DNA from: a virus
Reading direction: 5' to 3' (one strand)
Length of the DNA: 5,284 nucleotides
Virus record (IMG/VR): IMGVR_UViG_3300045988_004808
Coordinates: 1-5,284 of that record
The notes under the pieces: model-generated
What the model saw: only the letters and a program-made list of their open reading frames with translations
Database searches by the model: none
What the model was told of the DNA's origin: nothing
In this document: positions 1-5,284 of the stretch, in pieces
Position numbering within the stretch: position 1 is the stretch's first letter
Layout of the letters: each line of letters begins with the position of its first letter
Translations under genes and position numbers: made by a program

Positions 1-55
1 AATACCATTACGGAGAACAGAACATAAGATTTTACGCTTGCGGCGAGTACGGAAG
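1..55. repeat. Terminal redundancy left copy, identical to 5230-5284; marks the circular junction of a 5229-bp genome
   Basis: A 55-nt exact match with the window end, read directly from the sequence. It lies inside the rep coding frame, so it is an artefact of linearising a circle rather than a biological repeat. Confidence 0.9.
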
Positions 56-623
56 CCACACAGCAAGACCACACTACCACATAATTGCATTTAATCTGAA
101 AATACATGACCTGCAACCATGCGGAAGAAGCAAAAGCGGCAAGATGCAATGGGATAGCCCAGCAATCCGAAAAATTTGGGGAAAAGGGCTAACAGCATTA
201 GGTCATGTGGAATATGACAGTTGCGCATATGTCGCAAGATATATGCTAAAAAAACAGAAAGGAGAGAATGCAAAAGAATATTACGCAGAAATGGGACTCG
301 AACCAGAATTCACTAGATGCAGCCGCAGACCGGGCATTGCAGCAGGATATTTTGAACGGAACAAGGAAAAAATATATCATTATGACGAAATCGTGTTACC
401 GGGGAATAAGGTGGTAAGACCACCGAAATACTACGATAAGTTATACGATATCGAAAATCCAAAAGAACTTGAGGCAATAAAAAGTGCGCGCAAAGCGGCG
501 GCAAAGGAAGCAGAAAAGTTAGAGCTTGCAAAAACAACACTAACAAAGGGTGAATTGCTGGCACTCAAAGAGCGAACTGCAAAGGAAAAAGTAAAGAAGC
601 TTCCACGAGAGCTTAACGAATAA
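3..623 (+). CDS. VP4: Replication initiation protein (Rep/VP4-like HUH endonuclease), C-terminal part continuing from 4821..5284 across the circular junction. The window begins mid-gene; the whole gene is about 343 aa.
   Basis: The frame is open from position 3 and continuous with 4821..5284. Its translation contains FYACGEYGSHTARPHYHIIAFN (HUH motif, HYHII) and AYVARYMLKK (catalytic Tyr motif Y-x-x-x-Y/K), and it ends at TAA 621-623. The track ORF 144..623 is only the portion after an internal Met. Confidence 0.88.
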   Translation, partial: YHYGEQNIRFYACGEYGSHTARPHYHIIAFNLKIHDLQPCGRSKSGKMQWDSPAIRKIWGKGLTALGHVEYDSCAYVARYMLKKQKGENAKEYYAEMGLEPEFTRCSRRPGIAAGYFERNKEKIYHYDEIVLPGNKVVRPPKYYDKLYDIENPKELEAIKSARKAAAKEAEKLELAKTTLTKGELLALKERTAKEKVKKLPRELNE

Positions 624-629
624 CCAAAC

Positions 630-680
630 AAAGGGGGCACGCCCCCTTTACCCCCTTGTAAAAGGGGGGTTTTATTTATA
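630..680 (+). terminator. Two tandem GC-rich stem-loops immediately after the rep stop codon, the second followed by a T-rich run (rho-independent terminator-like)
   Basis: In the first, AAAGGGGGC (630-638) pairs with GCCCCCTTT (641-649). In the second, CCCCCTT (651-657) pairs with AAGGGGG (662-668) across a GTAA loop, followed by GTTTTATTTATA. Confidence 0.6.
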
Positions 681-738
681 CAAAAAGCATTATGCAAATT
701 GCGAAAAAATTTAATGACACAATTAGTAAAATAGAGAA

Positions 739-767
739 TAGAAAAACAAAAACAAAACACATATAAT
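739..767 (+). promoter_or_regulatory. Candidate promoter. A perfect TATAAT -10 hexamer lies at 762-767, with a weak -35-like TAGAAA at 739-744. Upstream is an A-tract repeat (AAAAACAAAAACAAAAC, 741-757).
   Basis: The AT-rich intergenic region sits about 25 nt upstream of the first SD and ATG of the gene string. The -35 element is poor, so confidence is low. Confidence 0.3.
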
Positions 768-791
768 CAATGTTGAAAGGAGGTGGAAAAA

Positions 792-905
792 ATGACGAAC
801 CTTAAAAGCGAAAGAAAAGATAAGCAAGTGTTCAAAGAAACCGCAGCGAAAACCAAGAAAATCAACATCGCACCGAAAGTAATGCGGGGCGGCATCAGAC
901 TGTAA
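792..905 (+). CDS. Small, highly basic protein (37 aa, MTNLKSERKDKQVFKETAAKTKKINIAPKVMRGGIRL). Probably the DNA-binding/packaging protein, analogous to phiX174 J and gokushovirus ORF8.
   Basis: SD GGAGG at 779-783 sits 8 nt before ATG 792. About 11 of 37 residues are K/R, and the size and position match microvirus J/ORF8 proteins. The C-terminal RGGIRL resembles the C-terminus of chlamydiaphage ORF8, recalled from memory and not checked. It is not in the ORF track because it is under 60 aa. Confidence 0.6.
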   Translation: MTNLKSERKDKQVFKETAAKTKKINIAPKVMRGGIRL

Positions 906-926
906 ACAAGCAAAGGAGAAAAGACA

Positions 927-1184
927 ATGAAAACCAACATCTACGCATTCAAAGACACCAAAATAGGCTTTATGCAGCCATTCCTCCAGCAGAACGAAGC
1001 AGTAGCCATGCGAACACTCAAAATGGCCGTGAACGATGAACACAGCCAAATCCGAAACATGGCCGAAGATATCCAATTGTACCAGCTCGGAACCTTTGAC
1101 GATGATACCGGGGAAATCGTACCGGAGGTAAAATTTATCGCAAACGCAATCGACCATAAGGAGGTGAATACCAATAGAGATTAA
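927..1184 (+). CDS. Hypothetical protein, 85 aa. Possibly a VP5-like nonstructural protein, but the function is not recognised.
   Basis: SD AAAGGAG at 912-918 sits 8 nt before ATG 927. It is on the coding strand within the gene string. Its 3' end contains the very strong SD AAGGAGGTG (1158-1166) that serves the next ORF. Confidence 0.55.
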   Translation: MKTNIYAFKDTKIGFMQPFLQQNEAVAMRTLKMAVNDEHSQIRNMAEDIQLYQLGTFDDDTGEIVPEVKFIANAIDHKEVNTNRD

Positions 1185-1347
1185 CGAAATCGTAAACATA
1201 ATCGGAACAATCGGCTTTCCTTGCGTAATTGCACTGCTGCTCCTAAAAAACAATCAGGAGCAAATAGACGTAATCAGAGAGAACACAAAGGTAATTCAGG
1301 CACTGGCCGACCGTATCGACAATGTACTTTCAAAAGGGGATGATTAA
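1168..1347 (+). CDS. Holin-like small membrane protein (BhlA/UviB-like architecture). The frame is open from 1168 but has no ATG/GTG/TTG; candidate starts are ATA 1174 and ATT 1180. Translation: ..INEIVNIIGTIGFPCVIALLLLKNNQEQIDVIRENTKVIQALADRIDNVLSKGDD.
   Basis: It has one roughly 20-residue hydrophobic segment followed by a charged C-terminal tail. A perfect SD AAGGAGGTG (1158-1166) lies 9 nt upstream of ATA 1174. The stop TAA 1345-1347 abuts the GTG start of the amidase, a holin-endolysin arrangement. Confidence 0.45.
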   Translation: MPIEINEIVNIIGTIGFPCVIALLLLKNNQEQIDVIRENTKVIQALADRIDNVLSKGDD

Positions 1348-1956
1348 GTGAGACTTCACACACAGACAGCATACAAAAACGCTTGTTACCAAGAAGGGCA
1401 AAAGATGAAACCGAAAGGCATCATGATACATTCGACAGGGGCAAACAATCCGAACCTGAGGCGGTATGTAGGACCAGATGATGGCATACTTGGAAAGAAC
1501 ATCTACAACAACCATTGGAACAACGCCTATCCGGGCGGGAAAGCAATCTGCTGCCATGCATTCATCGGCAAAGACAAAAACGGAGAAGTCCGAACTTATC
1601 AAATTCTGCCGTGGAGCATGGTAGGCTGGCACTGTGGAGGTAAGGCAAACAAAACCCATATTGGAATTGAAATCTGCGAAGACACCACAAGCAACGAACA
1701 CTTCAAAGAAACATTCCGAGAAGCCGTAGAAGTAGCAGCTTATCTATGCAAACTATATCAACTCCAACCGAAAAACATTATCAGCCACAAAGAAGGAAAC
1801 GCAAAAGGCCTAGCAAGTAACCATGGAGATCCGGAACATTGGTGGAAAAATTACGGTATCGACATGAGCGATTTCCGAAACGAAGTAGCAAAAGAACTTG
1901 ACAGGCAAAAAGTATACCATGCAATGATTTATGACACGAAAGGAGCAAACGAATGA
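1348..1956 (+). CDS. N-acetylmuramoyl-L-alanine amidase, amidase_2/PGRP family (PlyG/XlyA/CwlA-like endolysin). Catalytic domain only, 202 aa.
   Basis: Motifs MKPKGIMIHSTGAN, GWHCGG, HIGIEICE and IISHKEG...HGDPEHW line up with YITVHNTAN, GWHAG, SIGIEICEN and VVPHKYWSGKECP of Bacillus XlyA. The N-terminal region resembles PlyG (KYGTKCPYTMKPKYITVHNT); both comparator sequences are recalled from memory. SD AAAGGGGA sits 8 nt before GTG 1348. The stop overlaps the VP3 start as ATGA. Confidence 0.8.
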   Translation: MRLHTQTAYKNACYQEGQKMKPKGIMIHSTGANNPNLRRYVGPDDGILGKNIYNNHWNNAYPGGKAICCHAFIGKDKNGEVRTYQILPWSMVGWHCGGKANKTHIGIEICEDTTSNEHFKETFREAVEVAAYLCKLYQLQPKNIISHKEGNAKGLASNHGDPEHWWKNYGIDMSDFRNEVAKELDRQKVYHAMIYDTKGANE

Positions 1957-2450
1957 ACTTTTATAGCCGACTTAATCCAGCGCCGGTAATCGAAGCGCCG
2001 GCAGGAAGCAAAGAAGCAACAACCTACCAAACACAGATTGACGAGAACGGACACAAAGTAACAGTGCCAATCGGAAAGACAAACATCTATGACCGCATTC
2101 AAAGCAGCCTAGAGGAGACCAAAATTGAGAACATCATCAAACGGTTTACCGAAGGTGATATCTCGGCATTCAGGCAGGGCGAGCCACTGTATGCAGACAT
2201 GACCGAAGCACCACGAACACTGATGGAAGCACAAAACATGATTATCCGCATTACGAATGAATTTAACAATCTGCCGGTAGAGGTAAGGGCTAAATTTGAC
2301 CACAGTCCAGAAAAATACGTTGCACTGTACGGCGGCGAAGAGTGGGCAAAGGCTATAGGCTATGAAACCAAAAAAGCCGACACAGGCGAAATTCAGGGCG
2401 CTGGTGACGTAAGCACCGAACCTATTCCGAAACAGGAGGAGAAAGCATGA
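1953..2450 (+). CDS. VP3: Internal scaffolding protein VP3 (gokushovirus-type), 165 aa
   Basis: SD AGGAG at 1941-1945 sits 7 nt before ATG 1953. The motif MEAQNMIIRITNEFNNLPVEVRAKFDHSPEKYV matches the conserved VP3 scaffold signature (A-Q-x-I-I-R..F..LP..VR..F). It lies directly upstream of VP1 with ATGA start/stop coupling. Confidence 0.78.
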   Translation: MNFYSRLNPAPVIEAPAGSKEATTYQTQIDENGHKVTVPIGKTNIYDRIQSSLEETKIENIIKRFTEGDISAFRQGEPLYADMTEAPRTLMEAQNMIIRITNEFNNLPVEVRAKFDHSPEKYVALYGGEEWAKAIGYETKKADTGEIQGAGDVSTEPIPKQEEKA

Positions 2451-4105
2451 ACAGAAACACCGAAAGCCATTTTTCAGTAAATCCGATTAACCTTGATATC
2501 CAGCGAAGCAAATTTGTAAGACCGAGTACGCATAAGACCACATTCAACGCCGGAAACCTCATTCCGATTTATGTTGATGAAGTACTACCGGGCGATACCT
2601 TCAAGATGAATATGAGCAGCGTCATCCGTATGAGTACGCCTATATATCCTGTAATGGATAACGCCAACATGGATGTATATTTCTTCTTTGTACCTAACCG
2701 ACTTGTGTGGTATCACTGGAAAGAGTTTTTTGGAGAAAACAATACCACGCACTGGGAGCAACCGGTAGAATACGAAGCACCGCAAATCACCGCACCGGCG
2801 GGCGGATGGGCAAAAGGAACTATTGCCGACTATATGGGCATTCCAACGAAAATCGAAAACATCAGCGTACAGGCACTGCCATTCCGAGCATACTGTAAAA
2901 TCTGGAATGACTGGTTCAGAGACCAAAACTTGAAAGACCCTGCCATGATATCCATGGATGAAACGACAACGGCAGGAGCAAACACAGGAGACTATGTAAC
3001 CAATGCAGAGAAAGGAGCACTTCCTCTCAAAGTCGCAAAATACCATGACTATTTCACTGCAGCACTACCTGAACCTCAGAAAGGACCGGAAGTAACTATC
3101 GGCGCAGTAAACGGATATATACCGATTGTTACAAGGAACGAATTGGCAACAAATAGCACGACCAATGCACTAAGATGGAATGTAAACGGAAACACACCGA
3201 GTGCCCTATTAGTAGGCATAGCAACAGGAAAGAACACAGACGGAACGTCTAATACATTCACACCAAACACCGGCGGAAACGCGACATTTACAGGAAACAT
3301 TACACCGGCAAACCTGTGGGCAGAAATGGGTAACAATAGTGCGACCAGCATTAACGCTCTGCGACAGGCATTCGCAATTCAGAGATTGTACGAGAAAAAC
3401 GCACGCGGCGGTACTCGTTATATCGAGATTATCAAAGCACACTTCGGAGTACAGTCACCGGATGCCAGACAGCAGCGAAGCGAATATCTGGGCGGCACTC
3501 GAGTACCTATCAACATGGATCAGGTGGTACAGACCTCCAATTCCGGAGACGGTATCACACCGCAGGGCAACACGGCAGCATACTCTCTGACAGCATTCAA
3601 TGAAAGCATGTTCACCAAATCGTTTACCGAACACGGTTACATCATCGGACTGGCATGTATCAGAACTGAGCACACCTACCAACAGGGAATTGAGCGGTTT
3701 TGGAGCAGAAAGAAGATGCTGGACTACTACTTCCCAACTTTGGCAAACCTCGGAGAGCAAGCAATCCTGAACAAAGAAATCTATGCACAGGGCAACGCAA
3801 CGGACGATGAAGCATTCGGCTATCAGGAAGCATGGGCAGAATATCGGTACAAGCCGAGCAGAGTATCCGGAGCAATGCGAAGCAACTATCAGGCAACATT
3901 GGATGCATGGCACTATGCAGACAAGTACACCAAACAGCCTATCCTGTCGAGTGAATGGATTGACGAAACAAGCGCGAACATCGATAGAACACTTGCCGTT
4001 CAGAGCACAACCGAAGACCAATTTATTGCAGACTTTTATTTTGCATGTGAAGCAACAAGGCCTATGCCTCTGTATAGCATTCCCGGCCTGATTGACCATC
4101 ACTAA
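2447..4105 (+). CDS. VP1: Major capsid protein VP1 (microvirus F-protein fold, gokushovirus-type), 552 aa
   Basis: The N-terminal signature is IQRSKFVRPSTHKTTFNAGNLIPIYVDEVLPGDTF. Further motifs are MSTPIYPVMDN, FFFVPNRLVW, APAGGW, DYMGIPTK and LRQAFAIQRLYE...RYIEIIKAHFGV, which is a classic Microviridae VP1. SD AGGAGGAG lies upstream. Confidence 0.95.
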   Translation: MNRNTESHFSVNPINLDIQRSKFVRPSTHKTTFNAGNLIPIYVDEVLPGDTFKMNMSSVIRMSTPIYPVMDNANMDVYFFFVPNRLVWYHWKEFFGENNTTHWEQPVEYEAPQITAPAGGWAKGTIADYMGIPTKIENISVQALPFRAYCKIWNDWFRDQNLKDPAMISMDETTTAGANTGDYVTNAEKGALPLKVAKYHDYFTAALPEPQKGPEVTIGAVNGYIPIVTRNELATNSTTNALRWNVNGNTPSALLVGIATGKNTDGTSNTFTPNTGGNATFTGNITPANLWAEMGNNSATSINALRQAFAIQRLYEKNARGGTRYIEIIKAHFGVQSPDARQQRSEYLGGTRVPINMDQVVQTSNSGDGITPQGNTAAYSLTAFNESMFTKSFTEHGYIIGLACIRTEHTYQQGIERFWSRKKMLDYYFPTLANLGEQAILNKEIYAQGNATDDEAFGYQEAWAEYRYKPSRVSGAMRSNYQATLDAWHYADKYTKQPILSSEWIDETSANIDRTLAVQSTTEDQFIADFYFACEATRPMPLYSIPGLIDHH

Positions 4106-4119
4106 AGGAGGGGCAAACA

Positions 4120-4731
4120 ATGGCAGGAAGTAGAGGCCGAGGCATATTTGGAAGAGATAAAAATCTCGTTCAAGCAGGACAAAAAGCAGTAGATGCAGCT
4201 ATAAGCGGATTAGGTCTTACACTCAATCCAATTGCTAACACCACAGCAACAGCAGAAGCGGCATTCAACAAAAGCCAAATGAGCGCAGAACAGGCAATGG
4301 CCTTCGAAGCCAGCCAAGCAGCACAACAGATGGCATTCCAACGAGAAATGCTCCAAAATCAAATGCGGTTTAACAGCGCAGAAGCAGAAACCAACAGAGC
4401 ATGGCAAAGGGAAATGAGGCAAACAGCCTACCAAGACACAGTAAAAGACATGGTAAAAGCCGGAATAAATCCAATACTGGCAGCACAGTTAGGAGCAACC
4501 GGCCTATCAGGTGGAAGCACTGCAAGCGCAGGACTTGCAAGCGGAGCAATGGCCAGCGGCCACACAGCACAAATGCAACAGCAAACCGTACCGGATATCA
4601 TCCGAAACATCGGATATGCCATCACAACGGCAAAAGAAGCGGCAAAAGGACTGGAGGGATACACGAAAGAACTGGCCAATGAAAAACTCGACCGCTACGC
4701 AAAACAGGCAATCGGAAGTGTAAAAGGCTAA
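4120..4731 (+). CDS. VP2: Minor capsid / DNA pilot protein VP2, 203 aa
   Basis: SD AAAGGAGGGG sits 6-7 nt before ATG 4120. The protein is Gly/Ala/Gln-rich with the conserved gokushovirus VP2 core FNSAEAETNRAWQREMRQTAYQDTVKDMVKAGINPILAAQ. It lies immediately downstream of VP1. Confidence 0.82.
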   Translation: MAGSRGRGIFGRDKNLVQAGQKAVDAAISGLGLTLNPIANTTATAEAAFNKSQMSAEQAMAFEASQAAQQMAFQREMLQNQMRFNSAEAETNRAWQREMRQTAYQDTVKDMVKAGINPILAAQLGATGLSGGSTASAGLASGAMASGHTAQMQQQTVPDIIRNIGYAITTAKEAAKGLEGYTKELANEKLDRYAKQAIGSVKG

Positions 4732-4738
4732 ATTTTGT

Positions 4739-4800
4739 GTCAGTCAGCCCCATTGTAACAAGGTGACAATGGGGCTGACTGACCGGCCGCACAGCGGCCG
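4739..4800 (+). promoter_or_regulatory. A perfect 17-bp inverted repeat (GTCAGTCAGCCCCATTG 4739-4755 pairing with CAATGGGGCTGACTGAC 4767-4783, 11-nt loop) is followed by a 7-bp GC hairpin (CGGCCGC 4784-4790, GCGGCCG 4794-4800). There is no U-tract.
   Basis: Read directly from the sequence. Both hairpins sit between the VP2 stop and the rep SD. They are candidates for a complementary-strand priming site on the ssDNA, or a regulatory structure for rep. Confidence 0.55.
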
Positions 4801-4820
4801 AGGGAAAGGAGGTGAAAACT

Positions 4821-5284
4821 TTGCCATGTTATCATCCTTTGCGGCGATGGTGGTGGGGTGAGACCGACCAAGACGGAAAGCAAATCAACGCCAAAATCAC
4901 AAGCTGGGAAGTTGATACTCTATTCGAAAGGCCGATAGGCTTTGGAAAAATCCGGGGGCAATGGTCATCGGAAGAATGGAGCGAGGAAATACCATGCGGC
5001 AAATGCATAGGATGCCGACTTGAGTATAGTAGACAATGGGCGAACCGCTGTATGCTGGAAGCACAAGAATGGCCGGAAAACTGGTTTATCACTCTGACAT
5101 ACGATGATGCACATTTACCATTCAAAGAACGCATCGACACCAAGACCGGCGAAATGATGGAAGAATTCACACCGTCATTATATCCGCCGGACATTACAAA
5201 GTTTATGAAAGACCTCCGGCGGTACTGGAAATACCATTACGGAGAACAGAACATAAGATTTTACGCTTGCGGCGAGTACGGAAG
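4821..5284 (+). CDS. VP4: Replication initiation protein (Rep/VP4), N-terminal part. It starts at TTG 4821 (MPCYHPLRRWWWGETDQ...) and continues through the window end and across the circular junction into 3..623.
   Basis: SD GGAAAGGAGGTG at 4803-4814 sits 8 nt before TTG 4821. The N-terminus MPCYHPL is the canonical Microviridae Rep start. FITLTYDD is HUH motif 1. The frame runs open to 5284 and matches the frame at window positions 3-623 after subtracting 5229. Confidence 0.85.
   Translation, partial: MPCYHPLRRWWWGETDQDGKQINAKITSWEVDTLFERPIGFGKIRGQWSSEEWSEEIPCGKCIGCRLEYSRQWANRCMLEAQEWPENWFITLTYDDAHLPFKERIDTKTGEMMEEFTPSLYPPDITKFMKDLRRYWKYHYGEQNIRFYACGEYG
5230..5284. repeat. Terminal redundancy right copy, identical to 1-55
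   Basis: A 55-nt exact match with the window start. Confidence 0.9.

What the first reader, a model, noticed from the sequence alone, without database searches (positions are those of the whole stretch)
776..4821. Strong GGAGG Shine-Dalgarno upstream of every gene plus a Gram-positive-type lysin predicts a Firmicutes host for a gokushovirus-like phage
All eight starts carry an AGGAGG-type SD at 6-9 nt spacing. The starts are at 792, 927, 1174, 1348, 1953, 2447, 4120 and 4821. Bacteroidetes largely lack SD-led initiation, while Firmicutes depend on strong SDs. The endolysin is of the Bacillus/Clostridium phage type. Cultured microvirus hosts are Gram-negative or wall-less (Enterobacteria, Chlamydia, Bdellovibrio, Spiroplasma, Bacteroidetes prophages). 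A gokushovirus adapted to a cell-walled Firmicute would be unusual.
Basis: inference. Interest (0 to 1): 0.7.

Follow-up and report, generated by a model that had tools for sequence, protein, structure and literature searches.

The report
Gut microvirus of Gram-positive Clostridia
This is a complete small single-stranded-DNA gut phage whose ribosome-binding sites, borrowed cell-lysis genes and closest integrated relatives all point to a Gram-positive Clostridia host, which fits earlier computational predictions rather than overturning them.

Summary
The window is a complete circular microvirus genome of 5,229 nt plus a 55-nt overlap. It carries eight same-strand genes.

All eight listed positions are real gene starts, each preceded by a purine-rich Shine-Dalgarno (SD) site 7-9 nt upstream. 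Only five sites are AGGAGG. Two are AGGAG, and the lysin has a decayed AAGGGGA. The start at 1174 is ATA, not a canonical start codon.

The Firmicutes-host interpretation is supported by four independent lines:
- **SD strength.** Mean predicted SD pairing is -13.1 kcal/mol. Microviral prophages in Firmicutes genomes give -9.8 to -11.4, Proteobacteria and Chlamydia microviruses -5.2 to -7.5, and a Bacteroidota ssDNA phage -0.7.
- **Lysin.** The amidase is 54-60% identical to the catalytic domains of endolysins from tailed phages of Oscillospirales and from Clostridia genomes. No phage with a stated Gram-negative host appears among the matches.
- **Holin-like gene.** The adjacent 57-aa gene is 72-86% identical to a gene of gut phi29-like podoviruses.
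- **Integrated relatives.** The closest integrated VP1 relatives (55-58%) sit in large contigs of Clostridia and Oscillospiraceae.

The most likely host is a single-membrane (monoderm) member of Oscillospirales. The idea is not new. It was speculated in 2012, Firmicutes prophages were reported in 2022, and gut virome catalogues list Firmicutes as the commonest microvirus host. No direct host link such as a CRISPR spacer or an isolate was obtained.

The parts
1..55 (+). Terminal overlap, identical to 5230-5284. It shows a circular genome of 5,229 nt.
630..678 (+). Two tandem GC-rich hairpins followed by a T-run after the VP4 stop codon. Terminator-like end of the single transcription unit.
   Evidence: consensus scan and fold only
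739..767 (+). Promoter-like site TAGAAA-17-TATAAT just upstream of the first gene.
   Evidence: consensus match only; the total number of such sites is not above the shuffled expectation
778..783 (+). SD site AGGAGG, 8 nt before ATG 792.
792..905 (+). 37-aa basic J/VP8-like DNA-binding protein.
   Evidence: phrog_10695. Conserved in relatives and in the prophages.
914..918 (+). SD site AGGAG, 8 nt before ATG 927.
927..1184 (+). VP5 (Phage_ORF5) non-structural protein.
   Evidence: Pfam PF20577, E=2e-22
1159..1164 (+). SD site AGGAGG, 9 nt before ATA 1174, lying inside the end of VP5.
1174..1347 (+). 57-codon holin-like protein with one transmembrane segment. It has an ATA at the position where relatives have ATG.
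   Evidence: phrog_4898 'holin', E=8e-6. ATG in MG945746. pN/pS 0.02-0.14 among the four ATA genomes. Homologues in phi29-like podoviruses.
1334..1340 (+). Degenerate SD AAGGGGA before the lysin start. It is a decayed form of the AAAGGAGGTGA found at the same place in the podovirus homologues.
1348..1956 (+). N-acetylmuramoyl-L-alanine amidase (Amidase_2), catalytic domain only. Its GTG start directly abuts the stop codon of the holin-like gene.
   Evidence: Pfam PF01510, 65 bits. phrog_15001, E=4e-54. PlyL, XlyA and PlyG matches. Homologues.
1941..1945 (+). SD site AGGAG, 7 nt before ATG 1953.
1953..2450 (+). VP3 internal scaffolding protein.
   Evidence: Pfam Chlamy_scaf, E=1e-34
2434..2441 (+). 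SD site AGGAGGAG before ATG 2447.
2447..4105 (+). VP1 major capsid protein.
   Evidence: Pfam Phage_F, E=7e-177
4106..4111 (+). SD site AGGAGG, 8 nt before ATG 4120.
4120..4731 (+). VP2 DNA pilot protein.
   Evidence: PHROG pilot-protein families
4739..4800 (+). Long perfect hairpin at 4739-4783, followed by a 7-bp GC hairpin at 4784-4800, between VP2 and VP4.
   Evidence: DNA fold -32.1 kcal/mol, z=-9.3. Function not tested.
4807..4812 (+). SD site AGGAGG, 8 nt before TTG 4821.
4821..5284 (+). VP4 replication initiator. It starts at TTG ((M)PCYHP...) and continues across the circular junction to window position 623.
   Evidence: phrog_942 and Pfam REP_ORF2-G2P. N-terminus conserved in relatives.

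Best explanation
The window is the complete genome of a gut microvirus from a lineage sister to the classical Gokushovirinae. It infects a Firmicutes (Bacillota) bacterium, most probably a single-membrane member of Clostridia in or near Oscillospirales.

**Transcription and translation.** All eight genes appear to form one unit, running from a promoter-like site near 739-767 to tandem hairpins near 630-678. Seven of the eight genes are translated through strong SD pairing 7-9 nt upstream of the start codon, as expected for a host that relies on strong SD sites.

**Lysis.** Instead of a phiX174-type single lysis protein, the phage carries a two-gene cassette inserted between VP5 and VP3.
- The first gene is a 57-aa holin-like protein with one transmembrane segment. 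It is of a type shared with gut phi29-like podoviruses.
- The second gene is a signal-less Amidase_2 enzyme. It is derived from the catalytic domain of endolysins of tailed Clostridia phages and has lost the wall-binding domain.

The lysin has no strong SD of its own. It is probably translated by coupling to the holin-like gene, because the holin TAA is immediately followed by the lysin GTG. In this subclade the holin-like gene starts at ATA (or at ATT two codons later) behind a perfect AGGAGG. That would give low holin output and may delay lysis.

**Shown:** the gene content, the SD pattern, the homologies, the integrated relatives and purifying selection on the holin-like ORF.

**Inferred:** the host identity, holin function, translational coupling, ATA initiation and its effect on lysis timing.
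For: **Genome and genes.** Circular genome and gene set.

**SD sites.** Pattern and positional significance. Mean anti-SD pairing energies:
- window: -13.1 kcal/mol
- microviral prophages in Clostridia, Oscillospiraceae, Eubacteriales and Phascolarctobacterium: -9.8 to -11.4
- phiX174 -6.9, Chp2 -5.2, phiMH2K -6.6, EC6098 -7.5
- Cellulophaga ssDNA phage phi18:4: -0.7

**Lysin.**
- It is 54-60% identical over residues 1-188 to endolysins of Ca. Heliusvirales phages with stated hosts Oscillospirales, Oscillospiraceae, Evtepia and Anaerosphaera. It is 38% identical to those of Blautia and Faecalimonas phages.
- Named cellular homologues at 55-59% are from Clostridium sporogenes, Proteiniclasticum, Pseudogracilibacillus and a Clostridiales MAG.
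- The only solved-structure matches are PlyL, XlyA and PlyG, and H28, E108 and H147 align with PlyL H29, E90 and H129.

**Holin-like gene.** It is 72-86% identical to a gene in 15-kb phi29-like podoviruses. The DNA polymerase of those podoviruses is closest to that of Hungatella phage CH17P1, followed by Bacillus, Enterococcus and Clostridium perfringens phages.

**Integrated VP1 relatives (55-58% identity).**
- They lie in a 153-kb Clostridia contig, a 38-kb Clostridia contig, a 14.6-kb Oscillospiraceae contig and a 19.5-kb metagenome contig.
- The flanking efflux pump (RND family) on the 19.5-kb contig is 88-92% identical to pumps of Lawsonibacter, Flintibacter and Colidextribacter.
- Flanking genes include MurD-like ligase, a penicillin-binding protein, MltG, LexA, MiaA and MutL.
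- Bounding direct repeats were found for the 38-kb and 14.6-kb contigs and a 16-nt core for the 19.5-kb contig, but not for the 153-kb contig.
- The NJ tree groups the window with these prophages at 97% bootstrap. The classical gokushoviruses form a separate clade at 100%.

**Holin-like ORF under selection.** pN/pS is 0.02-0.14 among the four genomes that carry ATA.
Against: - No direct host link was obtained. CRISPR spacers could not be searched, and there is no isolate.
- No integrated copy of the lysin-bearing clade itself was seen. All lysin clusters of at least 70% identity sit on contigs of 5.8 kb or less, apart from one tandem concatemer. Only one close relative turned up in the metagenome scan.
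- The integrated relatives are only 55-58% identical in VP1. They lack the lysin and the holin-like gene, so host range could differ.
- Hosts of the Heliusvirales phages are themselves iPHoP predictions.
- Contig taxonomy comes from MAG labels. I checked it independently for one locus only.
- A 5.8-kb relative is binned in a Prevotella MAG, although its strong SD sites argue that it was mis-binned.
- Start positions for the prophage SD comparison were chosen by me near the projected N-termini, which may favour SD-bearing candidates.
- The tree is NJ only.
Confidence: 0.8

Rival explanations
1. The host is a double-membrane (diderm) Firmicute of the class Negativicutes, such as Phascolarctobacterium, Megasphaera or Veillonella. 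This would combine strong SD usage with the outer membrane that all cultured walled microvirus hosts possess.
For: SD strength cannot separate Negativicutes from single-membrane Firmicutes. A microviral prophage is integrated in a 113-kb Phascolarctobacterium contig between dif-like repeats. Some Heliusvirales are predicted to infect Negativicutes.
Against: The Phascolarctobacterium prophage groups with the classical gokushoviruses at 100% bootstrap, not with the window clade. The closest lysin relatives come from Oscillospirales, Evtepia and Anaerosphaera phages and from single-membrane Clostridia and Bacilli. The holin-like gene is shared with phi29-like podoviruses, whose cultured relatives in the phage collection almost all infect Gram-positive hosts. 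All four integrated members of the window's clade lie in Clostridia or Oscillospiraceae contigs.
Confidence: 0.08
2. The host is a Gram-negative gut bacterium of Proteobacteria or Bacteroidota, as for cultured microviruses. On this view the strong SD sites and the lysis genes are incidental products of horizontal transfer.
For: All cultured microviruses infect Gram-negative or wall-less hosts (reviewed in PMC9753089). Phage genes often carry stronger SD sites than their hosts' genes. Host-prediction tools often assign gut microviruses to Pseudomonadota (PMC12087655). One 5.8-kb relative is binned with a Prevotella MAG.
Against: SD pairing is about twice as strong as in microviruses of E. coli, Chlamydia and Bdellovibrio, and it is absent in a Bacteroidota ssDNA phage. 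No phage with a stated Gram-negative host appears among the lysin matches. The holin-like gene's relatives and every integrated relative within the clade are from Firmicutes contexts. The contig binned with Prevotella is an unintegrated 5.8-kb circle with strong SD sites.
Confidence: 0.04
3. The host is a Firmicute outside Oscillospirales, for example Lachnospirales, Erysipelotrichales, Peptostreptococcales or Bacilli.
For: Lysin homologues at 55-59% also occur in Clostridium, Proteiniclasticum and Pseudogracilibacillus. The closest cultured relative of the holin-sharing podoviruses infects Hungatella, a member of Lachnospiraceae. Two integrated relatives are labelled only 'Clostridia'. The microviral prophages published for Firmicutes are in Erysipelatoclostridium and Mammaliicoccus (PMC9239249).
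Against: The best lysin matches with a stated host are Oscillospirales, Oscillospiraceae and Evtepia at 56-60%, against 38% for Lachnospiraceae phages. Two of the four integrated clade members are in Oscillospiraceae.
Confidence: 0.3

Closest known systems
Gokushovirus WZ-2015a isolate 48Chd478 (KT264796, human faeces) and pig-faeces Microviridae sp. MG945319, MG945410, MG945347, MG945538 and others
   Same: They share 84-88% nucleotide identity over the whole genome, with the same gene order and the same holin-like plus amidase cassette. Three of the records examined (KT264796, MG945319, MG945410) also have the ATA at the holin-like start.
   Different: They differ from the window by 12-16% in sequence. 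In the GenBank records the lysin is unannotated or labelled 'similar to hypothetical protein', and the holin-like ORF is not annotated at all.
Classical Gokushovirinae: Chlamydia phage Chp2, Bdellovibrio phage phiMH2K, Escherichia phage EC6098, Spiroplasma phage SpV4
   Same: They have the same core gene set (VP1, VP2, VP3, VP4, VP5 and a J/VP8-like protein), a genome of about 4.5-5.3 kb and all genes on one strand.
   Different: VP1 identity is only 44-49% to Chp2, phiMH2K and EC6098 (the 40% figure for SpV4 rests on a truncated 88-residue translation). They form a separate clade with 100% NJ bootstrap. They have no holin-like gene or amidase. Their SD sites are much weaker, at -5.2 to -7.5 against -13.1 kcal/mol. 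Their hosts are Gram-negative or wall-less.
Microviral prophages in Clostridia and Oscillospiraceae contigs found here (L014, L015, L019, L039), and the Erysipelatoclostridium and Mammaliicoccus prophages reported by Kirchberger et al. 2022
   Same: They fall in the same VP1 clade at 97% NJ bootstrap (L039 was not included in the tree), with VP1 identity of 55-58%. They use strong SD sites and sit in Firmicutes contexts.
   Different: They are integrated, at dif-like repeats next to a tyrosine recombinase gene or within VP4. They lack the holin-like gene and the amidase. The window clade was seen only as free circles of about 5.2-5.4 kb. I did not compare the window with the published Erysipelatoclostridium and Mammaliicoccus prophages.
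Gut gokushoviruses and alpaviruses with a horizontally acquired M15_3 peptidase (Roux et al. 2012), and Families 7 and 14 with a peptidase/amidase (Kirchberger et al. 2022)
   Same: These are microviruses that acquired a peptidoglycan hydrolase from bacteria or dsDNA phages, presumably for lysis. In Roux 2012 the acquired gene was also used to argue for Clostridiales hosts.
   Different: Here the enzyme is an Amidase_2, not an M15 peptidase. It sits between VP5 and VP3, not between VP1 and VP4. It is paired with an identifiable holin-like gene that has its own separate dsDNA-phage relatives.
Canonical holin-endolysin cassettes of Firmicutes dsDNA phages, for example Bacillus prophage PlyL and XlyA and the Ca. 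Heliusvirales endolysins
   Same: A small membrane protein is encoded immediately upstream of a cytoplasmic, signal-less amidase. The lysin shares the catalytic-domain family and aligned catalytic and zinc-binding residues.
   Different: The lysin has no C-terminal wall-binding domain. Homologues carry SPOR, LysM, PG_binding_1 or SH3 domains. The holin-like gene and the lysin have different closest relatives: podoviruses for the first and Heliusvirales for the second. The holin-like gene lacks a canonical start codon.

Membership tests
Microviridae (Petitvirales) | Major capsid protein of the Phage_F jelly-roll family | tested here: met
   PF02305, E=6.7e-177, 590 bits
Microviridae (Petitvirales) | Rolling-circle replication initiator VP4/A | tested here: met
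   phrog_942 E=2e-73 and PF23343
Microviridae (Petitvirales) | Small circular genome with all genes on one strand | tested here: met
   5,229-nt unit with a 55-nt terminal overlap. All eight genes are on the + strand. That the genome is single-stranded cannot be tested from sequence.
Gokushovirinae-type gene set | VP2 pilot, VP3 Chlamy_scaf scaffold and VP5 present; no phiX-type spike (G) or external scaffold (D) genes | tested here: met
   PF09675, PF20577 and PHROG pilot-protein families. No other ORFs had matches.
Gokushovirinae sensu stricto (clade of Chp2, phiMH2K, SpV4, EC6098) | VP1 groups inside the clade of the classified genera | tested here: not met
   In the NJ tree the classical clade has 100% bootstrap and excludes the window. 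The window clade has 97% bootstrap. This is NJ only. GenBank nevertheless labels the nearest relative as Gokushovirinae.
SD-led translation initiation (Firmicutes-like) | Complementarity to the 16S rRNA 3' end, 5-10 nt upstream of most start codons | tested here: met
   All 8 starts score -8 kcal/mol or better, with a mean of -13.1
Amidase_2 / PGRP-fold N-acetylmuramoyl-L-alanine amidase | Pfam PF01510 above the gathering score | tested here: met
   65.4 bits against a cut-off of 26
Amidase_2 / PGRP-fold N-acetylmuramoyl-L-alanine amidase | Zinc ligands and catalytic Glu conserved | tested here: inconclusive
   H28, E108 and H147 align with PlyL H29, E90 and H129. The third ligand, probably D161 in the HGDP motif, lies outside the aligned block.
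Modular Gram-positive endolysin (catalytic domain plus wall-binding domain) | C-terminal cell-wall-binding domain | tested here: not met
   The 202-aa protein has only the Amidase_2 domain. Homologues of 230-420 aa carry SPOR, LysM, PG_binding_1 or SH3 domains.
Holin-endolysin lysis cassette | Small membrane protein encoded next to the muralytic enzyme | tested here: met
   57-aa ORF with one hydrophobic segment (residues ~6-24, read from the sequence). Its stop codon abuts the lysin start. phrog_4898 'holin' E=8e-6.
Holin-endolysin lysis cassette | Membrane-permeabilising activity that releases the lysin | not testable with these tools
   This needs expression and lysis assays. In the podovirus homologues the gene is not adjacent to the GH25 lysin, so holin function remains an inference.
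Xer/dif-exploiting temperate gokushovirus (Enterogokushovirus-like) | A dif-like motif in the phage genome and integrated copies at host dif sites | tested here: inconclusive
   More distant relatives are integrated between dif-like repeats. No integrated copy of the window's own clade was found. I did not search the window systematically for a dif-like motif.

The most novel reading that the evidence does not exclude
This clade may be an obligately lytic microvirus of single-membrane Oscillospirales that assembled a two-component lysis cassette from two unrelated dsDNA phage lineages. The holin-like gene would come from the gene pool of phi29-like podoviruses. The amidase would be a catalytic domain stripped from a Heliusvirales-type endolysin. 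The phage would tune lysis timing through an AUA- or AUU-initiated holin and a translationally coupled lysin. If that is right, it would be a tractable 5.2-kb model for how a tailless ssDNA phage enters and leaves a thick-walled Gram-positive cell, for which no cultured example exists.
Probability: 0.4. Interest if true: 0.6.

Novelty: new member of a known kind. Interest (0 to 1): 0.42.

Why it matters
Microviruses are among the most abundant phages in gut viromes. Every cultured one infects a Gram-negative or wall-less host, and host-prediction tools often assign gut microviruses to Proteobacteria.

This genome gives several concordant, sequence-level reasons to place one widespread human and pig gut clade on Clostridia, probably Oscillospirales. 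It also names concrete handles for isolating or rebooting the phage: the candidate host group, a lysin to test on cell walls, and the holin-like gene. A cultured Gram-positive microvirus would open the question of how a tailless T=1 ssDNA phage crosses a thick peptidoglycan wall.

The result also shows gene flow from dsDNA tailed phages into a 5-kb ssDNA genome, and a likely non-AUG-initiated holin. The host idea itself, however, is already in the literature.

Tried and rejected
- **CRISPR spacer matching.** Not possible with these tools. The collection scans need one exact pattern, and I used the single genome-contig scan for VP1.
- **Integrated copy of the window's own clade.** None found. 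All lysin clusters of at least 70% identity and nearly all holin-like clusters sit on contigs of about 5.2-5.8 kb. The 11.3-kb NCBI contig L009 is a tandem of two variants, not an integration.
- **Longer contigs carrying the holin-like gene.** They turned out to be phi29-like podoviruses, not prophage junctions.
- **Metagenome contig L112.** It looked like an integration, but it encodes a fused PolA-VP1 ORF at about 3x coverage. I treated it as an assembly chimera.
- **Metagenome contig L039.** It looked like a Gram-negative counter-example because of the TolC-like, HlyD and RND efflux-pump genes in its flank. The pump is 88-92% identical to Oscillospiraceae proteins, so the locus supports the Firmicutes reading instead.
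- **Pfam for the holin-like protein.** Only sub-threshold YvrJ and DUF3090 hits at E~0.15.
- **GTG at 783 as the start of the first gene.** Rejected, because it lies inside the SD motif itself.
- **ATG at 1405 as the lysin start.** Rejected, because residues 1-19 align with the N-termini of tailed-phage endolysins.
- **Literature.** Searches found no cultured Gram-positive microvirus and no description of this cassette.

Full report
**What the window is.** The first 55 bases repeat at the end, so the window is a circular genome of 5,229 nt. It has eight genes, all on the + strand:
- a 37-aa J/VP8-like basic protein (792-905)
- VP5 (927-1184)
- a 57-codon protein with one transmembrane segment (1174-1347)
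- an Amidase_2 enzyme (1348-1956)
- VP3 scaffold (1953-2450)
- VP1 capsid (2447-4105)
- VP2 pilot (4120-4731)
- VP4/Rep, starting at TTG 4821 and wrapping round to 623

These assignments rest on Pfam and PHROG matches. Whole-genome relatives at 84-88% nucleotide identity are already in GenBank. They are Gokushovirus WZ-2015a from human faeces and eight Microviridae sp. genomes from pig faeces. In those records the lysin is unannotated or labelled 'hypothetical', and the small membrane protein is not annotated at all.

**Checking the observation.**
- AGGAGG occurs five times, only on the + strand. Each copy starts 13-15 nt before a start codon: 792, 1174, 2447, 4120 and 4821.
- Starts 927 and 1953 have AGGAG.
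- The lysin start at 1348 has only AAGGGGA.

The AGGAGG count alone is weakly enriched, with 5 observed against 2.0 expected. The placement is not chance; its positional probability is about 6.5e-11.

The lysin GTG directly follows the TAA of the upstream gene. Its weak SD is a decayed form of the AAAGGAGGTGA that ends the homologous gene in podoviruses. Translational coupling is therefore the likely route for the lysin; this is an inference.

**Does SD strength say anything about the host?** I computed anti-SD duplex energies for the 20 nt upstream of gene starts.

| Genome or group | Mean energy (kcal/mol) |
|---|---|
| Window | -13.1 |
| Microviral prophages in Clostridia, Oscillospiraceae, Eubacteriales and Phascolarctobacterium contigs | -9.8 to -11.4 |
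| phiX174 | -6.9 |
| EC6098 | -7.5 |
| phiMH2K | -6.6 |
| Chp2 | -5.2 |
| Bacteroidota ssDNA phage phi18:4 | -0.7 |

In this small sample SD strength tracks the host phylum, and the window sits at the Firmicutes end. On its own this firmly excludes only a Bacteroidota-type host. I chose the prophage start positions myself near the projected N-termini, which may bias those values slightly.

**The lysin.**
- tblastn against 50,697 phage records found the nine microviral relatives. The next matches, at 54-60% identity over residues 1-188, are endolysins of Ca. Heliusvirales tailed phages with stated hosts Oscillospirales, Oscillospiraceae, Evtepia and Anaerosphaera.
- Blautia and Faecalimonas phages follow at 38%, and Listeria phages match weakly. 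No phage with a stated Gram-negative host appears; a few weak matches have no stated host. The Heliusvirales hosts are iPHoP predictions and are mostly Firmicutes.
- In the 5.8-billion-protein search, the named cellular homologues at 55-59% are from Clostridium sporogenes, Proteiniclasticum ruminis, Pseudogracilibacillus and a Clostridiales MAG. These carry C-terminal SPOR, LysM, PG_binding_1 or SH3 domains. The microviral proteins (183-202 aa as called) have the catalytic domain only.
- The only sequence matches among solved structures are the Bacillus (pro)phage amidases PlyL, XlyA and PlyG. H28, E108 and H147 align with PlyL H29, E90 and H129.

So the 'Bacillus/Clostridium phage type' holds for the catalytic domain. 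The protein is not a modular Gram-positive endolysin.

**The small membrane protein.** It matches PHROG 4898 'holin' at E=8e-6 and sits immediately upstream of the lysin.
- More than 40 protein clusters of 57 aa occur on microvirus contigs of about 5.2-5.4 kb. One is named 'YvrJ protein family protein [Microviridae sp.]'.
- Copies at 72-86% identity occur in gut podoviruses of about 15 kb. These have protein-primed PolB, phi29 SSB, the gp16 ATPase, the phi29 capsid protein and a connector.
- The PolB of those podoviruses is closest to that of Hungatella phage CH17P1 (53%). Bacillus phi29-group, Enterococcus and Clostridium perfringens phages follow.

The two lysis genes therefore have different closest relatives, both among dsDNA phages of Gram-positive bacteria. 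In the podoviruses the gene is not next to the GH25 lysin, so holin function is an inference from position, size, topology and the PHROG match.

**The ATA start.** At the position of ATA 1174, the more distant relative MG945746 has ATG, as must the many gene-called 57-aa homologues. Four genomes carry ATA: the window, KT264796, MG945319 and MG945410. The reading frame has no ATG, GTG or TTG before the transmembrane segment. Among those four genomes the ORF shows pS 0.21-0.59 and pN 0.008-0.072. It is therefore still under purifying selection and must be translated, presumably from ATA, or from ATT two codons later, behind a perfect AGGAGG.

**Integrated relatives.** I scanned one genome per GTDB species with a VP1 alignment. 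This found eight loci.
- Five are complete microviral gene sets inside large contigs: a Clostridia MAG (153 kb, 57%), a Clostridia MAG (38 kb, 58%), Oscillospiraceae (14.6 kb, 58%), Eubacteriales (114 kb, 46%) and Phascolarctobacterium (113 kb, 46%).
- Their flanks carry housekeeping genes: a MurD-like ligase, a penicillin-binding protein, MltG, LexA, MiaA, MutL, PrmA and Sua5.
- Four of the five are bounded by imperfect direct repeats. The Phascolarctobacterium repeats resemble a Firmicutes dif site; that comparison is from my own knowledge of dif.
- In four loci a tyrosine recombinase gene lies just outside the element.

The metagenome scan added L039 (VP1 55%). It is integrated with VP4 split at a 16-nt core. 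Its flanking genes, which encode TolC-like, HlyD and RND efflux-pump components, looked Gram-negative. The pump protein is 88-92% identical to proteins of Lawsonibacter, Flintibacter, Colidextribacter and Oscillospiraceae.

An NJ tree of VP1 groups the window clade, other faecal microviruses and the three Clostridia and Oscillospiraceae prophages, plus a 5.8-kb contig binned with Prevotella. This group has 97% bootstrap. Chp2, phiMH2K, EC6098, a Gammaproteobacteria MAG contig and the Phascolarctobacterium prophage form a separate clade at 100%.

**What was not found.** There was no integrated copy of the lysin-bearing clade itself. CRISPR evidence could not be obtained with these tools. The integrated relatives lack the lysis cassette. 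The cassette therefore seems to be a recent acquisition by the window's immediate clade, whose members share at least about 83% VP1 identity.

**Comparison with the literature.**
- Roux et al. 2012 found M15 peptidases in gut gokushoviruses with Faecalibacterium-like relatives. [quoted passage not shown]
- Kirchberger et al. 2022 reported complete microviral prophages in Erysipelatoclostridium and Mammaliicoccus as the first cases in Gram-positives. They also noted accessory peptidase/amidase genes.
- A Chinese gut virome catalogue found Firmicutes to be the commonest identifiable host of Microviridae. Another study's tool assigned most microviruses to Pseudomonadota.
- I found no cultured Gram-positive microvirus and no description of this holin-like plus amidase cassette.

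**Verdict.** The Firmicutes-host interpretation is well supported, with Oscillospirales the most likely order. It is a new, well-characterised member of an already recognised kind. The cassette's dual origin and the non-AUG holin start are the freshest details.

Noticed in passing
window 1174-1347: The holin-like ORF has ATA where relative MG945746 and many 57-aa homologues have ATG. Four genomes share the ATA, and the ORF is still under strong purifying selection (pN/pS 0.02-0.14). This implies initiation at AUA or AUU behind a perfect AGGAGG.
   Followed up: yes
L027 7830-8003; L028 7449-7619; L031 7792-7965; L007 2615-2812: The same small membrane protein, at 58-86% identity, is encoded in gut phi29-like podoviruses of about 15 kb. 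There it lies between the gp16 packaging ATPase and the scaffold and capsid genes, away from their GH25 lysin. This indicates gene sharing between an ssDNA microvirus and dsDNA podoviruses.
   Followed up: partly
L014 12485-13513; L015 9717-10763; L017 5497-6477; L019 2454-3500: In four independent Clostridia contigs a tyrosine recombinase gene lies immediately outside the microviral prophage (outside the bounding repeats in L015, L017 and L019; no repeats were found in L014). This suggests integration at a dif-like site next to a Xer-type recombinase gene, in the manner of XerS or XerH.
   Followed up: partly
L020 7854-7874 and 12727-12747: The Phascolarctobacterium (double-membrane Firmicute) prophage is flanked by ATATTATGTAAAATTAT repeats that resemble a Firmicutes dif site. 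Its VP1 groups with the classical gokushoviruses of Gram-negative hosts, not with the prophages of single-membrane Clostridia.
   Followed up: partly
L039 202-5360: A microviral prophage in a Lawsonibacter-like Oscillospiraceae contig is integrated with its VP4 (Rep) gene split at a 16-nt core, GTTAC(G/T)CCCCTTGC. The attachment site therefore lies inside the replication gene.
   Followed up: partly
L009 (GCA_019971095.1 contig JAHXDW010001580.1), 1-11339: An 11.3-kb contig holds two non-identical copies of this microvirus type in tandem. The VP1 proteins are 557 and 553 aa and the VP2 proteins 203 and 216 aa. It is either a heterodimeric concatemer or an assembly artefact.
   Followed up: no
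window 4739-4800: A long perfect hairpin plus a 7-bp GC hairpin lie between VP2 and VP4 (DNA fold -32.1 kcal/mol, z=-9.3). They could be a complementary-strand origin or an attenuator. Function unknown.
   Followed up: partly
L016 (5.8-kb contig in a Prevotella MAG bin): This unintegrated microvirus contig binned with Prevotella has strong GGAGG-type SD sites at its genes (mean -11 kcal/mol). That does not fit a Bacteroidota host, so it is probably mis-binned.
   Followed up: partly
L112 7982-10240: A low-coverage human-gut contig encodes a single ORF that fuses DNA polymerase I to the C-terminus of a microviral VP1. It is most likely an assembly chimera.
   Followed up: partly
window 1348-1956 compared with homologues: The microviral amidase is a stripped catalytic domain. 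Cellular and tailed-phage homologues carry SPOR, LysM, PG_binding_1 or SH3 wall-binding domains. The loss is consistent with the tight genome-size limit of a T=1 capsid.
   Followed up: partly

What the first reader, a model, noticed from the sequence alone, without database searches (positions are those of the whole stretch)
1158..1956. Firmicutes-type holin-endolysin lysis cassette inside a gokushovirus-like microvirus
A small single-TM protein is open in frame at 1168-1347. It has a TM segment followed by a charged helical tail (KNNQEQIDVIRENTKVIQALADRIDNV), as in BhlA/UviB class holins. Its stop abuts the GTG start of an amidase_2 N-acetylmuramoyl-L-alanine amidase whose motifs match Bacillus XlyA and gamma-phage PlyG: IGIEICE, GWHxG, and the MKPKxIxxHxT N-terminal strand. 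Characterised Microviridae lyse either by a single-gene inhibitor of MraY (phiX174 E) or have no identified lysis genes (Gokushovirinae). A canonical two-component Gram-positive-style lysis module between the J/ORF8-like gene and VP3 therefore looks like a horizontally acquired system that I do not recognise as described for this virus family. It would change how this phage exits its host.
Basis: partly seen in the sequence, partly recalled or inferred. Interest (0 to 1): 0.88.

Follow-up and report, generated by a model that had tools for sequence, protein, structure and literature searches.

The report
Holin-like gene plus amidase in microvirus
This small gut ssDNA phage carries a real cell-wall amidase next to a tiny membrane protein that is probably its holin and is also found in phi29-like tailed phages, but wall-degrading lysis genes in such phages were already known, so it is a moderate rather than radical finding.

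Summary
Window 1174-1347 encodes a conserved 57-aa protein: one hydrophobic helix plus a polar helical tail (dN/dS 0.07). It abuts a 202-aa Amidase_2 at 1348-1956 (Pfam E 8e-18; fold closest to AmiA/AmiE, PlyL, XlyA, PlyG, LytA). The genome is a complete 5,229-nt gokushovirus-like microvirus.

Three corrections:
- The small ORF has no ATG/GTG/TTG. It starts at ATA 1174 (ATA in 12 of 16 copies, ATG in 4).
- It is not a Pfam BhlA holin. It belongs to phrog_4898, the "YvrJ-like" family that includes the annotated, untested 57-aa holin of C. perfringens podovirus phi24R.
- The cassette lies between VP5 and VP3.

The novelty claim is overstated. Horizontally acquired wall hydrolases in gut gokushoviruses, and possible Gram-positive hosts, were published in 2012 and 2022. 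At least nine GenBank microviruses carry this same pair, unannotated.

Apparently new:
- A holin-like partner for a microvirus lysin.
- 72-86% identical copies of it in ~15-kb phi29-like gut podoviruses.
- The same small-protein family abutting a different fold (Amidase_3) in other microvirus lineages.

Holin activity and host are inferred, not shown. Verdict: new variant of a known kind.

The parts
1158..1166 (+). Shine-Dalgarno site AAGGAGGTG for the small ORF, lying inside the 3' end of VP5
   Evidence: Read from the sequence. It is conserved 9-10 nt upstream of the start-position codon in relatives and in the podovirus copies.
1174..1347 (+). 57-aa holin-like membrane protein of the phrog_4898 / YvrJ-like family. 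ATA start at 1174, TAA stop at 1345-1347. It overlaps the VP5 stop (1182-1184) by 11 nt.
   Evidence: Frame and start. dN/dS 0.07. phrog_4898 E 9e-6. hhalign against the phi24R holin group gives prob 97.2%, E 4.6e-11. It is the only strongly hydrophobic protein in the genome.
1180..1245 (+). Predicted transmembrane helix, residues 3-24 (INEIVNIIGTIGFPCVIALLLL), with the family-invariant G14 and P16 of the GFP motif
   Evidence: Kyte-Doolittle 19-mer maximum 2.45. AlphaFold helix 3-24. G14 and P16 are invariant and F15 nearly invariant.
1255..1335 (+). Polar amphipathic tail helix, residues 28-54. IRENTKVIQALADRID is identical in the window-clade microvirus copies and the closest podovirus copies examined.
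   Evidence: AlphaFold helix 28-54. Alignments. Heptad-like hydrophobic stripe.
1333..1340 (+). Shine-Dalgarno-like AAAGGGGA for the amidase, inside the 3' end of the small ORF
   Evidence: Read from the sequence. It lies 7 nt upstream of GTG 1348.
1348..1956 (+). 202-aa N-acetylmuramoyl-L-alanine amidase: Amidase_2 catalytic domain only, with no signal peptide and no wall-binding domain. GTG start immediately follows the small ORF's stop. The TGA stop overlaps the VP3 ATG (ATGA at 1953-1956).
   Evidence: Pfam PF01510 E 8.3e-18. phrog_15001 E 4e-54. PDB matches PlyL, XlyA, PlyG. Foldseek hits AmiA, AmiE, PlyL, LytA. dN/dS 0.10. Maximum hydropathy 0.47.
1429..1431 (+). Codon for His28, predicted Zn ligand (aligns with PlyL His29)
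   Evidence: phmmer alignment to 1yb0. Invariant in 40 homologs. Residue identity checked.
1669..1671 (+). Codon for Glu108, predicted catalytic Glu in IGIEICE (aligns with PlyL Glu90, the residue mutated in 2ar3)
   Evidence: Alignments to 1yb0 and 2ar3. Invariant.
1786..1830 (+). Codons for His147 through Asp161 (ISHKEGNAKGLASNHGD). His147 is the predicted second Zn ligand. The third ligand is probably Asp161 or His159.
   Evidence: His147 aligns with the PlyL His in 'RTHQ'. H147 and H159 are invariant and D161 is at least 90% conserved. The third-ligand assignment is an inference.

Best explanation
Window 1174-1956 is a two-gene lysis module in a gokushovirus-like microvirus.

The downstream gene makes a cytoplasmic, signal-less Amidase_2 enzyme. 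This enzyme cuts the bond between N-acetylmuramic acid and L-alanine in peptidoglycan.

The upstream gene makes a 57-aa protein with one transmembrane helix and a conserved amphipathic tail. It most likely oligomerises in the cytoplasmic membrane late in infection and permeabilises it. That lets the amidase reach the wall and fixes the time of lysis, which is holin function.

Both genes sit in the single rightward operon, each with its own GGAGG ribosome-binding site. The small gene usually starts with the near-cognate codon ATA. This probably keeps its output low, or couples it to termination of VP5 8 nt downstream.

Both genes were acquired horizontally, and from different sources. The amidase domain came from Bacillota or their tailed phages and lost the wall-binding domain. 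The small gene is shared with phi29-like gut podoviruses. The host is therefore most likely a monoderm member of Bacillota, probably Clostridia.

Shown: gene reality, protein folds and family membership, conservation, the cross-phage distribution, and the recurrence of the pairing.

Inferred: holin activity, membrane topology, the effect of the ATA start, the direction of transfer, and the host.
For: 1. Enzyme identity. Pfam, PHROG, PDB and fold matches all give Amidase_2, and the catalytic residues are invariant.
2. Need for a partner. The amidase has no hydrophobic N-terminus (KD maximum 0.47). It needs membrane disruption to reach the wall.
3. The small protein is the only candidate. It is the only strongly hydrophobic protein in this genome. 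It is also the only small protein with a strongly hydrophobic segment in the phi29-like podoviruses L013 and L016, whose GH25 lysin likewise lacks a signal sequence.
4. Family. It hits phrog_4898 'holin' at E 9e-6. An independent profile-profile match to the annotated 57-aa holin gp15 of C. perfringens phage phi24R gives prob 97.2% and E 4.6e-11. That holin abuts the phi24R Amidase_3 endolysin.
5. Recurrent pairing. Homologous small ORFs end 1-2 nt from an Amidase_3 gene in MG945295, MG945503 and MG945658. The VP1 of MG945295 is only 53% identical to the window's. One membrane-protein family is thus paired with two unrelated amidase folds.
6. Selection. dN/dS is 0.07 for the small gene and 0.10 for the amidase across genomes whose synonymous sites are nearly saturated.
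7. Foreign origin.
   - DNA similarity to the podoviruses covers only window 1156-1347.
   - The nearest non-microvirus amidases (about 60% identity) are longer Clostridia, Bacilli or Heliusvirales-phage proteins with SPOR, LysM, SH3 or PG_binding domains.
   - Related gokushoviruses with VP1 53-56% identical lack both genes. One carries an M15_3 peptidase in the same accessory region instead.
8. Host-type hints. All eight genes have strong GGAGG sites. No spanin-like ORF exists.
Against: - No experiment supports holin activity for any member of phrog_4898 or YvrJ-like proteins that I could find. The phi24R 'holin' label appears to be positional.
- Pfam membership in YvrJ is below the gathering threshold, and bacterial YvrJ has no known function.
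- In the gut podoviruses the gene is not next to the lysin. It lies between the packaging ATPase and the scaffold gene.
- CA82-type microviruses carry a homolog but no recognisable wall hydrolase. The protein can therefore exist without a phage lysin.
- The extreme conservation of the tail (IRENTKVIQALADRID) is unusual for holins and could mean a specific binding partner.
- An ATA start would be very weak.
- No host is identified. There is no prophage and no copy in 185,579 reference genomes.
Confidence: 0.68

Rival explanations
1. The amidase is the lysis enzyme, but the small membrane protein is not a holin. It could be a membrane-anchored factor that binds a specific host or phage partner through its conserved tail. 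Possible roles are superinfection exclusion, control of a host autolysin or division protein, or a membrane assembly or replication site. The amidase would then escape by another route.
For: - The tail is identical in the window-clade microvirus copies and the closest podovirus copies examined.
- In the podoviruses the gene sits among packaging and capsid genes, 3.7 kb from the GH25 lysin.
- CA82-type microviruses have it without a lysin.
- The nearest Pfam family, YvrJ, is a bacterial protein of unknown function.
Against: - It directly abuts amidases of two different folds in at least three microvirus groups and in phi24R.
- No other membrane protein is available to release signal-less lysins in any of these small genomes.
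- It belongs to the PHROG family annotated as holin.
Confidence: 0.17
2. The small protein is itself the primary lysis effector, a stand-alone lysis protein. It collapses the membrane potential, or targets a host wall-synthesis or autolysin regulator, so that host autolysins do the work. The amidase is a later accessory that speeds wall breakdown.
For: - CA82-type microviruses carry only the small protein.
- Small genomes favour single-gene lysis, as with phiX174 E (Roux 2012, PMC3394797, discussion).
- From my own knowledge, collapse of the proton-motive force activates autolysins in Bacillus.
- The tail is strongly conserved.
Against: - There is no experimental support.
- In the window clade the amidase is under equally strong selection (dN/dS 0.10).
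- All 16 window-clade copies examined keep both genes.
- CA82 may have an unrecognised lysin.
Confidence: 0.1
3. The amidase works at entry rather than exit. It would be a virion-associated or early enzyme that opens the thick wall for DNA delivery. The small ORF would be unrelated or a membrane tether for it.
For: - Phages of Gram-positive hosts often carry entry hydrolases, such as phi29 gp13 (my own knowledge) and the phi24R gp12 peptidase with lysozyme and tail domains.
- The microviral enzyme has lost its wall-binding domain.
Against: - From my own knowledge, a T=1 microvirus capsid has no known place for a 23-kDa enzyme.
- The enzyme has no fusion to, or similarity with, VP2 or other structural proteins.
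- Its closest relatives are annotated endolysins located beside holins.
- Pairing with a membrane protein fits exit.
Confidence: 0.05

Closest known systems
Holin gp15 plus Amidase_3 endolysin gp14 of Clostridium perfringens podovirus phi24R (Guelinviridae) and relatives (CPS1, CPD2)
   Same: - The small protein is 57 aa, with the same N-terminal 'EI(I/V)N(I/L)I..(I/V)GFP' transmembrane helix and a polar helical tail.
- It belongs to the same PHROG (phrog_4898) and gives hhalign prob 97%.
- It directly abuts a short, single-domain muramoyl-alanine amidase.
   Different: - Identity is only about 29%.
- Gene order is endolysin then holin in phi24R, and holin then endolysin here.
- The enzyme fold is Amidase_3 there and Amidase_2 here.
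- The carrier is a dsDNA protein-primed podovirus rather than an ssDNA microvirus.
- The phi24R holin label is itself untested.
Horizontally acquired Peptidase_M15_3 'possible endolysin' of human-gut Gokushovirinae and Alpavirinae (Roux et al. 2012, PMC3394797), and the peptidase/amidase lysis accessory genes of microvirus families (Kirchberger et al. 2022, PMC9239249)
   Same: - The carrier is the same kind of virus.
- The idea is the same: a wall hydrolase captured by horizontal transfer into the accessory region and proposed to act in lysis.
- The Firmicutes affinity is the same.
- A sister gokushovirus, KT264800, carries an M15_3 gene in the equivalent region.
   Different: - The enzyme family differs: Amidase_2 here, an M15 peptidase there.
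- Here a conserved membrane-protein partner is present. The papers describe no holin. Roux et al. noted only unknown adjacent ORFs with no similarity to anything.
Bacillus prophage and phage Amidase_2 endolysins PlyL, PlyG and XlyA, and the staphylococcal and pneumococcal autolysin amidases AmiA, AmiE and LytA
   Same: - The catalytic fold is the same, with His/His plus acidic or Cys zinc site positions and a catalytic Glu in the I-E-I-C motif.
   Different: - Those enzymes carry C-terminal wall-binding domains. The microviral enzyme is the catalytic domain plus a short helix (202 aa).
- Sequence identity is only about 20%.
- The closest sequence relatives (about 60%) are uncharacterised Clostridia and Heliusvirales-phage enzymes.
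BhlA/UviB holin family (Pfam PF10960)
   Same: - The overall architecture is the same: about 60-70 aa, one N-terminal transmembrane helix and a charged helical tail.
- Some family members give weak hits to phrog_2429, 'bacteriocin production or immunity', at E 0.008-0.03.
   Different: - There is no significant Pfam match: 1 of 33 members at E 0.055.
- This is not the family the sequence belongs to.
phiX174 protein E single-gene lysis
   Same: - It is a small membrane protein of a microvirus that is involved in host lysis.
   Different: - E is overprinted in another gene, inhibits MraY, and needs no muralytic enzyme.
- Here the small gene has its own reading frame, apart from an 11-nt overlap with the 3' end of VP5, and is paired with a true peptidoglycan amidase.

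Membership tests
Amidase_2 (PF01510) N-acetylmuramoyl-L-alanine amidase / PGRP fold | Significant match to the family profile above the curated threshold | tested here: met
   65.4 bits against a cutoff of 26, E 8.3e-18, covering profile positions 2-129 of 131.
Amidase_2 (PF01510) N-acetylmuramoyl-L-alanine amidase / PGRP fold | Zinc-binding His, His and Cys/Asp, plus a catalytic Glu at the positions seen in PlyL, XlyA and LytA | tested here: met
   H28, E108 and H147 align with PlyL H29, E90 and H129 and are invariant in 40 homologs. H159 is invariant and D161 nearly so, as candidates for the third ligand. Which residue is the third ligand is not resolved.
Amidase_2 (PF01510) N-acetylmuramoyl-L-alanine amidase / PGRP fold | Predicted three-dimensional fold matches solved family members | tested here: met
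   Model pLDDT 84 and pTM 0.85. Foldseek prob 1.00 to AmiA, AmiE, PlyL, PlyP100, XlyA, PlyG and LytA, with TM up to 0.75 normalised to the target.
Amidase_2 (PF01510) N-acetylmuramoyl-L-alanine amidase / PGRP fold | Muralytic activity on peptidoglycan | not testable with these tools
   Needs a zymogram or turbidity assay.
Canonical holin (functional class) | Small phage protein with at least one transmembrane helix and a charged, hydrophilic C-terminus | tested here: met
   KD19 2.45 at residues 3-27. Predicted helices 3-24 and 28-54. The tail has 5 basic and 7 acidic residues.
Canonical holin (functional class) | Genetic linkage to an endolysin that lacks a secretion signal | tested here: met
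   The small ORF's stop at 1345-1347 abuts the amidase start at 1348, and the amidase has no hydrophobic N-terminus. The same linkage occurs with Amidase_3 in three other microviruses and in phi24R.
Canonical holin (functional class) | Forms lethal membrane lesions at a programmed time and is required for endolysin release | not testable with these tools
   I found no experimental data for any family member.
phrog_4898 ('holin') | Significant profile match over most of the protein | tested here: met
   E 9.2e-6, residues 6-53 against profile 2-54 of 62. Relatives score 6e-18 to 1e-7. hhalign to the phi24R group gives E 4.6e-11.
YvrJ family (PF12841) | Match above Pfam's gathering score (29.5 bits) | tested here: not met
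   The window protein scores 12 bits, E 0.16. 28 of 33 family members hit weakly (best E 5e-4) and none reaches the threshold. UniRef and NR nevertheless name relatives 'YvrJ family protein'.
   No hit for the window protein at E up to 1. 1 of 33 relatives hits at E 0.055.
Gokushovirus-like Microviridae | Circular genome of about 4.5-6 kb encoding VP1 (Phage_F), VP2 pilot, VP3 scaffold (Chlamy_scaf), VP4 Rep and VP5 (Phage_ORF5), all on one strand | tested here: met
   Pfam and PHROG hits for all five. 55-nt terminal redundancy gives a 5,229-nt circle, and Rep reads across the junction. 87-90% nucleotide identity to GenBank Gokushovirus and Microviridae records.

The most novel reading that the evidence does not exclude
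The YvrJ-like 57-aa membrane protein may be a mobile, cross-realm lysis effector of phages of gut Bacillota. It would be exchanged between phi29-like dsDNA podoviruses and several ssDNA microvirus lineages. It would suffice for lysis on its own, as in CA82-type microviruses that have no lysin. That would make it the missing lysis gene of the Gram-positive-infecting gokushovirus-like lineages. The amidases of two different folds would be recruited next to it independently. The near-cognate ATA start would act as a built-in lysis timer.
Probability: 0.2. Interest if true: 0.75.

Novelty: new variant of a known kind. Interest (0 to 1): 0.52.

Why it matters
How gokushovirus-like microviruses leave their hosts is largely unknown, and they are among the most abundant gut phages.

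- **A testable lysis system.** This module is a concrete two-gene system that can be synthesised and tested directly.
- **A host clue.** It points to monoderm Clostridia-type hosts for a lineage that has no cultured member.
- **An exception to genetic isolation.** Microviruses are described as genetically isolated, taking up only peptidases and methyltransferases (PMC9239249). Yet a 57-aa membrane-protein gene here is 72-86% identical to one in phi29-like podoviruses, which belong to a different viral realm.
- **A possible tool.** The minimal 202-aa amidase, with no wall-binding domain, may be useful as a small lysin against gut Clostridia.
- **An annotation gap.** The gene pair is present but unlabelled in public microvirus records. 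The ATA start makes standard gene callers miss the small gene.

Tried and rejected
- **BhlA membership.** Pfam Holin_BhlA was tested and rejected.
- **Transfer of the pair as one block from tailed phages.** The Heliusvirales phages with the closest amidases have unrelated 139-aa holins and longer enzymes, so this is rejected.
- **Prophage or host search.**
  - VP1 against 185,579 reference genomes found nothing.
  - The small-protein alignment A3 was too diverse to scan. The tighter alignment A4 found nothing.
  - An 11.3-kb NCBI contig that looked like a prophage is a tandem chimera of two microviruses.
- **IMG/VR amidase scan.** Only two contigs belong to this clade. The other 4-5-kb hits are tailed-phage fragments with no microvirus genes.
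- **Fold search of the two-helix small protein.** Uninformative; all E values were above 2.
- **NCBIfam.** No family matched either protein.
- **Literature.** Searches for a holin in Microviridae or for YvrJ function found nothing relevant.
- **Internal ATG 1405 as the amidase start.** Rejected, because the N-terminal 19 residues are conserved, and the Met is Ile in MG945319.
- **Composition.** The cassette shows no GC anomaly, so this gives no signal of recent transfer.
- **Promoter and terminator scan.** Counts were not clearly above shuffled controls.
Full report
**What the window is.**
The 5,284 bases are a complete circular genome of 5,229 nt with a 55-nt terminal redundancy (1-55 = 5230-5284). 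All genes are on the + strand:
- a 37-aa J/VP8-like gene at 792-905
- VP5/ORF5 at 927-1184 (PF20577)
- the small ORF at 1174-1347
- the amidase at 1348-1956
- VP3 scaffold at 1953-2450 (Chlamy_scaf)
- VP1 capsid at 2447-4105 (Phage_F, E 7e-177)
- VP2 pilot at 4120-4731
- VP4 Rep, from TTG 4821 across the junction to 623 (343 aa)

The genome is 87-90% identical at the nucleotide level to GenBank 'Gokushovirus WZ-2015a' KT264796 (human faeces) and to several 'Microviridae sp.' records from pig faeces.

**Check of the observation: the amidase.**
The product of 1348-1956 matches Pfam Amidase_2 (65 bits, E 8e-18) and PHROG endolysin families (best E 4e-54).
- An AlphaFold model (pLDDT 84, pTM 0.85) matches AmiA, AmiE, PlyL, PlyP100, XlyA, PlyG and LytA with probability 1.0.
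- H28, E108 and H147 align with the PlyL zinc ligands H29 and H129 and the catalytic E90. All three are invariant in 40 homologs. H159 is invariant and D161 nearly so, and these are the candidates for the third ligand.
- The GTG start is real. Relatives have ATG, GTG or TTG at the same position, the N-terminal 19 residues are conserved, and the internal Met is Ile in MG945319.
- The protein has no hydrophobic segment (KD19 maximum 0.47), so it has no signal or SAR sequence.
- Mean dN/dS is 0.10.

**Check of the observation: the small ORF.**
The frame is open from 1168, as stated, but contains no ATG, GTG or TTG.
- Alignment with relatives places the start at 1174. That codon is ATA in 12 of 16 microvirus copies and ATG in 4. 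An AAGGAGGTG site lies 9 nt upstream.
- The eight genomes used for the dN/dS calculation all have ATA and still give dN/dS 0.07, with synonymous sites near saturation. The ATA-start gene is therefore translated and under selection.
- It overlaps the end of VP5 by 11 nt.
- The product has the strongest hydrophobic segment in the genome (residues 3-27). It is predicted as two helices, 3-24 and 28-54.

**What family the small protein belongs to.**
It is not a Pfam BhlA holin. The window protein has no hit, and 1 of 33 relatives hits at E 0.055.
- It matches phrog_4898, annotated 'holin', at E 9e-6.
- It hits Pfam YvrJ weakly. 28 of 33 relatives hit, all below threshold.
- UniRef and one NR record use the name 'YvrJ family protein', including 'YvrJ protein family protein [Microviridae sp.]'.
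- phrog_4898 includes gp15 of C. perfringens podovirus phi24R. That protein is a 57-aa annotated holin that abuts the phi24R Amidase_3 endolysin.
- Alignments with no sequences in common give hhalign probability 97.2% (E 4.6e-11) between the window subfamily and the phi24R group.
- I found no experimental work on any member.

**Distribution: the unexpected part.**
A database search found 44 clusters closely related to the small protein, mostly on ~5-kb contigs. Three clusters (72-86% identical) lie on 14-15-kb contigs.
- Those longer contigs are phi29-like podoviruses. They carry Phi29_MCP, protein-primed DNA_pol_B_2, the gp16 ATPase, the phi29 connector, a Phi29 SSB and a GH25 lysin.
- In them the gene lies between the ATPase and the scaffold and capsid genes. 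It has an ATG start and a GGAGG site.
- DNA similarity to the window covers only 1156-1347, at 70-75% identity. Nothing else in the window matches them.
- In those podoviruses too, it is the only small protein with a strongly hydrophobic segment, and their GH25 lysin lacks a signal sequence.
- A profile search finds 1,517 clusters in the wider family.
- An NJ tree (low resolution for 57 residues) places the window-type microvirus copies in one clade with a podovirus copy as sister. The remaining podovirus diversity branches outside that clade. This fits one transfer, most simply from podovirus to microvirus.

**The pairing recurs in other microviruses.**
- MG945295 and MG945503 (VP1 53% identical to the window's) and MG945658 each have an unannotated 'GFP-motif' small TM ORF. 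In each it ends 1-2 nt before a 191-aa Amidase_3 gene (PF01520, E 1.5e-15).
- The turkey microvirus CA82 and its relatives carry a 78-aa homolog (p5) but no recognisable wall hydrolase.
- Gokushoviruses with VP1 53-56% identical to the window's have neither gene. One of them, KT264800, has a Peptidase_M15_3 gene in the same accessory region.

**Origin of the amidase.**
Within microviruses, identity runs from 70% to 94%.
- The next-best hits, at about 55-60%, are longer proteins (230-420 aa) from Clostridia and Bacilli. They also include 'Heliusvirales' tailed phages assigned to Oscillospirales, Evtepia, Blautia and Faecalimonas. These carry SPOR, LysM, SH3 or PG_binding domains.
- Those tailed phages have unrelated 139-aa holins.
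- The two genes of the microvirus module therefore have different sources and were assembled in the microvirus lineage.

**Mechanism.**
Best supported: a holin-endolysin pair.
1. The signal-less amidase accumulates in the cytoplasm.
2. The small protein inserts by its N-terminal helix and oligomerises, perhaps through the amphipathic tail, which has a heptad-like hydrophobic stripe.
3. It permeabilises the membrane, and the amidase then cleaves the MurNAc-L-Ala bonds.

No spanin-like gene exists, and all genes have strong GGAGG sites. Both points fit a monoderm Bacillota host. The ATA start probably throttles synthesis, or ties it to termination of VP5 8 nt downstream. That part is speculation. 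Holin activity, topology, host and direction of transfer are all inferences.

Weaknesses of this reading:
- The family's holin label is untested.
- The podovirus copy is not beside the lysin.
- CA82 has the gene alone.
- The tail is more conserved than is usual for holins.

These weaknesses support two rivals: a non-holin membrane factor, and a stand-alone lysis effector.

**Comparison with what is known.**
- Roux et al. 2012 (PMC3394797) reported M15_3 peptidases acquired horizontally by human-gut gokushoviruses and alpaviruses. They proposed these as endolysins, noted the Faecalibacterium affinity, and speculated about Gram-positive hosts.
- Kirchberger et al. 2022 (PMC9239249) describe peptidase/amidase lysis accessory genes in Families 2, 7 and 14, and occasionally elsewhere. 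They also describe a ~200-aa hypothetical protein acquired independently by Families 3, 4 and 7, and microvirus prophages in Erysipelatoclostridium and Mammaliicoccus.
- The claim that gokushoviruses have no identified lysis genes is therefore outdated. Horizontal capture of a wall hydrolase is a known kind of event.

I did not find the following in the searchable literature:
- a holin-type partner for a microvirus lysin
- its sharing with phi29-like podoviruses
- its pairing with two different amidase folds
- its ATA start

The library does not hold most subscription journals, so absence of a report is not proof.

**Verdict.**
Novelty: a new variant of a known kind. Interest is moderate (0.52). 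The cross-realm gene sharing and the testable lysis module are worth following up. The headline idea, a Gram-positive-style lysin acquired by a gut gokushovirus, is already in the literature.

Noticed in passing
window 1174-1176: The small ORF begins with the near-cognate codon ATA. This codon is ATA in 12 of 16 microvirus copies and ATG in 4. Standard gene callers therefore miss the gene in most genomes of this clade. In the VP5 frame, ATG at this position would change Arg to Gly near the C-terminus.
   Followed up: yes
window 4739-4783: A 21-nt inverted repeat, 95% complementary with a 3-nt loop (GTCAGTCAGCCCCATTGTAAC / GTGACAATGGGGCTGACTGAC), lies in the short gap between the VP2 stop (4731) and the Rep RBS and start (4806-4821). 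It could be a terminator or attenuator, or a replication or packaging signal.
   Followed up: partly
window 626-670 and 739-767: Two overlapping G/C-rich hairpins followed by a T-run lie just after the Rep stop (623); these look like a terminator. A TAGAAA-17-TATAAT promoter-like site lies upstream of the first gene (792). Together they would define a single genome-length operon. Neither count is clearly above shuffled controls.
   Followed up: partly
window 4821, 1348, 1174; all gene starts: Three of the eight genes use non-ATG starts: Rep TTG, amidase GTG and small ORF ATA. Every gene has a strong GGAGG-type Shine-Dalgarno site 6-10 nt upstream. This fits a Bacillota-like host and argues against a Bacteroidota-like one.
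   Followed up: partly
L001 (MG945347) about 1523-1702; L004 (MG945410) about 1754-1933: Two close relatives carry an extra 59-aa ORF (MKHTWYLITYEEAI...EEEEK) inserted between the small ORF and the amidase. It has no TM segment and no Pfam or PHROG family.
   Followed up: partly
L022 (MG945295) 1172-1351 and 1353-1928; L066 (MG945658) about 3225-3415 and 3417-3992: Other microvirus lineages carry an unannotated homolog of the small TM protein abutting an Amidase_3 enzyme. The VP1 of MG945295 is 53% identical to the window's. In MG945658 the amidase is mislabelled 'similar to VP3'.
   Followed up: yes
L021 (Microvirus CA82, NC_015785) 2980-3216; L064 2610-2846: CA82-type microviruses encode a 78-aa member of the same small-TM family (p5, 'hypothetical') but have no detectable peptidoglycan hydrolase. 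Their annotated 'putative cell lysis protein' p9 weakly matches the VP3 scaffold family instead.
   Followed up: partly
L013, L014, L016, L063 (gut metagenome contigs of about 14-15 kb): A diverse group of uncultured phi29-like podoviruses from human gut samples, including Hadza metagenomes, has a gene order unlike phi29: SSB, GH25 lysin, DNA polymerase, gp16 ATPase, small TM protein, scaffold, MCP. They carry the closest non-microvirus copies of the small protein.
   Followed up: partly
L069 (KT264800, mink gokushovirus) 4469-4867: An unannotated 132-aa Peptidase_M15_3 gene (E 4e-23) lies in the VP4-VP5 accessory region of a related gokushovirus, with no TM partner. This is the Roux 2012 type of putative lysin.
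   Followed up: yes
L023 (GCA_019971095.1 contig JAHXDW010001580.1, 11,339 nt): A contig binned into a bacterial MAG assembly is a head-to-tail chimera of two related but non-identical microvirus genomes. It is not a prophage, and it is a caution against host assignment from binning.
   Followed up: yes

What the first reader, a model, noticed from the sequence alone, without database searches (positions are those of the whole stretch)
1158..1200. Holin-like ORF has no canonical start codon despite a perfect Shine-Dalgarno site
The frame encoding the TM protein is closed by TGA at 1165-1167 and contains no ATG/GTG/TTG before the TM segment. A 9-nt perfect anti-SD match AAGGAGGTG (1158-1166) sits inside the 3' end of the upstream 85-aa gene. 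ATA (1174) lies at an ideal 9-nt spacing, and ATT (1180) and ATC (1189) follow. Three explanations are possible. One is a rare non-AUG (AUA/AUU) initiation that throttles holin dosage. Another is a +1 frameshift at the end of the 85-aa ORF making a fusion. The last is a 1-nt assembly error. A strong SD just upstream of a stop codon is also the configuration that stimulates +1 frameshifting in prfB, though the local codons here are not obviously slippery.
Basis: seen in the sequence. Interest (0 to 1): 0.7.

Follow-up and report, generated by a model that had tools for sequence, protein, structure and literature searches.

The report
Conserved AUA start on microvirus holin
A small holin-like lysis gene in this gut microvirus starts at AUA, a weak start codon, behind an unusually long ribosome-binding site; at least 14 related genomes share this, so it is a real and probably expression-lowering feature, not a sequencing error.

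Summary
The window is a circular 5,229-nt gokushovirus-like microvirus. Between VP5 and an Amidase_2 endolysin lies a 57-codon ORF (1174-1347) encoding one transmembrane helix. It has no in-frame ATG, GTG or TTG. An in-frame TGA sits 9 nt upstream, and AAGGAGGTGA (1158-1167) sits at normal spacing.

Fifty-one of the 52 homologues found are 56-57 aa and begin MEINE/MDINE/MNINE. Their Met aligns exactly with ATA 1174.

At the DNA level, 14 distinct genomes from independent human and pig samples carry ATA at this codon. All keep the ORF intact. Their dN/dS is 0.08 at dS 0.75, the same as in relatives that carry ATG. This excludes an assembly error and a pseudogene.

A +1 frameshift from VP5 is not supported:
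- there is no slippery site;
- the spacer sequence varies;
- AGA is the commonest Arg codon here;
- the SD spacing is wrong for +1 shifting;
- sister genomes initiate independently at ATG.

The best reading is SD-directed initiation at AUA 1174 that attenuates holin synthesis. This matches the "extended SD plus AUA/AUU" starts shown experimentally in Staphylococcus and Bacillus. The amidase's relatives point to a Clostridia host. It is a new member of a known kind. The gene is unannotated in the seven ATA-type GenBank records inspected.

The parts
1158..1167 (+). Extended Shine-Dalgarno sequence AAGGAGGTGA, 10 nt complementary to the 16S 3' tail, embedded in VP5 codons K-E-V-N
   Evidence: 3 copies of the 9-mer against 0.01 expected; predicted duplex dG -17.0 kcal/mol, against -8 on average in ATG-type microvirus relatives.
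1165..1167 (+). In-frame TGA that closes the holin frame 9 nt upstream of the start. It limits any initiation or frameshift to 1168 onwards.
   Evidence: A stop at this position (TGA, or TAA in L026) was checked and found in the 11 ATA-type loci. The three ATA sequences added carry the same GGTGA at this position.
1174..1176 (+). ATA, the proposed AUA initiation codon. It is homologous to the ATG (or GTG) start of relatives.
   Evidence: homologues begin M-E-I-N-E aligned to I-E-I-N-E; 14 distinct genomes have ATA here. Nine microvirus loci (eight distinct sequences) have ATG; among the phi29-like contigs 18 have ATG and 2 have GTG.
1174..1347 (+). Holin-like gene: 57 codons plus TAA. The product is (f)MEINEIVNIIGTIGFPCVIALLLLKNNQEQIDVIRENTKVIQALADRIDNVLSKGDD.
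   Evidence: PHROG 4898 holin, E 8e-6; dN/dS 0.083 among ATA genomes; variable sites by codon position 11/6/43; intact with the same length in the 11 ATA loci examined there, and for the three added later.
1189..1245 (+). Single predicted transmembrane segment, residues 6-24 (IVNIIGTIGFPCVIALLLL)
   Evidence: Kyte-Doolittle 17-residue mean up to 2.29. The flanks are charged (N-terminus -2; C-terminal part 5 basic and 7 acidic residues).
927..1184 (+). VP5 (Phage_ORF5) gene. Its last 11 nt overlap the holin start in another frame. A1176 is both the third base of ATA and the first base of VP5 codon AGA.
   Evidence: PF20577, E 2.4e-22. VP5 ends ...NRD in ATA-type genomes and ...NG[ND] in ATG-type genomes.
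1333..1340 (+). SD-like AAAGGGGA for the amidase, encoded by the holin C-terminal K-G-D codons
   Evidence: dG -12.1. Relatives have AAAGGAGA at the same place.
1348..1956 (+). Amidase_2 endolysin gene. Its GTG start directly abuts the holin TAA.
   Evidence: PF01510, E 8e-18. PHROG 15001 endolysin, E 4e-54; the start is ATG, GTG or TTG in relatives.

Best explanation
The 57-codon holin-like gene is translated by ordinary SD-directed initiation with initiator tRNA at the near-cognate codon AUA 1174. The ribosome is positioned by a 10-nt extended Shine-Dalgarno sequence (1158-1167) that lies inside the end of VP5.

In an ancestor the start was ATG, as it still is in sister microviruses and in phi29-like phages carrying the same gene. 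A G-to-A transition produced ATA. That allele has since been retained in many diverged genomes.

AUA pairs imperfectly with the initiator anticodon and is discriminated against by IF3. The expected consequence is a several-fold to roughly ten-fold lower rate of holin synthesis, partly buffered by the long SD. In a microvirus, which is not known to have temporal transcriptional control, this would set the holin accumulation rate and hence lysis timing.

Shown here:
- homology of ATA to ATG;
- recurrence of the ATA allele in independent genomes;
- an intact ORF under purifying selection;
- SD strength and spacing.

Inferred, not shown:
- that AUA is the codon actually used;
- that the protein is a functional holin;
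- that reduced dosage is the selected effect.
For: - 51 of 52 homologues are 56-57 aa and start M[EDN]INE, aligned with window I-E-I-N-E from 1174.
- 14 distinct ATA-type sequences carry the haplotype GGAGGT(G/A)A-N6-ATAGAGATTAAC: window, L002, L003/KT264796, L004, L013, L026-L031, L116, L117-119 and L121-123. They come from human and pig faeces, IMG/VR, ENA and Logan.
- The ORF is intact with an identical stop position in all of them.
- dN/dS is 0.083 at dS 0.75 in the ATA set and 0.078 in the ATG set. The pre-TM codons 5-10 give dN/dS 0.05.
- The GGAGG-to-start spacing is 9 nt, the same as in ATG relatives, and it is 8 nt at the two other AAGGAGGTG copies in the window. ATT 1180 would be 15 nt away.
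- SD duplex dG is -16.3 on average in ATA genomes and -8.05 in ATG microviruses.
- The start region is unstructured (z 0.48).
- There is precedent in Firmicutes. Conserved AUA (infC, ccpN, citZ) and AUU (cvfC1) starts all have extended SDs and give about 10-30% of AUG expression (PMC13009471). In E. coli AUA gives 1-2% of AUG (bioRxiv 10.1101/063800).
- The amidase's relatives are all in Clostridia (Oscillospiraceae, Acutalibacteraceae, Lachnospiraceae) or their phages. This points to a host with Firmicutes-type initiation.
Against: - There is no direct evidence of the N-terminus: no proteomics, ribosome profiling or reporter data.
- The 11 nt around the ATA overlap VP5, so invariance of ATA itself cannot be attributed cleanly to the holin frame.
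- The SD/start-codon covariation is not absolute. L115 has ATG behind the full AAGGAGGTGA.
- That covariation is also not phylogenetically independent. The gene trees are incongruent and poorly supported, so the number of ATG-to-ATA events is unknown.
- Three distinct ATA sequences have ATG or GTG at codon 7 (L026, L116, L121-123). That could give a 51-aa product, although no SD precedes it.
- The host is uncultured and inferred only from the amidase's relatives.
Confidence: 0.75

Rival explanations
1. Initiation still uses AUA 1174, or the adjacent AUU 1180, but mainly through termination-reinitiation coupling. Ribosomes that finish VP5 at UAA 1182-1184 are held by the strong SD 16-25 nt upstream and restart a few nucleotides back. 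Holin output would then be a fixed small fraction of VP5 translation, as MS2 lysis-gene expression depends on coat-gene termination.
For: The VP5 stop lies 6 nt downstream of ATA, and ATT 1180 overlaps it (ATTAA). The 11-nt overlap architecture is conserved in every microvirus locus, whether ATA or ATG. The SD sits within the translated VP5 3' end.
Against: The SD and its spacing are those of a normal independent start, identical to the two other AAGGAGGTG sites in the window that precede non-overlapping genes. The phi29-like phages express the same gene from an ordinary SD plus ATG. Nothing in the sequence demands coupling.
Confidence: 0.2
2. The real start is a downstream near-cognate or canonical codon: ATT 1180, ATC 1189, or ATG/GTG at codon 7 in some genomes. 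ATA 1174 would then be only an untranslated or Ile codon.
For: ATT and ATC are present and conserved. Codon 7 is ATG in L026 and GTG in L116 and L121-123. A gene caller chose codon 7 in L026 (P0044).
Against: ATT is 15 nt and ATC 24 nt from the GGAGG core, well beyond the 7-9 nt used by every other gene here. Codons 5-10 are under strong purifying selection in ATA genomes (dN/dS 0.05). Eleven of 14 ATA sequences have no canonical codon before the TM helix. The homologous start in all relatives is the codon at 1174.
Confidence: 0.08
3. A programmed +1 frameshift near the end of VP5 makes a VP5-holin fusion, with the strong SD acting as a stimulator in the manner of prfB.
For: The holin frame is +1 relative to VP5. 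A strong SD precedes a stop codon.
Against: The shift would have to occur within 1168-1181. None of AAU, ACC, AAU, AGA or GAU allows tRNA re-pairing in the +1 frame (inference from codon-anticodon rules). The spacer sequence varies among ATA genomes. AGA is the most used Arg codon (18 of 56), so it is not a hungry codon. The SD ends 12 nt or more before the last sense codon, whereas prfB-type stimulation needs about 3 nt. Sister genomes with the same overlap carry an ATG.
Confidence: 0.03
4. It is an assembly or sequencing error, or the gene is a decaying pseudogene that lost its start codon.
For: The window alone shows a frame with no canonical start. Automated annotation in the seven ATA-type GenBank records inspected does not call the ORF.
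Against: The same ATA occurs in 14 distinct sequences from unrelated studies. The ORF is never interrupted. dN/dS is 0.083 over dS 0.75, equal to that of ATG-type genes, and variation is dominated by third positions (11/6/43).
Confidence: 0.01
5. The G-to-A change was selected, or drifted, for its effect on VP5 (Gly to Arg, three residues from the C-terminus). Its effect on the holin start is then a tolerated by-product, not an adaptation.
For: A1176 is the first base of VP5 codon AGA. VP5 ends NRD in all ATA genomes and NG[ND] in ATG genomes.
Against: The VP5 tail varies in sequence and length across the family (KEMKGDG, KEEKASGN, KEVNTNRD), which suggests weak constraint. The ATA allele is coupled with a strengthened SD in 12 of 14 sequences, and the SD matters only for the holin.
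Confidence: 0.1

Closest known systems
Conserved non-canonical AUA/AUU start codons with extended Shine-Dalgarno motifs in Firmicutes (S. aureus/B. subtilis ccpN AUA, S. aureus infC AUA, citZ AUA, cvfC1 AUU; PMC13009471)
   Same: A near-cognate AUA sits at the position of a normal start. It is preceded by an unusually long SD at proper spacing and is conserved among relatives. The expected effect is attenuation to roughly 10-30% of AUG.
   Different: Those are chromosomal regulatory and metabolic genes validated by Ribo-Ret and luciferase reporters. This one is a phage lysis gene in an uncultured ssDNA microvirus, with no experimental data. Here the SD and the first four codons are overprinted on the upstream gene.
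E. coli infC AUU start, autoregulated through IF3 discrimination (own knowledge; referred to in PMC13009471)
   Same: A weak AUN start makes expression sensitive to IF3 proofreading.
   Different: There is no reason to expect autoregulation here. Any dependence on host IF3 level is speculative.
Translationally throttled phage lysis genes: phiX174 E, MS2 L (coupled to coat termination), lambda S dual start (own knowledge)
   Same: [quoted passage not shown] The gene overlaps an upstream gene.
   Different: The mechanism differs: a weak start codon plus a strong SD, not a weak RBS, reinitiation or an antiholin isoform. This phage pairs a holin-like protein with an amidase endolysin, unlike the single-gene lysis known from phiX174 and MS2.
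PHROG 4898 holins / Pfam YvrJ (PF12841) small single-TM proteins
   Same: About 57 aa with one N-proximal TM helix containing a G-F-P motif and a charged helical C-terminus. PHROG 4898 matches at E 8e-6. NCBI names an ATG-type homologue 'YvrJ protein family protein'.
   Different: The Pfam YvrJ score of the window protein is 11.9 bits against a gathering cut-off of 29.5. Only 12 of 53 family members reach E<0.01. Hole-forming activity is untested.
prfB-type SD-stimulated +1 frameshifting
   Same: A strong SD lies upstream of a stop codon, with the downstream frame at +1.
   Different: There is no slippery codon, the SD-to-site spacing is wrong, there is no conserved shift site, and an independent ATG is present in sister genomes.

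Membership tests
Non-canonical AUA start with extended SD (Firmicutes type) | A near-cognate AUN codon at the position homologous to the AUG/GUG start of orthologues | tested here: met
   ATA 1174 aligns with ATG in nine microvirus loci (eight distinct sequences), and with ATG in 18 and GTG in 2 phi29-like phage loci.
Non-canonical AUA start with extended SD (Firmicutes type) | An extended SD (about 8 nt or more of anti-SD complementarity) at canonical spacing | tested here: met
   AAGGAGGTGA is 10 nt, dG -17.0, with the GGAGG core 9 nt from ATA.
Non-canonical AUA start with extended SD (Firmicutes type) | The non-canonical codon is conserved among related genomes while the ORF stays under purifying selection | tested here: met
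   There are 14 distinct ATA genomes, with dN/dS 0.083 at dS 0.75.
Non-canonical AUA start with extended SD (Firmicutes type) | Direct demonstration of initiation at that codon (initiation profiling, toeprint, N-terminal MS or reporter) | not testable with these tools
   No expression data exist for this uncultured phage.
Holin (PHROG 4898 / YvrJ-like) | A small protein with at least one TM helix and a charged C-terminus | tested here: met
   It is 57 aa, with a hydrophobic segment at residues 6-24 and 5 basic and 7 acidic residues in 25-57.
Holin (PHROG 4898 / YvrJ-like) | A gene adjacent to and co-oriented with an endolysin gene | tested here: met
   The TAA at 1345-1347 abuts the GTG at 1348 of the Amidase_2 endolysin.
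Holin (PHROG 4898 / YvrJ-like) | A significant profile match | tested here: inconclusive
   PHROG 4898 matches at E 8e-6. Pfam YvrJ scores 11.9 bits against a 29.5 cut-off, and 12 of 53 members reach E<0.01.
Holin (PHROG 4898 / YvrJ-like) | Membrane-hole formation that releases the endolysin | not testable with these tools
   This needs expression and lysis assays.
prfB-like programmed +1 frameshift | A slippery P-site codon that can re-pair in the +1 frame next to a stop or hungry codon | tested here: not met
   the codons are AAT ACC AAT AGA GAT TAA, and none re-pairs at +1. AGA is the commonest Arg codon.
prfB-like programmed +1 frameshift | An SD about 3 nt upstream of the shift codon, and a shift site conserved in relatives that lack an independent start | tested here: not met
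   The SD ends at 1167 and the last sense codon is at 1179-1181. The spacer varies, and sister genomes have ATG.
Gokushovirinae-like Microviridae | A circular genome of about 4.5-6 kb encoding VP1 (Phage_F), a VP4 replication initiator, a VP3 scaffold and VP5 | tested here: met
   a 55-nt terminal repeat gives a 5,229-nt circle. PF02305 at E 7e-177, PF23343, PF09675 and PF20577; 86-90% nt identity to Gokushovirus WZ-2015a and to pig-faeces Microviridae.

The most novel reading that the evidence does not exclude
The AUA start is an adaptive lysis timer. Initiation at AUA is policed by IF3 and, in S. aureus, varies with growth medium (10% to 30% of AUG for ccpN). Holin accumulation, and therefore lysis time, would then be tied to the host's translational or physiological state, or to VP5 translation through reinitiation. 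That would give a 5-kb phage with no transcriptional regulators a host-sensing lysis clock. The natural ATG/ATA polymorphism among near-identical genomes, including L115 with ATG behind the same SD, would be a ready-made allelic series.
Probability: 0.2. Interest if true: 0.6.

Novelty: new member of a known kind. Interest (0 to 1): 0.4.

Why it matters
- It reveals a real, selected gene that standard gene callers and the inspected ATA-type GenBank records miss. Without it these microviruses appear to carry an endolysin with no holin.
- It shows that a group of gut gokushovirus-like phages, probably infecting Clostridia, uses a holin-like gene plus an amidase. The well-studied microviruses use single-gene lysis.
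- It adds a phage lysis gene to the short list of conserved AUA starts paired with extended SDs, and natural ATG sister alleles are available for comparison.
- It is a practical warning that AUA/AUU starts should be considered when annotating small phage genomes from Firmicutes-type hosts.

Tried and rejected
- Scans of IMG/VR for the 18-nt junction motifs (ATA and ATG versions) returned almost only chance matches. Only the two contigs already found are relevant, so no frequency estimate came from there.
- A scan of GTDB representative genomes for the holin found nothing. No prophage or host assignment came from the holin itself.
- I tried to decide whether ATA arose once. NJ trees of the holin, VP5 and the amidase disagree. 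Bootstrap support for ATA monophyly is 0-11%, and 58% for ATA+L115 on VP5+holin. Recombination or short alignments prevent a conclusion. One bootstrap script timed out.
- Recoding of TGA was considered. The frame upstream of TGA 1165 is closed by TAA 1129-1131 and has no start codon in between. L026 has TAA in place of TGA.
- AUA reassigned to Met was considered. ATA is used 14 times as an ordinary codon, and it alternates with ATC at conserved Ile positions.
- ATA 1168 as the start was considered. It is too close to the SD and is not conserved; it is ACA in many genomes.
- RNA structure controlling the start was considered. No significant fold was found (z 0.48).
- L155, a 'Prevotella' MAG contig with a 92% amidase match, is a chimeric contig end carrying only a holin C-terminal fragment. 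It was discarded.

Full report
**What the window is.** The first 55 nt repeat at the end, so the window is a circular genome of 5,229 nt. It encodes:
- VP4, a replication initiator of 343 aa. It starts at TTG 4821 and runs across the junction (PF23343).
- A conserved 37-aa ORF (792-905).
- VP5 (927-1184; PF20577).
- An Amidase_2 protein (1348-1956; PF01510; endolysin PHROGs).
- The VP3 scaffold (1953-2450).
- VP1 (2447-4105; Phage_F, E 7e-177).
- A 203-aa VP2-position protein (4120-4731).

Region 900-2000 is 86-90% identical at the nucleotide level to Gokushovirus WZ-2015a from human faeces and to several Microviridae from pig faeces.

**Checking the observation.** In the frame of interest, TGA lies at 1165-1167. 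The frame then reads ATA CCA ATA GAG ATT AAC GAA ATC and continues to TAA 1345-1347. It contains no in-frame ATG, GTG or TTG. This is why the ORF lister does not report it.

AAGGAGGTG lies at 1158-1166, and the match to the anti-SD extends to 10 nt (AAGGAGGTGA). The 9-mer occurs three times in the window against 0.01 expected. The other two copies lie 6 nt before the ATG of the 37-aa ORF and the TTG of VP4. This copy lies 7 nt before ATA 1174.

**What the ORF encodes.** From 1174 the product is 57 aa. It has one hydrophobic segment (residues 6-24), an acidic N-terminus and a charged C-terminal helix. It hits PHROG 4898 'holin' at E 8e-6. It hits Pfam YvrJ only below threshold (11.9 bits against 29.5). 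Its stop codon abuts the start of the amidase gene. The anatomy is that of a holin-endolysin cassette. Hole formation is inferred, not shown.

**Homologues fix the start position.** A protein search returned 52 homologues. Fifty-one are 56-57 aa and begin MEINE, MDINE or MNINE. Their Met aligns with the window's ATA 1174. The exception is P0044 (51 aa). It comes from a contig (L026) in which the gene caller chose an ATG at codon 7, because the canonical position is ATA.

**The ATA is a recurrent allele, not an error.** I located the gene by tblastn with an internal peptide, a method blind to the start codon, in loci from four source types: GenBank phage records, IMG/VR, ENA and JGI metagenomes, and Logan assemblies. 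Fourteen distinct sequences have ATA at the homologous codon: window, L002, L003 (KT264796), L004, L013, L026, L027, L028, L029, L030, L031, L116, L117 (=L118, L119) and L121 (=L122, L123).

Nine microvirus loci have ATG (L001, L005, L032-L037, L115); L035 and L036 are identical, so eight are distinct. Twenty contigs of about 15 kb have ATG (18) or GTG (2). Those contigs are phi29-like podoviruses: the holin homologue lies between a Gp16 encapsidation ATPase (PF05894, E 5e-74) and a phi29-type scaffolding protein.

The VP5 C-terminus predicts the allele...NRD for ATA and ...NG[ND] for ATG. VP5 proteins chosen for an NRD ending led to further ATA genomes.

**The gene is functional in ATA genomes.** All ATA sequences keep a 57-codon ORF with the same stop. 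An in-frame stop 9 nt upstream was confirmed in the 11 loci, and the three later sequences show the same GGTGA. Among the 11 ATA sequences available, codons 5-57 (outside the VP5 overlap) give dS 0.75, dN 0.063 and dN/dS 0.083. ATG-type microviruses give 0.078. Variable sites fall 11/6/43 by codon position. The six codons before the TM helix have dN/dS 0.05. A pseudogene or a non-coding spacer is therefore excluded. Translation must begin at or very near 1174.

**Which codon, and how.** The GGAGG core is 9 nt from ATA 1174. That is the same spacing as in ATG relatives, and other genes of this genome use 7-9 nt. ATT 1180 would be 15 nt away and ATC 1189 would be 24 nt away. The region is not structured.

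ATA genomes have markedly stronger SDs. Twelve of the 14 have AAGGAGGTGA, and the mean duplex dG over the 11 measured is -16.3 kcal/mol. The eight ATG microvirus loci measured have a mean of -8.05, and the two sets separate completely.

This association has two limits. L115 combines ATG with the full SD and the same GAG second codon. Also, the ATA sequences are not independent samples. NJ trees of the holin, VP5 and the amidase disagree and are weakly supported, which suggests recombination, so I cannot say how many times ATA arose or reverted. Among ATA carriers the amidase gene is as little as 73% identical in nucleotides. The allele therefore persists across substantial divergence or spreads between backgrounds. 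Reversion needs only one transition, and the sister genomes show that VP5 tolerates it.

**Rivals.** A +1 frameshift from VP5 would have to occur within 1168-1181. The evidence is against it:
- none of AAU, ACC, AAU, AGA or GAU can re-pair at +1;
- the spacer differs among ATA genomes;
- AGA is the most frequent Arg codon;
- the SD ends 12 nt or more before the last sense codon, not about 3 nt as in prfB;
- sister genomes with the same 11-nt overlap simply have ATG.

TGA recoding does not help, because the frame is closed again at 1129-1131 with no start codon in between. AUA is an ordinary Ile codon elsewhere in the genome. Reinitiation by ribosomes terminating VP5 six nucleotides downstream may contribute and cannot be separated from direct initiation by sequence alone. 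Selection on the overlapping VP5 codon (Gly to Arg) is possible but unlikely to be the driver, given the variable VP5 tail.

**Comparison with what is known.** A 2026 study mapped initiation sites in S. aureus. It found conserved non-canonical starts (infC AUA, ccpN AUA shared with B. subtilis, citZ AUA, cvfC1 AUU). All have extended SDs, and reporters gave about 10% of AUG activity, rising to 30% for ccpN in rich medium (PMC13009471). In E. coli, AUA initiates at about 1-2% of AUG (bioRxiv 10.1101/063800).

The configuration here is the same. The likely host is a member of the Clostridia. The amidase's relatives (35-55% aa identity) are all in Oscillospiraceae, Acutalibacteraceae, Lachnospiraceae and related MAGs. 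Parts of the gene are 67-71% identical in nucleotides to endolysin genes of Evtepia and Oscillospiraceae phages.

Lysis-associated peptidase and amidase genes in microviruses, and the first Gram-positive-associated microviruses, have been reported (PMC9239249). A full-text search for 'holin' together with 'non-canonical start codon' returned no paper. The holin ORF is not annotated in the seven ATA-type GenBank records inspected.

**Verdict.** The best explanation is SD-directed initiation at a conserved AUA that lowers holin output (confidence about 0.75 for the start codon, lower for the adaptive 'throttle' reading). It is a new member of a known kind of translational attenuation, found in an unusual place. 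It has a practical annotation consequence and offers a natural ATG/ATA allelic series for experiments. Interest is moderate.

Noticed in passing
window 1-55 and 5230-5284; VP4 4821-5284 joined to 56-623: A 55-nt terminal direct repeat shows that the window is a circular 5,229-nt genome. The VP4 replication gene spans the junction. It starts with TTG behind the strongest SD in the genome (dG -22.3), so weak start codons paired with long SDs occur twice in this phage.
   Followed up: partly
window 1174-1956; L124-L154; hits H10-H20: A gokushovirus-like ssDNA phage carries a holin-plus-Amidase_2 cassette. The amidase's relatives are all in Clostridia MAGs (Oscillospiraceae, Acutalibacteraceae, Lachnospiraceae). 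Parts are 67-71% nt-identical to endolysins of Evtepia and Oscillospiraceae dsDNA phages. This suggests horizontal acquisition and a Gram-positive-type host.
   Followed up: partly
L006-L025 (about 15-kb contigs), holin at about 1501-1674 of each locus: The same 57-aa holin-like gene (54-73% aa identity) sits in phi29-like podoviruses between the Gp16 encapsidation ATPase (PF05894) and a phi29-type scaffolding protein. No adjacent amidase is present there. Two of these use GTG as the start.
   Followed up: partly
window 1345-1350 and the equivalent positions in L001-L037: The amidase start codon directly abuts the holin stop (TAA|NTG). It varies among ATG, GTG and TTG in close relatives. Its SD is encoded by the conserved holin C-terminal K-G-D codons. 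This suggests translational coupling, so an AUA-limited holin might also limit the endolysin.
   Followed up: no
L004 740-916 (MG945410) and L028 (MG945347); L003 about 570-750 (KT264796); L033 2581-2757: There are small accessory insertions in relatives. L004 has an unannotated 59-codon ORF with no Pfam hit between the holin and the amidase, and L028 begins the same way. KT264796 has an apparent partial duplication of VP5 upstream of the holin. L033 has an extra 58-aa ORF before VP5.
   Followed up: partly
window 630-668 and 4739-4794: G+C-rich hairpins lie in the two intergenic regions. AAAGGGGGC/GCCCCCTTT (630-649) has a second complementary AAAGGGGG at 661-668, after VP4. A 21-nt-arm hairpin (4739-4783) followed by a CGGCCG palindrome lies between VP2 and VP4. 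These are candidate terminators or replication-origin structures.
   Followed up: no
window 792-905: A conserved, very basic 37-aa ORF (PHROG 10695, E 1.6e-8) lies behind another perfect AAGGAGGTG. It is called in nearly all of the related contigs whose gene lists cover that region. Its function is unknown.
   Followed up: no
L155 (JALFNY010000168.1, 'Prevotella sp.' MAG): The end of a 17.9-kb contig carries a fragment of this holin C-terminus plus the amidase N-terminus (92% aa) joined to unrelated sequence. It is most likely an assembly or binning chimera and should not be read as a Prevotella host signal.
   Followed up: partly

Follow-up and report, generated by a model that had tools for sequence, protein, structure and literature searches.

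An inverted hairpin cassette between VP2 and rep of a gokushovirus, a candidate origin of viral-strand synthesis

Two hairpins between VP2 and rep

The window, by which we mean the whole stretch of viral DNA analysed here (5,284 nt; IMG/VR record IMGVR_UViG_3300045988_004808), was assembled as a circle: the 55 nt at its start are found again at its end, which puts the true genome length at about 5229 nt. Genes were assigned by translation, by Pfam and by the annotation of 90%-identical records, and all those that could be recognised lie on the plus strand. The rep gene, encoding VP4, occupies 4821-5284 and continues at 56-623 past the 55-nt assembly overlap; it has a TTG start and encodes a protein of 343 aa that begins (M)PCYHPL. 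Beyond it lie a small basic ORF (792-905), VP5 (927-1184), an Amidase_2 protein (1348-1956), the VP3 scaffold (1953-2450), the VP1 capsid protein (2447-4105) and a VP2-like ORF (4120-4731). VP4 matches the Pfam family PF23343 (REP_ORF2-G2P; E = 1.3e-19), and both its HUH motif, HYH (H161, H163), and its tyrosine motif, YVARY (Y213-x3-Y217), are invariant in 37 homologues (alignment A1).

Two hairpins sit between the stop codon of VP2 and the rep Shine-Dalgarno sequence (AAAGGAGGTGA, 4806-4816, plus strand). Hairpin 1 is a perfect 18-bp stem, with arms (in the plus sense) at 4739-4756 and 4766-4783, which reach 21 nt if one mismatch is allowed. The stem encloses a 9-nt loop at 4757-4765 that reads AACAAGGTG on the plus strand and 5'-CACCTTGTT-3' on the minus strand. 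A first-pass annotation of this DNA had recognised the perfect hairpin and given it 17 bp; the hairpin is real, and its stem is one pair longer. The same annotation had placed a small GC hairpin beside it, ahead of the rep ribosome-binding site, and this is indeed present in the sequence at 4784-4800 (hairpin 2, CGGCCGC-aca-GCGGCCG), directly adjoining hairpin 1.

The inverted repeat had been judged to exceed chance, and our analyses agree. Apart from hairpin 1, the genome has no inverted repeat of 10 nt or more within 200 nt. When the region 4725-4830 was folded as single-stranded DNA, as had been suggested, both hairpins formed at -35.5 kcal/mol (z = -8.9), and none of 200 shuffled sequences was as stable. 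Either strand folds as DNA with about -32 to -35 kcal/mol (z about -8 to -9), and the RNA fold of the hairpin region reaches -55.4 kcal/mol (z = -7.9). A search of Rfam 15 returned no match overlapping 4700-4830, even at E-values up to 1.

An intrinsic terminator was considered and rejected. No T-run follows the hairpins on either strand, the plus strand continuing AGGGAAAGGAGG (AGGGAAAGG) and the minus strand ACAAAATTTAGC, and the site is absent from the list of terminator-like sites in the window, the same scan that reports a terminator-like hairpin with a T-run after rep at 650-670. The earlier remark that the structure lacks a U-tract and is no standard intrinsic terminator is therefore sound. 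A scan of the window also found no promoter-like site between VP2 and rep, and none overlapping the hairpins.

A cassette common to gokushoviruses and inverted in the window

Both hairpins are kept in eight GenBank relatives with 78-90% genome identity and in several metagenomic ones, and they are retained even in relatives in which the C-terminus of VP2 has diverged. In stem 1 of two relatives (L007 and L008) an A:T pair has given way to C:G, a compensatory change, and their hairpin 2, CAAAATTGCtttGCAATTTTG, is an unrelated AT-rich sequence of the same shape (CAAAATTGC-aaa-GCAATTTTG). The first-pass annotation had reasoned that related genomes without a comparable structure, or with uncompensated stem mutations, would argue against a functional element. 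The relatives retain the hairpins and compensate for changes in them, so this objection does not arise, and the proposal of a functional DNA-level element tied to replication gains support from the conservation and the compensatory changes.

A locus search with a single protein yielded close relatives only, and an alignment of VP4 homologues, queried against IMG/VR, metagenome contigs and GTDB genomes, was needed to reach distant ones. Likewise, an exact-motif scan of IMG/VR with CCCCATTGTAACAAGG returned just two close relatives, together with chance matches in unrelated contigs. Read on the rep-sense strand, the longest perfect hairpin in most gokushovirus genomes has a common anatomy, which we call the cassette: a variable, covarying stem that typically ends in ..CAGTTAC, a loop that contains (C/T)(T/A)CTTG(A/T)T, and a 3' flank with TGACA(C/G) just 3' of the stem and about 20 nt from CTTG. 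A pattern based on sequence only, CTTG[AT][TC]-N6-30-TGACA[CG], matches 142 of 163 gokushovirus genomes. As many as 84% of these matches fall within the loop of a perfect stem of 7 bp or more, compared with 2% of control CTTG[AT][TC] sites. The cassette is thus not specific to one lineage and is present in about 85% of some 160 diverse gokushoviruses, including the cultured phages Chp2 (2904-2941, loop TCTACTTGAT, between VP3 and ORF8), phiMH2K (3296-3335) and SpV4 (512-544), in each case on the coding strand.

The stem and the loop of the cassette evolve in different ways. In 46 aligned cassettes, 14 of the 16 stem pairs have changed on both sides, and 92% of stem cells are paired, compared with 27-39% when the partners are slid against each other; none of 500 shuffles reaches the observed values. 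While the stems vary, CTTG and TGA are invariant at constant spacing, and the C and A that follow TGA are conserved at 90% or more (alignments A3 and A4). These invariant bases of loop and flank recur in phages whose hosts are as different as Chlamydia, Spiroplasma, Bdellovibrio, gut Clostridia and marine bacteria. Judged from these alignments, the structure appears to be under selection, with sequence-specific recognition of the loop and the flank.

This pattern of change bears on the possibility that the palindrome is a double-stranded operator, bound by a dimeric repressor or by Rep, for which strand identity would be irrelevant. A perfect palindrome immediately upstream of rep would suit such a role, and autoregulation by Rep at the origin occurs in some rolling-circle replicons. 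However, the arms covary so as to preserve pairing and not the sequence of half-sites, the most conserved parts are the asymmetric loop and flank, and no promoter-like site overlaps the hairpins. An operator would also leave unexplained the link between cassette orientation and strand composition described below, and we consider it very unlikely.

The small hairpin recurs as well. Of 100 dereplicated cassettes, 30% have a small perfect hairpin directly 5' of the main one, compared with 4% of control windows, and the cassette of L112, which is in the forward orientation, has a near-identical hairpin 2 in the same position (CGGCCGCGtatCGCGGCCG; CGGCCGCG-tat-CGCGGCCG). We count the small GC hairpin as an accessory component of the cassette; it may help to bind Rep or to prime the complementary strand.

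The window carries the entire cassette, from the small hairpin through the putative nick hairpin to the TGACAC flank, in inverted orientation with respect to its genes. The nick hairpin and its 3' flank, the part with a full match to the gokushovirus cassette, occupy 4733-4783 and read GTCAGTCAGCCCCATTGT-CACCTTGTT-ACAATGGGGCTGACTGAC-ACAAAA on the minus strand. On this strand the small hairpin at 4784-4800 adjoins the 5' side of the nick hairpin, and the sequence that includes it is CGGCCGCtgtGCGGCCG-GTCAGTCAGCCCCATTGT-CACCTTGTT-ACAATGGGGCTGACTGAC-ACAAAAT. The invariant CTTG of the loop lies at 4762-4759, within CCTTGTT, and the TGACAC box at 4737-4742 (GTGTCA on the plus strand), about 20 nt 3' of CTTG and partly inside the stem. 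A covariance model (R1), trained only on 33 forward cassettes from other phages and yielding rough E-values, matched the minus strand of the window at 4783-4733 over its full length with 55.1 bits (E = 3e-14); on the plus strand it reached 25.7 bits, from the palindromic stem only. The plus strand had been assumed to be the packaged one, but by these scores the informative strand is the minus strand. Moreover, the forward cassettes of L026, L027 and L112 are nearly identical to the minus strand of the window, and for L026 and L112 the likeness extends to the small hairpin. The inverted orientation was also found in the rest of the window clade, in L020/21, L022, L023/L114, L055, L102, L105-107, L109-111, L119, L120, L128 and L130 and, among GTDB contigs, in L185, L186, L188, L189, L193, L195, L239 and L246.

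The inversion and the varied position of the cassette also weigh on an RNA-level role, under which the hairpins would hold rep expression down, whether through leaky termination or attenuation, cleavage by RNase III or stabilisation of a 3' end. In favour of this reading, no promoter-like site separates VP2 from rep, where the hairpins lie, and the RNA structure is very stable; the stem would form in the transcript in either orientation of the cassette, so that a secondary role of this kind is possible. Nevertheless, the structure lacks a U-tract, and a conventional terminator with a T-run already follows rep. The Shine-Dalgarno sequence is unpaired, lying outside both hairpins in the predicted DNA and RNA folds, and the distance from cassette to rep in other gokushoviruses ranges from 20 nt to more than 1000 nt, the Chp2 cassette even lying between VP3 and ORF8; both observations also tell against occlusion of the Shine-Dalgarno sequence, which the first-pass annotation had put forward as a means of limiting rep expression. 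Furthermore, an RNA-level role gives no reason for a loop and flank that are invariant and yet appear as their reverse complement in the mRNA of inverted lineages, or for the link to strand composition. We therefore regard it as quite unlikely to be the main function.

A site of integration was considered too, in the form of a dif-like target of XerC/XerD as in enterobacterial gokushoviruses. The dif motif of enterogokushoviruses is located between VP2 and VP4/VP5, near the N-terminus of VP4 (PMC7062461), a location comparable to that of the cassette, and relatives of the window phage are integrated in Clostridia genomes. In the prophages L016, L020 and L189, however, VP2 and rep enclose an internal cassette and the junctions are elsewhere, L016 being flanked by CTGTGTTTTGCGAATAGTTT repeats and L189 by AACTATTCGTAAAATACA. 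In addition, arms of 18 bp with a 9-nt spacer do not resemble the dif layout of about 28 bp (11-6-11), and the window has no copy of the att-like repeat of the prophage junctions beyond what chance would give. We give integration almost no weight as an explanation.

The candidate nick site and strand composition

The consensus of the cassette loop, CTACTTGATG, matches the phiX174 protein A cleavage sequence CAACTTGATA (CAACTTG|ATA) at 8 of 10 positions by our own count. GenBank places the phiX174 origin at 4306, which is the A after CAACTTG within CAACTTGATATT. Over the 30-nt phiX174 origin, gapless identity to the cassette is 15/30, with GAC equally spaced from the nick. When 10,772 positions were scored with a position weight matrix derived from gokushovirus cassettes, the annotated phiX174 origin came 10th. 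The resemblance is suggestive, and homology of the whole origin to that of phiX174 is only partly supported by these comparisons.

Taken together, a phiX174-like nick motif, the invariance across hosts and the HUH protein VP4 lead us to read the cassette as a viral-strand origin. We assign a probability of roughly 0.6 to the reading that the hairpins of the window are this phage's copy of a gokushovirus-wide cassette which is most likely the origin of viral-strand rolling-circle synthesis, is putatively nicked by VP4, and is inverted here. VP4, an HUH endonuclease by its motifs, is presumed to be the enzyme that acts on the cassette, and the Rep nick is predicted to fall between 4759 and 4758 on the minus strand, after CTTG. 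In the mechanism that we propose, the 18-bp palindrome would extrude or melt in the supercoiled replicative form, and VP4, encoded 37 nt downstream, would recognise a hairpin with a CTTG(T/A)T loop and a TGACAC box about 20 nt 3' of it. It would cut after CTTG, as phiX174 protein A does at CAACTTG|ATA; the free 3'-OH would prime displacement synthesis and, after one round, Rep would religate the displaced strand, which would then be packaged. With the cassette inverted relative to the genes, the strand that is nicked, displaced and encapsidated would be the complement of the mRNAs.

The first-pass annotation had preferred another role in replication, namely a primosome or primase recognition site on the packaged strand. 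Under this explanation the hairpins would be the complementary-strand origin, at which host primase, RNA polymerase or PriA primes conversion to the replicative form. Every ssDNA phage needs such a site, a stable hairpin forms on either strand, and the small adjoining hairpin would find a possible role; hairpins upstream of Rep in other microvirus clades have tentatively been read in this way (PMC9865509). However, a site for a host factor should vary with the host, and a loop and flank common to phages of unrelated hosts are what is expected of a site read by the phage Rep and not by a host priming factor. The loop resembles the Rep cleavage motif of phiX174 and not its n' site, and the CS-6 motif of ssoA-type origins (TAGCGT) was not seen when 4732-4800 was read by eye. 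A complementary-strand origin is therefore, in our view, an unlikely though credible main function, and the viral-strand origin is favoured. Even if it were a complementary-strand origin, the site would still lie on the minus strand, and packaging of the antisense strand would still be implied.

The orientation of the cassette goes with strand composition. We calculated skew as (A-T)/(A+T) at four-fold degenerate sites of rep and VP1 on the coding strand, in lineages dereplicated at 90% Rep identity. The skew was positive in 21 of 22 inverted lineages (median +0.46) and in 17 of 105 forward lineages (median -0.51), and orientation and the sign of the skew were strongly associated (Fisher's exact p = 1e-12). 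Inverted and forward lineages are interleaved in a neighbour-joining tree of Rep, and orientation and skew are linked in the same direction in each of the 10 phylogenetically independent contrasts (sign test p = 0.001). The link also held in 8 of 8 cases in the independent GTDB set. Among Clostridia prophages, L189, L193, L195 and L239 are inverted and A-rich, and L190, L192, L200 and L201 are forward and T-rich; both kinds occur within one host class, so the skew is not a product of host codon usage. T also prevails over A on the phiX174 viral strand (T 31.3%, A 24.0%). T-richness of the coding strand in forward lineages is a strong tendency and no rule, the A-rich exceptions including the cultured phiMH2K (+0.33).

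The direction of recent substitutions was examined at four-fold singleton sites, where counts are small. In the window clade, G>A changes numbered 7/39 and C>T changes 2/45, and the reverse was seen in two forward clades, L025 (C>T 8/46, G>A 0/28) and L074 (C>T 8/33, G>A 1/27); no lean in either direction emerged from the remaining three of the six clades, and singleton counts over all sites are saturated and mixed. Simple cytosine deamination was rejected as a cause of the skew, since the G/C asymmetry departs from what such a model would give.

In phiX174, the origin is the sole cis element for packaging, which starts there and is coupled to displacement synthesis (PMC13386984). Because orientation tracks skew in the gokushoviruses and packaging is coupled to the origin in phiX174, we read the cassette strand as the packaged strand. 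The data suggest that displacement and packaging affect the cassette-bearing strand, which in the window clade runs antisense to all the genes. The link between orientation and skew is equally compatible with a complementary-strand origin or a packaging signal on the viral strand, as it suits any element obliged to lie on that strand. We see a somewhat better than even chance that the cassette was flipped in the window lineage, and independently in at least about ten more, that these lineages package the strand complementary to their mRNAs, as negative-sense phages, that their composition has since re-equilibrated, and that polarity depends only on which way a cassette of about 70 nt points.

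To our knowledge, the viral-strand origin has been defined experimentally only for the phiX174-like microviruses, and gokushoviruses are far more abundant than these. A cassette of 50 nt that can be recognised by sequence and structure offers a concrete candidate origin for the gokushoviruses, and a marker that predicts the virion strand from sequence alone. It may also aid the orientation and annotation of metagenomic microvirus genomes and the design of synthetic or resurrected gokushoviruses. The evidence that our survey of cassettes offers is that of repeated polarity flips with composition following. If true, such flips would overturn the assumption that the Microviridae are uniformly positive-sense, and would provide a natural experiment both on the causes of strand asymmetry in ssDNA viruses and on replication that runs head-on into transcription. 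In the full-text literature, beyond the reach of which lie older subscription papers on Chp2, SpV4 and phiMH2K, we found no description of a gokushovirus origin hairpin, of the phiX174-like motif, of cassette inversion or of negative-sense microviruses. Nick origins in hairpin loops are already known; the surprising part is the repeated inversion of the cassette with skew following.

Relation to known systems

The closest comparison is with the origin of phiX174 (CAACTTG|ATATTAATAACACTATAGACCAC). Both systems have an HUH Rep with two tyrosines, in the motif YVARY in VP4 of the window and YVAKY in phiX174 protein A, and they share the core ACTTGAT and a GAC box equally far from the nick. The phiX174 origin is, however, located inside gene A and always on the coding strand, and in the cassette the motif lies in the loop of a long, covarying, intergenic hairpin, here on the non-coding strand, with a nick that is predicted. 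The phiX174 origin is also without a hairpin, which counts against our reading of the cassette as a viral-strand origin. The strand nicked in phiX174 is the packaged strand, and its origin alone directs packaging (PMC13386984).

The double-strand origins of rolling-circle plasmids likewise have a CTTG nick motif in a hairpin loop beside rep, and an HUH initiator. The nick of the pC194/pUB110 family is CTTG|ATA, with the CTTG core, and that of pMV158 is in a hairpin loop. The plasmid initiators belong to Rep_1 or Rep_2 and VP4 to PF23343; moreover, the element described here is that of a phage, in which the displaced strand is encapsidated. Unlike at the plasmid origins, no iterons or bind locus were identified at the cassette. 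A separate single-strand origin is often adjacent in rolling-circle plasmids (PMC5714925).

The stem-loop origin of CRESS-DNA viruses is similar in its short conserved loop motif, its covarying stem and its place beside rep, and it too defines the virion strand, although the nonanucleotide motif and the Rep lineage are unrelated to those of the cassette. Ambisense layouts are routine in CRESS viruses, and we know of no description of them for the Microviridae.

The n'/PriA site of phiX174 and the primase hairpins of G4 are, like the cassette, intergenic hairpins on packaged ssDNA. These complementary-strand sites are specific to host factors and are not conserved between the two phages; the cassette, by contrast, is conserved across phages of unrelated hosts and has a Rep-type motif. 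In reekeekee- and roodoodooviruses, conserved hairpins upstream of Rep show compensatory substitutions, and their function was left open (PMC9865509). Those hairpins belong to other clades, and in that work no common motif was reported and orientation and composition were unexamined (PMC9865509). Finally, although the replication system is unrelated and the likeness is an analogy only, inversion of the origin in animal mitochondrial genomes is followed by reversal of strand skew (PMC13602327), much as skew flips relative to the genes when the cassette is inverted.

Genome ends and unit length

Positions 1-55 of the window are an exact copy of 5230-5284. This 55-nt terminal repeat arises because the assembly of a circular genome overlaps itself at its ends; the genome is in fact about 5229 nt long, and rep is open across the circular junction. 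Among the compared sequences, several public 'viral contigs' carry the origin-like cassette twice, one genome length apart (L042, L045, L053, L057, L059, L080, L088, L090, L152, L155, L164 and L176). These contigs exceed unit length, being either concatemers or assemblies with long terminal overlaps, and their stated genome sizes are therefore inflated.

Expression signals and genes around rep

The rep stop codon is immediately followed by a pair of GC hairpins (626-670). The second, ACCCCCTTGTAAAAGGGGGGT, precedes TTTTATTTAT and is likely an intrinsic terminator. Downstream, a promoter-like site (TAGAAA-17-TATAAT, 739-767), top-ranking in the genome, precedes a basic ORF of 37 aa (792-905). 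Together, the hairpins with their terminator and the promoter-like site suggest a single, long transcription unit whose end lies after rep. The product of the ORF at 1348-1956 matches Pfam Amidase_2 (E = 8e-18); it is an N-acetylmuramoyl-L-alanine amidase and a probable endolysin of this gokushovirus. Its counterparts in related GenBank records are labelled only 'hypothetical protein'. The start codon of rep is TTG in the window (4821) and in its clade relatives L003 and L004, and ATG in the compared genome L001 (2384) and in the clade relatives L005 and L006, while the distance from the Shine-Dalgarno (SD) sequence to the start is constant between TTG and ATG starters.

Cassette loop and strand composition

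In most members of the window clade (L003-L006, L009 and L012), the plus-strand loop of the cassette hairpin reads AACAAGGAGGC, which holds a perfect SD-like AAGGAGG with an ATG 2 nt further on, within the 3' arm. This resemblance is probably a by-product of the putative CTCCTTG nick motif on the opposite strand. The association of a coding-strand cassette with T-rich four-fold degenerate sites has exceptions: these sites are A-rich despite a coding-strand cassette in the cultured phage phiMH2K (L183, cassette at 3296-3335), and likewise in the compared sequences L054, L065, L092 and L069/L090/L149.

Integrated relatives in Clostridia

Relatives at around 50% Rep identity occur as prophages integrated into the genomes of Clostridia, with hosts including Christensenella, Lachnospiraceae, Oscillospiraceae and others. 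The prophages of two such sequences, L016 and L020, adjoin serS and a tyrosine-recombinase gene. Prophage flanks are direct repeats of the AACTATTCG(T/C)AAAA type, located at 3918-3945 and 9458-9485 in L016 and at 3300 and 8497 in L189; a flanking site of this type is absent from the window. In L239, the site (approximately 8423-8498) is palindromic and has a spacer of 6 bp, an architecture similar to that of dif.
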